Virus record (IMG/VR): IMGVR_UViG_3300025161_000004
Span: 1 to 64,000 of that record
Reading direction: 5' to 3' (one strand)
Length of the DNA stretch: 64,000 nt
Below the pieces are notes generated by a model, which did not search any database, was not told the DNA's origin, and worked only from the letters and a program-made list of their open reading frames with translations. This document shows, one piece after another, positions 1 to 64,000 of the stretch. The translations under genes and the position numbers were made by a program. How positions within the stretch are numbered: the stretch's first letter is position 1; each line of letters opens with the position of its first letter.

Positions 1-75
1 GCAGGTATCTTCTTCAATAAAATAACAAGCACAAGGGTAAAAATATGAAAAACCAAGAAATCTGCCCAAGCCCAT

Positions 76-133
76 CGCACAACAGCGGCTATACGCCATT
101 AAAAACGGCGCATAGCCGCAAAACGTTAGCAGT
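76..133 (+). repeat. attC-like hairpin (integron cassette-type recombination site)
   Basis: GCACAAC (77-83), stem GCGGCTAT-a-CGCC / GGCG-c-ATAGCCGC, then GTTAGCAGT (125-133). The reverse complement ACTGCTAAC occurs at 216-224, as expected at the other end of a cassette. Confidence 0.55.
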
Positions 134-468
134 GAACATTCGTTTTACAGATATGGTATTAGATACGGGAAAAATTTATATAGATGCAGTCATTGTGGAA
201 AAGAAAAAAGCAATTACTGCTAACAGTGGTGTAAGGGAAGCACGCCCTTTATATTCTCGATGGGTTTAAAATTTTTTGATTTACTTTGGGAGGGTTTCAG
301 GTCGCCTCCCATTTTTTTTAATGGTTTTGTATAATGTACATCTATTCATAGAATGTACGATTTTAAAATCAACTTTTATAGCTAAGAATATTAAACTTGC
401 CACAAGTAATAATCATATCTATTGAATCTTAGGTAATAAACAAATTTGAATATATCATTATATACTCA

Positions 469-497
469 TAACTATCAGTATCATATAATCGTATAAT
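469..497 (+). promoter_or_regulatory. putative phage ECF-sigma promoter TAAC-N17-CGTATAAT
   Basis: Exact motif with fixed spacing, seen 6 times in the window. This copy is upstream of ORF 674. Confidence 0.65.
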
Positions 498-673
498 ACA
501 ATATAAAGGATAAGAATTATTCACCACATCAGTTTCTGGATAAAGAATTAAACATGGTCACATTATAATTTAATTACTACAACACATTTCTGTTTTTTTG
601 ATATGAAAAGAAACCAATACATATCACACAAAATTAGCCAAGAATTCAATTAAACATAGAAACCATTTAAATC

Positions 674-1312
674 ATGACCCAAGAACAAATTATTGTAAAG
701 ATTAAGGATATCTATAACACAGAAAAGGGTAAAGGTTTCATTTCTCATCTCTTACGCAGTTTCTTCCCTGTTAATAAAGCCAAGTATGTATTAGATGATG
801 AGAATGATGGTATACCTAAAGTATTGAAATGCTGTATTACAGGAGTTCAGGTATACTCTAGAAATTCTATCCTACAGACGATGCTTCAAAATAGTCATGA
901 TCTTTTCAGGGAGATTATTGAATTTATTAGAGTTAATAATCAAGAAGGTGAAATTGTTCCGTTATCTGAGTCTGTATCAAATAACATAAGAGAAAAACTG
1001 AGTACCATGCCATTGGCAGTAGTTTCGGATGAGAGCGATAAAGTATTGTCCGAAAGCGCATTTCATGCACTTCAAGAATTCTATTTTACTGAACTCATCA
1101 ATGGTAATAAACATATTAACTGGATTGCCAATAATGAGATAGCGAAATGGATCACTAAATCAGCTAAACGGGATGGATTTAATTTAACGAATAAGGAAGA
1201 AAAAGTGATTCATAAGGCTATAGAACATTCTAAAATGTCACTTGGTGAACTGGATACCTTTAAAGATTTGATAAAAAAATTTAAATCAAATAAGGATACA
1301 GATGCTAATTAA
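674..1312 (+). CDS. hypothetical phage protein
   Basis: 212-aa ORF with plausible composition and an upstream promoter motif. Confidence 0.75.
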   Translation: MTQEQIIVKIKDIYNTEKGKGFISHLLRSFFPVNKAKYVLDDENDGIPKVLKCCITGVQVYSRNSILQTMLQNSHDLFREIIEFIRVNNQEGEIVPLSESVSNNIREKLSTMPLAVVSDESDKVLSESAFHALQEFYFTELINGNKHINWIANNEIAKWITKSAKRDGFNLTNKEEKVIHKAIEHSKMSLGELDTFKDLIKKFKSNKDTDAN

Positions 1313-1504
1313 AAATTAAAATGGAAAGTTAATCATCACCAAATAAATTAGTCATATGAAAGAAAAACTGAGTTTCATAGAATTGGTAGTGGTTTCTCAT
1401 GACGGATGGTAATGAAGTAATATCTGAAAAGACGTTCTATGTGCTCAGAGGGTAACAAAAAAATGGTACGGAATAACAAAATGTTTAACTTCTAATTAAG
1501 AGAT

Positions 1505-1963
1505 GTGATGAAAAAACTAACTAAAAAACAGGTTATCATTCGGTTACAGAAAACCGTAAAGAAATTGAAGGCTTTGCCTAATTATAAATTTAACTATGGT
1601 AGTTACGTATACAAATCAAAGGAACTTAAGGATGGATCTACTTGTGGTACTGTCTGCTGCACTGCTGGTTGGTATCCTCTTTGGTTTCCTGATGCGGGTT
1701 TGATCTGGAATAATCATAATTTAGAATCCAATACGAAATATGATATCGATAAAACTTTAGCTAGGTATCATGGTATTAATATTAGATTAGTTAATGTACT
1801 TTTCTTGGGTATGGAAGATTTCTTTGATAGTAAGAGGTATAAATTCATAAAATGCTATATTGGTTTCGAGAAAAACGTTTCTAACGTAAAAAGGGATGAA
1901 GTCATCCAACTTTTTGAAATGGTGATTAATCTTATTAAGAAAGATGAAATAGACTATTGTTAA
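1505..1963 (+). CDS. hypothetical phage protein (CGTxxCxAGW motif)
   Basis: 152-aa ORF containing CGTVCCTAGW, a motif typical of small phage proteins. Confidence 0.7.
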   Translation: MMKKLTKKQVIIRLQKTVKKLKALPNYKFNYGSYVYKSKELKDGSTCGTVCCTAGWYPLWFPDAGLIWNNHNLESNTKYDIDKTLARYHGINIRLVNVLFLGMEDFFDSKRYKFIKCYIGFEKNVSNVKRDEVIQLFEMVINLIKKDEIDYC

Positions 1964-2459
1964 AGTGATTATTAAGTATTAACACTAATAATATTAACTA
2001 CGTCAATATATTTACCACCAACAATGTACACATCTGAGACAGATATCAAATTACGATAATCAATAAGGTTGGTAACAAAATCGAAATTATCATAGAATGT
2101 ACGATTTCTGATAATTAATTATCATCCCATACTATGCAAAAGGCTATCTGGGAACGGATAGCCTTTTATTTTCTTATAATGTACATGATTATCTAACGTT
2201 ACATTATACGGGTTCAGATAATGCATTTTTCCCTTAATACATTGACCCATGAATGTACGACTTAAAGCATAATAATTAGCACATCATAGATTGTAAATCT
2301 CTCGTCCCATTTTTATCCTAAATTTGGGACGAATAATTTTAGTTAAGAATTATTTTATAACTATAAATGTAATTTTAGATAATAATAACAGTCACTAATA
2401 ACAACCTTCTATTACATCATGCGATATGAGATTATATTAATCCATAATTTATAATTAAG

Positions 2460-2524
2460 AATGGGTTTCTGATTTGTAAATATCAGAAATTTATAGTTAA
2501 GAATGGGTTTCTGATTTAGAATTG
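2460..2524 (+). repeat. direct repeat copy 1 (about 65 bp; copy 2 at 3069-3133)
   Basis: aatgggtttctgatttgtaaatatcagaaatttatagttaagaatgggtttctgatttagaattg occurs twice. Confidence 0.85.
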
Positions 2525-2895
2525 TTTGTATTCCAAATATTTGTCCTACCATAAAAGCATTTAACTACATTGTACACCTGATAATACCTTCATCTTATAT
2601 GAATGTACGATATTCTACAATGTACGAGTTCTGTATCATTCTGATTGATTTTGAAATCAATGGTTATTGGAATTTCTATTTAGAAATTTCTTTATTACAT
2701 ATTTATTTGGTTATTATATATTTCAAGGATGATTCAGATGGATTAACTATTAATCTTTCTGTGTTTTAAGCATAGGAAACATGTCTGCAATGGCTATTAT
2801 TAATGATTTCTGAGTTTGTGTTCTACTATCATACAGAGTTTCTAAATAAGAAAAAATAAGATGATTTATGGTTCGGTAATCCCTAATTACTCTTA

Positions 2896-2973
2896 TTAAG
2901 ATATGATTTTAAGATAATAATAGAACTTAATCGAGTTAAGATATGATTTTAAGATAATAATAGAACTTAATCG
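2896..2973 (+). repeat. tandem repeat, 40-bp period, 2 copies
   Basis: ttaagatatgattttaagataataatagaacttaatcg at 2896 and 2936. Confidence 0.9.
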
Positions 2974-3230
2974 TGAGAAAACGGATAGCTCCTTATTTTC
3001 TTATGATGTACATGATTATCTAACGTTGTATTATACGGGTTCAGATAAAGTATTTTCTTTCTTAATACAATGGGTTTCTGATTTGTAAATATCAGAAATT
3101 TATAGTTAAGAATGGGTTTCTGATTTAGAATTGCTTACATTCTAATTAGGAAACGTGACAGAATCAGAATTCTTGGTCGGGAAAAAAATTTTAATTAAAA
3201 AAAAATTCTCGTGTGGGCACTCCAAAAAAT

Positions 3231-3359
3231 ATCTAATTCTAACTATATCCGATTTTAATGACAAATCTAATTCTAACTATATCCGATTTTAATGACAAAT
3301 CTAATTCTAACTATATCCGATTTTAATGACAAATCTAATTCTAACTATATATATCCGAT
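3231..3359 (+). repeat. tandem repeat, 34-bp unit, 3 copies plus a partial copy
   Basis: atctaattctaactatatccgattttaatgacaa at 3231, 3265 and 3299, partial at 3333. Confidence 0.92.
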
Positions 3360-3725
3360 ATCTCTTTAAGGCATTTTTTTATGAGAAAAACGAATATTTA
3401 GGCATCCCATTCACAACACACGTCAATTTTCTGGTTTTTTTCATGTAAAAACGCAATTTTTTACTACTCTATAAAACACTAAAGCACACCTCAAAAGTAC
3501 CATTATGGTACATAAAAGTACATATAAAATACCCGATAATTTGATGCCTTAGAACGTGTAAAAACGAATCAACTTCATGTACCTATAATCTCAATTAATT
3601 TCTTTGCATCCCTTTTCATTAAGAATATCTTTCAATCAAAGAAAATGATTGTAATTATTTCTTATATCTTCCAAATTCTATCTTAGAATTATACCCACAA
3701 ATCTTTCAATATCATCAGTAAAGGA

Positions 3726-3935
3726 TTAGTCTCTATAATCACAACCACAGTAATACCCTGTCACCTGATATTCATCACTATTAATTTCTTTCCATCCCTT
3801 TTCATTAAGAATATCTTTCAATTCATTTTTTGTTGATGCAGCAACTGTTTCTTGGTGCATACACATGCAACATTCAAGTTGAATAAAATAGCCTTGATTG
3901 TATTCCTTTTGGCTTATTGATTTTAATCTTTCCAT
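3726..3935 (-). CDS. small Cys-rich hypothetical protein
   Basis: 69 aa with CCMC and CGC motifs. Confidence 0.55.
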   Translation of the reverse strand: MERLKSISQKEYNQGYFIQLECCMCMHQETVAASTKNELKDILNEKGWKEINSDEYQVTGYYCGCDYRD

Positions 3936-3950
3936 AATTATATGTGTTTT

Positions 3951-4047
3951 ATTCTGTATTATTCTATATTATTTTATTCTGTATTATTCTGTGTTATTTT
4001 ATTCTATATTATTCTGTATTATATTATATTATTCTGTATTATTCTAT
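3951..4047. repeat. degenerate 5-nt-unit microsatellite (attct/gtatt/atatt)
   Basis: Directly visible low-complexity array. Confidence 0.8.
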
Positions 4048-4135
4048 TTTCTTTAGATTTATCTTTCTTTATCCTTAGCATAATTAACATAAAAAATCTC
4101 ATATGAACTCAATTCATCTTTGATTTTCGATGCAA

Positions 4136-4372
4136 TCAGGGAAGATAAGATATATCATTATTAGTTGATGATTTTTTCATTATATCGATAACTGCATTAC
4201 CAAACTTTATTAGTTTAGATTCCACTTCCGCCATCGCATGAATCCCTCTTTCCTTCCAGAAATTATATCGTTCAATCCTCCTGTTTTGTATTTCCTGATA
4301 CTTTTCTAATGTTATCCCATTCTCAATCAATTCAGTCGCTGCTTCTAAGGGTGTTTGATTCCAGTGCGTCAT
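4136..4372 (-). CDS. hypothetical protein
   Basis: 78-aa ORF. Confidence 0.6.
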   Translation of the reverse strand: MTHWNQTPLEAATELIENGITLEKYQEIQNRRIERYNFWKERGIHAMAEVESKLIKFGNAVIDIMKKSSTNNDISYLP

Positions 4373-4575
4373 ATTCGAATTTTTATATGTAATTCAATAA
4401 ATTAAACCACCTCAATCCATAATATTCTGATGATTATTTAGATGATACATTATGGTAGTTAAATTTAGCTTTTTATTGGATTAATAATTTTACGACTTAC
4501 ATCTGCATTAGAATAATCGTAAATGAGATTCTTTATAAGAAACCAATGTAAATTTAGGTTTCTATTTTTTTCATT

Positions 4576-4708
4576 TGAGAGTATATTCTCTTAGCAGGAG
4601 TTATTCCGTTATTGCAATATTACCTCCATCCTTATCGGTGTTGTGTATATCATTTCAACAACACCGACCCTTTTCTGCCCCAGATTTACCAAGAGAAATA
4701 TACTCTCA
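4576..4708. ncRNA. candidate structured RNA or DNA element
   Basis: Outer stem tgagagtatattctctt (4576-4592) / aagagaaatatactctca (4691-4708) and inner stem tcggtgttg / caacaccga, in intergenic DNA. Confidence 0.4.
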
Positions 4709-5038
4709 TATGAACCGATTTAATGTTTACATAATTTTAATATGTTTATGGTAGTTTTAGCTTATTTTCTCCCTTTTATATCATCTAACCTCTAATTAGG
4801 AATGATACTGAGAGAAATCATCCGCTAATCGCTCCATCTCTTTAGTGTATGTTTCTTGAATCTCTCTACCTATAATTGATTTGATATTTGTCATCAAATC
4901 ATACGTTTTAGTTAAACTTTCTTGTACCGATACCGACAATGATTTCCACCACTCAATAGCTTTTACTCTTTTATCTATATTCTGTCTAAGTAATCAGTAT
5001 AAGTAATCCTTTTAATAAATAAAAAAACGTTACACAAT

Positions 5039-5067
5039 ATTATACGATATATCGCTTAATTTGGTTA
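5039..5067 (-). promoter_or_regulatory. putative phage ECF-sigma promoter TAAC-N17-CGTATAAT
   Basis: Exact motif with 17-nt spacer. Confidence 0.6.
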
Positions 5068-5142
5068 TAAAAAAGTAGAATTTAATAATAAGACACAAAC
5101 TTTTAAAATAGAAAAATTTAAATTTTTTAACTAAGAAAGATT

Positions 5143-5835
5143 CTATAAACAAATATTCAGTTTCTTTAATTGATTCGCCAGTATTTCTAAATCGCTTTTT
5201 AGATAACATCCAGATGTAATTTCGTTTAGAAACTCCTCACCGTTTCTTTGTGGTATTACCGATAAATGTGGGATATTAAAAATATCGTTATAGTCATCAG
5301 TAAGTTCTCTTTCAATGTATACGCCACATACAATTATTTGATTGGGATATATATAATTATTTATTACGTAAAAAGTTTTACCACGATCATCAGGAATACC
5401 ATCAGTAATGATGATCAACACCTTCTTCGTATCGTAATCGCTTTCATCCGAAAAAATATTACTTGCTTCCATAAAAGCATATTCCATTTTAGTTGTTCCA
5501 TAACCCTTTTGTTTTGAAAGATAATTGATACCTATTTTTATTGTATTCCTATCATTGGTTAATTTAAATATGATTCGAGATGTACTATTAAACATGATAA
5601 TAGATACCCTAATATCATTAATACCGATATCAAGATGATTAATGAAATCATCGATAGCAGAAATCACTTTGGACTCATTACCAATCATTGATGCCGAGTA
5701 ATCAGCAAGAATTATTATATCCATCTTACCACATTGTGGCTTATAGATAAATGATACCAGAATCAAAAATATGGTTATAAGTATTTTCATTAAATCATCT
5801 TTAAATAAGTTATGGTTTTGAAACTGTTTTCTCAT
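5143..5835 (-). CDS. von Willebrand factor A domain protein with N-terminal signal/TM segment
   Basis: MIDAS motif DIIILADYSASM and IIITDG. Real start is probably MKILITIF. Confidence 0.85.
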   Translation of the reverse strand: MRKQFQNHNLFKDDLMKILITIFLILVSFIYKPQCGKMDIIILADYSASMIGNESKVISAIDDFINHLDIGINDIRVSIIMFNSTSRIIFKLTNDRNTIKIGINYLSKQKGYGTTKMEYAFMEASNIFSDESDYDTKKVLIIITDGIPDDRGKTFYVINNYIYPNQIIVCGVYIERELTDDYNDIFNIPHLSVIPQRNGEEFLNEITSGCYLKSDLEILANQLKKLNICL

Positions 5836-6304
5836 TTATTATTGAAAAATATTTCACATGAGATGCTACTTTATCACCACTTAAACAATTAATGGTTAAA
5901 TATGAACCAACACCATCATTACAGCACATACTTAATAATTTAGGTGGACATACAGAATATATAATTAATGTATCAGTTTTACAATCCATAAAAACCACCT
6001 TAACAACGTATTGCTCTATCACTATGATACTTCGATTTTCCACAACCCAATACAAGAGCTACAATAACAAAAACTAAGAATAGATTTTTCATTGTTTTTA
6101 AAATTTAGATTAAGACATGTTACCAATACAGATTATATTAAATTTATCATCAGTATTCATTAATATATTTAATGCCACCCTACCAATATTTTTGGTTTTC
6201 ATCATTTTTAAATCATCACTACTAACTATCTTTCCAAAATAATTATCTTATTCATTTATTACATCCACAATATTTAGCACAATAAGTATCACATTTCGCT
6301 TATT

Positions 6305-6724
6305 TTATTTAATTACTGTCCACATTCTATTTTTTAATTTTTCATTTGCTTCCACACAAACTTTACATGCTGTTATTATCCATCCACTGGAACACATTAC
6401 ATTTTCAGTTGAACCACAAAACTCACATGTTTTACATGATAAATTTTCCGCATCTGAAACCATCTTATCTATTAGTTCATCTCCACCAAAATAATTAAAT
6501 CTAAGTTCACCGAATTTCTCCTTCACTTGTGTAATTTTAAACGAATTTATAAAATCCTTATCTTTTGTTTTAAGATATGTATCTATATCACTGAGAAGTT
6601 TATCCAGCAAATCATACCAACCAATCCCGCATTCAAAACCAAATATATATATGGGATATGTAGAATCGGTAATAAATAAATAAGAATATTTTTCTAATAG
6701 TTTATCATAATTTTTTTCTGACAT
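6305..6724 (-). CDS. conserved phage hypothetical protein (QVKEKFG family, C-terminal Zn ribbon)
   Basis: GFECGIGW, QVKEKFGELRF, CEFCG and CKVC motifs. Confidence 0.75.
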   Translation of the reverse strand: MSEKNYDKLLEKYSYLFITDSTYPIYIFGFECGIGWYDLLDKLLSDIDTYLKTKDKDFINSFKITQVKEKFGELRFNYFGGDELIDKMVSDAENLSCKTCEFCGSTENVMCSSGWIITACKVCVEANEKLKNRMWTVIK

Positions 6725-7058
6725 TTCAATAAATTCTTATTGTGATAATTTAATTTATTTATGTATTAATTTATGATATTCATAATTAATACATTCACCC
6801 TCTAAAACGAATTTGTCTATGTAATTATAATACACAATATCGTGACCATTCCAATTACTCACGTCATAGATGAAATATGTTCTACATAGCATATTATCAA
6901 TCTGATAATTCCTTATAAAAGTATTCAATACTGGATATTGAGTTATGTTGTTATTATAGGTAGCCATTTATGAACGTAAATATAAATATTAATTTTGAAT
7001 ATTAAAAAATACTTAAATTCATTTGGAATATTAATTTTTTTTATATATTTACTACTTT

Positions 7059-7594
7059 ATGAAAAAAATTTTATTACTAAAACCATCTGATTACGAAATT
7101 GAAATATGTAAACTTTTTTCGAATAATTGTGTAAAATCTAATAAAAATGAATATTATAGAAGAAATCAACAAAATCTTAGTAAATTAATCGATGATATTT
7201 ATTTGGGTAAAATTGCTGAAATATTAGTATATAATCATCTGAAGACTAATGGTGTCAATGTTACACCAGTTGATTTTATGATTTATGATAAAAAATATAA
7301 ATCATATGATGCTGATTTATTAATAATAAAAAAAATGTAGTGAACTTTCTACATGTTAAAGGCTGTGCTGAGAATGATAATTTTCCAAATAGTTGGGTTT
7401 TTCAGCCCAATGATCCATTACTAAAAAACCCAAACCCCAATGATTATCTGGCATTAGTTGTGTTCCCTAAAAACTATGAAAAAAATGCCTATTGTTATTT
7501 CATAAACCCCAAAAAAAAGAACTTGATTTATAGAGATCCAATAAATCCTAAAATTAAAAAAAAGGTTATTTACGAATCAGATTTAATCAATTAA
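7059..7594 (+). pseudogene. PD-(D/E)xK-like nuclease split by a frameshift at an A8 tract (7328-7335)
   Basis: ORF 7059-7340 carries GKIAE and DADL, and ORF 7340-7594 carries HVK. One extra A joins them as DADLLIIKKNVVNFLHVK. Confidence 0.6.
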
Positions 7595-8053
7595 CTCAAA
7601 CTCTGTAATGAAGGAATAATGTTTATCATATGCATAACCACGTAAAACGTGTTTAATACCCCTATATTCCGTTTCTTGTCCTGAATTGAATGATAATCTA
7701 TTTTTAAACCAAAAATATTTAAAACCTTCTCTATTAATAAAATCTTGCCATCCTTTGGGGTTGAAAGCAATTAGTTTACAATTAATATTTGAACAGGAGC
7801 AGTCAATACAAACCTTAATTGGTCTTGTATCAAATTTAATTACTTGCACCCATGCAGGAGATAATTTTATACCTTTAGTTGTGTCAAGTTTAATTTCTCC
7901 CGTAAACAAATTTCTGGATACGCTTACATGATGTGTATCATTATAATGAATAAAAAACATCCAAAACAATAATAGTATAGCAAAACCAGTAGCTATTTTT
8001 TTAGTTGCCGGTCGCTGTACTGTCAGTTTTAATATCGTAAGCATGTGACTCAT
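7583..8053 (-). CDS. membrane-anchored SPFH/band-7-like protein (paralog of the neighbouring gene)
   Basis: TM helix followed by FTGEI, DTRP and FNPKG, all shared with 8001-8477. Confidence 0.6.
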   Translation of the reverse strand: MSHMLTILKLTVQRPATKKIATGFAILLLFWMFFIHYNDTHHVSVSRNLFTGEIKLDTTKGIKLSPAWVQVIKFDTRPIKVCIDCSCSNINCKLIAFNPKGWQDFINREGFKYFWFKNRLSFNSGQETEYRGIKHVLRGYAYDKHYSFITEFELID

Positions 8054-8477
8054 TTTTCAATTCTTTTAACACAATCAAAAACGGATAATCATTTTGTGAA
8101 GGATCGAACGCATAACTGGTAAGTATAGGATCAAGTTTAATTTGATCATAATCACCTCTACCATGCCATGAAATGAATAGCTTATAGCCTTTAGGATTGA
8201 ACTGTACGAGCTTTGCATTGAGTACTCTATTATTTGCACTAACCTTTACCTGAAAAGGTCTGGTGTCAATAGTATGAATCTTAACGATAAATGGTGCTGA
8301 CCATATATATCCTTTTTGATTCACTTCTGTGATTTCACCAGTAAGCGCATCGAATCGATATCCAAATTCATGGTTATCTACAAAATTAATAAATGTCACT
8401 CGTATAAAGAGTGCTACTATTAATGCAACCACAATTAATGAACCTACACCTATTCCGATTTTTTCTAAATTATTCAT
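8001..8477 (-). CDS. membrane-anchored SPFH/band-7-like protein
   Basis: N-terminal TM, then VDNHEFG, GYIWSAPF and IDTRP, resembling the SPFH N-terminal region. Confidence 0.6.
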   Translation of the reverse strand: MNNLEKIGIGVGSLIVVALIVALFIRVTFINFVDNHEFGYRFDALTGEITEVNQKGYIWSAPFIVKIHTIDTRPFQVKVSANNRVLNAKLVQFNPKGYKLFISWHGRGDYDQIKLDPILTSYAFDPSQNDYPFLIVLKELKNESHAYDIKTDSTATGN

Positions 8478-8805
8478 AACTATTTTTTTTTTGATTAAGA
8501 TTTATAAAATGTTGATCATTCCTGTAGTTTATATGATTTCAGTTATCTTTAACCAGTATATTACTGGTAATAAAACCCCAAACATCGATAAACCTTTTAA
8601 AATAAAAAATACTATCCAAGACATTTTTTTCATTTCAGCTATTAGTATCAAGAATGATAAAATGAAACAAATTATGCTCATTGCCAGTATTAGTTTTTCC
8701 ATAAATTTATTAAATCAATTAGTAAAATAATTAAATTAAAATTTTTATTTTAAAACAGTAAAATTTTCCCCTTAAATTTTATTGTTCGTATTTTACTAAA
8801 GTAAA

Positions 8806-9309
8806 TCATCTATTCTTATCTAACCTAATTGGGTATGGTACTATCATTAGCCTAACTATCATTTTTGTGGTTAATTCAATACAGTCAGTATTTTCCCAAT
8901 CAAACCACATTTTCATAAAATCACTACGATATACTGAAATATTTTTATTTAGATATGGATCATACACGTGAACATATTTTTTATCAACACCTAAAACTAT
9001 TACTACATGTCCAGTTGGTGATGTTTCCAAAGTGCTCAAAAAAATGTCGGCAATCACAGGTACTTTATGCCGAGTCCAATACTCTAAATCATCAATAGTT
9101 GAATTCTTATAGATTCTTGCACCTATACCATAACTCTTAAGTGCTCTAACTATATCTTCATTGCTACATCCATATTCATATGAATGATTACAGCGTTTAG
9201 CTATCTCATCTTCAGTTTTATCAATACCATAATAGTAGAGTATAGTTTTAACAACAGCTACACCACATCTACTATCATCACTTTGTTTAAATCCAGTCAA
9301 TTCAATCAT
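8806..9309 (-). CDS. peptidase C39-like cysteine protease
   Basis: Q..CG (KQSDDSRCG), GHVV and VYDP catalytic motifs. Confidence 0.85.
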   Translation of the reverse strand: MIELTGFKQSDDSRCGVAVVKTILYYYGIDKTEDEIAKRCNHSYEYGCSNEDIVRALKSYGIGARIYKNSTIDDLEYWTRHKVPVIADIFLSTLETSPTGHVVIVLGVDKKYVHVYDPYLNKNISVYRSDFMKMWFDWENTDCIELTTKMIVRLMIVPYPIRLDKNR

Positions 9310-9670
9310 AGATCAGATTCTCAATTTAAACATTCACCCTCTGAAAAAGACTAATTAACAAGAACCAAATTTCATTTTTTTATTTGCAATATATATTAAT
9401 TTACGCAAATTTGCAAGCTATACATCACCATATGCAAATATTGCATATTCGTTATTCTAATGTTAGAATTGTGCGTCAATAATAAAAAGAAATTATTTTA
9501 TGTCGGTATATAAGCACCAAAGCAATGATAATTATTAAAATCTATATGAAATTGTAATTCAGTGTAAAATAGTTTTCAAGACTTAATGAACATATAATAA
9601 AACAGGTTTCATTGAACCTTATCTATTGATAAGTTTAAAGATCCATATACCATGAATTGGTATTTCATAA

Positions 9671-10627
9671 TTAATCTTCCCACTTAATTCCAGGGCAGTT
9701 GTTACGTTTCAATGTCACCAATAATTCCCACAAGAAAACTATACTATTTTTTATTTTAATAAAAGGATATGCAAATGCATCACCTAACACATTAAATATT
9801 TTATTAATTCTATAACGATTTTTTTCACATGGTACACAATATTTACCAAATACGCACCACAATTTAACTACTATTTTAATTAAAAATTTAAATGTGTGCC
9901 AAAATATAACACCTAAGATTCCAATAATCAATATTCCACCAATAATTATTCCAAATTTCTTAAGTATATTTAACCAATTCCAACCAGCCACAATTAAGAT
10001 AAGTTTATACAATAAAAATACTATAAGTAATAATGCTATAACTCCAAGAACCTTAACTATCACCTTAACTATGGGTAATACTTTAGCAATTTTTTGACGA
10101 TTATTTTTTTCTTTAGCAACCTTTAATTCACATAACTTATGTTCGATTTCACTTCTATTTTTACGTAACTCAGATCTTTTTTTATAATACAGATCTATCA
10201 AACATTCTTTCTTTTCCAAACTCAATTTATTATGGTAGAAATTATGAAATTTACTTTTCTTATCGTAATCAGCAACCATAATTTTATGAATTAACTCATA
10301 TTCTTCATCACTAATTTCACCTTTGAAAATAATATTGTTTAATTTGTCAAGATAACTATTATACCATCTTTCTCTTTTTTCATTACACATTTTCTCATAT
10401 GCTTTTGAAAGTGCATCAAGATGTGTTATTACAAAATCACTGATTTTTTTTACGATTAATACCACAACATCATATAATATGATGAATGGTGATATTAATA
10501 CATTAAACACCGTCAACCAGAAATAAGGACACATATTACTAAAATCGTAATAGTTCCAACCCCAAATTCTTTTCATTAACTTAGTATGCCAAGAATTCTT
10601 TTTTAGTACAAACACATCTTTAATCAT
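9671..10627 (-). CDS. multi-TM membrane protein
   Basis: 318 aa with several hydrophobic helices and a CPYFW motif. Confidence 0.75.
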   Translation of the reverse strand: MIKDVFVLKKNSWHTKLMKRIWGWNYYDFSNMCPYFWLTVFNVLISPFIILYDVVVLIVKKISDFVITHLDALSKAYEKMCNEKRERWYNSYLDKLNNIIFKGEISDEEYELIHKIMVADYDKKSKFHNFYHNKLSLEKKECLIDLYYKKRSELRKNRSEIEHKLCELKVAKEKNNRQKIAKVLPIVKVIVKVLGVIALLLIVFLLYKLILIVAGWNWLNILKKFGIIIGGILIIGILGVIFWHTFKFLIKIVVKLWCVFGKYCVPCEKNRYRINKIFNVLGDAFAYPFIKIKNSIVFLWELLVTLKRNNCPGIKWED

Positions 10628-11027
10628 AAACGTATAATTATTATAATTATGGATGTTAACATTTGCGACCCAAATTTAAACTAAATCTTTTTTAAATGGA
10701 AATCATAAGTGCTAGGAAATAAATCATCTCGAATCCTCTCTGAATTTACCAACTTTATATTTAAGTAAAGATTTTTAAGAATAATATGTATTAATGTTTT
10801 AATCACATACTATTTTAGTAACGACCAAATTATGATAATCACACACCCCCATCCAATTATACCATACAATATTTCAATTGTTCGTGGCAACTTTTTTAAT
10901 ATTTCTATAACGTCATTATTAAAGACCTTATTTCTAAATTGTTTGAGCGTTATCATTTTTTTTTGCTACAAAGCATATTAGAATATAACCAACAATAAAC
11001 TAACTTTACAAATCCAACCAATAATGT

Positions 11028-11267
11028 CTAAGATTTTAATTTTTTATCTTTTTTAAAGATTCCATTTTTTAGATATTTAGTCTTAATTACAGATTGTTTT
11101 TTTAGTTTAAAAAACTCACCAGACCCATTATAATCTACATCATCAAGTTCTTCTTCAATCTGCCTTTTTACTCTATTCTTTATAGATTTTTTATTAATTT
11201 TCTTACGTTTCTTAGTGAATTTTTCAACTACAAATTTTCCTTTCACCTTTCTTAATGTTTTAGTCAT
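11028..11267 (-). CDS. basic hypothetical protein
   Basis: 79 aa, preceded by a TATTTATA-type motif and the ECF-type motif. Confidence 0.6.
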   Translation of the reverse strand: MTKTLRKVKGKFVVEKFTKKRKKINKKSIKNRVKRQIEEELDDVDYNGSGEFFKLKKQSVIKTKYLKNGIFKKDKKLKS

Positions 11268-11281
11268 AGTATAAATATGTT

Positions 11282-11310
11282 ATTATACGAAATAATAATA
11301 AAAGTAGTTA
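11282..11310 (-). promoter_or_regulatory. putative phage ECF-sigma promoter TAAC-N17-CGTATAAT
   Basis: Exact motif immediately upstream of ORF 11267. Confidence 0.65.
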
Positions 11311-11377
11311 ATATTAACTATCAAATTATTTTTTTTTTAAATTCATTTACATAATAATTATTAATATAAAAAAATAG

Positions 11378-11665
11378 CTAAATGTCATGAAAATTATTAC
11401 CTGTTGGATCAATTCCATTAAGTTGTAATAAATTTAATAGTCTTCTATTTTCTTTTTTTAGATACTCTAATTTATTTTTAATCGTGTTATCAATCTCGAA
11501 TTGACATCCAGAATCATTCATGGCATTAATAATCTTTTGTAAAGATGTTTCGTCACCATCTTTTGTTATTAATGATATTTTATCATTTGTGATCTCATAA
11601 TAATTATCATAATCACCAGTACTATCAGCTTGATAAACATGCGGTATTAATTTCCAATTATTCAT
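11378..11665 (-). CDS. hypothetical protein
   Basis: 95-aa ORF. Confidence 0.6.
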   Translation of the reverse strand: MNNWKLIPHVYQADSTGDYDNYYEITNDKISLITKDGDETSLQKIINAMNDSGCQFEIDNTIKNKLEYLKKENRRLLNLLQLNGIDPTGNNFHDI

Positions 11666-11708
11666 ATTTTTTAGTGTATTACCTTAGATTTAATGGCACT
11701 CTTAATTA

Positions 11709-12023
11709 TCATTTATAATACATAAAAAGCCAATCTATAAAATCATCTAATTTTTCTACATTAAATGATTTACCATTTACATAAATAACTTTAGTCACAT
11801 CTTCATATATCCACCATGTTATATCATCATTAATTAATTGAATATTCTTATCGTTATTTGATATAATATATCCCAACGATTCGATTCTTAACGATGATGA
11901 TTCATCGTTAAATTCAATTAAATCAACACCTAATTTATGTAGGTCATGTATTATTTTATCGTATTTTTTAATTGTAAGTATTGATTTTTTTACAAATTCC
12001 TTTTTTAGCTTTATACTTATCAT
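11709..12023 (-). CDS. hypothetical protein
   Basis: 104-aa ORF with a WWIYE motif. Confidence 0.65.
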   Translation of the reverse strand: MISIKLKKEFVKKSILTIKKYDKIIHDLHKLGVDLIEFNDESSSLRIESLGYIISNNDKNIQLINDDITWWIYEDVTKVIYVNGKSFNVEKLDDFIDWLFMYYK

Positions 12024-12052
12024 TTAAAAGGGTTCAGTTATATTAAGTTTAA

Positions 12053-12334
12053 CTATTTAGTTTCACGTTCTGGAGCTCCATTAATTTCAATGCATGCAAC
12101 GCCTAATGCTGTCACTTTTCGTATCATTTCCATAATTTCCCTGTTACCATTAGTACCTTGTCTTTCATCCATAGTTGATGCCAAACTTCTGGCTTTTGAA
12201 AGATACTCCTCCATCCATAGAATAAACGATGATGGATTGTGAATTTCTTTATTCATATCGCCCCAAAGTTTTTCTTGATAGTCTCTTTCGGTATCTATTA
12301 TTCGATACGCTTCTTGTCTTGTCAGTGTTTTCAT
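12053..12334 (-). CDS. MazG-like all-alpha NTP pyrophosphohydrolase-like protein
   Basis: ERDYQEKLWG, MEEYL and IRKVTALGVACIE pattern. Confidence 0.55.
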   Translation of the reverse strand: MKTLTRQEAYRIIDTERDYQEKLWGDMNKEIHNPSSFILWMEEYLSKARSLASTMDERQGTNGNREIMEMIRKVTALGVACIEINGAPERETK

Positions 12335-12500
12335 AAAATTTATTTTTTTATTTATGGTAATTCAATAATTATAATATCAACACAATTCAAGAGAATTCAT
12401 TTATTCAAATTCAACATAATATGTCTAAAATTTTAACACTCACATTAGTGTGATATTATAATTAGTTAGTGAACTACCCACCCACGCCAAAGGCGATGGG

Positions 12501-13190
12501 TTAGGCTTCGGAAGTCATCACTCCAAGTAAATAATACCTACGTTTAATGTGAGATATTTTACCAGAACACAAACGAGAAATAGAACCAATGGAAACACTT
12601 AGTTTATCAGCAGCATCAACAACCCCGTCACAAACTAATTTCAAAGATTTTTCTTTGTCGAATATTTCTATTTGCTTTTTGTTCATTTTTCTCCCTTTCA
12701 TTATTCTTCTCATTTTTTCTGAATGTCCTTTTGGCATCTTTTTCCCTTTATTCCAAGATGGTTTCCCTCTATTAGCATCTCCTATTTTCTTTTTTGTTTC
12801 GTCAGATAACTTAAGCCCTTTATGTGACTCTATATTAGCAATTCTTTGCTTTTCTGTATATTTGCCTGTTCTTGATTTAGCAATCTTTTTCTTTGTAAGT
12901 TCTGACATTCTACCTTTGTTTGTGCCTCCTAAGTCTAAATTATACCCATTAGGTGATAAACAATCGTATTTTGATATAAAATCTCTTTCCAGTTCATTAA
13001 GTTTATCAAGACAACTAATGTTGTCAACTAAAATAGTTTTTACAAAGTTATCTTTGCCATATTTTTTCAATGCATTTTTAAAAGCAATTCCGCTTCCAAG
13101 ATATGTATTTCTATCTCTGTCATTTATACTTTGCCCAATATACTTTTTACCATTTACGAGGCAAGTTGTTAAATATATGTATCCTTTCAT
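12501..13190 (-). CDS. GIY-YIG homing endonuclease with NUMOD3 repeats and a C-terminal HTH (Seg-like)
   Basis: GYIY, YIGQS, YLGSG and GYNL. NUMOD3-like SELTKKKIAKS and SDETKKKIGDANRGKPSWNKG. Confidence 0.92.
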   Translation of the reverse strand: MKGYIYLTTCLVNGKKYIGQSINDRDRNTYLGSGIAFKNALKKYGKDNFVKTILVDNISCLDKLNELERDFISKYDCLSPNGYNLDLGGTNKGRMSELTKKKIAKSRTGKYTEKQRIANIESHKGLKLSDETKKKIGDANRGKPSWNKGKKMPKGHSEKMRRIMKGRKMNKKQIEIFDKEKSLKLVCDGVVDAADKLSVSIGSISRLCSGKISHIKRRYYLLGVMTSEA

Positions 13191-13195
13191 AGGTA

Positions 13196-13203
13196 CAAAT
13201 ATA
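13196..13203 (-). promoter_or_regulatory. Bacteroidetes-type -7 promoter box (TAnnTTTG)
   Basis: TATATTTG 5 nt upstream of the GIY-YIG ATG, inside the element. Confidence 0.5.
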
Positions 13204-13341
13204 CTAAAAATTAAGACGAGTTGCTAAATATTTGTTTAAATTTTCAAAATGTAAGCGTAAAGGGGTGTCGCTTACATCACACCCACACTTCGTGATGAGT
13301 GTGTTTTACGCTCGTCCGTATAAAAAAAGGGAGTTAGTAAC

Positions 13342-13713
13342 TCACCTTTTATTTAGTAACACTGATATTTTCTCAACCATCTTCCAACATCTTTCTTTTA
13401 GTATATCAAATCTTTCTGTGTGCTTAGTATAATTTTTCAAAAAGAGTTTATTTGCCTTTTTGGGGTTATTAGGATACTCTAATCTTGATGCCATTTCGTA
13501 CATCTCTCTAACATCCCTCATATCTTCACTTTCGGATAGTTCACCAAGATAAAAGAGGATACACATTACATCTTCGCATATATTTTCATATTCCGATCTA
13601 TTTTTTTGTTTATTATCTAATTTACTAAACCTTTTTTCGTTTTTTCGTATACATTCTTTTATTTTTTCTAATTCTTCACAAATAGTTTTTTCATCATAAG
13701 TCAGGTTTTGCAT
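13342..13713 (-). CDS. hypothetical protein
   Basis: 123-aa ORF. Confidence 0.65.
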   Translation of the reverse strand: MQNLTYDEKTICEELEKIKECIRKNEKRFSKLDNKQKNRSEYENICEDVMCILFYLGELSESEDMRDVREMYEMASRLEYPNNPKKANKLFLKNYTKHTERFDILKERCWKMVEKISVLLNKR

Positions 13714-13860
13714 GATAATTTGGGTTTAAAAACAAGGTTAAAATCATTAATATAAGATAGCGAGTTATATCTTAATTATTTAAAAGAACTAATGTAATCA
13801 CATTGGTTCTAATATTTTTACTCAATTAAAGAGTGTTGATTTAACATGTTTTATGATGGT

Positions 13861-15939
13861 CTAAAATTCGAATAATGGGATGCCTATAGTATAAGATTTC
13901 ATTTGATATGTGAAATCTTTTAGTATCTCATCAATATATTCACCAATCATCATTTCATCATATACACAAAGAGAATTATCATCTACATCTTTCCATTTAC
14001 CATGTAAAGTATGATCTCTTTCAATTATAGATGCTAATTTTGTTACTGCTTGCTCTCTTACTACAAGCCTGTTCACAAACTTGTGTGCGTGTTCATCTAA
14101 TTTACTCCACTCATATAGGTCGCAATAATACTTAGGTCTTAACTTGATTCTTTCAAGTTCTTCATGTAATAGTTTTTTTGCTATGTCGTTGTACATATTT
14201 ATTATATTTTTTTCTTTATCGTTAAGGTTGTTTAACGTTGCAATATATTTACTGTTAAATAAACTCGCAAATATTTTTTTAGAAAAATTTAATTCGTGTG
14301 CATCATTTTTAAAACCATAAAAAATATTACCTTTGAAGGTAGTCAGTTCAGATATTTTGATTTTATGATGAAATCTATTACTAGTGAAGTTAGTTGTTAG
14401 AACTGAGATGGTACTATTACTTTTTTTTAGAATTTTTTTTGTTATGTTTTTATTACAAAAAAATTCATCAGGAACTACAATATCATCGTACGCCTTAACA
14501 TGTACTTTTATGATATTTGTTAATTCATTAAAAAGTGCAATTATTTCATTCTCTATTGCAGAGGTTAATGACTTAACATCACAATTAACATGTTTCAAAT
14601 ATGCTATTATAATGTTATCTTTATTACTATAATCATATTTTGGTTTCAAAATATAGAAACATTCATATTTATGTTTCAGGTATGTTTGCTTAATTAGTTT
14701 ACTATTAAAGTTCAGTCCAGTACGGAAAATATTTTCTTTTGTTAGAATATCAAAATATGAACCATTAAAAATTGTCGAATTATTACTGAATTTGTTTGGT
14801 TTTATACCATATAATTTATAGCTATAAAATATGAGAACTAATGATTCATTTTTTATTGTTGATTTTATGTTATTATATGGAAATTTAGTTAGTGAAATTT
14901 TATCTTGATTACTGAATATTTTACCAAGAAATATTGAATTTGTTGGGGTAATTTTTAATTCAAATTGTTTTTGTTTGAATTTCAAATAATCAGTAATGGT
15001 TTTAATATCACCACATTGAGCAACATAAAGATCTATTAATTCTTGTCTAACTTCATGTAGTTTATTCTTTAAAAATTCAATTGTTTCATCGGAATATTCG
15101 ACTGCCTCTCTATTCATCGTAACATTGATATCGCCAATATTTGCTTTAATAGCAACAGGAACTTGCCAGTCAGGTGCGTATAAACCTAACGCATTATAAT
15201 CAATTGGATACGCTACGTGACCCAAACAAATGTGAATATTATCGTAAAGATCACTTCCACGGTATAAAAAGGTATTGCCATGATGAATGGTATAATTGTT
15301 GATATTTGGCATGTGATGGTCAAAACCTTCAAAAATAATATTATCAAAATAGTATAGTTGTTTCTTAATTTCACTCAAAAATCTCCCTAAATCGCCAGAA
15401 GCAATGGTAACTTTAACTTCAGTACCATTTCTTTCGGTGGTTTCGGTTTGTTTAATTAATTCGATTTCTGGTGATGTTTCTCCTGCGTAAATGTTGTAAA
15501 AATACTCGATACCATCAACTCTTGTTTTTACAAAAAATGATTGAGTATCGTATGCCAAGGGAGTTTTAGAACCGATACCAAATGCTCCGAATTGTTCATT
15601 GGTTTGTCGTTTAGTCGATTCAAACAGTACTCCATAAACCTCTTCTATTGTTTGAGGAGACATACCAGTACCCTTATCAATAAATGAAATTGTATATCCA
15701 GTAGACTCTTTATTAAGACGTATTATAATTGGATATTTCACTCCTGCAGCCACATGTGAATCATAGCAATTTGAGGTTAATTCTCTAATAATACTACCAA
15801 TGATGTTCGAATATAGGTTTTTTGTGTATGACCTAAAAATCATCATCTGGGCATTATCACTTAATCGAACTTTGATTTTTCTTTGAGTGTTAATAGATTG
15901 AATATCAGCAGTATTAAGTAAATCAGTTTCTAATTTCAT
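13861..15939 (-). CDS. rIIA: rIIA-like protein (N-terminal GHKL/HATPase domain)
   Basis: GHKL motifs LYSN..IRELTSNCYDSH, DKGTGMS, STK and GAFGIGSK, typical of phage rIIA. Confidence 0.78.
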   Translation of the reverse strand: MKLETDLLNTADIQSINTQRKIKVRLSDNAQMMIFRSYTKNLYSNIIGSIIRELTSNCYDSHVAAGVKYPIIIRLNKESTGYTISFIDKGTGMSPQTIEEVYGVLFESTKRQTNEQFGAFGIGSKTPLAYDTQSFFVKTRVDGIEYFYNIYAGETSPEIELIKQTETTERNGTEVKVTIASGDLGRFLSEIKKQLYYFDNIIFEGFDHHMPNINNYTIHHGNTFLYRGSDLYDNIHICLGHVAYPIDYNALGLYAPDWQVPVAIKANIGDINVTMNREAVEYSDETIEFLKNKLHEVRQELIDLYVAQCGDIKTITDYLKFKQKQFELKITPTNSIFLGKIFSNQDKISLTKFPYNNIKSTIKNESLVLIFYSYKLYGIKPNKFSNNSTIFNGSYFDILTKENIFRTGLNFNSKLIKQTYLKHKYECFYILKPKYDYSNKDNIIIAYLKHVNCDVKSLTSAIENEIIALFNELTNIIKVHVKAYDDIVVPDEFFCNKNITKKILKKSNSTISVLTTNFTSNRFHHKIKISELTTFKGNIFYGFKNDAHELNFSKKIFASLFNSKYIATLNNLNDKEKNIINMYNDIAKKLLHEELERIKLRPKYYCDLYEWSKLDEHAHKFVNRLVVREQAVTKLASIIERDHTLHGKWKDVDDNSLCVYDEMMIGEYIDEILKDFTYQMKSYTIGIPLFEF

Positions 15940-16094
15940 AATATTCTAAAATTATTTTATGTATATATTTTACGTTAAAAATATTGATTTTTTTATCAAA
16001 AATGTGCGTAATTAACATAAAAAACAAATATTTTTTTTATTTAATCGTTTTTAATTTTTAAAAAAAAGTATTTATTTGTGGCAAATTTTGACCT

Positions 16095-16832
16095 ATGCCT
16101 AGAAATAAAAAAATTATTCCAGAACCTAATTACAATATTGACCATACATTAAAAGCAAAATCCGAAGATCCATTATATCATTTGCACGAATATGACGTTG
16201 ATTTGAAATCAAATCATATATATTTAATGGGTATTGAAACATACAATCAAGGAAATGGTCTGGAAGGTAGTGAACCTGGGATTGAATATATTATTGCTAA
16301 TAGATTTATACGTAATTTCAATATGCTAATGCGAGTTAATCCAAATGTACCCATAGTAATACATATGAAAACATGTGGTGGTTCTTGGGAAGAAGGGATG
16401 GCTATTTACGATACAATAAAATCATGTCCTTGGTTTGTTACCATTTTAAATTATACTCATGCCAGATCAATGTCATCTATAATATTTCAAGCAGCAAATA
16501 AGCGTGTCATGATGCCTAATAGTTCATTTATGTTTCATGATGGCATTTTCAGCATTCATGGGACTTTAAAACAAGTTAAATCTGCAATTGCTTTCAACAA
16601 ACATGCCGATAAAACCATGCTTGATATATATGCTAATATGATGAATATTACTGGTGAGTTTAAAGGTCAAGGTATTAGTAAAATAAAATCTTGGTTAAGA
16701 AACCAAATGGATAAAAAGGAAGATGTATATTTAACTGCACCAGAAGCAGTTAGACTTGGACTTGCTGATGAAGTGTTTAATTACGACTGGTCAAGTCTTA
16801 CCTCATATAATGAAGAACAAAAGAGTAGGTAG
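16095..16832 (+). CDS. clpP: ClpP-like serine protease
   Basis: TCGGS..EG, ARSMSS (catalytic Ser), FMFHD and EAVRLGLADEV. Confidence 0.85.
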   Translation: MPRNKKIIPEPNYNIDHTLKAKSEDPLYHLHEYDVDLKSNHIYLMGIETYNQGNGLEGSEPGIEYIIANRFIRNFNMLMRVNPNVPIVIHMKTCGGSWEEGMAIYDTIKSCPWFVTILNYTHARSMSSIIFQAANKRVMMPNSSFMFHDGIFSIHGTLKQVKSAIAFNKHADKTMLDIYANMMNITGEFKGQGISKIKSWLRNQMDKKEDVYLTAPEAVRLGLADEVFNYDWSSLTSYNEEQKSR

Positions 16833-16833
16833 C

Positions 16834-17049
16834 TTATTCTGGAAGCTCAATTTCCTTCACAAATTTTGTCAATCTTTCAATCTTAAATTTGGATCTTACA
16901 ATAAGATCATGAGGTATATTTTTTTTCTTTGCGAATCGATAACACATTTCTCTCCATTTCATGGGTAGGTTAGTAAATGCGATAGTTTCGGTTAATTCTT
17001 CTTTCATTGATTTTGATTTCATTTCCTTTTGTGGTTTGAATTTGAGCAA
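16834..17049 (-). CDS. hypothetical protein
   Basis: Short ORF. Confidence 0.45.
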   Translation of the reverse strand: MLKFKPQKEMKSKSMKEELTETIAFTNLPMKWREMCYRFAKKKNIPHDLIVRSKFKIERLTKFVKEIELPE

Positions 17050-17228
17050 CTCTCATCATGTGTCATTGTAAAATACGCACCTCTTTTTGCGATAACATAG
17101 AGATGATTATTCCAAATTTTGGATGTGAAAGTAATTTCGTCTGGAGTATTATTCATTGATGTGAATATTACAATTGATAATATCCCTAATAATAGTAGTG
17201 TTAGTTTGTTTTTAAAGATAGTTTTCAT
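17019..17228 (-). CDS. small secreted or membrane protein
   Basis: MKTIFKNKLTLLLLG signal-like start. The in-frame extension to 17255 lies within the IS left end. Confidence 0.6.
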   Translation of the reverse strand: MKTIFKNKLTLLLLGILSIVIFTSMNNTPDEITFTSKIWNNHLYVIAKRGAYFTMTHDESCSNSNHKRK

Positions 17229-17299
17229 TTTTATATTTTGGAGCGTAAAACCCATCGGTCTTTAGCCGATGGGATATAAGCGACAAATGGAGTGATGAT

Positions 17300-17710
17300 T
17301 TAACCTTGATTTAATATATATTGACGTATGGTTTCTGGTGAAGCCTCACCAATTGAACAGGCAAAATAACCATCAGACCAAAATGTTTTCTCAACCCAAA
17401 ATTGATTTAGCAAGAACTGACGATGCATACGCCAGATGTGAAACGTTGACTCTTGTTTTAACTTACGAACAATGGAACTGATTGACAACCTTGGAATGTA
17501 TTTAATAAGGAAGTGAATATGATTTACATCAGACTCCATTATCTCAATCTCAAAATCTGACCCATCAGATATGTTTTGAAGAAGTTGCTTCATATCATCA
17601 TTTAATTGACCAACCAGAAGTGGTTTGCGATATTTAACAGCAAAGATGATATGTGCTTTTAAATAGTGTTTTGAGCGATTTGTTGATGTGTAATTTGATT
17701 TTTTTGGCAT
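17300..17710 (-). CDS. tnpA: IS200/IS605 Y1 (HUH) transposase
   Basis: HIIFAVKYRK, HUH motif NHIH, FWSDGYF and catalytic Y in IRQYILNQ. Confidence 0.95.
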   Translation of the reverse strand: MPKKSNYTSTNRSKHYLKAHIIFAVKYRKPLLVGQLNDDMKQLLQNISDGSDFEIEIMESDVNHIHFLIKYIPRLSISSIVRKLKQESTFHIWRMHRQFLLNQFWVEKTFWSDGYFACSIGEASPETIRQYILNQG

Positions 17711-17796
17711 AATTAAGATTTTTTGTAAAAGTTTCCACCAAAAACAAACTTTTACAAAAAATTCGACTTGAAATGTGGAAAAATCATTTTTTTTCT

Positions 17797-17807
17797 AAGT
17801 ATTTATA
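17797..17807 (+). promoter_or_regulatory. phage late-type promoter motif AAGTATTTATA inside the IS
   Basis: The same motif precedes many structural and lysis genes in the window. Confidence 0.6.
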
Positions 17808-17838
17808 GATATAACATTTCATCTATAATCGTAAAGGA

Positions 17839-18348
17839 GTGGATTTAAAAAAGTACATAAGAAAAATAATCAGAGAAGAGTTCTTGAAAGAAGATGTTGG
17901 TGGTTTGGTATTATACCATGCCTCAAATGAATTGTTTGATAAATTTGAACTTAAGAAAGGGTATAGAACACATCTTTTTTCGGTTGAATTGACCGATTCT
18001 TATGCAATATTTTTAACTCCAGATGTGGAGGCAGCAAAGCAGTTTGGTGAAAAATATCTATATAAATGTAAAATCCATCCAAAGAGAACATTGGATTGGA
18101 GAGAATATTTAGACGTGAGAAGTTATGAGTGGCTTAAAAAGCAATTTGGGAATATCATCCCTTGGAGTGCAAGTGAATATTGGATGCTCTTGGATGATAA
18201 ACGTGTAATTGATTATTTACATCATAGAGGAATAGATTGTGTTATAATTAGTGAGATAGGTGAACACGACCAATTTGATACATATGCAATGCTTAATCCA
18301 AATGATATTGAAATTATTGAGGTGATTGATTTGAAAAAAAAAATTTGA
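17839..18348 (+). CDS. ADP-ribosyltransferase-like (ART-PolyVal-like) cargo protein with a phage leader sequence
   Basis: LYHAS..FDKF, AIFLTPD..AAKQFG, YLYKC and YAMLNPNDI. N-terminal MDLKKYIRKIIREEFLKE. Confidence 0.6.
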   Translation: MDLKKYIRKIIREEFLKEDVGGLVLYHASNELFDKFELKKGYRTHLFSVELTDSYAIFLTPDVEAAKQFGEKYLYKCKIHPKRTLDWREYLDVRSYEWLKKQFGNIIPWSASEYWMLLDDKRVIDYLHHRGIDCVIISEIGEHDQFDTYAMLNPNDIEIIEVIDLKKKI

Positions 18349-18830
18349 GTGAAAATCAATCTTCATCAAATCAAGAATATATTGCATATCACTCAAGTAA
18401 TTCAAAAATTGATGAGTTTGATTTTGATAAAATTGAATTAAAACCAAATTCTTCTACAAGAATTGATGGAATATTTTTTAGCAACATCCCACAAACATCT
18501 TGGGGTGATTATATCTATAAAGTAAAATTAATTTCGCAAAATCCAGCAATATTTGATTTAAGTAAAAGTAGATTTGATAGTTTAGGTGTTCAAGAAGCAT
18601 TTGATGCATTATTACGTGGCGATACATCATATATTATTGAAGACTTGGTTGAATATGGTGGTATAGAACAGGAAGATGCTGAAAATTTAGCTGAAAAATG
18701 GAGACGTTCTGATTTGATTGTTATTACAAACCAAGTGTATGGAAAACATGATACTGAATATATTGTGCCAGACCCATATTACAATGGAAAGTCTGCTCAA
18801 ATAATTAATTTGGGTTTAATTGAAAAATAA
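18345..18830 (+). CDS. second ART-PolyVal-like cargo domain, possibly fused to the upstream ORF by a -1 frameshift
   Basis: AYHSS..IDEFDF, GIFFS, WGDYIYKVKL...NP and EYIV. TTG start immediately after an A10 tract. Confidence 0.6.
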   Translation: MSENQSSSNQEYIAYHSSNSKIDEFDFDKIELKPNSSTRIDGIFFSNIPQTSWGDYIYKVKLISQNPAIFDLSKSRFDSLGVQEAFDALLRGDTSYIIEDLVEYGGIEQEDAENLAEKWRRSDLIVITNQVYGKHDTEYIVPDPYYNGKSAQIINLGLIEK

Positions 18831-19979
18831 ATGTTAAAGGCATATAAATATCGCATATTTCCAACAGAAGAGCAACAAGGTCTTCTTGCCAACATATTTG
18901 GTCAAACCAGATTTGTTTACAATCTTGGGCTGGAAACCAAAATATCTGCTTATGCTGGAAACAAAACAAACATTGATTGCTTTGACCTAATTAAACAGGT
19001 GAAGGAGCTGAAAGATACCGAATGTCCTTGGCTCAAGGAAGCACCATCACAGGCTTTACAAATGGCACTCAGAAACCTTGATAATGCATACACCAACTTC
19101 TTTAAGGGAAAAGGATTTCCAAAGTTTAAGAACAAACATGGAAAACAATCATTTCAGTTGCCACAAGGTGTGTTCTTATCAGAAGATAACAAACAAATAT
19201 TCATTCCAAAGCTTAAATTCGTTGGAATTGATTTGCATAGAGAATTTAAAGGCGATATTAAAACAGTTACTGTAAGCAGAACAGTAACAAACAAATATTT
19301 CGTGTCAATTTTGGTTGACAACAAACAGGAATTACCAAAGAAGAAACCAATAACAGAACAATCTGCTGTTGGGATTGACCTTGGGATAAAAGATTTTGCA
19401 ATAACATCAGATGGAAAGAAATTCGAGAACAAAGATTTCTTTAAATCTACAATGCAAAAATTAAGAGTAGCACAACGCTCTCTCGCAAGAAAGCAAAAGG
19501 GAAGCAATTATTATAAACAACAAAAACTCGTTGTTGCCTTGCTTCATGAAAAGGTGAAGAATCAAAGACAAGATTATCTTCACAAGATAAGTAAATACCT
19601 TGTTGATAATTATGATACTATTTGTCTTGAGGACTTATCTGTGAAGAACATGGTTAAAAACCACTGCCTTGCAAGAGCAATAAGTGATATGGGTTGGAGA
19701 GAATTCAGAACAATGTTGGAATATAAAGCTGAGTGGCAAGGAAAAAATCTATCAGTAATTGGTAGATTCGAGCCATCAAGCAAGACTTGCAATTGTTGTG
19801 GATATATCAACAAAGAATTGACTCTTAATGATAGGGAGTGGACATGCAAAGGTTGTAATACCAAACATGACCGTGATGTTAATGCATCAATAAATATTAA
19901 AAATTTCGGGCTTAGGAACAAGTCCAGCGTTGCTCAAAGTGATGGGATACCATGTGCTTGCAACGTAGAAGCCCATTAG
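18831..19979 (+). CDS. tnpB: RNA-guided endonuclease TnpB
   Basis: KAYKYRIFPT HTH, RuvC-I GIDLG, RuvC-II CLEDL, Zn finger CNCCG..CKGC and RuvC-III DRDVNA, all intact. Confidence 0.97.
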   Translation: MLKAYKYRIFPTEEQQGLLANIFGQTRFVYNLGLETKISAYAGNKTNIDCFDLIKQVKELKDTECPWLKEAPSQALQMALRNLDNAYTNFFKGKGFPKFKNKHGKQSFQLPQGVFLSEDNKQIFIPKLKFVGIDLHREFKGDIKTVTVSRTVTNKYFVSILVDNKQELPKKKPITEQSAVGIDLGIKDFAITSDGKKFENKDFFKSTMQKLRVAQRSLARKQKGSNYYKQQKLVVALLHEKVKNQRQDYLHKISKYLVDNYDTICLEDLSVKNMVKNHCLARAISDMGWREFRTMLEYKAEWQGKNLSVIGRFEPSSKTCNCCGYINKELTLNDREWTCKGCNTKHDRDVNASINIKNFGLRNKSSVAQSDGIPCACNVEAH

Positions 19980-20020
19980 TCTTTAGCTAATGGGTAGTTC
20001 ACTGAGTTCATATTATGGTT
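19890..20020 (+). ncRNA. TnpB omega/reRNA scaffold plus guide (guide from the right flank, 20003 onward)
   Basis: Stems gggctt/aagtcc, cgttgc/gcaacg and the right-end hairpin ending TCAC. The 5' boundary is approximate. Confidence 0.6.
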
Positions 20021-20227
20021 TTAAGACAACATTAGATACTATCTTATTCGCTAGTTTTATCTTTTTTTTGTTTAAATTTTCTACTTTCTAGTTTGTTTTT
20101 TTGTTTCTTTTTATCAAGAACAATCATTGGTTTAACTTTATGGGTAGTTTCTCTCATGACCTTTCTCATCATCTTGAGTCTATCCATATTAGTTATTTTA
20201 TTTTTCTTTGATTTTGTCATACAGTAG

Positions 20228-20256
20228 ATTATACGAATTACTAATGTATTTGGTTA
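20228..20256 (-). promoter_or_regulatory. putative phage ECF-sigma promoter TAAC-N17-CGTATAAT
   Basis: Exact motif with 17-nt spacer. Confidence 0.6.
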
Positions 20257-20477
20257 GATCTTATGTATTTTTCTCTCAGATTATATATTTCAATAGTTAA
20301 TTTTCTAATTTCTTCATAAAGGTGCTCTAATCCAGAATCGTTATTTTTAATTAATATTGGCACTCTACGCTGAAGCGTCACTTTTAATTCCTCCTTTTCT
20401 TTTATTTGGTTTAATAGTGTGGTTATTTCTTTTTCACTCCTTTTCATCATTAACAAATTTAGTTTTTTTATTGACAT
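20241..20477 (-). CDS. hypothetical protein
   Basis: Short ORF in an operon-like run. Confidence 0.5.
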   Translation of the reverse strand: MSIKKLNLLMMKRSEKEITTLLNQIKEKEELKVTLQRRVPILIKNNDSGLEHLYEEIRKLTIEIYNLREKYIRSNQIH

Positions 20478-20664
20478 CCATATTGATGTAATCTAATTTA
20501 GATATTTTTTCACCTTCTCTTGTATCTCTTAAACTACCAACTCCAAAATGAAATTCATCACAAATTATTTTATTTGTAAATGTGTTCATATAAATTATTC
20601 TTCTACCATTATTTTGCCTAATAATGATTCGTTTATAATCATGATAATGATTTACTACAATCAT
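20434..20664 (-). CDS. hypothetical protein
   Basis: Short ORF, ATGA overlap with the upstream gene. Confidence 0.55.
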   Translation of the reverse strand: MIVVNHYHDYKRIIIRQNNGRRIIYMNTFTNKIICDEFHFGVGSLRDTREGEKISKLDYINMDVNKKTKFVNDEKE

Positions 20665-20927
20665 TTTTTTATTAATATATTATCTTTTGTCCATTCACAT
20701 TCATAAATGGGAACTAACTCCCATTCATTTGGATTTTCGATTAATCCCAATCGATATAATTTAAGCATTTTGTTTATGATTAAAAATCTATCATATACTT
20801 CATGATAATTGCACTGAGGTAAAATCCTACCAGTATGACGGTGGAATATCTGATAACCAATAATAGGATTTAATTGATTTTTATCCAAATCAAGAATTGT
20901 TTTACAGTCTGAAAGTGTTATCTTCAT
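20661..20927 (-). CDS. hypothetical protein
   Basis: 88-aa ORF. Confidence 0.6.
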   Translation of the reverse strand: MKITLSDCKTILDLDKNQLNPIIGYQIFHRHTGRILPQCNYHEVYDRFLIINKMLKLYRLGLIENPNEWELVPIYECEWTKDNILIKK

Positions 20928-20966
20928 ATTTATTTTTGTTTAATATTATTTTATAATTTCTATGAT

Positions 20967-21617
20967 TTATCTATATTTTTCTAAGGCTTTTTTGATTAGT
21001 TCAGCATCCTCAAAACGTTCTTCAGCAATTGCATTTATTAACTCAACTTGTAGTTGAGTTTCATTCATTGTATCGTATTTATTAATCTTTTCAGCTATTT
21101 TTAATTCAATATTAGATTTCTTCTTTTTATTATAAAATTCATCTGCTATTTCTTTAGTTAAATTTTGGCTATAGTAAATTGTTTCTGTGTCAAATAATAA
21201 ATGGTTAAGTAATTTAAATGGTAAAGCTAATGCAATTGGAATGATACATCCCATTATTGACATTAGGATAAAAAATAGTAACTCATAAAGTATAACTGTA
21301 TATTTTAGAATCTCATTTAATTTTATAATTGTGATTGAAAACAAAACTAATGATGATATAAAGTATATAACGTAAAACCAGTTATACTTAAAAAGAAATT
21401 GATAAACACCCATATAAAAACAAAAACAATATATTGGCGATAAAAAAATTATCGACCAGAAAGATAATTGATTGATATTTTCTTTGGCACTTAAAGACCA
21501 CACCGTAATAAAAGTTAGAAGTGTGATGACTAAAAATGACTTAGTGAATACTTCTCTTTTCTTAAAAAACTCAATATAATTAGAGTTTAATAATGGTGTA
21601 AAAAAATACTCTTTCAT
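20967..21617 (-). CDS. membrane protein with a C-terminal UVR (UvrB/UvrC) motif
   Basis: About 4 TM helices, then LINAIAEERFEDAELIK. Confidence 0.7.
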   Translation of the reverse strand: MKEYFFTPLLNSNYIEFFKKREVFTKSFLVITLLTFITVWSLSAKENINQLSFWSIIFLSPIYCFCFYMGVYQFLFKYNWFYVIYFISSLVLFSITIIKLNEILKYTVILYELLFFILMSIMGCIIPIALALPFKLLNHLLFDTETIYYSQNLTKEIADEFYNKKKKSNIELKIAEKINKYDTMNETQLQVELINAIAEERFEDAELIKKALEKYR

Positions 21618-21992
21618 ACATTATTGAAGTTTACCTGTTAAATCACTTATTTGTCTTCTAATATCTTCTATAGCCATATTCAGACCTTCCATCTTACCAC
21701 CATCTTTGTTTAACTTTACTTTCTTTCGGTAGTTCATTTATGATATCACTAATCTTCATAATCTTTGTTTTTTGGGTAAAAATAGTATTTTTTGTTAAAT
21801 TTAAAAAAAATATTCTTATTATTAAACCATAATATATAATTTTTCACTAATTTTGGTTAAAATTTTTTTATGAGATTTTATATTCATATTCATAATATAT
21901 AACTTAACTCAGAAAAAAAATATGGAATAGACATTTATTATTTCAGAAGACTTGTGGGTGAAATGGTAGGTGGATCGTTCCACAATACACCA

Positions 21993-22295
21993 CTACCGTA
22001 TAATATACCTTTCATCTCTGATTTGTTTTTGTATCTTATTAAGAATATCTAAGTGATATCGACTATGATATTTACAACCATCTATTGCTCTAAAGTATTC
22101 GATATACTTAGCAAGTAGACTCCAAGTATATCCTATAAACTTCTCTCTATTTATTAACAAGCTAACGTCATATTGTATGATTTCACCTTCCCATATAGGA
22201 AAAAATCTGTTTCTCTCATTTGTATTATAATAAAAAACATATGCATAAATAGTATATGCACTTTTGGTGGATCCGAATATTTGACAACCAATCAT
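21993..22295 (-). CDS. hypothetical protein
   Basis: 100-aa ORF. Confidence 0.55.
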   Translation of the reverse strand: MIGCQIFGSTKSAYTIYAYVFYYNTNERNRFFPIWEGEIIQYDVSLLINREKFIGYTWSLLAKYIEYFRAIDGCKYHSRYHLDILNKIQKQIRDERYIIR

Positions 22296-22336
22296 TGTCG
22301 AAATTTACATAAAAATTTTAAATAAAAAAAGGGATT

Positions 22337-22519
22337 TTAAAAAATCCCTTCATCATAATCACAATTGAAACTACTATCACCCTTCAATTCTAGTTCTTCC
22401 TTTTTGCAAAACTTACATTTACCTTCCTGAAGCTCAATGTTAGTTTTTAATGGAATCCCACATTCAGAGCAATAATACATTTCATCATCAACTTCTTCTA
22501 ATTGTTTTTTTCTTGCCAT
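22337..22519 (-). CDS. small Zn-finger protein
   Basis: CSECG and CKFC motifs, late-type motif upstream. Confidence 0.6.
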   Translation of the reverse strand: MARKKQLEEVDDEMYYCSECGIPLKTNIELQEGKCKFCKKEELELKGDSSFNCDYDEGIF

Positions 22520-23283
22520 GTCAGTAAAATTTTACTCAAATAAATACTGAAAATGACGTAAAAAACTTTTTTAATTAAAAAAATTAATTTCTTTTTTTAT
22601 GGATATTTGGAATCCTATTCTATCAATTATAGTGGTTGTATTTGTGGATACAATCTTAAACTAACTCTATTTACCTCATCATCCATTATGTGTGTAAATC
22701 TATGTTAGATAGATACTGTTTTTTTTTACCTCATTTACAATTGTTACACTTACATTTCTTACTCATATGTAATTATTTCACCGTCTAAAATATGTGTATT
22801 AGGAACATAAGAGTAATGATAACGCAATATTCCACCATAGTATATCTTCTCTATACATCTAAATACTCCATCGGAATAATGAACCCTGTTACTAAAATTA
22901 GTACCTTGAAAATAGGTATGCGTTATCCAATTATTATTCACAGTTGTTTCTTTAATCTTTATTTTTTTATTCAACATACTAGCAGTAAATATATACAATT
23001 ATTCATATAGTGTCAAATATCAATAAATCATATAAGAAAAATCATAATTAAAAGAATAACATAAATCTAAATATTTTTTATACATTATTCTATATGTTTA
23101 GTGATAGTTTTATTTCACAATTTTAAAATTTTTAAGTTAATAATCATTTCTATTAAGTCACACCAGAAATTTGCTTTGTGTTAACAATAAACTATAGTTA
23201 ATTGAGTTTACCATTTACATAACACTACAATATTTATAGACCTCAACAAGTATATTTTATGTTTCCATTCCTTTCTAAATAAA

Positions 23284-23308
23284 AAAAGGTCTATAATAAA
23301 TAGACCTT
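23284..23308 (-). terminator. intrinsic terminator-like hairpin
   Basis: aaggtctat / atagacctt inverted repeat with a T-tract on the minus strand, downstream of the gene ending at 23341. Confidence 0.55.
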
Positions 23309-23340
23309 CAATAAGAAAAAAATAATCTTATTATATCCTA

Positions 23341-23691
23341 TTAGTCACGAACTTTATCTAGTTCATTCTTGAATGGGTCATAATTAACTTGCACAATACG
23401 AACCCATACTCCTTCATCGAGAGTTACTGGTGCGTGTTCTTCATGAAGAACTACTGCCTCACCTTTAACCTCAAAGAAAAGTTGGTCTCTTGTTACATCA
23501 CCGAAATCCTTCTCGTTATCCGCAAATTCAATTATGGATGAATCGTTAATTGGAAAAATTTCGTGTGAATGACCACTCACTTCTCCGAGACCTACAACTA
23601 AACGTTCCGTGTTTTTTTTCATTAGAATCTCTGATTTTTCTACCTTGTAGAAAATCATGTCGCCTTGGCGTACCTTTCTTAAAATGTTCAT
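23341..23691 (-). CDS. conserved phage protein (RQGD/GHxH/HEEH, cupin-like)
   Basis: RQGD, GEVSGHSH and LHEEH motifs. Confidence 0.75.
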   Translation of the reverse strand: MNILRKVRQGDMIFYKVEKSEILMKKNTERLVVGLGEVSGHSHEIFPINDSSIIEFADNEKDFGDVTRDQLFFEVKGEAVVLHEEHAPVTLDEGVWVRIVQVNYDPFKNELDKVRD

Positions 23692-23723
23692 AGCTATGAT
23701 ATTAGAATTATTATTTATATGAA

Positions 23724-24395
23724 TTAAGATTCTTGCTCTATTGTGATATATTCTTCCCTTGTCAGAGGTGTTCCGTCAGGTTTCCTCATAGTCCAAGCAA
23801 TTGCATCTATCGCTTTTTGACATCTATGGTCTTTTGAATCAACGAACAAGAAAAATTTACGATCTGTAGATGGACAGTTACATTCTACAATGTAAATATC
23901 GTTTTGAGTGTTTAACTCACTCTTATCAATTTTATGCAATCTATAGGTATCTTTATATTCCACAAATTTCTCATCAAACATACTCTTAATAAACTTCTTA
24001 TTATTAATCGACTTCAAATCAGGCTTTAGAGTATGTTTTGGCTTTTCACCTATTAAAAAAATACGCTTTTGTTTTTTTATAATTGTTTCTTCATCTATAA
24101 GAGTAGATTTGAGATTTGTTAAGGCTGCTTCTGCACCTGCAATAGAAAAACAAGTCATCAGTATTTCAGAATTACCATGAAATTTCCGAATAAATTCTTT
24201 TGGTGTATATGCGACATTATTAGGGTCGTTCCAGAGTCTTTTTAACTCTTCAGGTTGAGTTGCGTCAGGATTATCAGGTTTATGGAAAATCCTTAATAGA
24301 TCATTCAATGTAAATTCAGGATCCATTCTGCGAATCCTAATGTAATCAATAATTGTTGGTACTTGTACACCATTCACAAAGTATGATTTTCTCAT
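23724..24395 (-). CDS. DUF6745-like phage protein
   Basis: C-terminal CPSTDRKFFLFV...AIAWT pattern. This family is usually paired with the RQGD protein. Confidence 0.6.
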   Translation of the reverse strand: MRKSYFVNGVQVPTIIDYIRIRRMDPEFTLNDLLRIFHKPDNPDATQPEELKRLWNDPNNVAYTPKEFIRKFHGNSEILMTCFSIAGAEAALTNLKSTLIDEETIIKKQKRIFLIGEKPKHTLKPDLKSINNKKFIKSMFDEKFVEYKDTYRLHKIDKSELNTQNDIYIVECNCPSTDRKFFLFVDSKDHRCQKAIDAIAWTMRKPDGTPLTREEYITIEQES

Positions 24396-24463
24396 AAAAC
24401 TATTATTTTATACGTCCAAATTTCCAATTTTCTTTTGAAAGAAACAAGTTTTTTTCAAAAAAA

Positions 24464-24589
24464 TTATTTCCGAAAATTTAATATCTTAATAGATAAATCA
24501 ACATGTTCAGAAGTAAGTCCTTTACTGAATGATGTATTGACGAAATTATTTCTTTGTTCGTATAAGATATCATCTTCGTCATCAAGAAT
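24464..24589 (-). pseudogene. C-terminal fragment of the HAD phosphatase that starts at 25661
   Basis: ILDDEDDILYEQRNNFVNTSFSKGLTSEHVDLSIKILN matches HAD motif IV and the tail of Swiss-army-knife HAD domains. Confidence 0.75.
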
Positions 24590-24668
24590 CAGATTGAGCC
24601 ATCGGGCGGACGTATTCCAAATTCCCCGCCTTCGGCAATACTTAGCGTTAGCCGTAATTGCTACGACA

Positions 24669-24878
24669 CTACTCATCATCATCTTCGACCTCATCTTCAT
24701 CTCCAAAATCAGCGACAATATCTCTACACAATTTAACCAGTTTGCGAATGTATTTTTTCTCATACTGATTTGCATTTTCTTCAACTTCTTTAATGCTTCC
24801 TGCTTCGGTTAAAGCATCGTAGCAATCTTGTAAATCTCTGTAGGTATTCTCAAACCTACAATAACTCATATTTCCCAT
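24669..24878 (-). CDS. small cassette-borne phage protein (MSYCRFENT family)
   Basis: MGNMSYCRFENTYRDLQDC. Confidence 0.7.
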   Translation of the reverse strand: MGNMSYCRFENTYRDLQDCYDALTEAGSIKEVEENANQYEKKYIRKLVKLCRDIVADFGDEDEVEDDDE

Positions 24879-24985
24879 TTTGTTTGAATTTATCCTTGAA
24901 CAACCGCAACTACGGCTAATAAACGGTAATACATGCCTTTGACTTCAAGGTATTTCATAATCAACTTTGTATATATACCATATTG

Positions 24986-25216
24986 TTAGCGGCTATGCCT
25001 ATCAGCACACTTCTGACAGACACCATATAATGTGCTGTGCAAACTGCCACTACTTACTACTATTGATTTTTGACTACTATAACGCAATTCACTTTCCCAA
25101 TGAAGTTCACCGCAGTTAGGGCAGTTTATAGCCCGTTCCTTTGGACGGCACAAGCCGCTAACAAGCGTTTTGCCGTCATGCTGCGGTTCGGTGGTATTAT
25201 CAAGTTTCGTTTCCAT
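24986..25216 (-). CDS. small cassette-borne Zn-ribbon protein
   Basis: CPNC and CQKC motifs. The stop codon TAA lies within the CGCTAAC box. Confidence 0.6.
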   Translation of the reverse strand: METKLDNTTEPQHDGKTLVSGLCRPKERAINCPNCGELHWESELRYSSQKSIVVSSGSLHSTLYGVCQKCADRHSR

Positions 25217-25277
25217 ATCAAAAAATGTTTTTAAGTGAAGCGTTCGGTTTCAAAATGCAGCACGAACGCAAAGCTGC

Positions 25278-25661
25278 TTATACGTTATAATCAATACCTA
25301 TTTTTTTATAATCATTACCATTATTGACAAAATTATTCATTAACCATTCTCTAATTTCACAACCTCTTGGGATAGAGGCATATCTATCTTTTCCAGAAAT
25401 GTATAATCTTGGGGTTACATCGATTATTCTTTCTGGATATAAAAATCCCCTAACCTTAAATATTTTCTTAAACTCATCTAAAGAAACGCCAATCCTCCAC
25501 GATGAACTTATAATTATGTCACAACCAGTAAGCCCCACAATTTTATTCAATGCATTTATTGATTCCTCATTAAATTTTTGATATCCATCATAAAGATAAT
25601 CTTTAAGGATATCAGCAGTTACCAATACACCATCAATATCTAAAAATAAGAACTTTCTCAT
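25278..25661 (-). pseudogene. N-terminal part of a HAD-family (Swiss-army-knife RNA-repair-like) phosphatase, truncated by the insertion
   Basis: FLFLDIDGVL, IIISSSWR, TP and RGCEIREWL are present, but the DD motif is missing and is found at 24464-24589. Confidence 0.78.
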
Positions 25662-26083
25662 GTGAATATAATATCATCAGACCTATCAATACGCTGTAAC
25701 AAAGTTACATGATATTTCATAATATCCTCACCATTCAATATTTTTTGGTAATCAATTTCATCAAGAATATTTTCAGACCAAGTTAACTCAAGACCAGCCC
25801 TTTGGCAATCAGTAATGAACTGATCGAGCGTCCTTGGATGAAATGGTATTGTATACGATTTATCTCTATTATAGATAGAATATCCCACAGGATAAGATTC
25901 GATAAAAATTCTACTGTCAATTTTATTGACATATGTTTGATATGAACCCTTATCTTTAAATTGCCAATTGGCAAATAATACCGTAATCATCTTAAAATCG
26001 AATTGTCTAAGCAAAAATTTTTTTGCTTCGTCCGAACAAGATGTTTCTATAAAAGATACGGTTCTGAGTTTTAATAAGCCCAT
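25658..26083 (-). CDS. hypothetical protein
   Basis: 141-aa ORF, ATGA overlap. Confidence 0.7.
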   Translation of the reverse strand: MGLLKLRTVSFIETSCSDEAKKFLLRQFDFKMITVLFANWQFKDKGSYQTYVNKIDSRIFIESYPVGYSIYNRDKSYTIPFHPRTLDQFITDCQRAGLELTWSENILDEIDYQKILNGEDIMKYHVTLLQRIDRSDDIIFT

Positions 26084-26127
26084 CTAATATATTAATGAAT
26101 GCCAATAATAAAAAAAATATCAATAAA

Positions 26128-26382
26128 TCAATTTAAAAATGTAATTACCATCAAATACATATCAATGTATTCGATTTTGAATTCAGAATACTTATTTAAA
26201 AGTATCATGAAAGTCTTTTTTCTCATGAATTCATTTGACTGCAGAATTAAATCTATTTCTTTGTTTGATAAAATATCAAACCCATAACGTAATTTTTCCA
26301 ATGTCTTTTCGAATGCAATTTTATTGTAAACAACAGGTAATGCGTAGCTATGTTTATAGGTATTAAAATTCTTAGATTCCAT
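26128..26382 (-). CDS. hypothetical protein
   Basis: 84-aa ORF. Confidence 0.55.
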   Translation of the reverse strand: MESKNFNTYKHSYALPVVYNKIAFEKTLEKLRYGFDILSNKEIDLILQSNEFMRKKTFMILLNKYSEFKIEYIDMYLMVITFLN

Positions 26383-26386
26383 AAAA

Positions 26387-26875
26387 TTACTTCAATGATT
26401 TTGTAAATAAACCACCCACAGGTTCATTATTAATATTGAATTTTTGAAATACAATACTATTACCATCAAATGATTTGATTCTATAAAATGCTTCCAATTC
26501 GTTGAAATCATTAAATTCACTTCTATGGAAAATTTTCATTGTGTTATTATCAACATTAACAATATAAACACCATGCAGGGCTTCAACTAAAATCATATAG
26601 TTTTTATCTAAAAAACGAACAGATAATATTTTATTAGGGCTTTTACTGTTAAGATCGGAAACAATATGCTCAAGATTCAACTTATATTCATACATATGAA
26701 TCAAATCATATTCACCAATACTTTTATAGACATTAATAATAGGATTTTCAAATAGAATACATTGAACTTCATATTCAACACCACTAAAATCCTTTCTATC
26801 ACGTTTTATATTCTCTTGAGCATATGTGGTGATTAAGGAAATAATTAACGCTGATATTAAGCCATTAATTTTCAT
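26387..26875 (-). CDS. secreted hypothetical protein
   Basis: Signal peptide ending TYA-Q. Confidence 0.65.
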   Translation of the reverse strand: MKINGLISALIISLITTYAQENIKRDRKDFSGVEYEVQCILFENPIINVYKSIGEYDLIHMYEYKLNLEHIVSDLNSKSPNKILSVRFLDKNYMILVEALHGVYIVNVDNNTMKIFHRSEFNDFNELEAFYRIKSFDGNSIVFQKFNINNEPVGGLFTKSLK

Positions 26876-26883
26876 TGTCTTTA

Positions 26884-27156
26884 TTATTTTATATTTCTAA
26901 AATACTCCCTAACCATTTTGTCTATCTCATCCATTTCACTCATTTCAATAAAGTAACCGTTTTCTTCTAATGCCTCTTCCACTTTCTTTATTTGTTTTGC
27001 ATATTTTTTATAATCTTTGCCTGATAAAATAATATCATTTCTCCATTTAGCTAACCTATGTAGTTCGTCATATTCGGCAATAATTTCTTTGATTGAACTA
27101 ATAGGATCGGTTGTTTTTAGAGCCTTTTTTAGCTTATTTATAATTAAGATTGTCAT
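26884..27156 (-). CDS. hypothetical protein
   Basis: 90-aa ORF preceded by both promoter motifs. Confidence 0.6.
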   Translation of the reverse strand: MTILIINKLKKALKTTDPISSIKEIIAEYDELHRLAKWRNDIILSGKDYKKYAKQIKKVEEALEENGYFIEMSEMDEIDKMVREYFRNIK

Positions 27157-27194
27157 AATTATAAATACTAAAAAAGGGTAGTCAAAACCACTAT

Positions 27195-27223
27195 ATTATA
27201 CGAAAATGGATGTTTTTTGGTTA
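27195..27223 (-). promoter_or_regulatory. putative phage ECF-sigma promoter TAAC-N17-CGTATAAT
   Basis: Exact motif with 17-nt spacer. Confidence 0.65.
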
Positions 27224-27241
27224 TTCACAAACGTTAATGTA

Positions 27242-27481
27242 TTAAGTTATTACCTGCTGATAATCAGCCGCCACTACAACAATGATTTTACCTATTTTGG
27301 ATAGATACTCAGCATCATATGTTTGACGCATGAGTTCCGTCACATAGTGATCAGTAAATAACTCACCAACATTCATCCAATCTCTATCTTTTATTTCAAA
27401 TAAAACTTTACCACTGGATGCTTGAACGAATTTAACGTTGAGTCTAGGTGTTTCTTTTACAAATTTAATTTTTCTACTCAT
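27242..27481 (-). CDS. hypothetical protein
   Basis: 79-aa ORF. Confidence 0.65.
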   Translation of the reverse strand: MSRKIKFVKETPRLNVKFVQASSGKVLFEIKDRDWMNVGELFTDHYVTELMRQTYDAEYLSKIGKIIVVVAADYQQVIT

Positions 27482-27711
27482 TTTTTTGGTTCGGATTTTA
27501 TATTGATACTATTATTAATTAGTATTCTTGATATAAATACCATAGCTATTCCCTGCCAATATGTTAATATTGGTAAATCAAATACTTCAGGAATTACATA
27601 ATTCCATGTAATAGTGAATACACATCCAAATACCACTGATACTATCATATTCAGATATATCGTAATTAGTGCTGTGTATATTAATGTAAATATCACCCTA
27701 AAAATATCCAT
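27478..27711 (-). CDS. small membrane protein
   Basis: WN..IP..F.LP.LTYWQ motif with 2 TM helices. Confidence 0.65.
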   Translation of the reverse strand: MDIFRVIFTLIYTALITIYLNMIVSVVFGCVFTITWNYVIPEVFDLPILTYWQGIAMVFISRILINNSINIKSEPKK

Positions 27712-28079
27712 TTTAATAGGTTTGTTAGTTTTGATATTATATAATTATGTATACTATATCTCTTTCTATAAAAGAGTTTAAAAATAATCTTGTTTTTTTT
27801 ATCAACATTAAATCTCAAAAAACCATCTTTTAATTTTATGTCGCTTAATTTAAGTATTTGCTTACCGTATATGTGTCTAATGATAATTTCTTTATTTTCT
27901 ATTTTAGAAATTATAACCCACTTACTAATTCTTTTCTCTTTAGAAGAATTTGGTGAATTAGTCTCATTGATGAAAAATAAATCACCAACATTCAAATCGT
28001 CAATTGATTTAACTTCCTTATAGTCATCATAGAAACACATTAAATATTTTTTTGAGTTAATAAACTTTTTATTAATCAA
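27693..28079 (-). CDS. hypothetical protein
   Basis: 128-aa ORF. Confidence 0.5.
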   Translation of the reverse strand: MINKKFINSKKYLMCFYDDYKEVKSIDDLNVGDLFFINETNSPNSSKEKRISKWVIISKIENKEIIIRHIYGKQILKLSDIKLKDGFLRFNVDKKNKIIFKLFYRKRYSIHNYIISKLTNLLKWIFLG

Positions 28080-28321
28080 AATATAACCACTTTTAAATAC
28101 CGCTATTTAAAGAAAATAAATTATTTACTTATCTTAATTTAAATTACAAATATAATAATTTTTTTGAAAAAATATTATCTCGTATAAATAATTTCTATAA
28201 CATCTCATGTATGGCATATCAATATCAATAATTTTGTGACAATCTTTTAACCATACCATCAAATCAACTACTTTAAGGTGAAAAACAAAGAACTAAAATC
28301 GAGATATTCACATATTTAAAT

Positions 28322-28359
28322 AAAATTGTGATGAATTGAATTTAATTCATCACAATTTT
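28322..28359. terminator. long inverted repeat, bidirectional terminator-like
   Basis: aaaattgtgatgaatt / aattcatcacaatttt. Confidence 0.55.
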
Positions 28360-28395
28360 AATTGTAAAAAATACAACATGACTAATCAAACAGAA

Positions 28396-29082
28396 TTAAA
28401 CATGTTCAAACAACTTCATGTAAACAATTAAGGATACACCATTACCATCATATTTTCTACATAACTTTCCGTATATGTAGAAATCATCCATAGAGCCATT
28501 GTTTTCAAGAAAATGAGAGACAGCATGTACACCAACCAAATGAGAACCTGCTAACATACCTTCAACAGTAATTCTTGTACCGTTAATTTTTTTTCCAACA
28601 TACCTATATAAATTTTTTTTCTTAATATAATTTAAATTATATAAAATGAGTGCATTTAATGTTTGTTCTTGTAGTAATGAATCATTTAAAAATACTTTTT
28701 CTCCATCCCTATCGATATCAAAATCAATCAATTTATTATCACGCAATGTTCTTAGTGCAGACTTACCAAATTGATATTTACCTGCATATCCATATCTATT
28801 AACCACCTGATACGGATTGGGGATGTTACCAGTTTCTTTTTTTGCAATAGACTCTTTGTATTGCAAAATATTAATCTTATCAATTAATGTTTCATCATCA
28901 ATTATATTGATAATCTCAATCATAGATAAATCTTCTAGTAGACTCTTAATGGATTTTCTTTCGAGGACAAATTCATCCAGTTGAACTGTTGAATGTGAAA
29001 ATTCAGCATGTGTACCTTGAATTAATCCATTAATATTAAGAGTCATAAGAATAATTATTAAAATCACCCTTTTCATATACAT
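28396..29082 (-). CDS. lysozyme-like / lytic transglycosylase protein with a signal anchor
   Basis: Catalytic-like KETG, YQVVN.YGYAGKYQFG and LAGSHLVG. Confidence 0.75.
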   Translation of the reverse strand: MYMKRVILIIILMTLNINGLIQGTHAEFSHSTVQLDEFVLERKSIKSLLEDLSMIEIINIIDDETLIDKINILQYKESIAKKETGNIPNPYQVVNRYGYAGKYQFGKSALRTLRDNKLIDFDIDRDGEKVFLNDSLLQEQTLNALILYNLNYIKKKNLYRYVGKKINGTRITVEGMLAGSHLVGVHAVSHFLENNGSMDDFYIYGKLCRKYDGNGVSLIVYMKLFEHV

Positions 29083-29142
29083 TTGTTTTTTATTAATGTT
29101 ATTTTTTAGGTGTTTTATTTTGTATTTTTTCTACATTTTTAT

Positions 29143-29171
29143 ATTATACGTATTTTCAAAATTAATAGTTA
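29143..29171 (-). promoter_or_regulatory. putative phage ECF-sigma promoter TAAC-N17-CGTATAAT
   Basis: Exact motif with 17-nt spacer. Confidence 0.65.
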
Positions 29172-29255
29172 TTTATGGAAAAAACAAAATAATACAACCC
29201 ATCCCTCTTCATTCATGTTTATAAAGAAGGTAATGTGTGCAATTTCTTTTATATT

Positions 29256-30239
29256 TTAGGCTTTATTTCTCTTATTCCTTGCATTAAATTTTATCACCCT
29301 ATTTTCATCAAATGCAGTCGAAAATCCTTCTTCCCACCATTGAGTCATGATTTTCTTATCAAAAACTAAACTATTGTTAGCTAATTTACGACCCAACCAA
29401 TATACATTTAAACTAACTCCTTTTGATTGTAGATTTTGAATGTTTTTCAATAATTCGCTTAACTCTATATCATATCTCATCGCATCGATGCTTCTTTCTA
29501 AGTTATGGATAATATCTTTCGTTCTTGATCTTTGTGGGATATATTTTGGTATTTCTCTATGAATAATAACATCTATTACATCACATTCCAATAAAACATC
29601 TAAATCATACGGACTTAAACTTAATAATTCAGTAAGTCCGCCATCTGTCCATTCACCTATAAATTTATTTCCATCCTTATCTATCCATTCCTTTTCAATT
29701 AAGGATGTAACTAATGGAGCATTTGCACTTGCCCATATCCAATCTTTAAAATCTTCAAACTCACAATTAAGAATATTGAAATGATGTACTTTAGATGGCT
29801 TCTCATTTATATTTTGGCATCCAACAATAACCGATATATTTCTTTCTCTAATTCTATCATAATGTTCTTTGGTTAAGAACTTGTCAATCAATTTTCTCAA
29901 CGAATTACTTGTTGCTAATGTGTTAGAACCAGTAATTAAAGCATATAACACAGACAACTTATTCAATGTACCATCCTTTTTAAATGGTAATGGTTTATAC
30001 CATTTCTTATCAAATATGTCACTATCAGTTACAGAAGTATATGCTTCCTTTAATAAATCCCATTCCTTTAATGCAACAAAGGATGACATTAGTGCTCCTG
30101 TGGAAATACCTATTACTAAATCATAATCTTGATTTAATGCCGCTAATGTTCCTGCACCATACGCACCATATGCACCACCACCACTAATAATAGCACCTCT
30201 TTTTATTTGTTTTTTTGATTTTTTCGTAGTTTTTGCCAT
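29256..30239 (-). CDS. patatin-like phospholipase
   Basis: SGGGAYG oxyanion loop, GISTG nucleophile and DGG. Confidence 0.92.
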   Translation of the reverse strand: MAKTTKKSKKQIKRGAIISGGGAYGAYGAGTLAALNQDYDLVIGISTGALMSSFVALKEWDLLKEAYTSVTDSDIFDKKWYKPLPFKKDGTLNKLSVLYALITGSNTLATSNSLRKLIDKFLTKEHYDRIRERNISVIVGCQNINEKPSKVHHFNILNCEFEDFKDWIWASANAPLVTSLIEKEWIDKDGNKFIGEWTDGGLTELLSLSPYDLDVLLECDVIDVIIHREIPKYIPQRSRTKDIIHNLERSIDAMRYDIELSELLKNIQNLQSKGVSLNVYWLGRKLANNSLVFDKKIMTQWWEEGFSTAFDENRVIKFNARNKRNKA

Positions 30240-30280
30240 GAAAACTCAAAATTTTATATACATAAATACCTTTTAGATGT

Positions 30281-30796
30281 TTAAAATACATTCACAAGAA
30301 TTTTCATGGTATGTGGTGCTGTTTTGTTACCACCAAAATATGGATATAAATAATAGTTAAAAAAGAACCAATCCTTACTCTTCTTTATAATTGCATTATA
30401 TTCTTTATCGATTATCTCATTATCTTTTATTTCTGAAACTTTAACATTGAATAAATATGCATCTTCGTTATCAATAATAACACATTCAAAATCAGTATTA
30501 ATATCTACTACACCTAAATAACTAACGTGTCGCTTACCTTTAACATATGCATATGCAAATAATTCGATTTCCCTTTTAGAATTACATCTCCATCCAATTC
30601 TAGCTGAATTTCTATGATGAAAAATCGATGTTGAAAATCCGAATAATTTATTAATATCATAATCGTCATTATCTTTAATATCATAAAGACAGCTTTCGAA
30701 AAACATCGCACTAAATCTTAGTGTTCGTTTGAAGGTAATTCCAAAGTGGAGTCCTGAACTATGTTTACCCTTTTTTATTGTATAAATTACATTCAT
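30281..30796 (-). CDS. conserved hypothetical beta-sandwich protein
   Basis: DINKLFG, SARIGW and YPYFGG..APH. Confidence 0.7.
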   Translation of the reverse strand: MNVIYTIKKGKHSSGLHFGITFKRTLRFSAMFFESCLYDIKDNDDYDINKLFGFSTSIFHHRNSARIGWRCNSKREIELFAYAYVKGKRHVSYLGVVDINTDFECVIIDNEDAYLFNVKVSEIKDNEIIDKEYNAIIKKSKDWFFFNYYLYPYFGGNKTAPHTMKILVNVF

Positions 30797-30946
30797 TTGT
30801 TTTTTTATTTCTTTGTAATCGATATTACTATTCCACTTAATTTAAAAACCAAATAAAAAATATGAATATAAAACTAATTAATAATCAATTTAATAGGTTC
30901 TCATCTGTCATGTGTTTATAACTTAATAATAAATACTTAAACTAAA

Positions 30947-31753
30947 CTATAATACATTTCTTAAATGAGAGTACACTTTAATTACTGCTTTAGTATGTGT
31001 TGAACAAATATTTGACATATGCTCATCTAATTCGATATCCATATTTCTCCCCTCTTTATATAAACTCCAATAATATTCCGACAAATTTTCTTTGTCAATA
31101 AAATCAATTTCTTTAATATCAAAATGATATAATAATTGTTTTAATGACGTATTGTAGTATGAACCAAATTTCATCACTTGCATTAAATCAAGTATTTTCA
31201 TCTCCCAAGGTTTTGAAATTAATTGTTCTGTAATCAATAAAGGAAAACTAGCATAAGAATCTTCACCATTATTGTTTTTAACTATAATTTTATTAAAATT
31301 AGAGCCTGCAAAAAATCTTTTTGTGTAGTATGGTATATGAAAATTTATTAAATTATAACCCGATAAAATTTTATCGGACTCATACATTTTATAAAATGAT
31401 GTCGTTATTTGTGATAATAACTCTTGTTCTGTTTTTGCAAAAAATTTTTTAATTACTGGTTTTTCATGATTATCTTTAGAGAACATGCCAGCAGAATATG
31501 CTACTAATTTAGAAAAGATCGGATTAAATGCTGATTTTTTATGATAGAATTCTTCTGGACTCATATTAGAGCTATCATCATTATCTTTATACGATTTAAC
31601 CCATAAATTAAATCCAACAGGATCATTTTTTTTAAATGTCTCAATATCAGGATGTTGAGTCACTGTTATAAATTCAATAAAAACGAGGCTATTTATAGCG
31701 GATTTGTTGAATAGGATATTTAAGCTCATAACAATTTTAATTATAATAGTCAA
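30947..31753 (-). CDS. PolB-type 3'-5' exonuclease-like protein, probably catalytically dead
   Basis: Fold cues GYNLINFHIPY, KPWE..ILDLM...KFG and SL. The ExoI DxE motif appears as FIEFIT and the ExoII D is replaced by H. Confidence 0.6.
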   Translation of the reverse strand: MTIIIKIVMSLNILFNKSAINSLVFIEFITVTQHPDIETFKKNDPVGFNLWVKSYKDNDDSSNMSPEEFYHKKSAFNPIFSKLVAYSAGMFSKDNHEKPVIKKFFAKTEQELLSQITTSFYKMYESDKILSGYNLINFHIPYYTKRFFAGSNFNKIIVKNNNGEDSYASFPLLITEQLISKPWEMKILDLMQVMKFGSYYNTSLKQLLYHFDIKEIDFIDKENLSEYYWSLYKEGRNMDIELDEHMSNICSTHTKAVIKVYSHLRNVL

Positions 31754-31805
31754 AATTATAGTATTTATATAAAATAATCAATAAAAAAAATAAAAAAATA
31801 AATTC

Positions 31806-32132
31806 ATGTATTTAATAATACGTAAGTTCCTTTATGATATTTTAAGAGAAAAGCATTCTCGTAAATTCAGTACAACTAAAACAATTGCACTAGCAGCAGC
31901 ATTTCATTTATTTATTGGATTCATTGTTGGACTTTTGGTAATGTATAAAAATAAAGAGATTGACCATATATTGATAGGTGAGATGAGTGCATTTATTTTA
32001 GTACTATTGGGATTTAAAAATTTTGGTACTAAAAATCAATTAGTTAGTGATGATACCGAATTAAATGATCAAAATAAAAGTACTATTATTATTGATAAAT
32101 CATCAGATTCAGATCAGGAAGGGGTTTTTTAG
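31806..32132 (+). CDS. putative holin (2 TM helices)
   Basis: Two TM helices, hydrophilic tail, late-type motif upstream. Confidence 0.45.
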   Translation: MYLIIRKFLYDILREKHSRKFSTTKTIALAAAFHLFIGFIVGLLVMYKNKEIDHILIGEMSAFILVLLGFKNFGTKNQLVSDDTELNDQNKSTIIIDKSSDSDQEGVF

Positions 32133-32515
32133 CATATTCCAGATATCAGATATGATTTATATAAATTATCATTCGTTCTACCAACCATAATGAACTGATA
32201 TTTTTGATCTATTAGTGCAGTAATATCTGTTAAACCATATTTTGTTATCCAATAAATTGTTGGATTACCAATTACTAAATTGTGTTCATCGATATTAATT
32301 TTTAAATCATTTAGTTTAAACAAGTAATTATAATTTATAAGATAATATTCGCCATCAACATTGATTTTGGCAGAAAATTTTGAATTAATGTTATTAGGGG
32401 AATATATAATCTCTTCTACACGACCAATCTTATTATTGATTGATAAGTTTTCTTTACCATATAGTCCTGCAATCAATACCAAATCATTTAACTGTATGTA
32501 ACCTATATTTTTCAA
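32129..32515 (-). CDS. hypothetical protein
   Basis: 128-aa ORF. Confidence 0.6.
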   Translation of the reverse strand: MKNIGYIQLNDLVLIAGLYGKENLSINNKIGRVEEIIYSPNNINSKFSAKINVDGEYYLINYNYLFKLNDLKINIDEHNLVIGNPTIYWITKYGLTDITALIDQKYQFIMVGRTNDNLYKSYLISGIC

Positions 32516-32952
32516 AGCCCAAATAAAAAGTCTATCAATTTTCTAAAAATCGATTTTTCTTTTTTTGTTAATTCATTTTTTCTTTTTTCTTCAATCTCAG
32601 CAACTAATAATTCTCCATTTTCAAAAATGTCATCAACATATTCTCTTTTTTTCTTTTCTTGTAAAACAATTTCTTCCTTGATTTGTTTTTCTAATTCTTT
32701 TAAATCTTTAATTTTTAGTTCGATTTCATTAGGGTCAGTGACATCTTGTTCATTAATCATTTTTAATTTAGCTGCGTAAGAATCAACAATATTTTCTTTT
32801 ATTTTTGTGGTTTTATTTATTACTCGTTTGTTATTTTTTTTTGCTTCATTTCTCAAATATTCATCATATTCCCTATATAATTCAGTTGTGGTTTTTAAAT
32901 CACTTGTTTCAGGAATAGGACTTATATTTGGTTTCTTTGTTCTTGAGGTCAT
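32512..32952 (-). CDS. coiled-coil hypothetical protein
   Basis: 146-aa ORF. Confidence 0.65.
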   Translation of the reverse strand: MTSRTKKPNISPIPETSDLKTTTELYREYDEYLRNEAKKNNKRVINKTTKIKENIVDSYAAKLKMINEQDVTDPNEIELKIKDLKELEKQIKEEIVLQEKKKREYVDDIFENGELLVAEIEEKRKNELTKKEKSIFRKLIDFLFGL

Positions 32953-32977
32953 GCTATTTATCTTTATCTTAAAATTA

Positions 32978-33448
32978 TTAAAGGCTTTTTAATTTTTCTT
33001 CAAGTTCTGTATGTGCATCATTTTCTTGTTGAATTAACTCATTGTTTAATTCACTAACCTTTTTTTCTATTTCATGGAATGATTTATCTTTCATCTCATC
33101 AAGCTCATCTAAGAAAGATCTTTGTTCTTGAATCAACTTTTCTTTCATTTCAATCATTTTTTTATCAAATTCCTCTTGCATTTTTTGAATTTTTTCATTT
33201 GTGTTAATGATAATTTTACAATATTCTATTAAATCATCAATAACGATTTTATCGTTTTTACCATATATCTTTAGGAGTGTACCCTTTTCAGTTGTAGCAA
33301 CAACTTCACATTCAATGACATTTGTTGCTTTATATGTCCAACTGGCAGGTATTCCTATATTAATGATATATGTTGAATTTTCTACATCACGTTCAACAGA
33401 AAGTAAATATCCGTCCAGTGGTGTTAATATTTCATTAATTGGTTTCAT
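32978..33448 (-). CDS. conserved phage hypothetical protein
   Basis: 156-aa ORF with a C-terminal coiled coil. Confidence 0.7.
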   Translation of the reverse strand: MKPINEILTPLDGYLLSVERDVENSTYIINIGIPASWTYKATNVIECEVVATTEKGTLLKIYGKNDKIVIDDLIEYCKIIINTNEKIQKMQEEFDKKMIEMKEKLIQEQRSFLDELDEMKDKSFHEIEKKVSELNNELIQQENDAHTELEEKLKSL

Positions 33449-33451
33449 AAA

Positions 33452-33649
33452 CTATAATAAATAACTAAATATTAATGCTATCGATAGGAAAAATATAGTT
33501 TTTTCAATCTTAGATAAATTAAAAACCACATCTTTATTTTCTACTGTTCTTGCATAGTATTTCGCAAAAAATATTATAATAATTTGAATAACGTTAAATA
33601 AAGATGCAAAAAATATAAATTGATAAAAATCATTTATAAAATCTATCAT
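33452..33649 (-). CDS. small membrane protein
   Basis: 2 TM helices. Confidence 0.55.
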   Translation of the reverse strand: MIDFINDFYQFIFFASLFNVIQIIIIFFAKYYARTVENKDVVFNLSKIEKTIFFLSIALIFSYLL

Positions 33650-33652
33650 AGA

Positions 33653-33889
33653 CTATTCATTTGGATTTTCTGCTGCTTCAGCTTCTTGTTTTTCTGGCAA
33701 CATCACATCAAGAATTTTTGCACATTGCACGATTTCATTTATTTTTATTAATTGCTTTTTCATTAAAGAAACTCTTATAGAATGAGGAATCGAATTATCA
33801 TCCAATAAACGATAAAATTCTGAATCTGCAAAATATTTTTCCGTTTGCAATATTGCTAAAATGTCATTTTTTACTTGTTTTGGCTGCAT
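33653..33889 (-). CDS. hypothetical protein
   Basis: 78-aa ORF, late-type motif upstream. Confidence 0.6.
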   Translation of the reverse strand: MQPKQVKNDILAILQTEKYFADSEFYRLLDDNSIPHSIRVSLMKKQLIKINEIVQCAKILDVMLPEKQEAEAAENPNE

Positions 33890-33970
33890 TTTAATAGTTT
33901 TTATATTTAATTATAATTTTCTATAAATACTCTCAAATATATGAAAATTATAAAAAAAAATCAAACAATT

Positions 33971-34456
33971 CTACATAAAAGTCTCATGACACTTATTTTT
34001 CATCATAAGACTCTTATCAAATATCTCATATAATTCAACCAATACCTCAAATGTTCTCTTATTTTTAGCTTTAATACCTGATTTTAAATCAAAAATCTGA
34101 TCCCAAAATTTTATATAATTACTAATATCAGGAATTTTTTCTAATTTATAAAATTGATTATAAAAATATAACAGAAAATACCCATAGAGTTCTTTATTAT
34201 CTCTAAATGAAATCTCTTCTTCTTCAAATTCTGATACTACTTTATAGAAACACCATTTATAATGTCCCTCGATATCCTCATCTGAGGATATATACTCATT
34301 ACCCAAATACGTGTCAAATATGTTATTAATCAAATTAATAACAAAATCTCTATATAGTTCAACTCGTTCAGGTAAAATATTATTATTTTTTAATTTTTTC
34401 ATCATTTCTAATTCACTTAGTAAATCGTTGATGTTTTCTATTGTAACTATTTTCAT
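33971..34456 (-). CDS. conserved phage hypothetical protein
   Basis: 161-aa ORF with TYLG and WC motifs. Confidence 0.7.
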   Translation of the reverse strand: MKIVTIENINDLLSELEMMKKLKNNNILPERVELYRDFVINLINNIFDTYLGNEYISSDEDIEGHYKWCFYKVVSEFEEEEISFRDNKELYGYFLLYFYNQFYKLEKIPDISNYIKFWDQIFDLKSGIKAKNKRTFEVLVELYEIFDKSLMMKNKCHETFM

Positions 34457-34503
34457 AAATAATTTATTTGGGAAATATAATCATTATGTAATCATATGTC
34501 AAA

Positions 34504-35409
34504 TTAGTCCATTAATCTTGCAGCAACATCCTTGAATGGGAATGCTGGAGATAAATCTTCTTTATCTAATCTAACATTTGCATGGTTATATATCCCTTCA
34601 TATTTATTTGAAAAAATTTCTTCAGGATTATATTCACAATTATCAATAAAATTACTTTTAATATTATATTCCCTACATAGATATTTTAATAACCATACAG
34701 TAGCATCTATTTGTTGTTTACTATACGGTGCAAAATAATAATAACCTCTCCATCCCTTTTCATAATAGAATGGCGTATCATTGATTCTGTTGTATGGTAT
34801 AGCGACTTTACCTGAATACCAAAAAAATTTATTACCAATTTTTTTCATTGAACCCTCATTACATAGTTCAATACCGATTGATTGTTTATCTAAAAAATTT
34901 TTTGATCTTCCCAATCCAAGATGGTATGCCCAATACTTAGGATCGAAATGCTGATATATATTCCCTGCATAATCGATACTAAATGCTGTTGACACTCTAC
35001 CATTCTTTGCGGTAAATTCCTCTGTATTTCTACTATTCCACCATCCAACATGATTCATGGACGGTTTATCTTTTGTTCCCTTAACTACAGTCCAGCCATT
35101 AGTATGATGTAATACTATATTCTTTTTCAAAAAGATTTCTTTATAATAAGAAAACTCATTAACTAAGTATGATGTAGTATTTATTGCGCTAACAAAATCT
35201 TCAACCTCATTATTTAATAATGCAGTCCAAGTCATCTTACCTACAATACCATCAGCTTTTAGTTTTGCTTTATTCTGAAAGTCAATTACTGCATCTTCAG
35301 TTTTATCGTCAAAAACACCATTAACATCAATCTTATATCCTCTTTGATTTAGAATTATTTGAAGTGTCCTAACTGAATCATTCTTAGCACCTATCCTTAA
35401 TACATCCAT
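34504..35409 (-). CDS. endolysin: peptidoglycan-binding domain plus N-acetylmuramoyl-L-alanine amidase
   Basis: ADGIVGKMTW PG-binding repeat, IVLHHT, WAYH, SIGIELCN and H...DKED. Confidence 0.9.
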   Translation of the reverse strand: MDVLRIGAKNDSVRTLQIILNQRGYKIDVNGVFDDKTEDAVIDFQNKAKLKADGIVGKMTWTALLNNEVEDFVSAINTTSYLVNEFSYYKEIFLKKNIVLHHTNGWTVVKGTKDKPSMNHVGWWNSRNTEEFTAKNGRVSTAFSIDYAGNIYQHFDPKYWAYHLGLGRSKNFLDKQSIGIELCNEGSMKKIGNKFFWYSGKVAIPYNRINDTPFYYEKGWRGYYYFAPYSKQQIDATVWLLKYLCREYNIKSNFIDNCEYNPEEIFSNKYEGIYNHANVRLDKEDLSPAFPFKDVAARLMD

Positions 35410-35449
35410 AAACCCGCTATTTATCTATAAATACTATTTTTTTAAAATA

Positions 35450-35477
35450 AAAAGGGAAAGCAATTACTTTCCCTTTT
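35450..35477. terminator. intrinsic terminator hairpin
   Basis: aaaagggaaag-caatta-ctttccctttt. Confidence 0.65.
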
Positions 35478-35513
35478 CTCAGTCATTTATGATATGAATA
35501 TATCAAATAATAA

Positions 35514-38500
35514 TTATTTTATTTTCTTGTTTTGAATATATTTTCTTGGGTCATATTTAATCAAATGCATCATTTTATCCATATTTTGTAACTTAGTTTC
35601 ATCATTTCTAACACTTTCGCTAATTACCTGAGTATTTTTAACTCTATAAAATTTACCATTTTTATGATATAAATTATAAGCACTTATAAAGTCTTTATAT
35701 GAGTGGTTTTCTTCAACCATAGAAGTATAACTATTACCCATACCATCTGTTAAAACTTTTTGGTATGATGAATCGATTTTATCTAGTTCAATACATTCAT
35801 TTAGCTTTATATCAACAAATTTATACTTCCCTAATTCATCGATATATTTACCAGATATAATCGATTCATTATTATACCCTTTCTTATATTTATTATTATC
35901 AAGTTTTTCTTTCCCTATTGAAGCAGGTTGTACATCTTTATTGTACATTGGTGCTTTAGATTTATACTCCATCTTTTTTTGACGCAATTCATAAATCGCA
36001 TCACCTAAATCCGCTTTCATTCTTTTTTCGAATTTTTCTGATGGTTTATTATCATAGACAATATCTTGCATACCATCACCTCTATTCATTGCTAATTCAA
36101 GCATTTCTTCTTTAGATAAATTCCTTTTAGGAATTTCATCACCTCCTTCATTGGCTGAATTACCAACATTCTTAAATGCTTCTCCCTTGGTTTTCTTTAG
36201 GGTCTCTTTTTCAATATCCTGTGCTAACTTATAAGGATTGTCTCCAACTTCTTGAGTTAACTCACTTGACTTTGGATATGATTCCAAATCAATTACATCA
36301 TTAAAGCTTGAATTTTTAATATCTGATTTAAAATTCTTTTCGTTTGCATCCTTTAATCTATCAAGATTAACTAATGCAGAGTGTCTTCTTTCTTCGTTAA
36401 CCATTTGATTTAATTTATTTAAGTGTTTTTTGTAAAATTCTAACTCTTTATTTATACTTTCTTCTAATGATTCACCAAAAGATGAAAATTGAGATGTTGA
36501 TGTTTGCTTAACCATTGAAGTATTATTACCACTAACCATAGATGGGTTTTGTGGTTCAATTATAGATTCTTTAACTGATTGTTTCCATTGTTTAGTATTA
36601 TCACCAGTCTTAACAGGTTTCGATTCTACTTTACCTTTTACTGGTTTATTAAAACCTGTCGATTCACCAACATACTTCTTTTTGTAATCTACTTTAGGAT
36701 TATATTCAATATTGTCAATTACTTTAACCATAGATATCGCATCACCATCACTTATTTCTCCATTAATCCATCTCCAATAAACATCCTCATTATTAAATGA
36801 TAGAAAATATTCCAAATTAGTTCTATCATATTTTTCTGATTCATTAACTTTTTCGGGTAAACCTTTATGTTCAGTCGATGCAAAATCCTCTACATCTGAA
36901 GGTTTCATAGATGCTGCAGCTTTAGCTACAGCAGGACTTGGATTTTTTAACAGACCTTTTTGGGCTGCTCTAACCATGCCCATAAATCTTTGTTGTTTTC
37001 GTGATACTGCTCTCTCATTTATATTTGACTTATCTACTATATCTTTCCATGACGTATCATCAGTCAAATAATGTATAATTTTATTTAGTAGCGAAATGTT
37101 TTCACGTGCTTCTGAATTAGAAGATGCCATCGCATGATTGTTCGCTCTAATCAGTTTCACAGTATCCAATAAATCTTCTTCGGATATATTATTTAATACA
37201 GTAAATTGATGGATAGCATCTTTAATTTCATGATAATTTTTAGCATGTTTCAGTTTATCACCTAAATTATATAATTGACTCAACTTAAGACCTTTAAATG
37301 ATTCATCGATATGTTTTGATTCAGAAATTCCCATTTCTGATTCGGCTGAATTATATAATGCATCAATTTCCGTATCTGTCATCGCTTCAAGATCTTTCTC
37401 AACTGTTGGAGATACATTATCTTGAAATACTTTGTCTTTATTTTGAAGTATAAATGCTATCTTATCTTCTTTAGTGTGTGCGTGATGTTCATTCATTGAC
37501 TTTAAAAATTGTGGATCTACTAAAGCACCCAATGTTTTCATTTGCTTAGTAATTCTTGGATCAACAATACTTCTATCCACAAGTAAAGAATATTGTGCTA
37601 ACAATGATACTAAATATTCAGCATTACCCTCTAAATCAGATAATATAGATTTTAATGGCACTCTACTGGAATTATCGATAAATTGAGTTATGAGACTTTC
37701 ATCATCCATGCTGCTGTGGAATTCTTTTTGTTTTCTAAATAGAGATTTTTTCGCATCTAAAATTTTAGATGTTTTATTTTTTAAATTTACTATACTATTT
37801 TTTGTTTGAAATAAATCATCAATCCAAGTTTCATGAATAATTTCTTCCTTAGTGGATTTACCGTTATCATCATTATGAGATGTCATACCTTCTGGTACAC
37901 AATTAGGAACTTTTTTACCATCTTTCTCCTTAAAACCAATCATTTCATACCCATCCCAACAAGGATCAGCATCCTCATTTAATGTATTTATGTATTCTTT
38001 AAATACACTAGAGTCAGTTAAATATGAACCGTCCTTTAAAGCATTTTCTAAAACTATACCACCCATCCACGCAGGTTTATTATTTGCTGGTTTACCATTT
38101 TTAGACCATACTACTGGCGTACTATATTGACCAGATGATGCAGATGTTGTCGTTTCATCTATTTTTTTATGTAATGATGGTGTATACGAACCTGCACTAG
38201 CAGAACCAGTAGTTTCTTCAACTTTATTCACATTATTTTGATTTTCTTCTTTATTTTCCTTTTCTATTGGTAGTTTTTTATTTTTTTTTATTTTTTCTTT
38301 TAATTGATTAATACCACTTTGATCCCTTCTTTTCTTTTTGACTGGTACTGTCATTTTATATTTTTGAAGATATTTCGGACTATTCAATACATAATCATTG
38401 AATATGATATTCATTAAGGTTTCGTTCCAGTGATACCCATATCTATCTTTACCTTCAATGGCTAATTTTTCATATACTGCGGAAAGTTTAGGGTCGCCAT

Positions 38501-38729
38501 GAACAAGAGCCTCCATTTTTGGAAGTTTAAATATTTTCCTTTTTAAACCTAACTCATTTTCATTTAAGGATAGATCAATTTCCTTTAAGACATCTGGGTT
38601 AACACCTCTACTATTAATCTGCTGTTTAAAATCAGTATCGATTTTTTTACCGATTTCGGTAGGCTTTTTAAGTGTATTTTTTAGTTTTAAATCCTCAAGT
38701 CCCATTTTTTTTATATTTCTTTTTTCCAA
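35514..38729 (-). CDS. large head-associated modular (poly)protein
   Basis: 1071 aa. Modules ETTGSASAG, PCWDGYEM..KVPNCVP and AVSRKQQRFMG..DFAST.HKGLP (DUF3008-like) are separated by [ILV]xE sites. Confidence 0.65.
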   Translation of the reverse strand: MEKRNIKKMGLEDLKLKNTLKKPTEIGKKIDTDFKQQINSRGVNPDVLKEIDLSLNENELGLKRKIFKLPKMEALVHGDPKLSAVYEKLAIEGKDRYGYHWNETLMNIIFNDYVLNSPKYLQKYKMTVPVKKKRRDQSGINQLKEKIKKNKKLPIEKENKEENQNNVNKVEETTGSASAGSYTPSLHKKIDETTTSASSGQYSTPVVWSKNGKPANNKPAWMGGIVLENALKDGSYLTDSSVFKEYINTLNEDADPCWDGYEMIGFKEKDGKKVPNCVPEGMTSHNDDNGKSTKEEIIHETWIDDLFQTKNSIVNLKNKTSKILDAKKSLFRKQKEFHSSMDDESLITQFIDNSSRVPLKSILSDLEGNAEYLVSLLAQYSLLVDRSIVDPRITKQMKTLGALVDPQFLKSMNEHHAHTKEDKIAFILQNKDKVFQDNVSPTVEKDLEAMTDTEIDALYNSAESEMGISESKHIDESFKGLKLSQLYNLGDKLKHAKNYHEIKDAIHQFTVLNNISEEDLLDTVKLIRANNHAMASSNSEARENISLLNKIIHYLTDDTSWKDIVDKSNINERAVSRKQQRFMGMVRAAQKGLLKNPSPAVAKAAASMKPSDVEDFASTEHKGLPEKVNESEKYDRTNLEYFLSFNNEDVYWRWINGEISDGDAISMVKVIDNIEYNPKVDYKKKYVGESTGFNKPVKGKVESKPVKTGDNTKQWKQSVKESIIEPQNPSMVSGNNTSMVKQTSTSQFSSFGESLEESINKELEFYKKHLNKLNQMVNEERRHSALVNLDRLKDANEKNFKSDIKNSSFNDVIDLESYPKSSELTQEVGDNPYKLAQDIEKETLKKTKGEAFKNVGNSANEGGDEIPKRNLSKEEMLELAMNRGDGMQDIVYDNKPSEKFEKRMKADLGDAIYELRQKKMEYKSKAPMYNKDVQPASIGKEKLDNNKYKKGYNNESIISGKYIDELGKYKFVDIKLNECIELDKIDSSYQKVLTDGMGNSYTSMVEENHSYKDFISAYNLYHKNGKFYRVKNTQVISESVRNDETKLQNMDKMMHLIKYDPRKYIQNKKIK

Positions 38730-38935
38730 ATCATTCTTTTTAGATATAATGTTTTAAATAAGGCTTCTAACGCATCCTTAGCTATATTCAAAGTTTCTTT
38801 ATTTGAACTCGAACTGTCTTTTTTTAAAAGACTACCTATTCTTTTATCGAGTTCAGAATCTAGAACTTCGTCAATTTGATCTCTAATTAGAGATTTTAGT
38901 TCAGTTTTAGTTAGATCCATAGAAACACTTATCAT
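38711..38935 (-). CDS. small late protein
   Basis: MDLTKTELKSLIRDQI leader, late-type motif upstream. Confidence 0.6.
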   Translation of the reverse strand: MISVSMDLTKTELKSLIRDQIDEVLDSELDKRIGSLLKKDSSSSNKETLNIAKDALEALFKTLYLKRMIWKKEI

Positions 38936-39009
38936 AAATAAATACTTATTAGGTGTTCAAAAACTATTAATTTTAAAATAGATAGAAAGTATTTATAAAA
39001 AAATGTAAA

Positions 39010-39555
39010 ATGGCACAAAATAAAGATTATATCGAAATGAGAGAACTCCTTAATAGAATTCGTCATGCCAATAAAGGTATCGAATACACTTCTAAAAAGT
39101 CAATGGAACATAATGAGAATAATGGGAATTTGACTATTCGTGAAATGAAAAGGAGAATCCAGAAATCAGAATACTTTAAAAATAATATTAGCGAAGCCGA
39201 CGAGAATGAATTAATGGGTGACAGGGAAGAAATTAGTTTTGAGGATGAAATAAAGGAACAAGAAAAACTAAAAAATTATTTAAGAAATAATAATGTCACA
39301 ATTAAATTCGAACCACTTGAAATATATCAAAATGGAGTATTTTGGGGTGGCACTATTGATGGTCAAATTATGTTTGCATATAGAGTGACACCCGAAGAGT
39401 CGACAAGTGGTATTGACATTGAATATCTTGAGGGTTTTGATCCTAATGATCCAGAAAACAATGAAATAATTGAGAAATTAAAACGTTACTACAATGACTT
39501 CTACAAATATTGGCGTGATTCAGAAATTTATTCAAAAGATCAAGATAGATTATAA
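39010..39555 (+). CDS. conserved phage late protein
   Basis: 181 aa, AAGTATTTATA at 38987-38997. Confidence 0.75.
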   Translation: MAQNKDYIEMRELLNRIRHANKGIEYTSKKSMEHNENNGNLTIREMKRRIQKSEYFKNNISEADENELMGDREEISFEDEIKEQEKLKNYLRNNNVTIKFEPLEIYQNGVFWGGTIDGQIMFAYRVTPEESTSGIDIEYLEGFDPNDPENNEIIEKLKRYYNDFYKYWRDSEIYSKDQDRL

Positions 39556-40300
39556 ATCCATACTAATAATAATTCTTATTTTATTAATAATTAGTGGTTA
39601 TAATTATCATATTTCTAAAATAAATAAATTAAAAGCTGATAAGGGTATTAGTGATAAACTCAACGCAGCATTAACAGACACATTAAGAGTTTATGTTAGT
39701 AAAAACAACACGCTTAAATATGAAAAACTCGCAATGCAAGCTGATATTAATCAACTAAAAAATAGTAATATTACTTTATCGAAGGAAAAACAAATTTTAC
39801 TAAATAAAGTAGAAAAAATAAATAAAGACAAAATCGTTTTAACTGCTACAATAATAAAACAAAAATTTGTTATTGATTCATTAACAAATATAATTAAAAG
39901 TGATGGTGGTTGGTTCGATTCTACCACAGTTCTTTTTAAGAAAGAAAATAATGATACCATCAATTATACAATTAGAATTGTTAATGTAGCACCAGTCGAT
40001 AATGAAACACCTCGAATGTTAATTGATTGGTTAGAAATACCTAATGATATTACAGTTGCATTTCATTGGGATAAAGATAAGAGAAGAAATTATCCTGTTA
40101 GTGTTAGTGTGGAAAACTCAAATCCGTTAATGAAAGTTAACAACATCGAAGCCTATGCTATTCCAGAACTTCAAAAGGAAGATGTTAAACCTACACTTTG
40201 GCAAAAAGTAAAAAGTGGAATAAAGAAATTTAAGGATGATATTATTGTTTTTGGTTTAGGATTTTTAGCAGGTGCTGGTTTTGCAACGGCTGGAAACTAA
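39494..40300 (+). CDS. membrane-anchored coiled-coil protein (spanin-like)
   Basis: N-terminal TM, coiled coil and C-terminal hydrophobic segment. Confidence 0.55.
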   Translation: MTSTNIGVIQKFIQKIKIDYKSILIIILILLIISGYNYHISKINKLKADKGISDKLNAALTDTLRVYVSKNNTLKYEKLAMQADINQLKNSNITLSKEKQILLNKVEKINKDKIVLTATIIKQKFVIDSLTNIIKSDGGWFDSTTVLFKKENNDTINYTIRIVNVAPVDNETPRMLIDWLEIPNDITVAFHWDKDKRRNYPVSVSVENSNPLMKVNNIEAYAIPELQKEDVKPTLWQKVKSGIKKFKDDIIVFGLGFLAGAGFATAGN

Positions 40301-40468
40301 ATACAGAATCTAAGATATTTTATATCTAATAAAATAGTGTGAGTATTAAATATTTCTACTAATTATTTTTTTATAAAAAATGTGTCTACACTAATTTATT
40401 GTATAGATTAAGTGGATTGAATTACTATAATCTAATACAAATAACAATGATTTAATTATTTTATTTTC

Positions 40469-41101
40469 TTATGATTTTTCTTGTAATGGAATATCTAATT
40501 CCTTTAGAAACTTTTTAAAATCGAAAGAAGGATTCAAATCAAAATAATCAATATCAAAATTACTTCTAGTAACAATACCTTTAAAATCTGCTGTATTTTC
40601 ATAGTGTGAATTATATCCAAGACAGTCCACTTTTATATTGAATTTATCACATAAATAACCACAAAGCATTACTGTCGAATTAAATTGTTCTTTAGTATAT
40701 GCTTCCCAATATCTATACCCTTTCCAATTTTTTTCAAATACATTATTTTCTGGACAAATATCATTACTCCAACTTAAAAAGTTATTTGATTCATAATCAA
40801 AATACACCATACCCATATTCTCAAGTACAATCGAAATTGATTTTTTATCAATTTCCTTCACACCCATAAAGTCACTATAATATTTTGGGTTATAATGCTC
40901 GTATATTTTACCATCTCTTGAAATAGTGTATGTGTTCCAACTCTTAGTAAGACCATAATCTTTTCTTTTAAGATGTACTATATGGTAGTTACTTTTTCTT
41001 AAACTACCTGCAAGTATGATTTGTGATTTTTCATACTCAATTTTATAGTAATTATTATCGGATATTTTATATTCTTCGGTATTAATTAACATCTGTATCA
41101 T
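40469..41101 (-). CDS. amidase_2-like protein with degenerate Zn ligands
   Basis: Paralogous to the endolysin catalytic domain (YTISRDGKIYEH, WKGYRYW, DLNPSF) but has IILAGS in place of IVLHHT. Confidence 0.7.
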   Translation of the reverse strand: MIQMLINTEEYKISDNNYYKIEYEKSQIILAGSLRKSNYHIVHLKRKDYGLTKSWNTYTISRDGKIYEHYNPKYYSDFMGVKEIDKKSISIVLENMGMVYFDYESNNFLSWSNDICPENNVFEKNWKGYRYWEAYTKEQFNSTVMLCGYLCDKFNIKVDCLGYNSHYENTADFKGIVTRSNFDIDYFDLNPSFDFKKFLKELDIPLQEKS

Positions 41102-42221
41102 GCAGTTTATCTAATAATCTGAGTGATTCATCGTATGACATGGCAGCATATCTTTTTTTCTGAACAATTTTAAAAACCCCTAAATGTGTCATTTCAGAAT
41201 AGAAATCTTCAATATTTTTGGGAGTAAAGAAACCAGAACCATATGCTACTTTAACTAAATCATATAAACGTGATGCACTAATAACCCTTTGGTCTTGATG
41301 TATCTCGCCTTTTTTGAATGCGTATTTAAGGAGTATTGAATATCTTTCTTTCTTTTTATATATCATTTCAAATTTAGGTTCATTTTCTTGAAATATCTTA
41401 TAGTTAAAAACCTCTCTATAGAAAATACCTACTACAATTAGTAACTCGATAACGGTAGTTATTGAGAAAAATATTAGGTATGATGATTTATCAGTTTCAA
41501 TATTTCTTTTTGATTCTTCCTCTTGTACTTTTTTTAATTCTAATATCTTAGAATTAAGTTCTTTATCTAATTTATTAATTTCATTATTATTAAATTCAAT
41601 TGTAGCTAAATTATCTTTAATTATCAAATTATAGTTATTAATTGTAGATCTATATGATGGTGGTAGTTGAGTTATTTTCTCCCTCAATTCAGTATTTGTA
41701 TTTCTTAGTCTCTCATTATCTGCCTGATATTGTTTTTTAAAATCAAAATATAACATATTTAGACTATCAATTTGTTTTTTAATATCAATCTTTACAATTT
41801 CATTTTTACTTTCACTTGATGTTGCTAATTTTAAAGCACCATTAATTGAAAAATAATAACTACAGGCAATTATAATCAACGAACCGATTGCAAATCCAAG
41901 CCCAGCACCAGTGATCTTGTTTCTATTGCTGACATAATCAGCTGAAAAGATTGCAAATACCTTCCTTTTTAGGATCTCAAATATACACAATACCCCAATA
42001 GTAACAATCAAAGATAACCATTCTACTATGGTTGAATTATCTATATATATTTCCAATTTACCTTTAAGTAATGGATGTATTAAAAAATATGCAAAAAATA
42101 TTGATGCTGCGTTTCCGAAAAATGAAAATCTGTATAACCATGAATCGACATCCTTATGCTTCTTTTCATAGTTCTTCACTTTAAATTTTTCTCTTAATTC
42201 TGTATACTTATTTAAATTCAT
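41082..42221 (-). CDS. membrane protein with coiled coil
   Basis: About 4 TM helices and a long coiled coil. Confidence 0.75.
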   Translation of the reverse strand: MNLNKYTELREKFKVKNYEKKHKDVDSWLYRFSFFGNAASIFFAYFLIHPLLKGKLEIYIDNSTIVEWLSLIVTIGVLCIFEILKRKVFAIFSADYVSNRNKITGAGLGFAIGSLIIIACSYYFSINGALKLATSSESKNEIVKIDIKKQIDSLNMLYFDFKKQYQADNERLRNTNTELREKITQLPPSYRSTINNYNLIIKDNLATIEFNNNEINKLDKELNSKILELKKVQEEESKRNIETDKSSYLIFFSITTVIELLIVVGIFYREVFNYKIFQENEPKFEMIYKKKERYSILLKYAFKKGEIHQDQRVISASRLYDLVKVAYGSGFFTPKNIEDFYSEMTHLGVFKIVQKKRYAAMSYDESLRLLDKLHDTDVN

Positions 42222-42233
42222 CTTTTTAGTGGT

Positions 42234-45200
42234 TTAATTAATCTCTAATTTAGAAATACCTCTATCATCTTTTGTTACTTCAATAATATGATCTGGAGAT
42301 ATCTCATATTTATGTTCAACTACAAGTACTTTTTTTGTTTTTTCCTTTATTTTATGTAGAATATCAACAAATTCTGTTACACTATCATCAGTTAATTTTC
42401 CCATTATTTCATCTAATAAAAATATTGATGGTTTTGACTTAGCATTAATTTGATTAAGAGCAAATTTTAAACAAATACTCGCAAAAGTTCTTTCCTTTCC
42501 ACTACCAGAAATAGCATTAATAATTGAATTCGGTGATGTATTATAAGCCATTTTTATCTTTAAATCGGATAGGTCGAACCAAACTTTGAAGTTGAGTTCC
42601 TCAAACAGTTTAGCTAATTCTCTATTAATTTTAGGGATAGCCATATTCTTTAATAAATAGGTAGGTATACCATCTCTGTGAATACATTCCTCATATACCT
42701 TAAATATATAGTCCCTTTTTTCCTGCTCATCAAATTTAGCTAATAAGTCATTGTTTGATACAATTAACTGCTTTTTATTGGCAATTCTCGATTTATAGTT
42801 TTCTATATCAGTTATATATGTGTGATACTCATTTTTAAGAGTAGTGAGTTTTTCTTTGGCTTTTTCAATTTTTACATCTATTTTTTTGTTCTCAAGTATC
42901 TTATCCTGAAGATCGTAATAGTCCCTCAATAATCTCTTTTTATTTTCATATGTTAATTTAATATTATCAATTTTAGTAGGAATGGTACTTAATTCTAATG
43001 ATAATTTATCTCTTCGTTCTACTTCATTCTTATCATTAGTAATCATACCGATTTCCTTTAATTCCTTCTCCATTTGAAGATTATTTTCATCGATTTTAAT
43101 CTTCAACTCATTAATTTCATGTAATAAATTTGATATTTCAGTCTCTATAGGAATCTTGCTTGATTCTTTATCAGCAATATCTCCATTTAATTCACTAATT
43201 TCCTTATAAATAGATTCAATTTTTTGTTGAATATGTGATTGTTTATCTTTTTGTACTGGTTGTCCACACGTAGGACATATTTTACTATTCTTTAATTGAA
43301 TTATTTCATTTTCGTATTTAGTGATAGTCTTCTTAATTAAAAGAATTTCGCCGTTAATTCTTTCGATATTATTTCTTTTCAAGTTGATACTATTATTCAA
43401 ATCCTTTATTTTAGTATTCAACATATAGTGAATATTCTTATTTTCATCCTTTTTTTTCATTAAAAATTCTAGTCTTTCAGAATCATAACTATTTTTTAAA
43501 TGTGATATTAACGATTTTATTTTTACCATCTCATTCTCATACTCTTTTATCTTCTCTGGATAGATTAATAATTCTTGTTCAAGTGCCTTAAAATCCAAAG
43601 ATTGTAATTCAGGGTCAATTTTATGAATCATTCTATTTAATTGACTAATATAATCTTCACCCTTTTCTATCCTTTCTTTCACCTGAGGAATTAATATAGT
43701 ATTAGTCTCAACAATTAACTTATTAAGTTCATTAATTTCATTATCGAGTGTTTCATTTTGTTTCTTTATTGCTTCACGATCACATGATATTCTATTAGTT
43801 GAATACATTTCTTTTTTATAATTCTTAAACGCTTTTAGTTTAATATCAAATATATCTAAACCGCTATCAAATAAAATTGAATCAATAAAAACAGATTCAT
43901 CACTTGACAATATATTATTCAGAGTATCTGATGTGGTCATCACAACTCTATTGAAATTTTCAAAAGTGCCAATAACCTTCTGAATAATTTTTTCTGTTTT
44001 GGCTTTTCTATCACTATCTAATGTCTCAATTGAATAGGTATCTTCAAATAATGAGTCAATATCTGGTAATAGATAATATGATACTTCTGTAGTGCAATCT
44101 TTTATCTCACCATCTTTGGTTTTTTTTACTGTCGTTCTTCTTTTAATACCGTAGTATTGACCGTTAACAGATAACACTAAACCACCTTCACAAAAGTTAG
44201 CACCATTCTTATTATTCAAAAATCTTGAATCACCAAATTTTTGTCTCTTTTCTGTCTCAAGTGTCTTGTTATAAAGAATGTATGTAATTAATTTCATTAT
44301 TGTGGTTTTGCCTGCTGTATTAAGACCTGTTATCTGAAATAATCCATCTTTATCTCTCCAATCAATATTAATGTCTTCATATGACATAAAGTTAGTCCCC
44401 CAAAATCTTTCAATCGACCATTGAATATTAGTAAATTCTTCTATCGATATTCTTGAGGTTATTTCATTATCTAATCTTATAATCTCTTCGATGTCTTCTG
44501 GTTTAGTGCCAATCTTAGTAAGATGTTCTCTAAATATTGCTTGTTGTACTGGCTTATCTAAAATATTTTCAACACTTAATTCAGAATCAATTTCCATTTT
44601 CTCATCCACAATATAATTTGCCTTGTGTGATATCGATAATGGTCTATACTTTTTAAGTAAGTAATCCCTTACCTTACGTTCATTTTCAATAGTATGTTTT
44701 TCAGGCTCGGTTTTCCATAGCACTCTAAGACGCATATAGTCTGTAGGATTTTCAATTTCGATATCAAGATTATCGAAATCAGTAAACATATTAACACCAA
44801 TAGTCTTAAATGAATAATTATTTTTAATTGGTATTTCTTTTGCTTTTTTATTTTCAATATCCCAAAGAAGATAACCATGAAATTCATCATCACCCTCACC
44901 AAAGTCTTGTGCAATCAGTGAGCCACAATATGCTTTTGTTTTTTTTCTGTCAAGATATTGCATTTTATGTATGTCACCAAACATGCCAATATCGCCCTTA
45001 AATTGTTTAATATCCCTGTAAATCCTCTCATGAAATTCTTTACCTGTTGAACTTATAGCACCATTTATAGGATCATGAAATAAATCAATTGAAATGTTTT
45101 CAAGTTTATAATCTAAATCAAGTTCCCAAGGATTATTTTTCTTTTCACCATGCTTCCATACAACCCAATTAACGTTTTCATCTTCGTATATGCCAGTTTC

Positions 45201-45536
45201 ATTATAATAAACAATATTAGGATTGTTTATTGTTTTTATTATCGCTTCAATACTATCTGTTCTTTTAAGTGCTTTCTTTAGGATATCATGATTACCTCTA
45301 ACTATAATAGTTTTAGCAATAGATGCCAGCATATTCAAAAATTCACCTGCAAGTATTATTTGCTCACCCTGCATATCAATATAGTCATGCTGTAAATCAC
45401 CAACTATAACAATTCTATCTGGTTTATTTTCTCTTAATGATTTTTCTAATCTGGAAAACACTTCTCTATATTCTTTATGTCTTGTAGGTGATTTACGAAT
45501 ATGAATATCACTAATATGTGCTACTAATTTTATCAT
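42234..45536 (-). CDS. fused Mre11/SbcD nuclease - Rad50/SbcC ATPase (gp47-gp46-like)
   Basis: HISDIH, VGD, GNHD and GDIH. Walker A GLNTAGKTT, Zn hook CPTCG, signature SGSGKE and Walker B IFLLDE. Confidence 0.92.
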   Translation of the reverse strand: MIKLVAHISDIHIRKSPTRHKEYREVFSRLEKSLRENKPDRIVIVGDLQHDYIDMQGEQIILAGEFLNMLASIAKTIIVRGNHDILKKALKRTDSIEAIIKTINNPNIVYYNETGIYEDENVNWVVWKHGEKKNNPWELDLDYKLENISIDLFHDPINGAISSTGKEFHERIYRDIKQFKGDIGMFGDIHKMQYLDRKKTKAYCGSLIAQDFGEGDDEFHGYLLWDIENKKAKEIPIKNNYSFKTIGVNMFTDFDNLDIEIENPTDYMRLRVLWKTEPEKHTIENERKVRDYLLKKYRPLSISHKANYIVDEKMEIDSELSVENILDKPVQQAIFREHLTKIGTKPEDIEEIIRLDNEITSRISIEEFTNIQWSIERFWGTNFMSYEDINIDWRDKDGLFQITGLNTAGKTTIMKLITYILYNKTLETEKRQKFGDSRFLNNKNGANFCEGGLVLSVNGQYYGIKRRTTVKKTKDGEIKDCTTEVSYYLLPDIDSLFEDTYSIETLDSDRKAKTEKIIQKVIGTFENFNRVVMTTSDTLNNILSSDESVFIDSILFDSGLDIFDIKLKAFKNYKKEMYSTNRISCDREAIKKQNETLDNEINELNKLIVETNTILIPQVKERIEKGEDYISQLNRMIHKIDPELQSLDFKALEQELLIYPEKIKEYENEMVKIKSLISHLKNSYDSERLEFLMKKKDENKNIHYMLNTKIKDLNNSINLKRNNIERINGEILLIKKTITKYENEIIQLKNSKICPTCGQPVQKDKQSHIQQKIESIYKEISELNGDIADKESSKIPIETEISNLLHEINELKIKIDENNLQMEKELKEIGMITNDKNEVERRDKLSLELSTIPTKIDNIKLTYENKKRLLRDYYDLQDKILENKKIDVKIEKAKEKLTTLKNEYHTYITDIENYKSRIANKKQLIVSNNDLLAKFDEQEKRDYIFKVYEECIHRDGIPTYLLKNMAIPKINRELAKLFEELNFKVWFDLSDLKIKMAYNTSPNSIINAISGSGKERTFASICLKFALNQINAKSKPSIFLLDEIMGKLTDDSVTEFVDILHKIKEKTKKVLVVEHKYEISPDHIIEVTKDDRGISKLEIN

Positions 45537-45869
45537 ATATATTAATTTAATTTTAATGGATTCTTCTAATTCTCATTTATTTGAAATAATGTTTACAAGC
45601 CACTCTTTATTATTAAACTATACTATAAAAGTAGATTTTTTATTATATAAAATTATCGATTCTTCATGTACTTCATGATTCAATAAAATTTATCAAATAT
45701 CCTTATGTATGAACATTTTTATATTCATTATGTCAATTTGACTTCTTTTAGCATTAAATATATTATTTCCACTGTCAATATTTCCTAATTATTTTTTGGT
45801 ATAAAATTTATTATGGGTGAATTTAAACTATTAATAACATTAATAATAATCAAACTAAAAAATAGAACT

Positions 45870-46262
45870 ATGTTGACCATGTACAAACCTTTCAGCGACT
45901 TTTTGTTTGAATTAGAAAATGACTTTATGAATGGGAGTTCGATTGATTTTTTCACCCCAAAGAATGATATTATAGAATCTGATAAGGAATATAGAGTCGA
46001 TTTATACGTACCAGCATTCAAAAAAGAAAATTTCAAAATTTCTGTTGACGGTAGATTATTAACTGTTGAAGGTGAGAGAACTCTTGACAGGGAACTAAAA
46101 TATAATGTGAAAGAAAGTTTCTTTGGTAAATTTAAAAAGACATATACATTACCTAAAAATAGTAACAGCGATGAAATCACATCTACATATGTAGATGGTG
46201 TCTTACAAATTATTATTCCAAAAAAAGAAACCATGAGTACAAAATTAATAGAAATTAAATAA
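45870..46262 (+). CDS. small heat-shock protein (Hsp20/alpha-crystallin)
   Basis: DIIE...Y, LTVEGER, FGKFKKTYTLP and YVDGVLQI.IPK. The ORF track start at 45813 is probably too far upstream. Confidence 0.9.
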   Translation: MLTMYKPFSDFLFELENDFMNGSSIDFFTPKNDIIESDKEYRVDLYVPAFKKENFKISVDGRLLTVEGERTLDRELKYNVKESFFGKFKKTYTLPKNSNSDEITSTYVDGVLQIIIPKKETMSTKLIEIK

Positions 46263-46288
46263 TGGAGTTAACCTCCATTATTTTTTTT
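46260..46288. terminator. bidirectional terminator between Hsp20 and the sigma factor
   Basis: taatggag-ttaac-ctccatta followed by a T-tract. Confidence 0.65.
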
Positions 46289-46938
46289 TAGTATATTTTA
46301 TCTTTATTTTTTTGAATTTTACTTTTTAAGTAGTTAACCCTATTACATATTTTATCTTTATTTTCAGAGTATATATTACTCAAATCATCATAACTATATC
46401 CATCAACGTATTTTAGTTTCAACATCTCAAAATCTTTATCGTTAATCATAGATGATATTAACATTAATGTTGATGCATTATCTATGCTATTAATCGTTGT
46501 CGAATCACTAATGGAATATGCTAAACTACCTTCGATTGTAGTGCTTATTTTATTGTAGTTTGAATTTATACTATTATAGTAAGTATTATCTGAATTTGAG
46601 TAATTATATTTAATCGATTCTGAAGTAGTATATGAAACAGTACGTATATTATTTGCGTGAATTTTAGACTTATTTATAATATGATTATTAATTATTGTTA
46701 TAACCCAAGTACTAAATGCTGACTTGCTTGAGTCATACTTATCTATTTGAGTAAATATTTTTATCAGGATTTCAGATACACAATCATCTAAATCAAAGTT
46801 ATTATAGCGTTTATATCTAAGGTATCTTGTAATGATTTGCTTATACTTATTATAAAGTATTTCCTCAGCTTTTTTACTACCATTTCTAATTTGATTAATT
46901 AATTCAATATCGTTATTTTTAAATATTTTTATGTTCAT
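46288..46938 (-). CDS. ECF-type sigma-70 factor
   Basis: Region 2 (AEEILYNKY, DDCVSEILIKIF, FSTWVITI..N) and region 4 (LKYVDGYSYDDLS). Confidence 0.85.
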   Translation of the reverse strand: MNIKIFKNNDIELINQIRNGSKKAEEILYNKYKQIITRYLRYKRYNNFDLDDCVSEILIKIFTQIDKYDSSKSAFSTWVITIINNHIINKSKIHANNIRTVSYTTSESIKYNYSNSDNTYYNSINSNYNKISTTIEGSLAYSISDSTTINSIDNASTLMLISSMINDKDFEMLKLKYVDGYSYDDLSNIYSENKDKICNRVNYLKSKIQKNKDKIY

Positions 46939-46973
46939 TTACTTTTTTAAAAATAAAATAAAGTTATTCCTTA

Positions 46974-48008
46974 TTAAAGAATATTAATCCAATCCCATTT
47001 CTTTTTATTATTACCAATAATAGTGCTAGCTCTAATTAAATCAATATCCGTTGGCTCTTTCGCTTTTCTTATTTGATTAATAACTTCACGTTTACCTTTT
47101 AATCTTCTAATTTCATCTAAATCATTGTCACCATCTAAAGTTACATATCTAACTTTTTCGGGACAATCAGAATATAAAAGTTTTATTTCATGATATAATT
47201 TTAAATTTTCTTTAAATGCATCAGGATCGAGTACAATAATAACATTAGGTTTTTTTTCTTTAAGAACCCTAGATAAGGTTTTATTCAATGATTTACCAAG
47301 CAATGGTATTGTGTTAATAGGAAAACTTAGAGCATCAAATGCACCTTCTACAAGGTAGACCGTACTATCCCAATTAATAATTCCCTCATTAAAAATGATA
47401 AGATTTTTATTTACAACTGGATTTAAATATGTTGGTTTAACCCCTTTTAGATACGTTCTACCAACAAAATAATTCACGTCACCAAATTTATTATATGATG
47501 GTATTATAATTCTGTTAGCATACTTACCTTCGACACAAAAACCAATTCTAAATTTGAATATTATATCTCTACTAATTTTTCTTGTATTAATGAGATATTG
47601 ATACGCTTCTATGTGTCTTTTATTGTTTATATCCATGTTAGAAAACAATATCATCTCATTAGGAAGTCTTACAGGTGCAATGTATTTCTCAATATCCTCA
47701 TCATTATTCTTTGAATTAAAGAAATCTACCCCAGAATATGATATATATTCATCATAATCATATTTACTACCATATAATCTTATTAAACGAGATACATTAC
47801 CATAAAATCTAGGTTCATCACATTTCCAACAATGAAATTTCTTTATTGCAGTATTAATTTCAAGATTAAATTTACCATCAGGTTCTGGTAAACCATCCCT
47901 CTCTTGACATTTTGGACAGTTGACTTGTATCTGTTCTCTACCGTAATTTTTTACCTCTCCAAAAATACGTCTAATGATGTGCTGATATTCAATACCTCTT
48001 ACATTCAT
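46974..48008 (-). CDS. DnaG-type primase (Zn finger plus TOPRIM)
   Basis: CPKC, HCWKC, RIIIPSY, YFVGR, LVEGAFDA and LDPDA. Confidence 0.88.
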   Translation of the reverse strand: MNVRGIEYQHIIRRIFGEVKNYGREQIQVNCPKCQERDGLPEPDGKFNLEINTAIKKFHCWKCDEPRFYGNVSRLIRLYGSKYDYDEYISYSGVDFFNSKNNDEDIEKYIAPVRLPNEMILFSNMDINNKRHIEAYQYLINTRKISRDIIFKFRIGFCVEGKYANRIIIPSYNKFGDVNYFVGRTYLKGVKPTYLNPVVNKNLIIFNEGIINWDSTVYLVEGAFDALSFPINTIPLLGKSLNKTLSRVLKEKKPNVIIVLDPDAFKENLKLYHEIKLLYSDCPEKVRYVTLDGDNDLDEIRRLKGKREVINQIRKAKEPTDIDLIRASTIIGNNKKKWDWINIL

Positions 48009-48267
48009 TTTATATATAAAAATATCCCAAATTTAAACAAAAAAAGGGATAAAAGCAATCACTTTTACCCCCAAAAAATATAACAGCAACTCAACAACTA
48101 CTTTTTATATTGATATTTATATGTTAAATCATAGGAATTATATCGTCTATCATTTAATTAAAGATATCGATTATTCTGTACTGATTTATTTTTTTTATTT
48201 AACATATCAAATATTTCAAATATATATATCTCAAAACATTTTCATATTAAAATCTTTTGAAATTTTT

Positions 48268-48768
48268 CTATTTTTTATTTTTTAAAATATCACCAAATGC
48301 TTTTATAAATTCATCTAATACACCAGTATTATATGGAGGATTGACTAGTTTAACATGTGTATATCTTTCGCCTGTGGGGTTCTTACCTAAATATGCGTTT
48401 TCGAATTTAGTAAACAATTCTATAATTTTTTGCTTCAACTCACTATCGGATGGAGAAACTGACACTTTCCTTTTATATTCCATAAAATCTGCAGATAATT
48501 TTTTGAAGCTATCTTTAGCATCTTGTAGTTCTTTTTCTAATTGTTCATTTCTTTCTGATAATTTGTGTATTTGTTCTTCTAACCAATTTTTACTTCTCTT
48601 AGCTTCATTGGTAATTATCCCATCATCCTCTTCTTCTTTATCTGTGGTTGTAGAATCAGCCTTAGATATAATATCTACGTCAGCAAGTAGCTGTTCAACT
48701 CTCTGTCTCGCAATAATATCTTTATCTTTTATTTCGGTACTTTGTTCTTTTTTTGTTCTTTTAGCCAT
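48268..48768 (-). CDS. coiled-coil hypothetical protein
   Basis: 166 aa, late-type motif upstream. Confidence 0.7.
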   Translation of the reverse strand: MAKRTKKEQSTEIKDKDIIARQRVEQLLADVDIISKADSTTTDKEEEDDGIITNEAKRSKNWLEEQIHKLSERNEQLEKELQDAKDSFKKLSADFMEYKRKVSVSPSDSELKQKIIELFTKFENAYLGKNPTGERYTHVKLVNPPYNTGVLDEFIKAFGDILKNKK

Positions 48769-48828
48769 AATCTATATTTTCTATATAAATACTCTACTTT
48801 ATAAAAAAGTATAGAATTATATATTTTT

Positions 48829-49059
48829 TTACAGACGTTGAGATAATTTTGATATCAATTCATTTAGTTCTGTTTGTTTTTTAGCTAAAAAAATTAAAGA
48901 TTCTTTTTTAGTATGAATATTGCCACCATATACTTCATCTATATCTTGATAATGCCAATACATCTTTATAAATCTTTTTAATTTACCAAGACGTTTTTTG
49001 ATTTGCCTACGTTCAGTACCGCTTATAACAAAAATAGGAGAATTATTCATTTTAATCAT
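48829..49059 (-). CDS. hypothetical protein
   Basis: 76-aa ORF. Confidence 0.5.
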   Translation of the reverse strand: MIKMNNSPIFVISGTERRQIKKRLGKLKRFIKMYWHYQDIDEVYGGNIHTKKESLIFLAKKQTELNELISKLSQRL

Positions 49060-49394
49060 ACCAATTATATTTATTTTAAAATTTAGTCATTAATTCAGCA
49101 ATAATATAAAAATCATTAAATGACTCTTGATAGTAAATTTTATTTCAAAAAAGAATAAATGTATTATGTGAATATTCTAAATCATCGCACCGATTAATTT
49201 TATTAAAAGAAAAAATGTTTCATCGTATATGGTGTAATCATTACATTGTTTATTTTTATGTAATAAATTAAAACCTTAATTAAGTAATTTATTCACTTTA
49301 ATGACATCCTCCCTTTTTATGGAAAGATTTATTAATTCAATTCTATAAAAATCTATATCCTCATCAGATAAAAATATGTGTATTTTATTATTTT

Positions 49395-50822
49395 TCATAA
49401 CACATTATGGTTGAATTCAGCAACTAAACCATTATTCTTATCATATAAGAATGCAACAGCAGATTTCATTGAACGATAACCTTTTGAATGATGCCAAGCA
49501 TCTGTGCCGGACAATGAAGGTAATATTCTTACCTTAACACCTCTATTCTCATCTAAATCAACAAAAGATATTGTTTTTTTCTTATGAAAATGTCCCAAAT
49601 GAAATTCTCTATATGATGTTTCTGCCCAATCAGACTTTCTTTCTTCTGACATCAAATACGGTAAATCTAAATGCTTCTCCTGATCACCATGAGTAAATCC
49701 AATTAGATTTGTACCATAACGATGATATTTTCTTAATGATGCAGAATTATCAACACTAACACGACTATTTTTATTATACCACGCCTGAAGAACTTCACCT
49801 AAATAAAATACTGTTTGATAATCATGATTCCCTGAAACCATCACTATCTTAACTGGTGCTATTGTAGCTAATTTATCTATAGTCACTAACATCAAATCTT
49901 TAGTTTTTCTGAACATCTGTTGCCATCGTGAATCTACGTGTTGTGGTGTACCTGCAGTTGTCATATTGTTCTTATTATCAATATTAAACAAATCATTACC
50001 AACAGGTAGAAGAATTTCATTAATTTGATCTTTATAGTGAGATATATGATTTAATAAGGATGCGACGGCATCATTATATCTCTTGATCGCAATTTTTGTA
50101 TCGTAATTTTCGCCAGATTCCTCATCCCACGATAATTTACCAACATGTAAATCAGGAAGTGATAGTTCCAGTAAATATTTCTCTTTACCAGTTTTTTTAA
50201 ATTCATTCAATCCAGAATAATCGGGCGCATATGTCCTAATTGTTTTTAAAAATTCATTCCACAGTTTCTTTTCATATTCTGTTTTATTTCTTTCAAGTGT
50301 TGCCTTAACTTGAAAATTTTCTTTTGTAACTAACTTATTTTCAATTAAAGCAGTGACATCCCATTTGTTTAAAACAAAATGTTTTACATTCCATTCATTT
50401 TTATCCACACCACATTTTTCCAGTAATTGATCTAAGGTTTTGATATGACTTGGATTTTCAACAAAATATTTGTTAAAAATATCGGCTGGAGCTTCATAAT
50501 TTATGCTCATCTCGGTTGCATCTTCATTAATTGTTTTATCAATTTTTTCACTTTTTATAATATCGGTTCTCTTTTCTTCAATTACATTTGTTGTTTTATT
50601 ACCTCTCACTTTTCTAAAAAGATCATATTTTTTGATAAAAAGATCATACTCTTCTTTAGATTTATTATTATGTTTAATTTTTGTGACTAGATCGGCTTTT
50701 ACATTTTTCACATAAGTATCGCTTACACCAAATATTTTACATGATTCTCTTAGAGATACGTCATTATTAATAGAATAATTTAAAATATCGATTGCTTTTT
50801 TTACACGGTCTCTCACTTTCAT
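49395..50822 (-). CDS. calcineurin-like metallophosphoesterase with an N-terminal HTH
   Basis: PDLHVG, GND, SGNHD, THGD and GHFH. Confidence 0.88.
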   Translation of the reverse strand: MKVRDRVKKAIDILNYSINNDVSLRESCKIFGVSDTYVKNVKADLVTKIKHNNKSKEEYDLFIKKYDLFRKVRGNKTTNVIEEKRTDIIKSEKIDKTINEDATEMSINYEAPADIFNKYFVENPSHIKTLDQLLEKCGVDKNEWNVKHFVLNKWDVTALIENKLVTKENFQVKATLERNKTEYEKKLWNEFLKTIRTYAPDYSGLNEFKKTGKEKYLLELSLPDLHVGKLSWDEESGENYDTKIAIKRYNDAVASLLNHISHYKDQINEILLPVGNDLFNIDNKNNMTTAGTPQHVDSRWQQMFRKTKDLMLVTIDKLATIAPVKIVMVSGNHDYQTVFYLGEVLQAWYNKNSRVSVDNSASLRKYHRYGTNLIGFTHGDQEKHLDLPYLMSEERKSDWAETSYREFHLGHFHKKKTISFVDLDENRGVKVRILPSLSGTDAWHHSKGYRSMKSAVAFLYDKNNGLVAEFNHNVL

Positions 50823-51158
50823 TTTTTTTGGTTTAAAATTAGCTCACAATTTATATGTTATAAATTAACCTGTCAAGTAATTAAATTAATTATTTTTTAT
50901 TTTTCATCATCCATGTCACAATTAGTTTAATTTATATAGTTTATTCAATGTATTCAAATGAAACATACACCTCCCACATTAACATGATAGTGTTATGAAT
51001 ATGATATTTAGATTTTACTATATATTGAAGTTTTTGGAATGGTGGTATTAAAACTATTCAATCTTTTAGATATAAACTAACCAACATAAATCATGATATT
51101 TATATTATTCTTAGTTTAAACCATAAATAAAAAAAATTGATTATATTTCATCTAACAT

Positions 51159-51791
51159 TTATTTTATAATTCCCATAACCTTTAAACCAGCGTAGCCGAC
51201 AGTATATGCATCACTTAAATCAAAGGATAAATCCTTTAGCTCTTTTTCACCAGTGACTTTATTTTTTTTATAAAACCATTCAACATTTGGTTCTAACTTA
51301 GCTACTTTACTCCAAATATATAATTTCTTATCTATATCTTTAGGAAATGATAGTATTTCTTTCACTGTACCACTAACTACTTTTTTATGTACTAATTCAG
51401 GACAAAATAATTTTCTAGATTGATATACAGTAATTAAGTATGGCTCAACACCAAAAACTTCGTTTAATATATAACAAGCAATACCATTAAAAGCAAGTAA
51501 TTTTGCAGTAGTATTAATATTAACTGGTGTATTTGATAGCGGTGCTTCAACAAAAATATTTTTTATTTCGCACTCATATGTTGTAGCAATAATCTCTTTA
51601 TATTTTTTTATGTGCTCCTTAAAAAGTTTAGCTTTATATAGATATCTATTTTCTTCAGGTACACTGTTATCTACCTTTAATTGGAGATGCTTCAATTCTA
51701 CAAGTTTACCTTTTTCATCCCATAATGCCATGCCAACATTAGTTGTTGAGATGTCCAACGACCAAGAAAATTCTTTCAGCATAGATCCCAT
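51159..51791 (-). CDS. RuvC-like Holliday junction resolvase
   Basis: LDISTT..G, FVEAP and DLSDAY acidic residues. Confidence 0.8.
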   Translation of the reverse strand: MGSMLKEFSWSLDISTTNVGMALWDEKGKLVELKHLQLKVDNSVPEENRYLYKAKLFKEHIKKYKEIIATTYECEIKNIFVEAPLSNTPVNINTTAKLLAFNGIACYILNEVFGVEPYLITVYQSRKLFCPELVHKKVVSGTVKEILSFPKDIDKKLYIWSKVAKLEPNVEWFYKKNKVTGEKELKDLSFDLSDAYTVGYAGLKVMGIIK

Positions 51792-51991
51792 TACTTTTCA
51801 CCATGACCTTTATGTTCATCAATTAATTTTTGAAATCCTTTTGGATTATTTAAGTAAACCAAGATAAGGTCTTCAATAACCCCACCGATTTTCAAACTTT
51901 TTTCTTTACAAAACTCTTTGAATTTGTTATGGATATCACCATCGATTATTACCGACTTTGATTTTGTTTTTGTCATAACTTCATTTCCCAT
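51791..51991 (-). CDS. ribbon-helix-helix DNA-binding protein
   Basis: KSVIIDGDIHNKFKEFCKE..LKIG. Confidence 0.6.
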   Translation of the reverse strand: MGNEVMTKTKSKSVIIDGDIHNKFKEFCKEKSLKIGGVIEDLILVYLNNPKGFQKLIDEHKGHGEK

Positions 51992-52070
51992 TGTAATCCT
52001 TATTTATTATCTATAAATACTTTGGATTTTATAAAAAAATAGAGAAAATTGTATTTTTTTATAAAGCAAA

Positions 52071-52799
52071 TTAGAAGTCTAAACTAAACAAAATCGTTCT
52101 AAACTTGGTGGAATCCTTCTGTACAGGATAATTGAATTTACCTACAGCTAAAAGCTCATTATTATCGTTAAATAAACCAACTTCGCTAATGTATACACTT
52201 GAGACACCATCCCATGTAGGATTGGTTGTGGAATTATATTCCCCCAATGGTAATTGGATTGCAATGTCTGTAGTATAAACTGTAGCTCCAATATCAGTTT
52301 TAACATTACCAAAAAAGAATACTTCTTCACCAAAACCCAATTTATTGGTATCACCAGATAGTGATGAGGGAATATTTAAATAATCCAAATTATAAATTGG
52401 TGATGTATTAATTTGTGCAGATGTTATTTTAAAAACAGTTCTTTCTAATGAATTTTTTGTGATAGCAGCACCTACTGTATGATCAACTAATTGATTAGTA
52501 ACATCGATTTTTTTCCAGAATTGAGATGGTGCTGTTACAGTACTACCAGTACCATCAACAACTTGCACTATGGCATTTATCTTTGTAGCAGTCCACCCAG
52601 TTCCACTAGTACTATCCATATCATTTAAAAATGGAAATGAGTTCACTGGAAAGAAAAAATTCAAATCTTTACCATTTAAAGTATCAGTTTCTAGTTTCTG
52701 AATATAATTACAATGTAAAGATTCGTTTAGTCCTAAACTAGTTCCACCAGAAAATGGTGCTCCCTCAAAATTATACGTTAAAAATACTGTTTTAGCCAT
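52071..52799 (-). CDS. baseplate/tail structural protein
   Basis: C-terminal YISEVGLFND..ELLAVGK...PVQK, typical of tail-collar/baseplate domains. Confidence 0.7.
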   Translation of the reverse strand: MAKTVFLTYNFEGAPFSGGTSLGLNESLHCNYIQKLETDTLNGKDLNFFFPVNSFPFLNDMDSTSGTGWTATKINAIVQVVDGTGSTVTAPSQFWKKIDVTNQLVDHTVGAAITKNSLERTVFKITSAQINTSPIYNLDYLNIPSSLSGDTNKLGFGEEVFFFGNVKTDIGATVYTTDIAIQLPLGEYNSTTNPTWDGVSSVYISEVGLFNDNNELLAVGKFNYPVQKDSTKFRTILFSLDF

Positions 52800-52820
52800 A
52801 TTTTATAAATACATCATCAA

Positions 52821-54059
52821 TTAAATTAGTGGTGTCCTTTGTGCCTTAATATCCCAAAAATGATTAGGATACACTAATGAAGTATTACCAGCAAAATTCC
52901 AAGTATCACCTGCATCAGTAGTAACCAATGTTTTTGTTAAACCATCAAAACTAAATAATGGTATTATACCATGTTGATTATCAAAAAAATCCATCACCTT
53001 ACCTTTGTAGATTGAAACCGATATAAAACCATTACCTGATGTATTAATATTGGTAGTTGTCCATGAAATACCACCATTTATAGATTTAGCTATCTTATTA
53101 ATAGTATTAGCACCGTTTGTACCTGCAATAATAACAATATTCTCAGATAACGCTTTAACTGCTGAAACTATCATATCTGAAGGAATTGTTACAATGCTCC
53201 ATGATGTTCCACCATTAATTGTTTTATATAGAAAAGTATCACCCACAACATAACCAATATTATTAAAGAATGATATATCAAGATACGATCTATATATAGG
53301 CATTACTGTTGGTGCTGTTATATTTGACCAAGTTAAACCACCATTAATGGTTTTAGCAATAACAGCACCACCACCAATAGCTGGGAACGTATTTATTGTA
53401 TAACCAGTATTAGCATTAACAAATTCAAATTTAGACATTGTCATATAAACACCTTTAGGAATTGGGCTATATAACAAGCCACCATTAATACTTCTATAAA
53501 GATATGTATCTGTTATTGGTGAACCTATTATTGATGTTGTTTCATTTATAGCAAAAATGGTGTTGTTATTTGCTTCTGCTATGAATGATATTGATGACGA
53601 TATGTTCGTCCATGTACTACCTCCATCTATCGTTTTATATAGTGTTCCGTTATTTCCAAGAACATATCCAACATTATTAACAAATGAGCTAGAAATTAAT
53701 GTGCGTGATGGTAATGTGGGTGCGGATAATACATTATTCCATGTACTACCGCCATTATTTGTCTTGTCTATCTTAGATGAAGCACCAACAATATAGTATG
53801 TTTTAGGTGCTATTGTTGTTGTCATGGCAGTTGTGGTTGTTGGTAACGCTGCCACATTTACTGGATACGTTACAGTTCTATTAGTATTATCACTAACAAC
53901 AATAAAATAATTACCAGAATTAACATTAGTGAATTCTGTTAATCCAGATGCGCTTAAATTAACAGTCTGTACAATATCACCATCGACAGTTGATTCTCTT
54001 AAATCTGCAATAAATGGTGGTTTGTTCCCTCTTATTTTAAATCGTATTATCGATGACAT
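52821..54059 (-). CDS. virion accessory protein: Ig-like domain, Thr-rich linker and BNR/Asp-box beta-propeller
   Basis: Repeated (K/S)TxxGGxTW motifs and a PTTTTAMTTT linker. Confidence 0.75.
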   Translation of the reverse strand: MSSIIRFKIRGNKPPFIADLRESTVDGDIVQTVNLSASGLTEFTNVNSGNYFIVVSDNTNRTVTYPVNVAALPTTTTAMTTTIAPKTYYIVGASSKIDKTNNGGSTWNNVLSAPTLPSRTLISSSFVNNVGYVLGNNGTLYKTIDGGSTWTNISSSISFIAEANNNTIFAINETTSIIGSPITDTYLYRSINGGLLYSPIPKGVYMTMSKFEFVNANTGYTINTFPAIGGGAVIAKTINGGLTWSNITAPTVMPIYRSYLDISFFNNIGYVVGDTFLYKTINGGTSWSIVTIPSDMIVSAVKALSENIVIIAGTNGANTINKIAKSINGGISWTTTNINTSGNGFISVSIYKGKVMDFFDNQHGIIPLFSFDGLTKTLVTTDAGDTWNFAGNTSLVYPNHFWDIKAQRTPLI

Positions 54060-54063
54060 TATA

Positions 54064-55614
54064 TCACGAAATTACTTTTATCACTGGTTCTGTCTGACAT
54101 TCAGGTGTACCAGTATCTATAACTGTTATTTGATATGTATCGGCAGATAATCCAGTAAATACATTACTTTCTTGTATGATATTTACTGAACCACTTGTTA
54201 ATTTATAGAACAGCGAGCCAATATTACCTGTAACACCATTTACTATTATAGTGTTACCACTAACAATAACTTGATCATCATCAATTTCAATACTACATGT
54301 TGGACATAACGTAAAGTTAAATCCTGCGATAGGCTCTGGTAAAGTCCAATTTCTATTGGATTTATATGTCATTGCGAATAACAATTCCTGATCTTCTATA
54401 ACAAAAATTTTTAAATCATTAAAAACTTTGCCTACAACATTACCATCCTGATCAACCAAATTATGATAGACAGTATTTAAATTTGGTAAAATATCTCTCG
54501 ATGATGCATCCGATGTTAATGTTAGACCAATATTACCATCGGTTCTTTTATGCCACATTATTGTTGGTAATTCTAAAACTGGTGTTGATTCATATAATAA
54601 CTCACCATATTGATTTGATGGTGAATTATTAGTATAATGTATAATACCAATCTTCTTTATTTCTGGATTTAATTGCTGAATATACTGTATAAACCCACCA
54701 AAAGCACTGCTATAGTACTGTGAAATATTCCTATTCCCAACTTGTACACCAGCAATTTCTTCTGTAAACACTATACTCATATTCCATACAGGAACATCAA
54801 CAGTAGAACAATTACAGTTCTCAAGAAAAGTCAATACACTTTCATCTACAAAATCAGTAATATATGGCTTACCATAATAATTCTGAATCGAATCTCCAGA
54901 TACTAATCTGTTATTGCTATTTGGGTAAATAAATACACTTGAATATATTGGTGATCCTACATAATTATTAAAGTTCGGTAGATTTCTATCTACCTTTATT
55001 AATAGATTATTGTTGGCAAGTGTCCCACTTATAATATCTTCAATTTTATACCATAATGTTGCAACATTTTCAACTTTAAAATTAACAGTACCAGCACTTA
55101 TATTGGGATTAGCCCATTTAACTAAAATATAATCACCAATTTGTGGCTCATTAATATTTGCCACATAATTTGGTGATTTAATTAATGTCATATAATACCC
55201 ACCATTAATAGTACTAATATCAACCATAGCATCAGGTTGCTTAACGATAGTAAAATCATTCTTAAATGTAAAAGTGCTACCTGAACTATTAAAGAAACCT
55301 CTCTCAGTTGCAGTGTTTACAATAACACTTGTTACTGATGGTACACTATTTAATGGTGTATATATTGTATCTCCAGATTCACTGAATTCATTTCTTTTAA
55401 TAAAATGAATAAAATTTGGGTTAGCATCTTTGGGTCTTAAAATATTGGCAAAAAATGGATTAAAATTAATACTATTGTAAAAGCTATAATCTATCTCACT
55501 ATCCCCAATAGCCCATTTTGTAAAATTAAGTCTACCTTCAGCCAATGCTTTTCTACCTGCATTGGTTAGTTTTATATTAATGATTGTTGGATTGTTTTTT
55601 AATATAAACGACAT
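54064..55614 (-). CDS. baseplate/tail structural protein
   Basis: KLTNAGRKALAEG...WAIGDSEIDY N-terminus, typical of tail-collar domains. Confidence 0.72.
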   Translation of the reverse strand: MSFILKNNPTIINIKLTNAGRKALAEGRLNFTKWAIGDSEIDYSFYNSINFNPFFANILRPKDANPNFIHFIKRNEFSESGDTIYTPLNSVPSVTSVIVNTATERGFFNSSGSTFTFKNDFTIVKQPDAMVDISTINGGYYMTLIKSPNYVANINEPQIGDYILVKWANPNISAGTVNFKVENVATLWYKIEDIISGTLANNNLLIKVDRNLPNFNNYVGSPIYSSVFIYPNSNNRLVSGDSIQNYYGKPYITDFVDESVLTFLENCNCSTVDVPVWNMSIVFTEEIAGVQVGNRNISQYYSSAFGGFIQYIQQLNPEIKKIGIIHYTNNSPSNQYGELLYESTPVLELPTIMWHKRTDGNIGLTLTSDASSRDILPNLNTVYHNLVDQDGNVVGKVFNDLKIFVIEDQELLFAMTYKSNRNWTLPEPIAGFNFTLCPTCSIEIDDDQVIVSGNTIIVNGVTGNIGSLFYKLTSGSVNIIQESNVFTGLSADTYQITVIDTGTPECQTEPVIKVIS

Positions 55615-55649
55615 CGTACAATATTTTAACTATAAATACAATCTAAAAT

Positions 55650-56579
55650 TTATTTATAAAAATCTTTTAGGTGTGATAATTCATTAATTATTTGAACATA
55701 ATTATAATTGCATGTACCCCCTTTTATTTTAGAAAAATCCTCACCAAATGGCATCTTGTTGGTGTATTTTCCTTTGTAGAATTCACCTTTGCTATCGGAA
55801 ACTACTCCAGCGTTATGATAGATTTTCACTCTTTTCCAGTCATCAATACCCCAATTACACCATGCAAATTCCATATCTCTATGTACTACAGTTTCAATGC
55901 CATATAACCATAAATTCCATAGTAATGCCCACATATCTGCAGTCCATGCCTGTATGGGATGATTTGGACTATAAATATTTGATGTTTTTTTCATTAATTT
56001 ATATAAGGTAATCGAATCCTTTTCGCACTTTTCGAATAGTTCATAGTTTAATGAATTTTTTGGTAAAATATATTGTGCACCACCACTATTCATCTCATTA
56101 TTTTTAACCATATCAATATCGATACCAACAACATCACACATTAATTGTAATAATTCTGGTGATTTACTTTCAATATACTTTGCACCAATATAAGATATAG
56201 TATCTGAAACATATGCAGTATTTGGTTTTTCAATTATTGATTCCCAATCAAATTTTTTAGTGAAAACAATGTCGGAATCATGATAAAATATATCATGTCC
56301 ATCAATTAAATGATAGTGGTTCTTATATAAATCATATAAACCATAAAATCTCAGTGATGGTATATATGTTGTTTTATCATTTCTTTTATCTTTAATTAAT
56401 ATAACTCTATTACTATTTTTTATAATATATTTTTTCACATTTTTACTGACTTTACCAGTAATTAAAAACATAACATATGAATCACTTATATTATATCCAC
56501 ACTTTATAAATTGGTGGTCAAACACTTCGTGTTGCCATATAAAATATTCTGTTGCTGGTTGTATTGATAAAAATTTCAT
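55650..56579 (-). CDS. GT-A fold glycosyltransferase
   Basis: DxD motif FYHDSDIVF, GGAQY, WTADMWA and HNAG. Confidence 0.7.
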   Translation of the reverse strand: MKFLSIQPATEYFIWQHEVFDHQFIKCGYNISDSYVMFLITGKVSKNVKKYIIKNSNRVILIKDKRNDKTTYIPSLRFYGLYDLYKNHYHLIDGHDIFYHDSDIVFTKKFDWESIIEKPNTAYVSDTISYIGAKYIESKSPELLQLMCDVVGIDIDMVKNNEMNSGGAQYILPKNSLNYELFEKCEKDSITLYKLMKKTSNIYSPNHPIQAWTADMWALLWNLWLYGIETVVHRDMEFAWCNWGIDDWKRVKIYHNAGVVSDSKGEFYKGKYTNKMPFGEDFSKIKGGTCNYNYVQIINELSHLKDFYK

Positions 56580-56666
56580 TTACTTAAAAAATTTAAATAC
56601 ATGTAAGCAATACACTAGTATCATATGGTGTATAATTTATTGTTGTATAGTTCAAGATTCTATATC

Positions 56667-56927
56667 TCATATGTCTGGTGGTTCTGTTGTTGTAGGCTCT
56701 TCAGTTGTTGTAGGTTCAACACAGTTAACTATAACTGGCTGATTGTATACATTACCAAAACCATCAGTTACTTTAATGTAATAGCTCCCGTTTTCAACAC
56801 CATAAAAAAAATATGAACCAATTGTTGAAGTAGTTCCACTCTGAACTATTTCATTTAGAACATTAAATAATTCATATGTATAATTAGGTATTCCTTTAAT
56901 GATTGTAAATGATATTGTAGCTGCCAT
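56667..56927 (-). CDS. small Ig-like virion protein with a PTTTE tail
   Basis: G.PNYTY and Y.IKVTD..G, C-terminal EPTTTEEPTTTEPP. Confidence 0.65.
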   Translation of the reverse strand: MAATISFTIIKGIPNYTYELFNVLNEIVQSGTTSTIGSYFFYGVENGSYYIKVTDGFGNVYNQPVIVNCVEPTTTEEPTTTEPPDI

Positions 56928-56944
56928 AATTTAACTATTTTTTA

Positions 56945-57571
56945 TTAAATACAAGGTACATCCTCACAATTAGAGTAACTAGTAACTCCAATAATAGAAT
57001 GTGTGGGTGACGAATATGTATCTTTTGCTATTATTAGACAAACCTCACCACTATACAGTGGATAGTACCCGCCTATAACTCTCGGTACACTTCCATCAAC
57101 AATACCAAATCCGTATGGTATACAAGATCCACAAAAATACAATTCAACACTATAATTCAATAATGGTGGTTCTGTTGTTGTAGGTGCTTCTGTAGTTGTT
57201 GTTGGTGCTTCAGTTGTTGTAGGTGGTTCTGTTGTTGTTGGTGCTTCAGTTGTTGTAGGTTCAACAATAGGATCACAAGTCACATTCACATTTATAATTT
57301 GAACAGGTTCGATACAAGTAGGATCAAAAAATGTTGAATCAAAAATTAATTGATTTTTTATGTCTAAATCAATAGTACCAATAAAATCTATAAAATCATT
57401 AAGTCTTTGAAGATATTCACTATCACTTAACTCAGATAATTGTATCGGAGTTAATGCCGAATAAGTATCAAATGAATCTAATAAGTTATACTCAGTAGTA
57501 GCTGTTACTGTAGTAATACCACTTGGTCTTATCTCAACACATTGTATAATATATCTTCTTTTATTATTCAT
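56945..57571 (-). CDS. virion protein with a mucin-like PTTTE(A/P) repeat linker
   Basis: EPTTTEAPTTTEPPTTTEAPTTTTEAPTTTEPP. Confidence 0.7.
   Translation of the reverse strand: MNNKRRYIIQCVEIRPSGITTVTATTEYNLLDSFDTYSALTPIQLSELSDSEYLQRLNDFIDFIGTIDLDIKNQLIFDSTFFDPTCIEPVQIINVNVTCDPIVEPTTTEAPTTTEPPTTTEAPTTTTEAPTTTEPPLLNYSVELYFCGSCIPYGFGIVDGSVPRVIGGYYPLYSGEVCLIIAKDTYSSPTHSIIGVTSYSNCEDVPCI
57168..57265 (-). repeat. coding 18-bp tandem repeat (PTTTE[AP])
   Basis: About 5 imperfect copies of ccaacaacaacagaacca-like units. Confidence 0.8.
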
Positions 57572-57582
57572 TTCTTATAAAA

Positions 57583-60500
57583 TTAGCTTGAAGTTATAAC
57601 TTCAACATCCTCAATAAATAGTATTGGTTGACTCACACAAACACTCGCATCTGCCCAGCTATAAATTGTTTTTGCTTGTTTAGTTTTAAATTCGCTACCA
57701 TCATCACCTAACCATTCTAATGATGGATCAAAATTTACACCTCTCTTGTACGTAAATTTTTGTCTAGTAAATGATGTATTTCTAATTAAAGTACCACCCT
57801 TTCTTAAAATTACAGTTGCAGGTAAAAGATCTGTAATGAATCTTTCAAAGAAAGTACTGAATTTTGCTATAAATGGAAATACATTGCTAAATGTATAACC
57901 ATTACTATGATAAAAATTATTTTCGGGTAAAAAACTAACTTTTAAATATTCTTCATATATTTTTAATACCGTAGGATAAAATCCACCATTATTATCTGTT
58001 ATAATTTTTCTTGTTTTAGCATTTATTAATTTTCTTGTAACCAATTCAAGATATTCCAAGAAACTTAATTCGCTTACATTTGGGAATATTAAATTTGATG
58101 GTAAAAATGAAGATTGTGTTCCTTCACCAACAACATAATATACGCCAATAACATCACCATAGTTTAGTGAAGCTGGTAAAAATATTTGGTATTTATTACC
58201 CGAATTAAGTGTAAAATCAGTCCCATTTTGAAGTGTTATACCATTAATTGTGACTTTTATTGATGCAATATCAATTGCTTCATAATTCATATTATATATG
58301 AACTTATTTATACCTGCGTTAAATGATAACTTATTAGATGAAAATGAATCAACTCTATGTACTTCAAACTTTTTATTTAAACCTTCATTATTAAGTTGTT
58401 CTATATATGATATCATTACAGTTGGATTTGACTGTAAATAAGTAACTAACGATGCGTTTTGAACTACAATTTTATCTTTTGTCGGTGCAATTATATAATC
58501 ACCAGTAAACAATGAAGTGCTTTTTGTTAGAGAAATACCATTTATAGTCAATTGGATATCACCACTATCACTGAGTGTGTAATTAGGTGGTAATGGTATC
58601 TCAACACCACTAGGTAATGCTGTGATAGTTGTAACGATATATTGAATTGAAGAATAATCACCACTCAAACCATTATATCTATCATGTAGATATGTTAATG
58701 TAATAACATCTTTTGAGCCATTACTATGCTTTCTCGCATATTCATTAATCAATTGTACAGTTGTGTTACTTAATTGTACATAATCAACACCCTTTTCTAA
58801 TGTTATACCATTAAAATTAACCTGAATATCTCCCAACGCTGTTTCGCCATTAATAACTGTAAACGTATTAGCTGACTCGCCATAAGTGAATGGGATATTA
58901 ATATATAAGTATGGTTTAGTAACTCCAGTAGTACTAATTGGATAATTAGTTAACTTATTATAAGTATATACATCGTATTCAATACCTCTTGCAGTATCAA
59001 GAGTGGCATCAATTTCTTTTGTATTAATAATTAATTTACTATCACGCTGAAAGTATGCAGGTGATGAATAATGTTTTCTCTCAACAAAACCTGCTTCTTC
59101 CCATGATTTTTTATTATCTACTATTCTATTAACTGAAAATCCAACTCTTCTGAATAAATTAATATATTCCTGACCACCATCAGTATCACCACTGATTTGG
59201 AAAAAAAAATCATTATTTTCTTTCGGAGCTATAGGATAACCCTGACTATTATATGGTAATGATGGTGCACCGATATCTTCTAGTGTTAAATTAACCCTAT
59301 TAGGATTTATTCTACCATCAACAGTATAAACATATTCTGTTATGTCAACAAATGGTTCAGGAATACCAATAAGTCTAAGCATTGATTTTAATGCTGCTCT
59401 AGTACCTTTTGATTTCCAATAATAATTTGTATTAATTATTATTCTTCTCCATAATTCAATATCAATTTCATATGGTAATCTAATTTGATTCTCTTCGGTT
59501 TCAAATTCTGAAAAAAATGCATTTTCTAAGTCTTCATCCGAAACTAAATTAACTGTATTCCACCCTAATGTTTTAGCTAGATTTTTAACTAATGTATCTG
59601 ATAAATTATTTTTCTTATTATAGGTTACAGTATTTGCATATGCAATTGCATCGATATATTGTCTGATATTATCAAATTCTCTACCATATATTCTAAGTAA
59701 TTTAGACATTTTCATCTCATCAGTCTGATCATATACTTTCAGAGATGTTGTTGTTAACAATCTATAAACTAAATCTGTTTTGAAACTATCATATAACTCA
59801 CCTAAATTCATTAAACTAACCAAATATTGTGAATATTGTGAGCTATCAATATCTATATTATACTGATCAAATGTTGTCCATATAAACGATCTCTCAGTAA
59901 AGATTGTATTACCATCATCAAGCAATACTGGTTCTTTAAATTCAGTAATAAAACCACTATTATCATCAGTTCTTCTTGATAATAAATGTTTCTGTAGTGG
60001 CTCTAATTTGGAATAGAATAAATTATATTGTCTCGGATTAGGTTTTATGTGATAATTAATGCTTGCAGTACTTGCAGTATTACCACTAATTTCAGGGAAG
60101 GGATTACCATTAACTTTGAATCTTAAAATTGGATCTTGTATAGTGTCACCAGTATATCCTAAAATATAATGTTTGTTATTATCAGGGTCACTACCTTTCC
60201 ATATAACATAATTCTGATATGATAAATTTAAATTACGTATCTCAGAATTATCTGGTGTTGCAAAATTATTTCTTGCAGTTACTATACCGAATTTATTATC
60301 AATATATTGTTTCGGTACTTCAAATGTGCTTATATTCGTTACTGGATCATAAATAAAATTAGCTATAGTGAAATTACCGTTTACAGTAATATTTTTATAG
60401 GCAAATAAACTCGCAGGGAATTTTTTTATAATTTCTTGAACAGCTACTCTTAGTATTTCTTTAGTTGATCCAAATTTAGCATAGGATTTTAAATCCGATT

Positions 60501-60759
60501 TGTCAAGATTTAAAACTACATTCGATGTTAATGATACAATTTGATTAGATTCATTTTCAGTTAACTTAAGATTTTCAAGAGTTATTGGTGTAACAAAAGA
60601 AGTGATTTTATTTTCATATTTGGTTATTTTTCTACCAGTAAAATTTGACTGAACAGAAAAAGCACCAAGACTAAAAATAGTTTGTGACGCATCATTAGTG
60701 AAATTACCACCAATTAAATCTGCATTTTGTCTTTTATTAATAACCTTTATCTTTGCCAT
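57583..60759 (-). CDS. baseplate/tail structural protein (baseplate I/gp7-like region)
   Basis: LAKTLGW and ELWRRI..N..Y.WKSKGTR.AL..MLRLIG, repeated NGITL..G.D[YF] domains. Confidence 0.75.
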   Translation of the reverse strand: MAKIKVINKRQNADLIGGNFTNDASQTIFSLGAFSVQSNFTGRKITKYENKITSFVTPITLENLKLTENESNQIVSLTSNVVLNLDKSDLKSYAKFGSTKEILRVAVQEIIKKFPASLFAYKNITVNGNFTIANFIYDPVTNISTFEVPKQYIDNKFGIVTARNNFATPDNSEIRNLNLSYQNYVIWKGSDPDNNKHYILGYTGDTIQDPILRFKVNGNPFPEISGNTASTASINYHIKPNPRQYNLFYSKLEPLQKHLLSRRTDDNSGFITEFKEPVLLDDGNTIFTERSFIWTTFDQYNIDIDSSQYSQYLVSLMNLGELYDSFKTDLVYRLLTTTSLKVYDQTDEMKMSKLLRIYGREFDNIRQYIDAIAYANTVTYNKKNNLSDTLVKNLAKTLGWNTVNLVSDEDLENAFFSEFETEENQIRLPYEIDIELWRRIIINTNYYWKSKGTRAALKSMLRLIGIPEPFVDITEYVYTVDGRINPNRVNLTLEDIGAPSLPYNSQGYPIAPKENNDFFFQISGDTDGGQEYINLFRRVGFSVNRIVDNKKSWEEAGFVERKHYSSPAYFQRDSKLIINTKEIDATLDTARGIEYDVYTYNKLTNYPISTTGVTKPYLYINIPFTYGESANTFTVINGETALGDIQVNFNGITLEKGVDYVQLSNTTVQLINEYARKHSNGSKDVITLTYLHDRYNGLSGDYSSIQYIVTTITALPSGVEIPLPPNYTLSDSGDIQLTINGISLTKSTSLFTGDYIIAPTKDKIVVQNASLVTYLQSNPTVMISYIEQLNNEGLNKKFEVHRVDSFSSNKLSFNAGINKFIYNMNYEAIDIASIKVTINGITLQNGTDFTLNSGNKYQIFLPASLNYGDVIGVYYVVGEGTQSSFLPSNLIFPNVSELSFLEYLELVTRKLINAKTRKIITDNNGGFYPTVLKIYEEYLKVSFLPENNFYHSNGYTFSNVFPFIAKFSTFFERFITDLLPATVILRKGGTLIRNTSFTRQKFTYKRGVNFDPSLEWLGDDGSEFKTKQAKTIYSWADASVCVSQPILFIEDVEVITSS

Positions 60760-60770
60760 CTATAAAAATT

Positions 60771-61682
60771 TTAAGATACTTCTGATGTTATAGCATCAAA
60801 GTCTTGTGTCAAATCTAAATTGGTTCTTCTTTGCTTAACTTCATATAGTGAGGTTGAATCTATATCTTCTTTGATTTCATATAAATCAAATTGTCTTAAG
60901 ATATTTCTGTTTTCATCATACAATGTTAATATACCATTATCTACATCTTTAATTTGTTCACCTGCAACCATACTTACTAATGTATCCAAAGTATTTTCAA
61001 CAAATTCAACTTCAATAGCTAAAGGATTAACATTTGTATTTGACATTAAAATTGTCTGATTAGGATTACCAATAAATGGCGTAACATTCGGTTTTACACT
61101 CGATGCTGAACTTGGTGTGACCTGTAAAAATAATAATGTACCGTTATCATCGAATCTATATCTAATTGCTGTTTGATTAGTATTACCAATATTTTCAGTT
61201 ACAGGTACTACCTTATTTGAGGATACAACATATCTAACGGTATTTCTTAATTTAGTACCATCTGAATTAATATATTCAATTCTATAACCCTGTAACGCAT
61301 TATTTGCTAATAACGAAGCATCAAAATCATCAAGCTCATTACCATCAATAATAATACCCTTTACTGTAGGTAATGCCGATAAAACCCCACAATCGACTAT
61401 CCTTAATCTCAATACCTTAGGTCTAATATAGATTGTATAAATACCAATACTATTAAAAATATTGGCAGGTAATTTGAGATTATACAAACCCTCTAATAAA
61501 TTCTCTTCTAAATCAACCTGTTCATCTTGGGGTAAACGTAGTTCGGTTAATACATCTGTAGGATTTAGTCTAAAGACCTGAGTTGGTTCTTGTTCTCTTG
61601 TTGATACAAATGTGTAGAATACATCCAAATCAGTGACTCTGATATCCGATGCTCTTATTCCTGAGTAAGTTCCTGTTGCCAT
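60771..61682 (-). CDS. phage structural protein
   Basis: 303 aa, located in the tail module. Confidence 0.72.
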   Translation of the reverse strand: MATGTYSGIRASDIRVTDLDVFYTFVSTREQEPTQVFRLNPTDVLTELRLPQDEQVDLEENLLEGLYNLKLPANIFNSIGIYTIYIRPKVLRLRIVDCGVLSALPTVKGIIIDGNELDDFDASLLANNALQGYRIEYINSDGTKLRNTVRYVVSSNKVVPVTENIGNTNQTAIRYRFDDNGTLLFLQVTPSSASSVKPNVTPFIGNPNQTILMSNTNVNPLAIEVEFVENTLDTLVSMVAGEQIKDVDNGILTLYDENRNILRQFDLYEIKEDIDSTSLYEVKQRRTNLDLTQDFDAITSEVS

Positions 61683-61691
61683 ATATATCTA

Positions 61692-62321
61692 TTATACATT
61701 ATCAATTATCTTAAAATAGCTACCACCAGCATAGCTAAGTAAATCAAAAAGTTTATTTATTTCTTTTAATCTATAATTATTTTCAAAAACAGACAAACTT
61801 TGTCTTTCAATAAATACGTCTGGATCAATTCTTGGTTGTTCATTAATATTTAGTAATGTTTCATCTTTATAAATCGCATAATTATCAAAATTAGGTGAGT
61901 TATATCCAACACCAGTGAATTTAAAAGTAGTAAAAGCTGTGATTCCAGTATCTGACGGTATTATATCATTGTATGTTATACCACCAATATAATATACTAG
62001 TGTAGTACCAGTTGTTGATGCTGTGACTGATCGAGTTATGTCAAGACCATCTATTGATGGATTATTTGATTGTCTATACTTAACTGAGTACGAATTATTT
62101 AATGTATATTTTTTTAACTCGAATAATCTACTTGTACATAAACCAGTTACTTCATACGTTATATTATCAATAGTAACTCCCGATAAACCAGTATATGTAT
62201 TAAAAAATCCCCAATCTATGTTATTTGAAGTTAGAAGTATATTCATCGTATACGCAGAGTACGCAGGTGTACCTGTAGTGCCAGATGTTACTAATTTGAA
62301 TGTTTTTTTTATTAACTCCAT
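61692..62321 (-). CDS. phage structural protein
   Basis: 209 aa with a DVFIER motif, located in the tail module. Confidence 0.7.
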   Translation of the reverse strand: MELIKKTFKLVTSGTTGTPAYSAYTMNILLTSNNIDWGFFNTYTGLSGVTIDNITYEVTGLCTSRLFELKKYTLNNSYSVKYRQSNNPSIDGLDITRSVTASTTGTTLVYYIGGITYNDIIPSDTGITAFTTFKFTGVGYNSPNFDNYAIYKDETLLNINEQPRIDPDVFIERQSLSVFENNYRLKEINKLFDLLSYAGGSYFKIIDNV

Positions 62322-62327
62322 TATCCA

Positions 62328-64000
62328 TTAAACTCTTAAATCAGTTCTTTTTCTTAAGTATACTTTTATGTCTCTTTCAGGATATTTAATTTCAAACATT
62401 GAATCTGGTGTACTATAAATTGTATTATTAATCAATTTAATTTCTCCAGTAGTTTCATTTGCAAACTCCTGTTCAATAGGATTTAATGAATATCCATTTC
62501 CAACTTTATTATAAATTTTCATTGAAATTATATTTATAACACCATCTATATCATTAATTGAATTTTGTAATGGTGCTAAAAAAATGTCCTCATTCATTTT
62601 TTTATTTTTAATATTGAAATAATTAGTGATGGTACTAATAATATTATTTGCTATTTGACTATCATTTCTTTCTTCAACATAAACATCAATATCGATAGCT
62701 ATATTGAATATTCTACCATCCCTTACCTCAATATAATCATTGACCATTCTATATTCACTTAACCACTCAGTAATATTATTTTTTAAAAGTGTATTGCTAG
62801 TATTTGTTAATTTACCATTAGAGTCTATACCTAATATAACAATTACTACTTTATTATTTTCTTTAAATGCATTTGATCTAAATGGTGAACCATAACGCCC
62901 TGGCATTCTGTTCACCATAGTTAGGTAATCATTTATTGTTACGGCTCTATATTGGCTTGAGTAGTTATATGATATAAGATTTCTTATTTCTTCTATGGAT
63001 AATCCATCATTACCTCCAATAGCTGGAATTGGGTTTGTCACCCTTAAACTTCTTTGTACACTATTATTTAAATCTTGACGAGCACCATTAACGCTCATTC
63101 TGAACTGACCCATTTGTGTAAGAACGTTACTACCTAAATTAGAATCACTCCCACCACCAACACGATATCTAACATATAACGTCCCTCTTTTTAGTTTCTC
63201 GCCTAATGAAGTGTTTTCTAAAAAATTCTGTAAGAATATATCATTACTAATACCAACTTTTGCAAAACCCTCTTTTAAAAGATCGAAATCAGAATTACCA
63301 CTACCAAATGTTAGTACACACAACCCATTTGCAGTATATTCCTTAATAAATTTTCTAGTCACATCAACCCATTTGCCGGCTTTAATTCCTGTACTTCCTG
63401 TAGTTGCATTTGTATTACCAGCATCCACATCCTCTAAAAATATTCTTTGTTGTGCTAAATAATCTACTTCATAATAACGAATATCTCGATTATAGAATAA
63501 TTCATCAGGTGGATTTGAACCAGCATTTTGATTTTGAACCAAAATAACACTATCTATGGATATGACATTATTATCTGGTAATGTTAATTCATAAAATGGC
63601 ACAATTTCTTGATCTGTAATAACCTTACGATAAATCTTAGTACTACCATTAATTACTATTTCTCTTTTAGTTATAAGATACGATGTGATAATACCATTCG
63701 AATCGAGAACAGGTATCTGACTTCTATTTGGATACCCTAAATTACTTACTGGTGAGGCAAAATCAATCACATCTTCTGTCTCAAAAACTTTTCCTCCACC
63801 AACTACTTGTGATTGTGGAAATAATACTGGATAATATGACGCATCTGGTTTATCACCCTTAACTGGTATCTGTACCGTAAAGTCAACTACTGTCACTGAT
63901 GGTCTTTTATTGGGTATATTAAATCCTAAGTTTTTAGCGATATTTAGGATTGATGCTCTTTGCTGTGCGTATTGTAATTGAGTTTCCTGAAACGCTCTAT
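62328..64000 (-). CDS. baseplate wedge subunit (gp6/baseplate J-like), 5'-truncated by the window edge
   Basis: The frame stays open to the window end (RAFQETQLQYAQQRASILNIAKNLG). Motifs LTFG.G, YRVGGG..SN, AIGG.D and RAVT.NDY. Confidence 0.85.
   Translation of the reverse strand, partial: RAFQETQLQYAQQRASILNIAKNLGFNIPNKRPSVTVVDFTVQIPVKGDKPDASYYPVLFPQSQVVGGGKVFETEDVIDFASPVSNLGYPNRSQIPVLDSNGIITSYLITKREIVINGSTKIYRKVITDQEIVPFYELTLPDNNVISIDSVILVQNQNAGSNPPDELFYNRDIRYYEVDYLAQQRIFLEDVDAGNTNATTGSTGIKAGKWVDVTRKFIKEYTANGLCVLTFGSGNSDFDLLKEGFAKVGISNDIFLQNFLENTSLGEKLKRGTLYVRYRVGGGSDSNLGSNVLTQMGQFRMSVNGARQDLNNSVQRSLRVTNPIPAIGGNDGLSIEEIRNLISYNYSSQYRAVTINDYLTMVNRMPGRYGSPFRSNAFKENNKVVIVILGIDSNGKLTNTSNTLLKNNITEWLSEYRMVNDYIEVRDGRIFNIAIDIDVYVEERNDSQIANNIISTITNYFNIKNKKMNEDIFLAPLQNSINDIDGVINIISMKIYNKVGNGYSLNPIEQEFANETTGEIKLINNTIYSTPDSMFEIKYPERDIKVYLRKRTDLRV

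Follow-up and report, generated by a model that had tools for sequence, protein, structure and literature searches.

Results

Genes and transposon ends at the locus

The DNA analyzed here, referred to as the window, is a stretch of 64,000 nucleotides corresponding to positions 1 to 64,000 of the IMG/VR record IMGVR_UViG_3300025161_000004, part of the 246,768-bp genome of a jumbo phage. On the minus strand, an 851-bp element (12469-13319) encloses a single ORF (13190-12501) of 229 aa, in which profile searches recognized a GIY-YIG domain (Pfam, 1.2e-5) and NUMOD3 (8.7e-9), and which has a C-terminal HTH-like region and matched PHROG 314, "homing endonuclease" (6e-39). No solved structure was detectable by sequence for this protein. 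A box, TATATTTG (13196-13203), conserved in the copies of the element, lies 5 nt upstream of the ATG and is likely to be a promoter -7 element of the TAnnTTTG type.

The ORF is bracketed by ends of the IS200/IS605 type. The tetranucleotide TTAT (13323-13320) lies outside the element, at the end of a T-run after a terminator-like hairpin of the upstream gene, and constitutes both target and left cleavage site. The left-end core (13267-13319) consists of the 6-nt linker acggac, GAGCGTAAAA (13313-13304), formed by GAGCGT and the guide AAAA (13307-13304), a 26-nt imperfect palindrome with one bulged T (13303-13278) and ATGTAAGCGAC (13277-13267). The right-end core (12469-12509) comprises the guide GAAG (12509-12506), a 29-nt imperfect palindrome (12505-12477) and TAGTTCAC ending at 12469, that is TAGT followed by the right cleavage tetranucleotide TCAC (12472-12469). 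The ORF terminates inside the right end with GVMTSEA. These features are as described in the earlier note, which is correct to the base.

The same boxes, with the same 6-nt spacer after TTAT, delimit an IS605 at 17235-20002 (plus strand), which harbors a TnpA at 17300-17710 (minus strand; Y1_Tnp, 2.3e-32), two ORFs at 17839-18348 and 18345-18830 for which neither Pfam nor PHROGs gave any match, and a TnpB at 18831-19979 (OrfB_IS605, Cas12f1-like TNB and HTH). The composite left-end pattern occurs twice in the window, against 0 in 100 shuffles, and the two elements are the only full matches in the whole genome. Both ends of the GIY-YIG element fold as single-stranded DNA hairpins (left end -8.7 kcal/mol; right end -9.1 kcal/mol, z -2.7), although the window copy has a weakened right-end stem, and in the right-end helix 98% of cells were paired, with 2 pairs showing compensatory change.

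Relatives of the element in other viral DNA

Searches of deposited phage genomes by blastn, near and distant, with both regions found nothing, and no close homolog of the nuclease was present in 185,579 prokaryote genomes. In viral contigs, on the contrary, nine copies sharing 69-83% protein identity were found, all of them carrying both ends, with sizes of 812-860 bp and unrelated flanks. Identity rises from about 0.33 to 0.6-0.85 exactly after TTAT and drops after TCAC, and the window copy and L118, one of the relatives, are homologous only across the element. The relatives have 239 aa, while in the window copy a C-to-T change creates a TAA stop. The nuclease gene is under purifying selection (median dN/dS about 0.16 at dS 0.5-1.5), and the GIY, YIG, LE and GYN motifs are invariant in the 9 copies, while the Arg position is R or K. 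The IS ends are lacking at 175 loci of more distant homologs.

There are ten insertion sites in all. One of them, in a variant phage (L308), points to recent movement: L308 is 99.9% identical to positions 20463-21968 of the genome, then carries 381 nt of other DNA, and then a 100% identical element, including the C-to-T change, behind a different TTAT. The GIY body was also found in near-identical form in wastewater and compost metagenome runs; in one wastewater run (X4) and one compost run (X9) the flanks of the window copy were absent and the loose ends differed.

TTAT precedes the left end in 8 of the 9 diverged copies and in L308, while the remaining copy, L198, carries the guide AAAG and sits behind TTAC. 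Family-wide, AAAA goes with TTAT in about 85 of 87 left ends, AAAG goes with TTAC in 6 of 6 as well as in the GIY copy L198, and GAAG goes with TCAC throughout. Guide and target therefore covary as the rule established for IS608 predicts (PMC3201880). No terminal inverted repeats are present, and the right flanks do not repeat TTAT, in agreement with insertion without target duplication.

Replacement of tnpB

Comparison with sibling elements carrying only TnpB indicated that the GIY ORF occupies the place of tnpB. Left-end homology between the window copy and one such sibling, L022, extends over 94 nt (13226-13319) at 91.5% and includes a second small hairpin (13277-13249). In one GIY copy, L199, the promoter box and its spacing from the start codon equal those in front of tnpB in the siblings L014 and L066. 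At the other side, all nine copies keep the last 18 codons of TnpB in frame, as the shared tail LVG.LT.EA(HPIAFGVGG) before the stop. The remnant of the tnpB 3' end plus right end measures 62 nt in the window (12469-12530), rather than the about 55 nt estimated in the earlier note, and in the eight copies with an alignable right end the homology to TnpB-only elements starts exactly 62 nt from the end (the copy L202 gave no hit), which points to a single origin. This is about half of what cargo-less mini-elements of the same family retain (117-190 nt), and bears out the doubt, already raised in the note, that a full omega RNA could be present. Rfam detected no group I intron and no described RNA in the element or in related loci (no intron match in the window region at E<=1, nor in related loci at gathering score).

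Mobilizing enzyme and empty sites

No TnpA is encoded inside the element, nor in the partial contigs of three relatives (L118, L117 and L033). The only Y1 TnpA of the genome is that of the IS605 at 17235-20002, which the note proposed to test as the enzyme acting in trans. However, TnpA phylogeny splits by hairpin class, and this TnpA belongs to the short 23-nt class while the GIY element has long bulged hairpins; it is therefore probably not the cognate mobilizer.

A precise empty allele, in which the left flank of the window copy ending in TTAT would be joined directly to the right flank beginning TAACTAATT, was not recovered in the assembled contigs, nor was one found for any other site. 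The upstream 123-aa gene has no relative in viral contigs, and the downstream 93-aa gene has one distant relative, in L197, where gene order differs and no comparable junction exists. All other assemblies of the same phage have the element in place. An exact search for the flank of another site (site B) found nothing, and look-ups of the genes flanking L118 and L199 returned only filled alleles, the only hint being a unitig that stops exactly at TTAT. Neither a circle junction nor a donor joint was seen at the contig level.

Discussion

The element is best explained as a non-autonomous member of the IS200/IS605 family, in the long, bulged-hairpin subgroup that inserts 3' of TTAT, where the tnpB reading frame of a TnpB-only element has been exchanged for a Seg/I-TevI-like GIY-YIG homing endonuclease, a reading to which we assign a probability of roughly 0.7. 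The presence of the whole unit at ten different sites, the conservation of the gene by selection and the ORF-for-ORF exchange place on a comparative basis what the earlier note had inferred from a single copy. We infer that the unit moves by peel-and-paste as single-stranded DNA, using a Y1 TnpA supplied in trans, most likely of the long-hairpin class and deriving from another element, the host or a co-infecting phage. We further infer that the endonuclease supplies an inheritance advantage driven by double-strand breaks, as TnpB does, although nothing here shows that the protein cuts DNA. Being protein-guided, it cannot recognize arbitrary vacated sites, and its most likely targets are therefore fixed sequences, which could be TnpB-bearing sibling elements, converted using the shared left end and promoter and the 62-nt tail as homology arms, or a conserved site in competing phage genomes.

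The element shares with TnpB-only (IS1341-like) elements and with IS608 the subterminal imperfect palindromes on one strand, the 4-nt guide 5' of each hairpin foot, a left cleavage site equal to the target and external to the element, and a right cleavage site formed by its last four bases. Nevertheless, it contains neither tnpA nor tnpB, its target is TTAT rather than TTAC, its right cleavage site is TCAC rather than TCAA, and the distances are 16 nt (left) and 4 nt plus TCAC (right), against 19 and 10 nt in IS608. As in the TnpB/omega-RNA homing module of IS605 (Meers et al., 2023, bioRxiv 10.1101/2023.03.14.532601), a single nuclease gene sits in the same position and orientation and reads into the right end, but here the nuclease has no RuvC domain and cannot be reprogrammed by the flanking DNA. 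The domain make-up, an N-terminal GIY-YIG domain, NUMOD3 repeats and a C-terminal helix-turn-helix-like region, is that of free-standing phage GIY-YIG homing endonucleases (Seg proteins, I-TevI-like), and identity to seg-like genes of T4-like and other phages is 30-39%; yet the gene is not tied to one locus or one target gene, and its C-terminus is a translated piece of a transposon end. IStrons and related group I introns, which alternate between TnpB and homing-endonuclease cargo (bioRxiv 10.1101/2023.11.20.567912), show the same principle on an intron scaffold, while here the scaffold is the IS605 transposon itself. PATEs, of which many 170-410-bp examples exist in the same collections, have the same ends and depend on TnpA in trans, as is inferred for this element, but they do not code for protein and keep a longer right-end segment, whereas this element carries and expresses a nuclease gene. 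A GIY-YIG gene between IS200/IS605 ends was not found described in the part of the literature that we searched.

A possible, though less favored, alternative is that the GIY gene spreads only as a cassette whose homing site is the IS605 family itself, in tnpB or its junctions, being copied by repair into TnpB-bearing or cargo-less copies that it cuts. The hairpin ends would then belong to the recipient element, and transposition of the GIY unit by TnpA would not be needed. The left ends of the GIY copies are indeed closer to different TnpB-only or mini-elements than to each other (window copy to L022, 0.91; L118 to L104/L096, 0.94), while the right ends cluster with the GIY gene; this mosaic could equally mean gene conversion into resident elements rather than transposition. 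Similarly, the left end of L198 carries the AAAG guide and the guide-plus-hairpin sequence of a TnpB-only subfamily, and the 3' junction is fixed at 62 nt while left-side homology varies from 48 to 131 nt. Moreover, one run (X2) holds the same left and right ends without the GIY body, and X9 holds a mini-element with these ends. Other endonuclease genes repeatedly sit inside sibling IS605 copies (L111, L033, L008, L092 and L319), which suggests invasion of tnpB: L111 has a GIY gene 118 nt before the right end of a full TnpA+TnpB element, L092 and L319 have an endonuclease I-like ORF splitting tnpB at the same point, L319 also has an HNH gene, and L008 has a LAGLIDADG gene. On the other hand, the copy in L308 is 100% identical from the first base of the left end, which fits whole-unit movement better than conversion of a resident element, the homology arms would be short (about 60-130 nt), and no allelic pair with TnpB in one genome and GIY at the same site in a relative was recovered. 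The intact TnpB IS605 also coexists with the GIY element in this genome, although it is of the other hairpin class. The two explanations are not mutually exclusive.

It appears unlikely that the element is an ordinary TnpA-mobilized passenger-carrying IS whose nuclease cuts competing phage or host DNA at a fixed site unrelated to the element, in the way Seg/Mob enzymes cause marker exclusion, without giving the element any direct drive. In favor of this view, the protein falls in a phage homing-endonuclease family with seg-like genes of T4-like phages as its best phage matches, the carrier is a large phage with an RIIA-like neighbor gene, the clade was not seen in the prokaryote genomes, and the insertion sites are unrelated, so that the nuclease cannot be homing to its own locus. 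However, the exact replacement of tnpB and the in-frame retention of its tail, seen in three independent GIY lineages, look like an interaction with the IS itself rather than random cargo capture, and the near-identical copies in very different habitats argue against a target specific to one phage lineage. That the composite is a dead relic of a homing endonuclease gene once landed in an IS605, as the C-to-T change that weakens the right-end stem and truncates the ORF by 10 codons, the lack of a TnpA of the matching class and the lack of a recovered empty site might suggest, is contradicted by the ten sites with exact boundaries, the identical second-site copy, the near-identical copies in other habitats, the compensatory changes, the covariation of guide and target and the purifying selection.

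A more speculative, tentative possibility is that homing endonuclease genes and TnpB are interchangeable, competing drive modules of IS200/IS605 transposons in phage populations. The GIY-YIG enzyme would then cut and convert TnpB-bearing siblings, a protein-guided nuclease actively displacing the RNA-guided one, while the cassette would keep the transposon's ends, use TnpA to reach new sites and even be retargeted from TTAT to TTAC by left-end exchange.

TnpB is thought to persist because it cuts the site a transposon has just left, so that the element is copied back in. In the reading favored here, the same transposon scaffold has exchanged that RNA-guided nuclease for a classical protein-guided homing endonuclease, and the swapped element has since diversified, moved and spread across habitats, giving a direct comparison of the two strategies in one scaffold. 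The occurrence of three GIY-YIG lineages and of LAGLIDADG, HNH and endonuclease I-like genes inside IS605 copies suggests, in addition, that these copies are themselves targets for homing endonuclease genes. At about 850 bp, the element offers a small and experimentally tractable system for asking what a transposon needs from its nuclease, whether endonuclease genes and TnpB compete, and how specific TnpA enzymes are for hairpin classes.

Organization of the element

The window opens a single 246,768-bp virus record with 28.6% G+C, and on its minus strand the segment 13319-12469 reads exactly as the earlier note described it, namely as a GIY-YIG gene enclosed by IS200/IS605 ends. On the left side a T-run ends in TTAT and is followed by the 6-nt linker acggac, GAGCGT, the tetranucleotide AAAA, a 26-nt imperfect palindrome with one bulged T, and ATGTAAGCGAC. 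A 229-codon ORF occupies the middle, while the right side consists of GAAG, a 29-nt imperfect palindrome and TAGTTCAC. The ORF encodes a GIY-YIG/NUMOD3 protein according to Pfam and belongs to PHROG 314, "homing endonuclease", at 6e-39. The same boxes with the same spacing are carried by the IS605 at 17235-20002, which holds TnpA at 17300-17710 on the minus strand, two unknown ORFs, and TnpB at 18831-19979. The composite left-end pattern occurs twice in the window and never in 100 shuffles, and these are the only two full matches in the genome; the observation is confirmed.

The IS605 of the window reaches 2,768 bp because the two unknown ORFs, overlapping and of 169 and 161 aa, sit between tnpA and tnpB (17839-18830, plus strand), where neither showed a Pfam or PHROG match. 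Its closest relatives (loci L034 and L070, with TnpA 96-97% and TnpB 91-95% identical) are about 2.3 kb long and have less inserted DNA. The neighboring genes, at 13861-15939 on the minus strand and 16095-16832 on the plus strand, are an RIIA-like protein and a ClpP-like protease. The only distant relative found, the 178-kb viral contig L197, has ClpP at 86% identity but a different gene order, and no IS605 follows its ClpP.

A family of copies with exact boundaries

Searching the nuclease against viral and metagenome contigs returned eight full-length relatives at 69-83% identity, here designated L117, L118 (same contig as L200), L198, L199, L201, L202, L203, and L204, after which identity drops sharply to 44% or less. 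Every one of the nine copies has a left and a right end of this type, the elements are 812-860 bp long, and all lie in unrelated flanks. In a MAFFT alignment including 60-nt flanks, mean pairwise identity is about 0.33 outside the element, rises to 0.6-0.85 exactly after TTAT and falls again exactly after TCAC; the window copy and L118 are alignable only across the element. None of 175 loci holding more distant homologs has such a right end, and no close homolog was found in 185,579 prokaryote genomes.

Three other assemblies of the same phage have the element at the same site, whereas a Logan contig from a hot-spring run (L308) is different. Its first 1,507 nt match genome positions 20463-21968 at 99.9%, then come 381 nt absent from this genome (L308:1508-1888) and, directly behind another TTAT, the element at 100% identity for 827 nt, to the contig end. 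The flanks of the site occupied in the window are not covered in that run, and the join is therefore not a repeat-induced chimera. The 381-nt stretch includes an 81-codon ORF whose end now runs into the left end of the element, hence the region right of 21968 is a variable spot between strains.

The internal 731 nt of the element occur almost word for word (0.88-0.89 of sampled 31-mers) in wastewater and compost runs, and partly in landfill, digester, and manure runs. In the one wastewater run (X4) and the one compost run (X9) that were compared with the window, coverage stops at the ends of the element and the loose ends differ. The compost run also holds a mini-element in which these very right and left ends are joined through 17 nt (window 12500/13278 joint), while a hot-spring run (X2) holds the same 94-nt left end and 56-nt right end without the GIY body, plus a 247-bp deletion next to the right end (12221-12467). 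No precise empty allele, donor joint, or circle junction was found among the assembled sequences examined; one unitig of the L199 locus ends exactly at TTAT, as a graph branch at the insertion boundary would, but this is only a hint.

Guides, hairpins, and target sites

In IS608 the cleavage sites are read by four bases located 5' of each hairpin foot, and the left cleavage site is also the target (PMC3201880). In the family described here the guide AAAA goes with TTAT and the guide GAAG with TCAC, while copy L198 has guide AAAG and sits behind TTAC. A scan for AAAG-guide left ends returned seven TnpB-only elements, six of them distinct, all lying behind TTAC; about 85 of 87 distinct AAAA-guide left ends lie behind TTAT, and none behind TTAC. 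The hairpin sequences differ widely between GIY copies, yet most of them fold as single-stranded DNA, although two left ends (L204, L202) and the right end of L202 did not fold better than shuffled sequence. The right-end helix is 98% paired, and two positions changed on both sides. In copy L117 the left end (L117:16-90) is aberrant, as the guide reads GAAA and the hairpin equals one that ends in TAGTTCAC in locus L050, a right-end context; it looks like an end that has been swapped or rebuilt. The TTAT targets usually close a T-run, and in the window (13320-13345, minus strand) this run follows a small G+C hairpin after the upstream gene, like an intrinsic terminator. Insertions may therefore favor terminator tails.

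Replacement of tnpB by the nuclease gene

The nine ORFs differ by dS 0.5-1.5 but have a median dN/dS of 0.16, indicating that the gene is alive. Eight of them run to the TAG inside TAGTTCAC and are 236-239 aa long, while in the window copy a C-to-T change creates a TAA stop ten codons earlier and weakens the base of the right-end stem. The identical second-site copy in L308 carries the same change, so this variant has evidently still moved.

The left end and the likely promoter region are homologous to those of TnpB-only elements, and the window copy matches one of these, L022, over 94 nt at 91.5%. In copy L199 the box GTATCTTTGTATT is followed directly by the GIY start codon, and in the TnpB-only elements L014 and L066 the same box is followed directly by the tnpB start codon. 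At the other side, the last 18 codons (LVG.LT.EAHPIAFGVGG*) are the tail of TnpB itself in the TnpB frame. In the eight GIY copies with an alignable right end, homology to TnpB-only elements begins exactly 62 nt from the right end, which points to one ancestral fusion, while L202, whose ends are divergent, gave no match. Cargo-less mini-elements of the same family keep 117-190 nt of the right side; the GIY element therefore retains only about half of the presumed omega-RNA module, and Rfam detected nothing.

The earlier note proposed the TnpA at 17300-17710 as the mobilizing enzyme. A tree of TnpA proteins taken from the surveyed elements splits, however, into two clades that coincide with hairpin class. 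One clade, which includes the TnpA of the window and its 92-97% relatives L034, L070, and L100, goes with a short 23-nt palindrome with a TCTTTAG-type loop, while the other, including L016, L049, L062, L079, and others, goes with long 24-29-nt palindromes with a bulged T. All GIY elements have the long class, and the genome has only the one Y1 transposase. The enzyme proposed in the note shares the guide and cleavage boxes but probably not the hairpin specificity, although cross-mobilization cannot be excluded.

Endonuclease genes in other IS605 copies

A scan of viral contigs for the left-end pattern gave more than 116 loci, most of them TnpA+TnpB elements of about 1.75-1.8 kb, TnpB-only elements of about 1.3 kb, or mini-elements of 170-410 bp, and several carry other nucleases. 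L033 (L033:2427-3240) is an 802-bp element with the same kind of ends enclosing an unrelated GIY-YIG/NUMOD1 gene (I-HmuI-like NUMOD), also fused in frame to the tail of TnpB and hence an independent origin of the same architecture. L111 (L111:3289-5800) is a complete TnpA+TnpB element with a GIY-YIG/NUMOD3 gene of a third lineage, inserted 118 nt before the right end; that is the length of right-end segment that mini-elements keep, and the presumed omega-RNA module may therefore be intact, although TnpB loses its tail. All three GIY lineages read in frame through the tail of TnpB to the same TAG. L008 carries a LAGLIDADG gene, while in L319 (L319:2725-5650) and L092 (L092:8447-10340) an endonuclease I-like/DUF1064 ORF (302 and 288 aa) splits tnpB at the same codon, just after a conserved acidic motif, with no group I intron detected by Rfam. 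L319 also has an HNH endonuclease ORF between the left end and tnpB.

Within the nine-copy clade the right ends cluster with the gene, whereas the left ends are mosaic: the window copy is closest to L022, L118 is closest to L104/L096, and L198 carries the guide-plus-hairpin sequence of the AAAG TnpB-only subfamily.

Relation to known systems and probable mode of spread

By its structure the element falls within the IS200/IS605 family as a non-autonomous derivative, while it does not fulfill the criteria for a TnpB/omega-RNA element or for an IStron. Its protein has the domains of a Seg/I-TevI-like GIY-YIG endonuclease, but the criterion of a single homing site is not satisfied. That related group I introns alternate between TnpB and homing endonucleases is the nearest published idea (bioRxiv 10.1101/2023.11.20.567912), whereas no report of a GIY-YIG, or any classical homing endonuclease, between IS200/IS605 ends was found in the incomplete body of full-text literature searched.

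The element has complete, selected IS200/IS605 ends and a selected nuclease gene in the place of tnpB, and it occurs as a unit at many TTAT (or TTAC) sites, including very recent ones. We infer that it moves by single-strand peel-and-paste using a TnpA supplied in trans, which is probably of the long-hairpin class and comes from another element, the host, or a co-infecting phage. We likewise infer that the nuclease gives a break-driven advantage; a protein-guided enzyme cannot recognize arbitrary vacated sites, so it cannot simply copy the job of TnpB, and the data favor a fixed target. The mosaic left ends, the fixed 3' junction, and the many endonuclease genes nested in sibling IS605 copies suggest that TnpB-bearing siblings are that target and are converted by repair, a fixed site in competing phages being the alternative. 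The two routes of spread, transposition and conversion, are not exclusive, and IS605 copies appear to be repeatedly colonized by endonuclease genes.

Follow-up and report, generated by a model that had tools for sequence, protein, structure and literature searches.

A phage IS605-type transposon with a probable exchangeable slot for ADP-ribosyltransferase-like cargo in front of tnpB

Does the coding DNA that separates tnpA from tnpB in a phage-borne IS605-type locus belong to the transposon, and what does it encode? The locus lies in the window, the 64,000-nucleotide stretch analysed here, which covers the first 64 kb of a viral contig of 246,768 bp (a phage genome of ~247 kb). Positions 17235-20002 are one IS200/IS605-family element of the IS605 type, in which tnpA and tnpB diverge. 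Its parts follow in the order left-end (LE) hairpin, tnpA, cargo, tnpB, omega-RNA-like structure and right-end (RE) hairpin, the last ending in GTTCAC at 20002 (Table 1). Classical insertion sequence content is tnpA and tnpB only. Here the gap of ~1.1 kb between the two genes is filled with effector-like genes, and ~1 kb of cargo (17839-18830) lies inside the ends. We consider it likely that the locus as a whole is a phage IS605 with an exchangeable slot for cargo resembling ADP-ribosyltransferases (ART). On this account a "minimal" transposon acts as a carrier for exchangeable effector genes.

Table 1. Features of the element and its borders, in window coordinates.
Feature	Position	Strand	Description
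Target TTTAT	17230-17234	+	Presumed TnpB TAM; directly 5' of LE
Left end (LE)	17235-17299	+	Hairpin CCCATCGG-TCTTTAG-CCGATGGG at 17251-17273
tnpA	17300-17710	-	Intact Y1 (HUH) transposase gene, 136 aa; Pfam Y1_Tnp E=2.3e-32
Palindrome	17721-17761	.	TTTTTTGTAAAAGTTT-N-AAACTTTTACAAAAAA; separates tnpA from the cargo promoter; read from sequence
32-bp insertion	17768-17799	+	Limited to this element lineage; last 3 bases AAG complete AAGTATTTATA
Promoter-like block	17797-17829	+	AAGTATTTATA at 17797-17807 and overlapping sigma-70-like TTTATA-N16-TATAAT (17802-17829)
Cargo start, leader	17839-17879	+	MDLKKYIRKIIREE; conserved element DNA, last codon ends at 17880; shared N-terminal leader
Cargo ORF1	17839-18348	+	169 aa, GTG start; predicted ART-PolyVal/AcrIF11-like ADP-ribosyltransferase fold
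A10 run	18334-18343	+	One base short in this copy; splits the cargo gene into ORF1 and ORF2
Cargo ORF2	18345-18830	+	161 aa; its TTG start overlaps the ORF1 stop; second, more distant ART-like domain
tnpB	18831-19979	+	Intact RNA-guided nuclease gene, 382 aa; Pfam HTH_OrfB, OrfB_IS605 and TNB domains
Omega-RNA-like region	19838-20002	+	Predicted structured region; overlaps the tnpB 3' end and RE
Right end (RE)	19972-20002	+	Hairpin CCCATTAG-TCTTTAG-CTAATGGG at 19972-19994, then TAGTTCAC; cleavage end 20002
Right flank	20003-20022	+	Candidate omega-RNA guide by read-through, by analogy with the ISDra2/IS605 mechanism

The borders of the element are defined by comparison with other copies. It sits in an intergenic spacer, 3' of TTTAT and, as originally predicted, 6 nt away from the ATG of a neighbouring minus-strand gene (17226-17228). 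Both end hairpins are on the same strand (+) and inverted terminal repeats are absent. At each of 8 independent sites of insertion TTTAT precedes the LE, and the DNA farther upstream is unrelated; the original prediction had named TTAT as the target, which is only part of the conserved sequence next to the LE. TTTAT is not repeated to the right of the RE, so the insertion is without target duplication. An empty site was looked for and none was recovered, and the exact left boundary is TTAT or TTTAT. On the right, GGGTAGTTCAC is followed by unrelated sequence at dozens of loci, GTTCAC is present wherever a right end terminates, and assemblies of other samples have five different loose ends after 20002/20003. 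The flanks diverge before TTTAT and after GTTCAC at at least 8 independent sites. The LE is kept in the related copies L009, L011, L056, L074, L076 and L078. Its stem in L056 is preserved by compensatory changes, and in the sister copies the LE and RE hairpin stems alike keep pairing in this way. In the omega-RNA-like region, RNAalifold on 16 related elements gave 39 pairs, 19 of which keep pairing through changes on both sides; an Rfam search of this region matched no family.

Both transposon proteins retain their catalytic motifs. The TnpA HUH motif HIHFLI and the catalytic Tyr in IRQYI align with the ISDra2 and ISHp608 TnpA structures (2xm3, 2a6m), and TnpA of the sister copies is 92-98% identical. 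TnpB aligns over residues 3-360 to ISDra2 TnpB (E=1e-71) and keeps the RuvC D/E/D residues (GIDLG, LEDL, HDRD) as well as a CxxC...CxxC zinc finger. The element is complete and probably active as a transposon. TnpB would carry out RNA-guided cleavage and TnpA transposition, for which the several insertion sites are indirect evidence. TnpB relatives of at least 89% identity are found in viral and metagenome contigs only and the best cellular matches reach at most 73%; the element lineage, as judged from these sequences, is so far one of viral and metagenome contigs.

Sister copies in other viral contigs (L009, L011, L056) share 82-88% DNA identity with the element, limited to 17228-17879 and 18823-20003. 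Between 17879 and 18823 lies a slot whose genes vary from copy to copy. The first 14 cargo codons belong to the conserved element DNA, homology to the sister copies stops at 17879, and the leader that these codons encode heads differing cargo proteins in L009, L011 and L056. The original prediction suggested a search for copies of the ends with different cargo or none, and both exist. In L009, L056 and L073 the slot encodes a protein whose R, S and ExE positions are invariant (Y93-R94, G110-x-S112-W113, E164-N165-E166). It may be an R-S-ExE ADP-ribosyltransferase, a class with Arg, Ser-x-Ser-like and Glu-x-Glu motifs on an ART fold. A Pfam search of this protein gave no match; its model (pLDDT 91) finds cholera toxin A1, PltA, TreX and ParT by Foldseek at only E=0.17-0.6 and TM ~0.3. 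The slot of L011 and L076 holds another ART-like protein and that of L078 a 57-aa ORF without the leader, while L072, L074 and L077 are deletion derivatives that lost the cargo. The element with the same cargo as in the window, 90-100% identical, was found in wastewater, hot-spring and metatranscriptome assemblies, the evidence here being assembled contigs rather than reads. In these assemblies the window flanks have no depth, and at 17230 and 20002/20003 the contigs lead on into different DNA. The recurrence of element plus cargo between different flanks indicates movement as a unit.

The original prediction placed two ORFs between intact, divergent tnpA and tnpB, with a stop codon directly against the tnpB ATG. 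The layout is as described, the ORF2 TAA (18828-18830) adjoining the ATG at 18831. The count of genes is different: ORF1 and ORF2 are the halves of one two-domain gene, which is in frame in three other samples (X4, X14, X20). In the X4 and X20 contigs an A is added after 18333 and the A at 18339 is replaced by G; in X14 the added base is a G after 18335. The ORF2 frame is open from 18327 on. The split of a single gene explains why ORF2 has neither an ATG nor the N-terminal leader of its homologues (n=92, mostly 178 aa). In all 4 leader-bearing copies the cargo starts with GTG or TTG and lacks a well-spaced Shine-Dalgarno sequence. Because the gene is split and its start is weak in this respect, expression of the window's copy is uncertain. 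Contigs from an RNA library cover the cargo, which is no proof of transcription.

Both halves show the pattern YH.S / IF(L/F)(T/S) / (F/W)G..YK, with spacing slightly different from that written in the original prediction, which read it as ART-PolyVal-like. Profile and structure comparisons of the kind then proposed support an ART-like identity for ORF1 at the level of fold and family. ORF1 alone scores 13.7 bits against Pfam ART-PolyVal (PF18760), below the gathering cut-off of 31.2; in an alignment consisting mostly of family members, 17 of 21 sequences match PF18760 weakly (E<=0.1, best E=8.8e-7). The predicted ORF1 model (pLDDT 83) has ART folds as its top Foldseek matches throughout: AcrIF11 (6kyf, the best), MbcT (6fkg), diphtheria toxin and tankyrase, at E=2.8e-4 to 1e-2 and TM-scores of only 0.43-0.50. 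For ORF2 the same reading is more weakly supported, as a more distant ART-like relative of ORF1. A Pfam search of ORF2 gave no match; hhalign aligned its family with the ORF1 family over the N-terminal half (E=4.9e-5), and Atlas feature scores link it to clusters with ART-PolyVal in 15-24% of their members (0.95) and to AcrIF11-family clusters (0.93). In the Pfam copy searched the cargo had no match to an AcrIF11 model; AcrIF11 anti-CRISPRs form family PF26151 and inhibit the type I-F Csy complex. Invariant residues are Y26, H27, Y73, E139 and D144 in the ORF1 family and H16, Y58 and E138 in the ORF2 family. These His, Tyr and acidic residues may fit the H-Y-[DE] catalytic positions (His in strand 1, Tyr in strand 2, Asp/Glu in strand 5), an assignment based on the model and on the H-Y-D configuration described for ART-PolyVal (PMC5512222), made without residue-level superposition. 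AcrIF11 likewise needs H/Y plus D/E residues (bioRxiv 10.1101/2024.08.26.609590). On this reading the cargo would have NAD+-dependent activity.

The region in front of the cargo had been taken for a phage late promoter, with a motif found before structural genes. Enrichment of the motif is real for its core: the 10-mer AGTATTTATA occurs 8 times exactly vs 1.04 expected, a count reached in 0 of 100 shuffles, while the 11-mer AAGTATTTATA, counted with up to one mismatch, shows no enrichment (17 vs 12 expected). Motifs of the AGTATTTATA type also precede a primase operon, a RuvC-like resolvase operon and the endolysin gene and, with one mismatch, the head protease gene. Since replication and lysis genes are among these, a "late" or "structural" specificity of the motif is unsupported. 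The overlapping sigma-70-like site matches at 10 of 12 positions. Sister copies have CTATTTACAGATA in place of the motif, and L035, a tnpB-only relative, has a homologous promoter block immediately before tnpB; the motif is thus better read as part of the element's own tnpB promoter region. The perfect match in this copy arose through the 32-bp insertion plus a C-to-T change. The insertion is missing in L009, L011, L056, L078 and the hot-spring copy X14, where 17767 joins directly to 17800. The palindrome upstream hardly varies among four copies of the element and may act as an operator or as a terminator for both directions. No terminator-like site was seen between cargo and tnpB, which is consistent with co-transcription of the two.

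The layout of the element, its intact catalytic motifs, the conserved RNA structure, the varying slot and the movement as one unit are observed; homing, co-transcription of the cargo, its enzymatic activity and target, and the time of its expression are inferred. TnpA would move the whole unit as single-stranded DNA onto TTTAT sites. TnpB, with an omega RNA transcribed across the RE, would cleave TTTAT plus the right flank in those sister or co-infecting phage genomes whose allele lacks the element, and recombination would then copy in the element and its cargo. The cargo would be transcribed jointly with tnpB and act as an NAD+-using enzyme that modifies a host protein, in host takeover or in AcrIF11-like counter-defence. 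If true, the benefit of the cargo to the phage would offset the cost of the transposon.

Other readings of the locus bear on its unity and on the chemistry of its cargo. Two separate elements, one IS200-like with tnpA and the other with tnpB only, might have come to lie around ordinary phage genes by chance, as a composite or nested arrangement. Close homologues of ORF1 do stand alone in the phage contigs L001, L002 and L079 with no transposon nearby, and most tnpB relatives in viral contigs are tnpB-only. Such a juxtaposition is nonetheless extremely improbable. There is one LE and one RE with no second pair seen, ORF2 adjoins tnpB and leaves no space for a second left end, and conserved element DNA runs into the first 14 cargo codons. 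The tnpA-slot-tnpB layout recurs at other sites with other cargo, the unit recurs with other flanks, and L062, the closest relative phage found, has neither element nor cargo at the corresponding locus. The original prediction had named cargo at this locus in relatives without the ends, pointing to two adjacent or nested IS fragments, as an outcome that would speak against a single element; in several independent copies the cargo instead lies between stretches of conserved element DNA. It is also quite improbable that the cargo is something other than a strict ADP-ribosyltransferase, such as an MbcT/RES-like NAD+ phosphorylase, a nucleic-acid-modifying ART or a catalytically dead binder. MbcT and Xre-RES (9r35) are among the top structural matches, the Pfam scores are sub-threshold, and the acidic residue is placed differently in the two halves (D144 in ORF1 vs E138 in ORF2). 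Against this, the invariant H27, Y and D144 fit both H-Y-D and the AcrIF11 residues, and AcrIF11 is the best structural match.

The remaining readings concern the use of the cargo to the phage. This copy could be a decaying passenger, a captured gene inactivated by the A10 frameshift in an element that persists through TnpA and TnpB with no phage benefit. The missing base relative to three other samples, the start of ORF2 with only a TTG within the ORF1 stop codon and without leader, and the cargo-less deletion derivatives would agree with decay. We still find it unlikely, as apart from this the two halves have open frames and match the in-frame copies at ~97-99% identity, and each is a complete domain with its invariant residues. 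The TTGA stop-start overlap may permit translational coupling and the A10 run slippage, and a homopolymer error in the assembly is possible. A different use is suggested by phage T4. A capsid-targeting sequence of the T4 type sends its protein into the head and is cut off by the prohead protease after (L/I)-x-E. The leader of the cargo could be such a signal, cut after (I/L)-x-E, and the ART a virion effector that is packaged into heads and injected together with the genome; the DNA encoding the leader would serve in addition as a site of recombination through which cassettes are swapped. The leader, (K/D)LRKFIxTTIREYLNE or MDLKKYIRQIIKEE, is common to three otherwise non-aligning families, is found as well at the front of other proteins encoded away from transposons, includes I-x-E and L-x-E triplets and is modelled as a detached N-terminal helix with lower confidence. 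In T4 the targeting signal consists of 10 residues at the N-terminus of various internal proteins, and Alt is an ART packaged in the head (PMC9026906); ART-PolyVal domains have been predicted as injected (PMC5512222), and one structural match is a cyanophage pre-ejectosome protein (9k3a_B). We doubt this account all the same: within the 64 kb of the window no other protein has the leader, the head protease here is ClpP/S49-like and not T4 gp21-like, the L078 cargo has no leader, and the sigma-70-like promoter block, found before replication genes too, does not indicate late expression.

The reading of the locus as an IS605 with an exchangeable cargo slot can be placed among known systems. Like IS605, ISHp608 and ISDra2, the element has a Y1 HUH TnpA, a TnpB with zinc finger and RuvC triad, subterminal hairpins that share a strand and no inverted terminal repeats, and a predicted structured RNA region over the tnpB 3' end and RE. 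It shares the divergent tnpA/tnpB layout with IS605, and insertion 3' of a fixed pentanucleotide with ISDra2 (TTGAT in ISDra2, TTTAT here). It differs from them in the ~1.1 kb of effector-like genes between tnpA and tnpB; in L081, the nearest cellular relative in which tnpA adjoins tnpB, the two genes are ~60 bp apart without cargo. According to PMC10691335, no cargo had been known before in IS200 and IS605, and rare HTH, helicase and WhiA-like cargo occurs in IS605-family elements. An Arc ribbon-helix-helix repressor is a further accessory gene of the family (bioRxiv 10.64898/2026.09.24.754181). As in those elements, the extra gene is inside the ends and linked to the tnpB promoter region. 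Unlike them, the present lineage carries ART-like effectors rather than regulators, in one slot whose content varies among near-identical elements and mostly shares an element-encoded leader.

The cargo resembles AcrIF11, ART-PolyVal and Tox-ART-HYD2, phage- and plasmid-encoded ART folds that are small and stand alone. It would share with them a strand-1 His, a Tyr, an acidic residue before strand 5 and a variable helical insert. It departs from AcrIF11 and ART-PolyVal in having two tandem domains behind an N-terminal leader, no significant sequence match to AcrIF11 in Pfam and ART-PolyVal matches below cut-off. T4 IPI-III and Alt offer a parallel in a short conserved N-terminal peptide on otherwise unrelated, fast-evolving small proteins, Alt itself being an ART. 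The head protease of the present phage belongs to another type, the cassette lies in a transposon and not at a fixed phage locus, and packaging and cleavage are putative. Phage free-standing homing endonuclease genes in "HEG islands" (PMC13565253) resemble the proposed mechanism in that both would cut element-less alleles, with repair copying linked genes (co-conversion). In the present element, unlike in HEG islands, the nuclease is an RNA-guided TnpB and the mobile unit has discrete ends and a true transposase.

The IS605-type element in the window belongs to one phage-borne lineage whose near-identical copies carry different effector-like genes in a single slot, with the element's own promoter before it and tnpB after it. 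The original prediction of divergent, intact tnpA and tnpB is borne out by their Pfam domains (Table) and by their catalytic residues. The HUH motif and catalytic tyrosine of TnpA align with the solved TnpA structures of ISDra2 and ISHp608, and TnpB aligns end to end with ISDra2 TnpB (E=1e-71), with the RuvC Asp/Glu/Asp residues and the zinc finger conserved. The gap between the two genes is occupied by two ORFs, ORF1 and ORF2. About 1 kb of cargo thus lies inside the ends, as had been read in the sequence, and the TAA of ORF2 stands directly before the tnpB ATG.

Features of the element (17235-20002) and its surroundings, in window coordinates
Feature	Coordinates	Strand	Remarks
Solo IS605-type right-end-like hairpin	12469-12510	-	
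229-aa ORF	12501-13190	-	
692-aa gene	13861-15939		
ClpP-like head maturation protease	16095-16832		near element
Small ORF	17019-17228	-	
Hairpins, similar	17251-17273 and 19972-19994	+	loop TCTTTAG
tnpA, Y1 transposase	17300-17710	-	Pfam E=2.3e-32
Palindrome	17721-17761		
32-bp insertion	17768-17799		
ORF1	17839-18348	+	
A10 run	18334-18343		
ORF2	18345-18830	+	
tnpB	18831-19979	+	all three Pfam domains of IS605 OrfB

Three sister elements (L009, L011 and L056) were found from TnpB relatives in viral contigs. Their TnpB is 91-95% and their TnpA 92-97% identical to that of the window, and the DNA match is restricted to 17228-17879 (82-87%) and 18823-20003 (86-88%). Their flanks are unrelated to the window flanks and to one another. 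TTTAT stands directly before the left end at all eight independent junctions, and ...GGGTAGTTCAC invariably closes the right end in dozens of related elements, whatever sequence follows. These constant sequences on either side therefore define the element as 17235-20002 with a conserved target TTTAT. The predicted limits are confirmed by the junctions in related elements; the predicted target TTAT is part of the conserved site, but the conserved stretch at the eight left-end junctions is longer. The empty site would take the form of TTTAT joined directly to TGAGTTCATATT, and an exact joining of the left to the right flank with 0-14 nt between them was not found in viral or metagenome contigs. 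In an alignment of 16 related elements, the 3' end of tnpB and the right end share a predicted consensus RNA fold with 39 pairs; 19 of these have changed on both sides and still pair. As expected, this covariation fits a predicted omega-RNA scaffold that would be under selection inside the coding sequence. An Rfam search gave only two chance-level matches.

The slot between the promoter block and tnpB differs in content among complete copies of the lineage, and copies with the same ends and other cargo do exist in other phages. It holds ORF1 and ORF2 in the window and in the sequencing runs X4, X14 and X20; a 185-aa protein in L009, L056 and L073; a 190-aa protein related to ORF1 (hhalign E=1.3e-6) in L011, L071 and L076; and a 57-aa ORF in L078. 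L072, L074 and L077 are deletion derivatives, in which the promoter block is fused to the middle or end of tnpB and the cargo is lost. The remaining tnpB relatives in viral contigs (80% identity or less) are mostly tnpB-only. One of these, L035, carries the block AGTATTTATAGATA...ATCTATAA directly before tnpB. It follows that the block preceding the cargo is the tnpB promoter region of the element itself, with the cargo placed between this promoter and tnpB. Among cellular relatives, the nearest one with an adjoining tnpA comes from a Methanobacteriota MAG; its TnpB is 49% identical, and its tnpA and tnpB are separated by only 60 bp.

Assembled contigs from four runs, two of them from wastewater, one from a hot spring and one a metatranscriptome, were compared with 16800-20400. 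X4, X14 and X20 contain the element with the window's cargo at 90-100% identity; in X3, coverage is confined to the right end with the 3' part of tnpB and to short stretches. The window flanks have zero depth in all four runs, and the contigs diverge into unrelated sequence at precise points, before 17230 on the left and after 20002/20003 on the right, where the flanks are of at least five kinds. The cargo is part of the mobile unit. Around the right end (19946-20066), summed contig depth in X4 is about 1,400 compared with 10-35 in the rest of the element, so this wastewater community contains right ends of the same type in many copies.

A composite of two nested or adjacent IS fragments, which would place the cargo between elements rather than within one, was weighed against this evidence and rejected. 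The locus holds just one left end and one right end of the element's type, the DNA flanking the slot is homologous in sister copies, and the unit recurs with other flanks. The single element originally proposed is thus upheld. Such a composite might also be indicated by relatives that keep the cargo at this locus without IS ends. The closest relative phage found (L062), whose protease is 86% identical to that of the window, lacks both element and cargo in the stretch from the protease gene to the small genes downstream of it; its locus is rearranged and gives no clean empty site, so that it shows only the absence of both. At 3144-6833 of the same contig, about 1.6 kb interrupts the counterpart of the window's 692-aa gene, which suggests an inserted mobile element, e.g., an intron, intein or endonuclease gene.

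The window is the first 64 kb of a 246,768-bp contig (IMGVR_UViG_3300025161_000004) that looks like a large AT-rich phage. The element is placed in an intergenic spacer within a minus-strand gene run; neighboring genes besides the protease encode an endolysin, a primase, an SbcC-like protein and exonucleases. Megablast of the element region against GenBank phages gave no match, and as a host clue TnpB yielded cellular-genome relatives at best 73% identical, on short MAG contigs. The small ORF that starts 6 nt from the left end has a signal-peptide-like or transmembrane N-terminus. The insertion cuts it off from its former upstream sequence, and tnpA, in the same orientation, could read into it. 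Elsewhere in the window, the solo right-end-like hairpin ends in GGGTAGTTCAC, has no tnpB beside it and overlaps the 3' end of the 229-aa ORF, which by eye has GIY-YIG-like N-terminal motifs. It may be the remnant of another IS605-type element with its nuclease gene replaced; alternatively, an endonuclease gene may have landed in an IS605-type element.

Both cargo ORFs had been read as ART-PolyVal-like ADP-ribosyltransferases (ARTs). This reading stands for ORF1 by family profile and model, and more weakly for ORF2, via the ORF1 family and Atlas clusters. ORF1 alone matches Pfam ART-PolyVal at E=0.11. It has 19 homologues (52-85% identity), and 17 of the 21 aligned ORF1-family sequences match ART-PolyVal (best E=8.8e-7). 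The AlphaFold model of ORF1 on the family alignment has a mean pLDDT of 83, and every one of its best PDB matches is an ART fold (E=2.8e-4 and upward, TM 0.43-0.50): 6kyf, which is AcrIF11 (bioRxiv 10.1101/2024.08.26.609590), MbcT, a cyanophage pre-ejectosome protein, diphtheria toxin and tankyrases. A PDB sequence search with the ORF1 family profile returned nothing meaningful. The family invariants Y26-H27, Y73, E139 and D144 agree with the His-Tyr-Asp arrangement that PMC5512222 describes for ART-PolyVal, and with the H/Y plus D/E residues that AcrIF11 requires (bioRxiv 10.1101/2024.08.26.609590). ORF2 has 92 homologues with invariant H16, Y58 and E138, the last in a ...TEYIV motif, and no match in Pfam. 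Profile comparison of ORF1 and ORF2 with an ORF2-free alignment gave 68% (E=4.9e-5) over the N-terminal half only; the probability was inflated to 99.8% when the alignment contained ORF2 itself, and that figure was dropped. The nearest Atlas clusters to ORF2 score 0.95 (15-24% of members with ART-PolyVal) and 0.93 (AcrIF11-family clusters). In the 185-aa protein carried by L009, the motifs YR, GxSW and ENE are invariant and the model is confident (pLDDT 91); its best structural matches, which are weak, are cholera toxin A1, PltA, TreX and ParT (E=0.17-0.6). This suggests, and does not establish, an R-S-ExE ART. Homologues of ORF1 and of the L009-type cargo are also found as ordinary stand-alone phage genes, some on very large contigs, with no transposon nearby.

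The two cargo ORFs, originally taken as separate, prove to be halves of one gene. Compared with ORF2, its homologues have about 17 more residues and open with a leader such as MNKDMKLRKFIATTIREFLNEQ; ORF2 has no leader, and its sole start is a TTG inside the ORF1 stop codon. Its frame is open from 18327. X4 and X20 have an additional A behind 18333 together with 18339 A>G, and X14 has an additional G behind 18335; with this one added base ORF2 falls into the ORF1 frame. Ancestrally, the cargo was therefore a single protein of about 330 residues that combined two ART-like domains. In the window copy, the A10 run is one base short, which may be a real mutation, a slippage site or an assembly error. 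The in-frame junction was not found in viral contigs.

The first 14 cargo codons, which encode the leader, lie within conserved element DNA and are common to the cargo of L009, L011 and L056; the cargo genes of these three and of the window all start with GTG or TTG. In the ORF1, ORF2 and L009-cargo families, stand-alone members begin with a closely similar peptide, (K/D)LRKFIxTTIREYLNE(N/Q), and it is the sole part that aligns between the ORF1 and L009-cargo family profiles. The leader is modelled as a separate N-terminal helix, and within the 64-kb window it was found nowhere besides ORF1. It also heads other proteins (L002 7550-7882, L033 633-1313) and stands at the N-termini of P0002, P0020, P0116 and P0119, proteins from phage contigs whose otherwise non-aligning families extend well beyond transposon cargo. 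The leader could act as a signal for packaging or processing, as in the T4 capsid-targeting sequence (PMC9026906), or supply homology for cassette exchange, or do both.

The cargo is preceded by the 10-mer AGTATTTATA, which occurs eight times against 1.04 expected (exact sites 27160, 31760, 33922, 35426, 38988, 48784, 52012 and 17798). At seven of these sites an ORF starts within about 120 nt downstream on the same strand, and the 10-mer is probably a phage promoter element. The predicted upstream motif thus survives as this enriched core, but the 11-mer with one mismatch allowed is not enriched. GA(T/A)A often follows the core. Genes downstream include the endolysin, the head protease gene (one mismatch), a primase operon and a RuvC-like resolvase operon. 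Because the last two are also preceded by it, the motif is a general upstream element of the phage, and the claim that it marks late or structural genes was rejected. Sister elements have CTATTTACAGATA at this position. The perfect motif in the window and X4 was created by the 32-bp insertion and a C-to-T change; X14 is without the insertion. Judged by sequence, this is compatible with an element promoter adapted to the window phage. A sigma-70-like TTTATA-N16-TATAAT overlaps the promoter block. RNA-library contigs cover 17794-19156, leaving most of tnpA uncovered, which is only suggestive of transcription. Between tnpA and the cargo promoter is a palindrome with 16-bp arms (TTTTTTGTAAAAGTTT ... 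AAACTTTTACAAAAAA), nearly invariant across all element copies, that could be an operator or a bidirectional terminator.

A mechanism may be sketched in which the transposon-built promoter and 14-codon leader would take in different leader-bearing effector genes by recombination at the leader. The effectors accepted would mostly be ARTs of unrelated clades, the leader would double as a delivery signal for virion packaging or processing, and it would be the RNA-guided TnpB that spreads each new cassette in co-infecting populations of large phages. We regard it as unlikely that leader-mediated swaps, a delivery leader and TnpB drive jointly make this lineage an effector cassette platform; if true, anti-host weapons would be spread by a natural gene drive resembling an integron. 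Should TnpB homing operate during phage co-infection in the way it does in bacteria, the cargo would gain a built-in drive, and the element may in return benefit the phage in its contest with the host. The topic connects three active fields: the RNA-guided nucleases of transposons, the use of NAD+ and ADP-ribosylation as weapons between phages and bacteria, and the exchange of genes by large phages. For practical use there are a compact TnpB, whose TAM is predicted to be TTTAT, a group of small ART-like proteins that may counter host defence, and a conserved N-terminal leader common to unrelated phage proteins, whose role is directly testable.

IS200/IS605 elements are minimal transposons. According to a 2023 survey, cargo is not known in them apart from rare cases (PMC10691335), and an Arc repressor is a known accessory gene in IS605 (bioRxiv 10.64898/2026.09.24.754181). 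In the literature searched, no phage IS605 lineage is described as having a slot for exchangeable effectors, carrying ART cargo or encoding a leader of its own. The window element is like known IS200/IS605 members in all structural criteria except the classical content of only tnpA and tnpB, from which it differs by carrying cargo.

Follow-up and report, generated by a model that had tools for sequence, protein, structure and literature searches.

The window analysed here (64,000 nucleotides, positions 1 to 64,000 of IMG/VR record IMGVR_UViG_3300025161_000004) belongs to a 247-kb record with 28.6% GC, from sediment and wastewater samples, and represents an uncultured T4-superfamily jumbo phage whose T4-type head genes encode a scaffold, a gp23-like capsid protein, and an S77 prohead protease (164316-165023 of the genome). 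Within the window lies an IS605-family element with the following features:

17229..20002, + strand: whole IS605-family element, ~2.77 kb, in the order left end, tnpA, passenger gene, tnpB, right end
17248..17273, + strand: left-end subterminal palindrome AAACCCATCGGTCTTTAGCCGATGGG, self-complementary, 81% identity to the right-end copy
17300..17710, - strand: tnpA, Y1 (HUH) transposase, 136 aa (Pfam Y1_Tnp PF01797, E 2.3e-32; phrog_2577)
17718..17762, no strand assigned: perfect 17-nt inverted repeat, 100% complementary arms, 11-nt loop, flanked by the tnpA start and the promoter motif of the passenger
17796..17812, + strand: late-promoter-like motif TAAGTATTTATAGATAT, 40 nt upstream of ORF1
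17839..18348, + strand: ORF1, 169 aa, predicted first ART-fold domain (ART-PolyVal-like), corresponding to the N-terminal half of a 330-aa protein in relatives
17839..17892, + strand: leader, ORF1 residues 1-18, MDLKKYIRKIIREEFLKE, putative capsid-targeting propeptide with an LKE motif
18334..18343, + strand: A10 run, domain linker and site of the frame break, 11 nt in in-frame relatives
18345..18830, + strand: ORF2, 161 aa, predicted second ART-fold domain, without the leader present on stand-alone homologs
18831..19979, + strand: tnpB, 382 aa (Pfam matches; phrog_506, E 5.9e-132)
19969..19994, + strand: right-end subterminal palindrome AAGCCCATTAGTCTTTAGCTAATGGG, self-complementary, with the element end 8 nt further on

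The tnpB product matched three Pfam domains, all above cut-off (HTH_OrfB_IS605, PF12323; OrfB_IS605, PF01385; and Cas12f1-like_TNB, PF07282), and its start codon abuts the ORF2 stop (TAA ATG). The right terminus of the element is ...TAGTTCAC at 20002. Copies of the element were recovered at 98.7-98.9% (L074-L078) and at 85-89% identity (L033, L067, and L070) to the window element, and the alignments of all of these are bounded exactly by 17228-17230 and 20002, with differing flanks beyond, i.e., the same element with identical ends occurs in at least five different flank contexts. The unaligned ends of Logan contigs likewise begin at 20002/20003, and copies L033 and L074-L078 carry tnpA, the fused passenger gene, and tnpB together in the same element. 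TTTAT stands immediately 5' of the element, before ATTTTGGAGCG, in all copies and may represent the target site; because no empty insertion site was found, the target sequence and the element end are not separable. An Rfam scan of 17000-20300 returned chance-level matches only and no annotated omega-RNA family. The preliminary description had placed the cargo inside a transposon, and this placement is correct: with its tnpA, tnpB, palindromes, and shared precise ends, the window element is, by all sequence indications, an active, mobile IS605-family insertion sequence.

Expression of both the passenger gene and tnpB seems to depend on a late-type phage promoter motif carried within the element. 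The motif GTATTTATA occurs 51 times in the genome and, when only positions 8-70 nt upstream of ORFs of at least 100 aa are counted, 32 copies are in sense vs. 8 in antisense orientation. It precedes the genes for the terminase large subunit, portal, tail sheath, S77 protease, and scaffold as well as ORF1, and the core of the late-type motif is retained in element copy L033.

ORF1 starts with GTG at 17839, its N-terminal leader is followed by DVGG, and its 3' end reads GAT TTG AAA AAA AAA ATT TGA, with the stop at 18346-18348. ORF2 starts with TTG at 18345, in the -1 (+2) frame relative to ORF1, and retains the leader tail LSE at its very start (18345-18353); its frame stays open for only five codons further upstream (TGA at 18327-18329) and is undecayed in the window copy. 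The preliminary description had noted that ORF1 ends in the A10 run and that a -1 shift there would join the two ORFs, and both readings are confirmed from the sequence, the shifted product being ...DLKKKNLSENQ..., in frame with ORF2. A genome scan found five A/T runs of at least 10 nt in the 246,768 bp, and A10 is the sole such run between two same-strand ORFs with homologs.

In close relatives of the same IS605-family element, the passenger is a single, plain in-frame gene encoding 330 aa. The linkers of these relatives read DLKKENLSE, DLKKQKLSE, or DLKREKLSE and are encoded by 11 non-homopolymeric nucleotides (AAAAAAGAAAA, AAAAAACAAAA, and AAGAGAGAAAA), in which the run is interrupted by G or C. 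That is, the window linker is one base shorter than that of every relative examined (A10 vs. 11 interrupted bases). The fused homologs that the preliminary description suggested looking for were thus found as in-frame proteins (P0112, P0113, P0128-P0130, P0132, P0134, P0136, and P0137), with P0112, P0129, P0130, P0132, and others being 330 aa and P0113 327 aa in length, and fused in-frame forms were also present in Logan contigs from independent wastewater, hot-spring, and metatranscriptome runs. P0130 equals window ORF1 plus ORF2 at the N-terminus, linker flanks, and C-terminus compared, and differs at the linker alone, and the split two-frame layout was seen only in assemblies of the window lineage. 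On the strength of these fused homologs, ORF1 and ORF2 are two halves of one gene. The earlier claim that a -1 slip joins the two ORFs therefore stands as far as the single gene is concerned; the slip itself does not look programmed, the layout being unconserved.

Both halves, in turn, are best traced by homology to stand-alone phage proteins of ~170 aa, each with a ~20-aa leader ending in (F/Y)(L/I)NE, and the fused linker retains the tail of the second domain's leader (the LSE/LNE site). Element copies with a single cargo domain also exist (L067-L071), in which the ORF2 module (about 18344-18822) is missing. P0126 (168 aa) and P0135 (171 aa) were considered as further frameshift alleles and rejected, being single-cargo copies with tnpB directly after ORF1. 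Searches for relatives of the ORF1 family in IMG/VR found none, and a scan of JGI metagenomes for this family returned the window's own contig plus five stand-alone relatives at 73-75% identity and nothing else; likewise, the fused protein had no homolog among 50,697 deposited phage genomes or in any cultured phage.

Both domains are predicted, from structural models, to adopt the ART fold, which bears out the two ART domains of the preliminary description. AF2 models of ORF1 and ORF2 (pLDDT 82 and 89, respectively) matched exclusively ARTs with Foldseek and VIA-align, the VIA-align Z scores being middling for both domains (6-9). The top Foldseek match of both was 6kyf (AcrIF11; E 2e-4 and 4e-4), at 14-17% identity and TM-scores of about 0.4. 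With VIA-align, ORF1 matched (Z 8.7-7.7) a domain of a cyanophage A4 pre-ejectosome protein, followed by DT, ParT, and PARP, and ORF2 matched ARTs at Z 6.8-6.0. At the sequence level, the Pfam model ART-PolyVal (PF18760; gathering cut-off 31.2 bits) matched ORF1 weakly (E 0.11, 13.7 bits) and the fused P0112 at 18.6 bits, both under the cut-off, and matched 17 of the 20 ORF1-family members at E < 0.1 (best 8.8e-7). ORF2 had no sequence-level match in Pfam and the ORF1 profile found nothing meaningful among PDB sequences; the two families aligned to each other with hhalign at E 3.8e-5. An invariant YH(A/S)(S/T) motif places the strand-1 His at H27 of ORF1 (strand 24-29) and H16 of ORF2 (strand 10-18). 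Candidate Tyr and acidic residues, chosen by conservation only, are the invariant Y73/Y75 and nearly invariant E139/D144 in ORF1, and Y58 and E138 (in 'TEYIVP') in ORF2. The two domains may possess ADP-ribosyltransferase activity.

The ORF1 leader is one of a family of N-terminal modules whose ends read (F/Y)(L/I)-x-E; their length is typically ~18-22 aa, and 10 aa in some relatives. Scored against a profile of 92 true leaders, the ORF1 leader reached E 0.035 among 3,172 candidate N-termini. Hydrophobic-x-E occurs in each of the 92 leaders examined, and [LI]xE was present in 92% of them vs. 39% in shuffled controls. Stand-alone ORF1-type and ORF2-type proteins all bear the leader, and leaderless members of the ORF2 family are only those fused behind a leader-bearing domain. 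Numerous small, unrelated proteins in related jumbo phages also carry the leader, including those of neighbouring genes, with four leader-family genes in this genome (ORF1 and three others) and seven to eight in a complete 288-kb relative. In the AF2 model, the ORF1 leader is a low-confidence helix (pLDDT 52-56) that is unpacked against the domain. The leader proposed in the preliminary description is thus real, i.e., a shared module ending in L/I-x-E whose LSE/LNE tail persists in the linker. The similar leader reported at 38920 (MDLTKTELKSLIRDQI) fared differently: the sequence is present, as part of a 74-aa minus-strand ORF, but did not match the 92-leader profile and falls outside the family; this ORF had no match in three related records, and its resemblance looks like chance.

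T4 internal proteins carry a capsid-targeting sequence (CTS), are cleaved at L/I-x-E, and the ADP-ribosyltransferase Alt is packaged in the T4 head (PMC3012670, PMC9026906). The T4-type prohead protease invoked previously does have its counterpart here in the S77 protease, which is also encoded in three of five related records, and the last L/I-x-E before the conserved core of the capsid protein is YMINE followed by S, a predicted maturation site. By analogy, capsid targeting and cleavage of the leader are plausible.

We therefore favor, as a somewhat probable explanation, that the IS605 passenger is a double-ART gene of which the window holds a recent frameshift allele, with a capsid-targeting leader cut by the S77 protease and ARTs that are ejected. 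The normal 330-aa passenger would consist of the 18-aa leader, ART domain 1, an A-rich linker (DLKK-x-x-LSE-NQ), and ART domain 2, and the loss of one linker base would have split the gene into ORF1 and a leaderless ORF2; we consider this event recent because the window run is one base shorter than that of the in-frame relatives. ORF1 alone would still be made and should function, because natural single-cargo copies carry just this domain. Some full-length protein is probably also produced incidentally, when RNA polymerase slips on A10 or the ribosome makes a -1 slip there, given the known behaviour of A runs of 9 or more (slippage is documented on A runs of at least 9, PMC1088944, and on AAA-AAA, PMC1851650). 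The leader would act like the CTS of T4 internal proteins and direct the protein into the scaffolding core. It would be cut off after LKE by the S77 prohead protease, which may also cut the linker after LSE, and the ART domain(s) would then leave the capsid together with the DNA and modify proteins of the host. The data themselves show the gene structure, the fused relatives, the mobility of the element, the ART folds, the leader family, and the link between the late-type motif and structural genes; we infer that the protein is packaged, cleaved, and ejected, that it is enzymatically active, and that slippage rescues the split gene.

Alternatively, A10 might be an evolved site for programmed -1 ribosomal frameshifting or transcriptional slippage that fixes the ratio of ORF1 to the fusion. 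The run does hold the slippery heptamer A_AAA_AAA in the ORF1 frame, the shifted frame enters an undecayed ORF2 through the LSE site, and A-run slippage is known mainly from IS elements (PMC1088944). However, every diverged relative is in frame and has G or C interrupting the run, the two-frame layout was seen only in assemblies of the window lineage, and the hairpin downstream begins directly after A10, without a spacer, and is not significant (-12.8 kcal/mol, z -1.54; 15 of 200 shuffles fold as well). Conservation is thus lacking for both the slippery run and the two-frame layout; programmed slippage is unsupported and we regard it as very improbable. It is also conceivable, but in our view quite unlikely, that A10 is a homopolymer sequencing or assembly error, the true phage having 11 bases at the run and an unbroken 330-aa gene. 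Errors are common in homopolymers, P0130 and the split allele disagree at the linker only, the A10-bearing assemblies (246,768 bp, 247,825 bp, and run X1, which may be the source sample) may share one sample, and contigs cannot reveal A10/A11 heterogeneity. Against such an error, a separate Logan assembly of X1 gives A10 at a word depth of about 40 with no variant reported, the JGI, ENA, and Logan pipelines agree on A10, and an all-A 11-base run was found in no sample.

A different question is whether the leader targets the capsid at all. It could be a generic helix or expression module at the N-terminus, spread by recombination along with the promoter cassette, with a role in translation initiation, oligomerisation, or another localisation, and with ARTs that act in the producing cell, as T4 ModA and ModB or AcrIF11 do. 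The leader is always accompanied by a conserved promoter cassette, the two being conserved together across different genes, and because it travels with this cassette, its conservation could in part stem from a role as a recombination or expression module instead of from targeting. Further, AcrIF11, the top fold match, is an expressed enzyme that is not packaged, two huge records with short, MKYLKLFENF-type leaders had no S77 (PF03420) match, and modelling the S77 protease in complex with residues 1-45 of ORF1 gave a score of 0.00, which is uninformative either way. On the other hand, the leaders diverge strongly yet all keep hydrophobic-x-E, which argues for selection on the peptide itself, the leader motif matches the predicted maturation site of the capsid protein, ORF2-family members lack a leader only when fused behind a leader-bearing domain, and the upstream motif is common to structural genes. 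Hence, we consider a generic leader somewhat doubtful. A bolder extension of capsid targeting, which we find unlikely and offer as speculation, is that the element is a mobile 'injected-effector cassette' whose A-rich linker is a hypermutable or slippery switch between one- and two-domain output. With its own late-type promoter and a leader-tagged double ART that the head machinery loads, cuts at LKE/LSE, and ejects, such an element would disseminate among jumbo phages a weapon for host takeover or against defences, and would thereby pay for its own spread, the A-rich linker also being the junction at which the second domain is gained or lost.

Under the favored reading of an injected, leader-tagged double ART, the closest known systems are the T4 IPI, IPII, and IPIII internal proteins, which likewise share a short N-terminal propeptide on otherwise unrelated small proteins, ending in L/I-x-E and cut by the T4-type prohead protease, and T4 Alt, a packaged and injected ADP-ribosyltransferase (PMC3012670, PMC9026906), to which the ART-like window passenger would correspond. 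The T4 CTS is, however, a 10-mer with no sequence homology shown to the longer leader found here, Alt belongs to the R-S-E clade (PMC5512222) as opposed to the H-Y-E/D side, to which the window ARTs probably belong, and, unlike the T4 genes, the window gene lies inside an insertion sequence. For the ART-PolyVal (Tox-ART-HYD2) domains found in phage polyvalent proteins, packaging and co-delivery with the DNA have been predicted (PMC5512222; Iyer et al. 2017); they are likewise phage-borne, in one or several copies per protein (PMC5512222), and ORF1-family members match their model, with the window protein scoring below the Pfam cut-off. Unlike polyvalent proteins, the passenger has no MuF, portal, or MPTase peptidase, comprises two domains in only 330 aa, and would be processed by the prohead protease rather than by an in-built peptidase. 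AcrIF11, an anti-CRISPR ART of phages and plasmids, is likewise a small, single-domain protein of similar size, but is without a leader, and for the window ARTs there is no evidence of a CRISPR target.

The element itself resembles IS605/IS608 in its divergent Y1 tnpA and tnpB, subterminal palindromes, lack of terminal inverted repeats, and precise ends, and differs from them in the 1-kb passenger with a phage-type promoter motif between tnpA and tnpB, in the translational abutment of this passenger to tnpB, and in the existence of variants with one or two passenger domains. Similarly, in slippage-rescued frameshift alleles (bacterial 9A/9T, PMC1088944; pDEST17 AAA-AAA, PMC1851650), a one-base change of a run also splits an ORF; here, the run itself is unconserved.

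If the leader is a capsid-targeting signal, it would represent a recognisable tag for the injected proteins of uncultured T4-superfamily jumbo phages, and many small 'hypothetical' genes would become testable candidates for host-takeover or anti-defence effectors, several of them ART-like. Such an effector would here be carried by an insertion sequence under a phage late-type promoter, with near-identical copies at several genomic sites, i.e., an unusual TnpA/TnpB element whose passenger could benefit its phage host. For annotation, the locus offers a clean example of a two-ORF call that corresponds to one gene split at a homopolymer.

The passenger reading frames ORF1 and ORF2 lie between tnpA and tnpB of an IS605-family element, in a viral record of 246,768 bp (28.6% GC; CheckV completeness 79%) whose first 64 kb make up the window, and are arranged as follows.

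17300-17710, minus strand: tnpA, Y1 transposase, 136 aa (PF01797, E 2.3e-32)
GTG 17839 to 18348, plus strand: ORF1, 169 aa (ORF call)
TTG 18345 to 18830, plus strand: ORF2, 161 aa (ORF call)
18831-19979, plus strand: TnpB, 382 aa (HTH_OrfB_IS605, OrfB_IS605, Cas12f1-like TNB)

The preliminary description proposed that the two frames encode an ADP-ribosyltransferase (ART) polyprotein that is joined by a -1 slip on a run of ten A, targeted to the capsid and processed by a protease. Its account of the sequence is accurate: ORF1 ends in GAT TTG AAA AAA AAA ATT TGA, with the A10 run at 18334-18343, ORF2 is in the -1 frame relative to ORF1, and a -1 shift gives DLKKKNLSENQ. Only five A or T runs of ten or more occur genome-wide (247 kb), this being the sole one between same-strand ORFs with homologs. 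Our first two word searches, with ORF1 and ORF2 as queries, reached proteins up to about 290 aa only and returned just stand-alone proteins: those related to ORF1 have 160-177 aa, and most of those related to ORF2 have 178 aa; a third, with a longer ORF2 relative as the query, recovered the fused homologs that the preliminary description had proposed looking for. These in-frame proteins include P0112 (330 aa; 24 members in its 90% cluster), P0113 (327 aa) and P0130, which equals the window's ORF1 plus ORF2 except for the linker (identity shown over the N-terminus, linker flanks and C-terminus) and is found within the same element in at least three genomic contexts. Eight distinct 330-aa forms appear in the cluster listing, with linkers KKQKLSE, KKEKLSE, KKENLSE and KRGKLSE.

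Contigs of four public sequencing runs were placed on 17250-20050. Runs X4 (wastewater) and X19 (a metatranscriptome) have one A more behind 18333 plus A>G at 18339, so that their linker, GAT TTG AAA AAA GAA AAT TTG AGT GAA, reads DLKKENLSE in frame, and hot-spring run X13 has GAC TTG AAG AGA GAA AAA TTA AGT GAA, DLKREKLSE, also in frame. Because the linker has 11 bases in every relative versus 10 in the window, and none carries the uninterrupted run, we interpret the window copy as a frameshift allele of a gene that is normally one continuous frame. Apart from run X1, where Logan's own assembly has A10 at a word depth of about 40, the split form was seen only in two contigs, of 246,768 and 247,825 bp; all contigs with this allele may come from one sample. 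The same comparison argues against a programmed slip site, since no relative has the run or the two-frame layout, and a hairpin immediately 3' of A10 was not significant. It is established that A runs of nine or more lead to heterogeneous transcripts (PMC1088944) and that AAA-AAA supports -1 ribosomal shifts rescuing single-base deletions (PMC1851650). ORF2 has neither a leader, the short N-terminal module with an L/I-x-E motif that ORF1 carries, nor a recognisable ribosome-binding site 5' of its TTG, and its product would be made only via reinitiation or slippage on A10.

The element, about 2.77 kb long, is an active IS605-family element with ORF1 and ORF2 as its passenger. The alignment of all its copies starts at 17228-17230 and stops exactly at 20002 (...GGGTAGTTCAC), with unrelated flanks beyond (at least five left and at least six right contexts), and Logan contigs mapped on the stretch likewise end at 20002/20003. 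Contigs L074-L078 carry copies 98.7-98.9% identical to the window's, L033 one at 88.9%, and L067 and L070 copies at 83-87%; the element is single-copy in the source genome. A 26-nt palindromic sequence at 17248-17273 is repeated at 19969-19994 with 81% identity. L074 and L076 have the left flank in common and different right flanks, which suggests a rearrangement beside the element or a chimeric assembly across it. Between the start codon of tnpA and the passenger promoter motif lies a perfect inverted repeat of 17 nt (17718-17762; loop of 11 nt), which could be an operator, terminator or insulator. In run X4, summed contig depth is ~1,970 over the element's right tip and flank (19976-20050) and ~5-56 elsewhere; that is, a short sequence at 19976-20050 is highly repeated in that sample.

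One-domain versions of the element bear on how the two halves came together. In L067-L069, ORF1 ends in ...DLKKK*, and in L070-L071 in ...DLKREKKD*, with tnpB directly next in both cases. Since the homology of these copies to the window covers 17230-18343 and resumes from 18815/18823, the second ART domain (18344-18822) is an indel, with A-rich TTGAAAAA-like microhomology on both sides and the A-run exactly at the junction. Stand-alone ORF2-type proteins have ~20 additional N-terminal residues (e.g., MNKDMKLRKFIATTIREFLNEQ), and stand-alone ORF1-type proteins start very similarly (e.g., MKDLRKFIKTTIREYLNEN). The ORF2-family profile alignment begins at 18333, four codons 5' of the TTG, and the ORF2 frame extended through the run reads ...NLSENQ, which aligns with the leader tail (Y/F)LNEQ; we conclude that the fused gene originated when a domain carrying the leader was linked to a second one, of whose own leader just the final residues survive. 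P0113 is a more diverged fusion (linker ELKKLNESE) with no transposase genes adjoining on its contig, and therefore the ART fusion is not confined to the element. On one metagenome contig (L011:481-4537), three leader-bearing genes (118, 136 and 178 aa) form a unit that is present twice in tandem, either by gene amplification or as an assembly effect.

We accept both ORFs as having the ART fold, with putative catalysis. ORF1 alone matched ART-PolyVal in Pfam weakly (E 0.11), and 17 of 20 members of its family did so at E < 0.1 (best 8.8e-7); ORF2 had no sequence-level match, and profile-profile comparison connected the ORF1 and ORF2 families across their initial 72 columns (E 3.8e-5, probability 71%). 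Both AF2 models are of good confidence (pLDDT 82 for ORF1, 89 for ORF2), and each has as its top Foldseek hit 6kyf, the structure of AcrIF11, an anti-CRISPR ADP-ribosyltransferase, followed by ParT, tankyrase/PARP, MbcT and diphtheria toxin. VIA-align gave Z 8.7-7.7 for ORF1, with a domain of a cyanophage A4 pre-ejectosome protein at rank 1, and Z 6.8-6.0 for ORF2, the entries listed for both being ARTs only. The strand-1 histidine is invariant (H27 in ORF1, H16 in ORF2), and candidate Tyr and acidic residues, chosen from the alignments, are conserved in both families, including ORF2 E138 in TEYIVP, which resembles the PARP catalytic motif. In phage polyvalent proteins, ART domains are enzymes of the H-Y-D type that frequently occur in several copies per protein, and their packaging has been predicted (PMC5512222).

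The leader gives the strongest comparative result. On related jumbo-phage contigs, neighbours dissimilar to the ART families start with the same kinds of leader (MSEDIRKMIDKVKTFKQFLNEQ..., MRKQIDKIKNWKQFLNEG..., MELRKFIATTIREYLNE(N/Q/E)...), and a short kind, MKYLKLFENF..., is found in tandem arrays. A profile from 92 distinct leaders matches ORF1 and three more genes of the source genome (200286, 200606, 204662), as well as seven or eight genes (133-255 aa) of a complete 288-kb relative; the 'similar leader' proposed earlier at 38920 did not match it, and we regard that resemblance as chance. Hydrophobic-x-E is present in 92/92 leaders (35 once near-duplicates are removed), and [LI]xE in 92% versus 39% of composition-matched shuffles. 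The ORF1 model shows the leader as a helix of low confidence, not packed against the domain, and the leaderless ORF2 model is a high-confidence fold. Small-gene tandem arrays with MKYLKLFENF-like starts throughout occur in L020 (676-kb record, 1463-4452) and L024 (422-kb record, 1317-2640), several of their genes having YHGT/YHST ART-type motifs.

The source genome encodes T4 head machinery:

161121-162776: gp23-like capsid protein
164316-165023: S77 (T4-type) prohead protease (PF03420, E 1e-22)
adjoining the S77 protease gene: scaffold-like protein, 471 aa, containing FLKE and TINE

Aligned to mature T4 gp23*, the capsid protein would have its mature N-terminus slightly upstream of Q69. YMINE60|S, the final L/I-x-E ahead of the conserved core, is the predicted maturation site, akin to the leader ends (F/Y)(L/I)NE, a choice partly guided by the T4 gp23 propeptide. 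The capsid proteins most similar to it belong to an uncultured phage of 595 kb (31% identity), Rhodothermus phage RM378 and Flavobacterium phages; the prohead protease is present in three of five related records, and a PF03420 search of L020 and L024 gave no match. No homolog of the fused protein was found in cultured phages (50,697 deposited phage genomes).

The nonamer GTATTTATA, one copy of which lies upstream of ORF1, is an orientation-specific motif with 51 genome copies, 32 in sense 8-70 nt 5' of ORFs of at least 100 aa and 8 antisense. The genes behind it include those for the terminase large subunit, portal, tail sheath, prohead protease and scaffold, from which we infer a late promoter. 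Its sequence is that of the T4 late promoter TATAAATAC in reverse complement, but the two are used in opposite orientations. The element's copy (TAAGTATTTATAGATAT, 17796-17812) is 40 nt 5' of ORF1, with its core retained in the 89%-identical L033 copy, and relatives' leader genes have a longer common cassette, ...aattttaaat.tGAATATTTATATATAAA...ATG. Because tnpB starts directly 3' of the ORF2 stop (of the ORF1 stop in single-cargo copies), passenger and tnpB are probably co-transcribed. Metatranscriptome contigs span 17794-19156 and not most of tnpA, although contigs are no proof of transcription and carry little weight. Window positions of the nonamer include 16068, 17799, 35434, 38989 and 55639. 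A ClpP-family protease gene (16095-16832), which has the late-type motif, adjoins rIIA (13861-15939) and is distinct from the S77 protease at 164 kb.

T4 gp21 cleaves after L/I-x-E, the 10-residue capsid-targeting sequence of T4 internal proteins suffices to package foreign proteins, and the ART Alt is injected after being packaged and trimmed at both its ends (PMC9026906, PMC3012670). For T-even phages the concept is established: injected proteins of diverse kinds, an ART among them, share a conserved targeting propeptide. What is new is a distinct and far larger family of leaders in uncultured jumbo phages of the T4 superfamily, the attachment of such leaders, unlike in Alt, to H-Y-E/D-type ART domains (whose packaging is putative), and an active IS605-family element that has captured, as its passenger, a leader-ART gene together with a phage-type promoter motif and that exists with one domain or with two. 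On sequence grounds, we consider the capsid-targeting reading of the leader plausible, with the balance about even. Under this model, the normal passenger would be a 330-aa protein made late in infection and carried by its leader into the assembling core, where the prohead protease would cut off the leader after LKE and may also part both domains at the linker's conserved LSE/LNE; the ART domains would then leave the capsid with the DNA by ejection. In the window phage, leader-bearing ORF1 should act like the natural single-cargo version.

Finally, at 35514-38935 (minus strand) a 74-aa ORF (38711-38935), with a GTATTTAT motif 10 nt 5' of it, overlaps a 1071-aa ORF (TTG 38729) in the -1 frame at TGGAAAAAAGAAATATAAAAAAAATGG; these could be two independent genes or the halves of another split gene. 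The 1071-aa protein's repeats TTGSASAGSYTP / TTTSASSGQYSTP resemble STDSASSGQFETV of the capsid protein.

What the first reader, a model, noticed from the sequence alone, without database searches (positions are those of the whole stretch)
24464..25661. HAD phosphatase gene split by an integron-like attC cassette array
Seen in sequence: the HAD N-half (DIDGVL, SSSWR) stops at ...IGIDYNV*. Its missing motif IV half (ILDDEDD...GLT...IKILN) resumes about 694 bp downstream at 24589, and joining 25284 to 24589 restores the frame. The insert holds three imperfect hairpins, each starting at a ..TAAC box (TTATAAC, CGCTAAC, GGCTAAC), and two small ORFs. The ends of each ORF unit are inverted complements (GTTAGCGGCT/AGCCGCTAAC; ATTAGCCGTAGTTGC/GCAATTACGGCTAAC), and one stop codon lies inside the TAAC box. 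Established knowledge: these are hallmarks of integron cassettes (RYYYAAC...GTTRRRY, complementary cassette ends). No integrase is visible in the window. Inference: a cassette-capture system is acting on a phage genome, using a host or distant tyrosine recombinase, and it may be excisable to restore the HAD gene.
Basis: partly seen in the sequence, partly recalled or inferred. Interest (0 to 1): 0.75.

Follow-up and report, generated by a model that had tools for sequence, protein, structure and literature searches.

The report
Integron-like cassettes split a phage gene
A small phosphatase gene of a giant phage is cut in two by a 689-base fragment of an integron-style gene-cassette array, while a near-identical phage in another sample still has the uncut gene, so such cassettes move inside phages that carry no integrase.

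Summary
The only HAD_SAK_2 gene of this 247-kb phage record is split: the N part is 25661..25281 and the C part 24592..24467, both on the minus strand. A related phage has the intact 165-aa gene. A contig from another metagenome, identical in the flanks, reads ...GATTATAAC-TAT-CTGATT..., which is the empty site. The insert is 25283..24595, 689 nt in place of one T.

It holds two small-gene cassettes and a truncated third site. Each cassette is bounded by 12-nt boxes, GTTA-N5-NGT at the start and AT[GT]-N5-TAAC at the end, that are complementary to each other.

The same architecture forms arrays of 3 to 11 co-oriented cassettes in this phage, in its relative and in unrelated phages. It consists of a TAAC box, a covarying 17-bp stem, a loop and a GTTA box. 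A covariance model built from those arrays scores the first site of the insert at 52.6 bits (E about 1e-8), and its 5' box is HAD coding sequence.

The other two "hairpins" are decayed or truncated. None of the three folds better than shuffled sequence. No tyrosine, serine or Y1 recombinase is shared by these phages.

This is a new variant of the known clusters of attC sites without an integrase (CALINs) in phages. The recombinase is unknown, and excision cannot restore HAD.

The parts
25281..25661 (-). HAD_SAK_2 gene, N-terminal fragment (127 codons, motifs DIDGVL and SSSWR). The premature stop is at 25280..25278, inside the insert.
   Evidence: Pfam PF18143 at 68.5 bits, profile positions 2-102 of 139. 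75% identical to residues 1-122 of the intact relative.
25284..25295 (-). Target box ATTGATTATAAC. This is HAD coding sequence (I-D-Y-N) that mimics the 5' box AT[GT]N5TAAC of the site family. The insert starts right after its C (25284).
   Evidence: Positions 1-12 of the covariance-model match. The empty allele keeps ...GATTATAAC. The motif occurs only 138 times on both strands of the genome. The relative has ...GATTATAAT here.
24595..25283 (-). The insert: 689 nt that replace a single T of the intact allele. GC content 40-47%.
   Evidence: Run X3 contig record 4 matches 24089-24594 with no differences, then reads A+GTTATAAT, which rejoins the sequence at 25284. Composition.
25151..25295 (-). 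Site 0: 5' box, 6-nt spacer, imperfect 20-bp stem, loop holding the ORF3 start codon, stem, then 3' box GTTAGCGGCTTG.
   Evidence: Model R1 at 52.6 bits, E 1.6e-8, full length 1-143. 74% identical to the site at G000 205011-205152. The loop and leader are homologous to L201.
24986..25216 (-). ORF3, 76 aa, with a CxxC...CxxC zinc-ribbon-like pattern. The start lies in the loop of site 0. The stop TAA is the TAA of the box ATAGCCGCTAAC (24996..24985). Cassette 1 is 25284..24986.
   Evidence: ORF list. Weak Zn_ribbon matches. Box pair GTTAGCGGCT/AGCCGCTAAC matches 12 of 12.
24909..24996 (-). Site 1 (decayed): box ATAGCCGCTAAC, a weak stem, then box ATTAGCCGTAGT with A in place of the usual first G.
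   Evidence: Model R1 at 7.8 bits, boxes only. Fold z is about 0.
24669..24878 (-). ORF4, 69 aa, a small acidic protein of PHROG family phrog_8760 (MGNMSYCRFENT...), function unknown. Cassette 2 is 24985..24648 and ends with box ATTACGGCTAAC (24658..24647).
   Evidence: phrog_8760 at E 2e-12. 74 related loci in viral contigs, three of them inside the same kind of array. Box pair matches 13 of 14.
24595..24647 (-). Truncated third site: spacer GCTAA, stem arm GTATTGCC, a GC-rich hairpin (GGCGGGG...CCGCCC), then GATGGCTCA. It has no 3' arm or 3' box. It abuts HAD at a non-canonical junction.
   Evidence: Sequence. The piece 24604-24641 occurs in another context in run X3, record 5. No model match.
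24467..24594 (-). HAD_SAK_2 gene, C-terminal fragment ((Y)LILDDEDD...ILNFRK, motif IV). Stop at 24466..24464.
   Evidence: PF18143 profile positions 108-139. 64% identical to residues 124-165 of the relative.

Best explanation
The HAD gene was hit by a fragment of an integron-like gene-cassette array.

**The site family (shown).** The sites are 56-146 nt long. Each has a 5' box AT[GT]-N5-TAAC, 4-6 unpaired bases, a 10-20 bp stem whose sequence varies but whose pairing is kept, a loop, the other stem arm, 0-3 bases, and a 3' box GTTA-N5-NGT. The 3' box of one site is complementary to the 5' box of the next site. Every small gene between two sites therefore carries complementary ends, as integron cassettes do.

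**What the insert contains (shown).** It holds two such cassettes (site 0 + ORF3, decayed site 1 + ORF4) and a truncated third site.

**How it got there (inferred).**
- A multi-cassette DNA recombined with the HAD sequence ATTGATTATAA|C, which mimics a 5' box. On the other strand this reads G|TTATAAT, a GWT-type secondary site. The crossover was at the point where integron integrases cut.
- The enzyme would be a host-encoded, structure-recognising recombinase of the IntI kind, because the phages carry none.
- The far junction was then trimmed, or was made by an imprecise event.

**Consequences.** HAD is inactivated: a stop follows codon 127 and motif IV is separated from the rest. The two cargo genes, both of unknown function, are added to the early-gene region. 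The event is recent and polymorphic. It cannot be reversed by site-specific excision.

**Confidence.** The figure of 0.68 blends about 0.85 for what the insert is with about 0.45 for an IntI-type insertion step.
For: **Split gene and empty allele.**. The flanks of the empty allele in run X3 are identical over 506, 283 and 201 nt. The occupied allele also appears in an independent run, X4.

**Site family.**
- A scan of related loci found arrays in L128, L130 and L132.
- RNAalifold gave a 17-pair stem, with compensatory changes in 16 of the pairs.
- 82.8% of cells are paired against 58.2% in shuffles. The covariation score is 0.58 against 0.18. In both cases 0 of 500 shuffles reached the observed value. 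Slid controls gave 0.15-0.23.

**Cassette-end complementarity.**
- Adjacent 3'/5' boxes match at 6.6 of 8 positions, and 10 of 10 pairs reach at least 6.
- Non-adjacent pairs match at 3.0 of 8, and boxes of the same site at 2.9 of 8.
- In the insert the two pairs match 12 of 12 and 13 of 14.

**Covariance model.** The model was built without any window sequence.
- Site 0 scores 52.6 bits, E 1.6e-8.
- Other sites in the same genome lie at 202813, 203872, 205011 and 150404.
- It finds 11, 7, 4, 4 and 3 sites in five other phage contigs. It finds none in 55 other loci that hold ORF4 homologues and none in 6 bacterial loci.

**In-register target box.** The motif frequency is 2.8e-4 per position-strand.

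**No recombinase in the phages.** PF00589 is absent from G000 and from G002-G006. PF01797 and PF00239 are absent from G001-G005. There is no shared recombinase-like protein.

**Precedent.** Clusters of attC sites without integrase occur in virulent phages, and five of six tested phage attC sites were recombined by IntI1 (PMC9892861). IntI inserts cassettes at GWT sites in genes, and imprecise excision deletes flanking DNA (10.1101/2022.09.11.507474).
Against: - No integron integrase was found or could be searched for in the unknown host.
- The sites are not canonical attC. They have a 12-nt box, an asymmetric spacer instead of a central unpaired spacer, and no defined extrahelical bases.
- In 12 of 29 sites the downstream ORF starts inside the loop.
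- The one published phage site with this layout, P12002L_attC1, was the one that IntI1 did not recombine.
- The second junction is not at a box, and 1-5 nt are missing compared with a clean crossover.
- The insert's own hairpins do not fold better than shuffles.
- Identical 12-nt boxes recur next to non-homologous DNA in unrelated phages. A simple integron history does not predict this.
- HAD's target resembles the box ATTGTGTATAAC at G000 205 kb in 10 of 12 positions. Microhomology-driven recombination could therefore give the same junction.
Confidence: 0.68

Rival explanations
1. The object is the same, a fragment of a cassette array, but it entered HAD by illegitimate or microhomology-mediated recombination with a co-infecting phage or another part of the same genome. 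No site-specific recombinase acted at this step.
For: - HAD ...GTATTGATTATAAC shares 12 of 14 bases with ...GTATTGTGTATAAC upstream of the site at G000 205011. The latter sequence recurs in the relative phage G001.
- The far junction is untidy and shares only AT with the target.
- The authors of PMC9892861 propose off-target homologous or illegitimate recombination at box-like motifs for phage attC clusters.
Against: - The junction falls exactly at TAA|C, with the spacer and stem following at the family's normal distance. The hybrid site therefore scores 52.6 bits over its full length.
- Microhomology alone does not explain the cassette-end complementarity seen throughout the arrays.
Confidence: 0.22
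2. The sites are RNA elements, or generic single-strand elements, of polycistronic early transcripts such as processing or stability hairpins. The complementarity of gene ends would then be kept by selection for a stem that loops out each ORF. It would not be a trace of recombination.
For: - Start codons and A-rich leaders lie in the loops of 12 of 29 sites.
- In the stems, G.T outnumbers A.C by 21 to 9 on the sense strand.
- Identical boxes recur without homologous flanks.
Against: - TAAC and GTTA are invariant and at fixed spacing.
- Arrays differ in cassette content between related phages.
- The HAD event is a DNA insertion bounded at a box.
- Similar phage sites are proven IntI1 substrates.
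- No Rfam family matches the region.
Confidence: 0.08
3. The insert is a non-autonomous IS200/IS605-type element (PATE) moved by the phage's own Y1 transposase TnpA. Such elements insert 3' of a short target (TAAC) and carry subterminal hairpins.
For: - TnpA (17300..17710, 112 bits) and TnpB (18831..19979) lie 5-7 kb away.
- The insertion lies right after TAAC, and the insert ends ...CTCAA-T.
Against: - The IS ends carry hairpins CCCATCGG-tctttag-CCGATGGG and CCCATTAG-tctttag-CTAATGGG. These are absent from the insert.
- The same cassette family fills phages that have no Y1 transposase.
- IS200/IS605 elements have no complementary unit ends.
- One target base is lost.
Confidence: 0.04
4. The insert is a self-splicing intron (a group I intron, or an intron-transposon chimera, IStron), so HAD is still made from spliced mRNA.
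For: - The insert interrupts a gene cleanly enough that a same-length protein could be joined.
- Phage introns and IS605-linked IStrons exist (own knowledge).
Against: - No Rfam match at E up to 10 with permissive filters.
- No ribozyme-like fold: z is about 0.
- The insert consists of units found as ordinary intergenic arrays elsewhere.
- The boundaries lack the U/G splice-site signature in any frame-preserving register, judged by reading.
Confidence: 0.02

Closest known systems
Clusters of attC sites lacking an integron integrase (CALINs) in virulent phages (Qi et al. 2023, PMC9892861). One example is Polaribacter phage P12002L.
   Same: - Arrays of small co-oriented genes are separated by imperfect palindromes with ...TAAC and GTTA... 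boxes.
- The phages carry no integrase.
- Cargo often includes orphan DNA methyltransferases, also seen in L128, L130 and L132.
- P12002L itself holds five or more sites of the present layout.
- The published site P12002L_attC1 reads TGCTAAC-GGCTAC-stem-ATT-GTTAGGC.
   Different: - Here the array fragment sits inside a phage gene and kills it, and the empty allele is known.
- The family has a 12-nt box, an asymmetric spacer, two length classes (about 87 and 126 nt) and ORF starts in the loops.
- It is much more common in uncultured phages than the 17 clusters reported in that paper suggest.
- P12002L_attC1 was not recombined by IntI1.
attC x attG insertion of integron cassettes into genomes (Loot et al., bioRxiv 10.1101/2022.09.11.507474)
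   Same: - A cassette is inserted outside any att site, at a minimal 5'-GWT-3' target, and disrupts a gene.
- Imprecise later events delete neighbouring DNA.
- On the plus strand the HAD junction reads ...TTATAC-G|TTATAATC.
   Different: - That work used IntI1 in E. coli and Vibrio chromosomes.
- Here the target is a lytic-type phage genome and the integrase is unknown.
- Only one of the two junctions is canonical.
Canonical attC sites of mobile and chromosomal integrons (for example attC_aadA7, Vibrio repeats)
   Same: - Length range.
- AAC/GTT triplets.
- Structure is conserved while sequence is not.
- The cassette start is complementary to the box at the cassette end.
- The stop codon often lies in the box.
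   Different: - There is no attI, Pc promoter or intI nearby.
- Canonical sites have nearly symmetric 5-6 nt spacers and extrahelical bases in the L box (own knowledge, and sequences).
- By the position of the presumed cut (TAA|C on the sense strand), the genes here lie on what would be the attC bottom strand. This is opposite to most integron cassettes (inference).
PeSL (promoter-early stem-loop) mobile cassettes of T4-type phages (Arbiol et al. 2010; recalled from memory, not checked here)
   Same: Small accessory phage genes are flanked by repeated stem-loop modules, which are thought to drive modular shuffling between phages.
   Different: - PeSL modules are direct repeats that carry a promoter.
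- Shuffling is by homologous recombination.
- There are no TAAC/GTTA boxes and no complementary cassette ends.
IS200/IS605 elements and their hairpin-bearing derivatives
   Same: - Recognition of single-strand hairpins.
- Insertion next to a 4-5 nt target.
- A copy of such an IS is in the window.
   Different: Hairpin sequences are element-specific and identical at both ends. The units have no complementary ends. See the rival explanation on IS200/IS605.

Membership tests
attC recombination site / integron cassette | Imperfect palindrome of about 57-141 bp with outer (R''/R') and inner (L''/L') paired boxes | tested here: met
   The sites are 56-146 nt long, with 4 invariant outer pairs (TAAC/GTTA) and a 17-pair inner stem. 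In the insert only site 0 meets this. Site 1 is decayed and site 2 truncated.
attC recombination site / integron cassette | Conserved 5'-AAC-3' and 5'-GTT-3' triplets at the two ends (RYYYAAC ... GTTRRRY) | tested here: met
   AAC and GTT are invariant in 12 of 12 aligned sites. They are present in 27 of 29 model hits. The insert boxes are TATAAC, CGCTAAC and GGCTAAC on the 5' side and GTTAGCG and ATTAGCC on the 3' side. The RYYY/RRRY parts fit only loosely.
attC recombination site / integron cassette | Structure conserved while sequence is not (covariation in the stems) | tested here: met
   16 of 17 stem pairs show compensatory changes. The covariation score is 0.58 against 0.18 in shuffles, with 0 of 500 shuffles reaching it.
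attC recombination site / integron cassette | The first bases of a cassette are complementary to the box at its end (a trace of a circular intermediate cut at G|TT) | tested here: met
   Adjacent boxes match at 6.6 of 8 positions, against 3.0 of 8 for non-adjacent boxes. The insert's pairs match 12 of 12 and 13 of 14.
attC recombination site / integron cassette | Unpaired central spacer and extrahelical bases that mark the recombining bottom strand | tested here: inconclusive
   The unpaired spacer is asymmetric, 4-6 nt on one side and 0-3 nt on the other. No conserved bulged bases were identified. There is a weak G.T over A.C bias on the sense strand, 21 to 9, p = 0.04.
attC recombination site / integron cassette | Recognised and recombined by an integron integrase (IntI) | not testable with these tools
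   No PF00589 domain in G000 or G002-G006. The host is unknown. In the literature, five of six phage attC sites worked with IntI1, and the one with this layout did not.
attC recombination site / integron cassette | Detected by the curated attC covariance model (IntegronFinder, or HattCI with Infernal) | not tested
   That model is not available here and Rfam has no attC family. A family-specific model (R1) was built instead.
Complete integron | intI gene with attI site and Pc promoter next to the array | tested here: not met
   No tyrosine recombinase in G000 or G002-G006. These arrays are attC-like clusters without integrase, not integrons.
attG-type secondary-site insertion | The junction lies at 5'-G|WT-3' of the target, a complete attC abuts it, and the second junction is at the same target dinucleotide | tested here: inconclusive
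   One junction fits: the plus strand reads ...TTATAC-G|TTATAATC, and it is in register with a 12-nt box mimic. The other junction (24595|24594) lies in a truncated site, and 1-5 target bases are missing.
IS200/IS605 derivative (PATE) | Subterminal hairpins like those of the partner IS, and a clean insertion 3' of its target | tested here: not met
   The IS hairpins (CCCATNNG...CNNATGGG) are absent from the insert. One target base is lost.
Group I intron | Conserved ribozyme core | tested here: not met
   No Rfam match at E up to 10.
HAD_SAK_2 phosphatase (the interrupted gene) | Both fragments align colinearly to one full-length member and to the family profile | tested here: met

The most novel reading that the evidence does not exclude
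These arrays may be a phage-borne cassette-exchange system of their own, not passive debris of bacterial integrons.

- It would use a limited vocabulary of 12-bp boxes (AT[GT]N5TAAC / GTTAN5NGT).
- The sites would supply start codons and leader peptides in their loops.
- Genes would lie on the strand that folds.
- The recombinase would be unidentified, either a host enzyme that is not a classical IntI or a new phage protein.

Like-boxed slots would let unrelated phages swap accessory genes. Occasional off-target hits, such as the HAD insertion, would be its footprint.
Probability: 0.25. Interest if true: 0.85.

Novelty: new variant of a known kind. Interest (0 to 1): 0.64.

Why it matters
**A caught event.** attC-type clusters in phages have so far been described as static features. 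Here the occupied and empty alleles sit in near-identical phages from different samples. The junction lies on a box mimic inside a phage gene. So cassette movement happens in phage genomes and can inactivate phage genes.

**A definable site family.** The family is widespread in unrelated integrase-less phages, including the cultured Polaribacter phage P12002L. It departs from canonical attC in several ways. It can now be searched with a covariance model.

**An open enzyme question.** Which enzyme moves these cassettes is unknown. If it is the host integron integrase, phages are a real route for cassette traffic. If it is not, a new recombination system is waiting to be found.

**Practical points.** The boxes mark accessory and anti-defence gene regions in phage genomes. 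They may also offer natural landing pads for phage engineering.

Tried and rejected
- **Rfam scan of 24200-25900 at E up to 10:** only chance-level hits. There was no intron and no known RNA family.
- **DNA folding of the three hairpins on both strands:** no better than shuffled sequence. Homology and the covariance model rescued site 0.
- **blastn of the region against 50,697 GenBank phages:** no match.
- **Pattern GCAATTACNGCTAAC in viral contigs:** 120+ hits, mostly chance for 14 specified bases. The scan was largely wasted, although two of the contigs (L109, L115) do carry arrays.
- **Simple TAAC-stem-GTTA scanner at a low threshold:** no enrichment over shuffles. Only high-scoring hits were informative.
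- **Inversion of cassette 1 between its inverted repeats:** this would give a 33-aa product, so I dropped an inverton reading (reading).
- **Donor or other contexts of the insert:** an exact 30-mer across ORF3 and site 1 occurs only in the source contig among JGI metagenomes. The empty-site 27-mer is absent from IMG/VR.
- **ORF4 family in bacterial genomes:** 8 loci, none with sites. There is therefore no lead to a host or an integron.
- **Function of the cargo:** ORF4 has no solved-structure or NCBIfam match. ORF3 has only weak zinc-ribbon hits.
- **Shared recombinase among five phage proteomes:** none.
Full report
**Setting.** The window is the first 64 kb of a 246,768-bp IMG/VR phage record, 28.5% GC and estimated 79% complete. 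The finding lies on the minus strand among small early-type genes.

**The observation.**
- The ORF 25661..25278 (127 codons, DIDGVL and SSSWR motifs) matches Pfam HAD_SAK_2 over profile positions 2-102 of 139. The 41 codons from 24589 match positions 108-139.
- A related 178-kb phage contig (L002) has the same neighbouring genes and an uninterrupted 165-aa HAD gene, which matches the profile end to end.
- The two window fragments align to residues 1-122 and 124-165 of that protein. It is the only HAD_SAK_2 gene in the record.
- The stretch between the fragments is 40-47% GC, in a 25-30% background.
- It holds two ORFs of 76 and 69 aa, and two pairs of inverted repeats that match 12 of 12 and 13 of 14.

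**The empty site.** I laid assembled contigs of four public runs on 23300-26700.
- The source-like run X1 covers the whole stretch in one piece. An independent hot-spring run, X4, has a contig across the HAD-C/insert junction (24529-24968, no differences).
- In a third run, X3, a contig matches 24089-24594 without a single difference and then continues A-GTTATAAT, that is, straight into 25284.
- On the coding strand this allele reads GAT TAT AAC TAT CTG ATT (D-Y-N-Y-L-I), the same length as the relative's DYNYLII.
- Other X3 contigs match the rest of HAD with no differences, and X3 has nothing over the insert.
- So the insert is 25283..24595, 689 nt in place of one T. The event is recent and polymorphic between populations.

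**What the insert is made of.** Reading the coding strand, every unit is framed by 12-nt boxes.

| Box | Sequence | Coordinates |
|---|---|---|
| Target box (HAD's own codons) | ATTGATTATAAC | 25295..25284 |
| 3' box of site 0 | GTTAGCGGCTTG | 25162..25151 |
| 5' box of site 1 (ORF3 stop is its TAA) | ATAGCCGCTAAC | 24996..24985 |
| 3' box of site 1 | ATTAGCCGTAGT | 24920..24909 |
| 5' box of site 2 | ATTACGGCTAAC | 24658..24647 |

The same GTTAGCGGCT...AGCCGCTAAC pair frames an unrelated gene at 205.1-205.6 kb of the same genome. That gene belongs to the A1S_2505 family of phage non-structural proteins. The 5' region of that locus is 74% identical to the 5' end of the insert.

**The site family.**
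- *Arrays in other phages.* Loci holding homologues of ORF4 (PHROG family phrog_8760; 74 loci) showed where this architecture is well preserved. In L128, L130 and L132 co-oriented small ORFs are separated by sites of the form TAAC, 4-6 nt, 10-20 bp stem, loop, stem, 0-3 nt, GTTA. Further arrays lie in the relative G001, about 5 kb from its HAD gene, and in L115.
- *Box complementarity.* The 3' box of each site is complementary to the 5' box of the next site. Ten of ten adjacent pairs match at 6 or more of 8 positions (mean 6.6). Non-adjacent pairs average 3.0 and boxes of the same site 2.9. This is the logic of integron cassettes, in which the start of a cassette derives from its own attC.
- *Stem covariation.* An alignment of 12 sites gives a 17-pair stem with compensatory changes in 16 pairs. 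82.8% of cells are paired against 58.2% in shuffles, and the covariation score is 0.58 against 0.18, with 0 of 500 shuffles reaching either value. Sliding the partners collapses the signal.
- *Covariance model.* I built model R1 from these 12 sites, none from the window. It finds 25295..25151 at 52.6 bits (E 1.6e-8, full length) and a short site at 136..72 at 41.9 bits. In the whole genome it also finds 202813-202953, 203872-204010 and 150404-150522. It finds 11, 7, 4, 4 and 3 sites in five other phage contigs. It finds none in 55 other ORF4 loci and none in six bacterial loci.
- *The insert's sites.* Site 0 is a good family member, and its 5' box is HAD sequence. Site 1 keeps only its boxes (7.8 bits). 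The third is cut off in its loop.

**Geometry.**
- The insert starts exactly after the C of a HAD sequence that fits AT[GT]N5TAAC. That motif occurs 138 times on both strands of the genome, 2.8e-4 per position-strand. The relative has TAAT at this spot.
- On the plus strand the junction reads ...TTATAC-G|TTATAATC. This is G|TT at a GWT-type site, the point where integron integrases cut and the minimal target of attC x attG insertion.
- In 12 of 29 sites the downstream ORF starts in the loop and runs through the 3' arm and box in the frame GTT-ANN. ORF3 is one of these. Its leader METKLDNT..PQHD recurs in L201 and, in related form, in L130. In 8 of 29 sites an ORF of at least 40 codons ends on the TAA of TAAC.
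- One pair of homologous sites, L130:4002-4105 and its counterpart in G001, shares the site and the downstream DNA.
- Together this suggests that a cassette is site plus downstream gene, cut at TAA|C on the sense strand. That would make the sense strand the equivalent of the attC bottom strand.
- G.T pairs outnumber A.C mismatches 21 to 9 on that strand (p = 0.04). This part is inference.

**The far junction.** The sequence ...GATGGCTCA|ATCTGATT is not at a box. The 38 nt before it (24604-24641, a stem arm plus a GC hairpin) occur in another context in X3. Compared with a clean single crossover, 1-5 nt are missing. The cause may be an imprecise resolution, a later deletion, or an illegitimate event. 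Because of this, no pair of sites can excise the insert and restore HAD. Removing both cassettes would leave a 53-nt scar. The intact allele is best read as never occupied.

**Enzyme.**
- The record has no Phage_integrase domain. Five other phage records with such loci also have none, and three of them are 95-100% complete.
- Y1 transposase and resolvase domains are absent from five such records, G001-G005.
- The proteomes of five site-bearing phages share no recombinase-like protein.
- The window itself has an IS605-type unit (TnpA, TnpB). Its end hairpins are unrelated to the insert.
- A host enzyme is therefore the most likely agent, but the host could not be reached with the tools at hand.

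**Comparison with what is known.**
- Qi et al. 2023 (PMC9892861) reported 17 clusters of attC sites without integrase in phages, including virulent ones. They showed that five of six phage attC sites are used by IntI1. Their P12002L_attC1 has the present layout and was the exception. My scans find at least five sites of this family in P12002L.
- Loot et al. (bioRxiv 10.1101/2022.09.11.507474) showed integrase-driven cassette insertion at GWT sites, with gene disruption and imprecise excision.
- The present case is a natural example of that kind of event in a phage genome. It involves a site family that departs from canonical attC.

**Unexplained.** Identical 12-nt boxes recur in unrelated phages next to non-homologous cassette bodies and stems. 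This hints at a limited box vocabulary, or at exchange of gene bodies between like boxes.

**Verdict.** The integron-like reading is largely right for what the insert is. It remains open for which enzyme moved it, and it is wrong on reversibility. I rate this a new variant of a known kind and of solid interest. I am about 0.85 confident in the identity of the insert and about 0.45 in an IntI-type insertion step.

Noticed in passing
window 17250-20010: An IS605-type unit inside the phage. It has TnpA (Y1 transposase, 17300..17710, minus strand) and TnpB (18831..19979, plus strand), with two unannotated cargo ORFs of 169 and 161 aa between them. The end hairpins match each other: CCCATCGG-tctttag-CCGATGGG near 17255-17277 and CCCATTAG-tctttag-CTAATGGG near 19985-20007.
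   Followed up: partly
window 72-136 (minus strand), within a GC-rich island at 1-330: A short-loop member of the same site family (41.9 bits). It lies at the very start of the contig, with the box pair GTTAGCAGT/ACTGCTAAC around 125-224. The contig end may cut an array.
   Followed up: partly
G000 202200-205600 (outside the window; L125 covers 203000-207500): The phage's own cassette region has sites at 202813-202953, 203872-204010 and 205011-205152. One 195-aa ORF contains an internal 3' box and ends on its partner 5' box (GTTATGGGCA...TGCCCATAAC). A repeated tail CGGTTGCAAATATAAAACGTT follows CCGCTAA both here and at 150.4 kb.
   Followed up: partly
L204/L205 (relative phage G001, about 37.7-40.8 kb): The related phage has a four-site array about 5 kb from its intact HAD gene. 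No strong site was found at the corresponding place in the window, so array content differs between the two relatives.
   Followed up: no
L202 (Polaribacter phage P12002L) 32223-39245, minus strand: A cultured lytic phage carries at least five sites of this layout between its methyltransferase and early genes, with boxes ATT-N5-[TC]AAC. The methyltransferase gp54 is framed by complementary boxes (GTTAcctat ... ataggTAAC-like). This makes it an experimentally usable model.
   Followed up: partly
L128, L130, L132 arrays: Site lengths fall into two classes, about 87 nt and about 126 nt. Several cassettes encode orphan DNA methyltransferases.
   Followed up: no
L127-L200: ORF4 belongs to a very widespread small acidic phage protein family with an almost invariant N-terminus, MGNMSYCRFENT, and two conserved cysteines. 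It has no annotated function or solved structure. Most copies are not in cassette arrays.
   Followed up: partly
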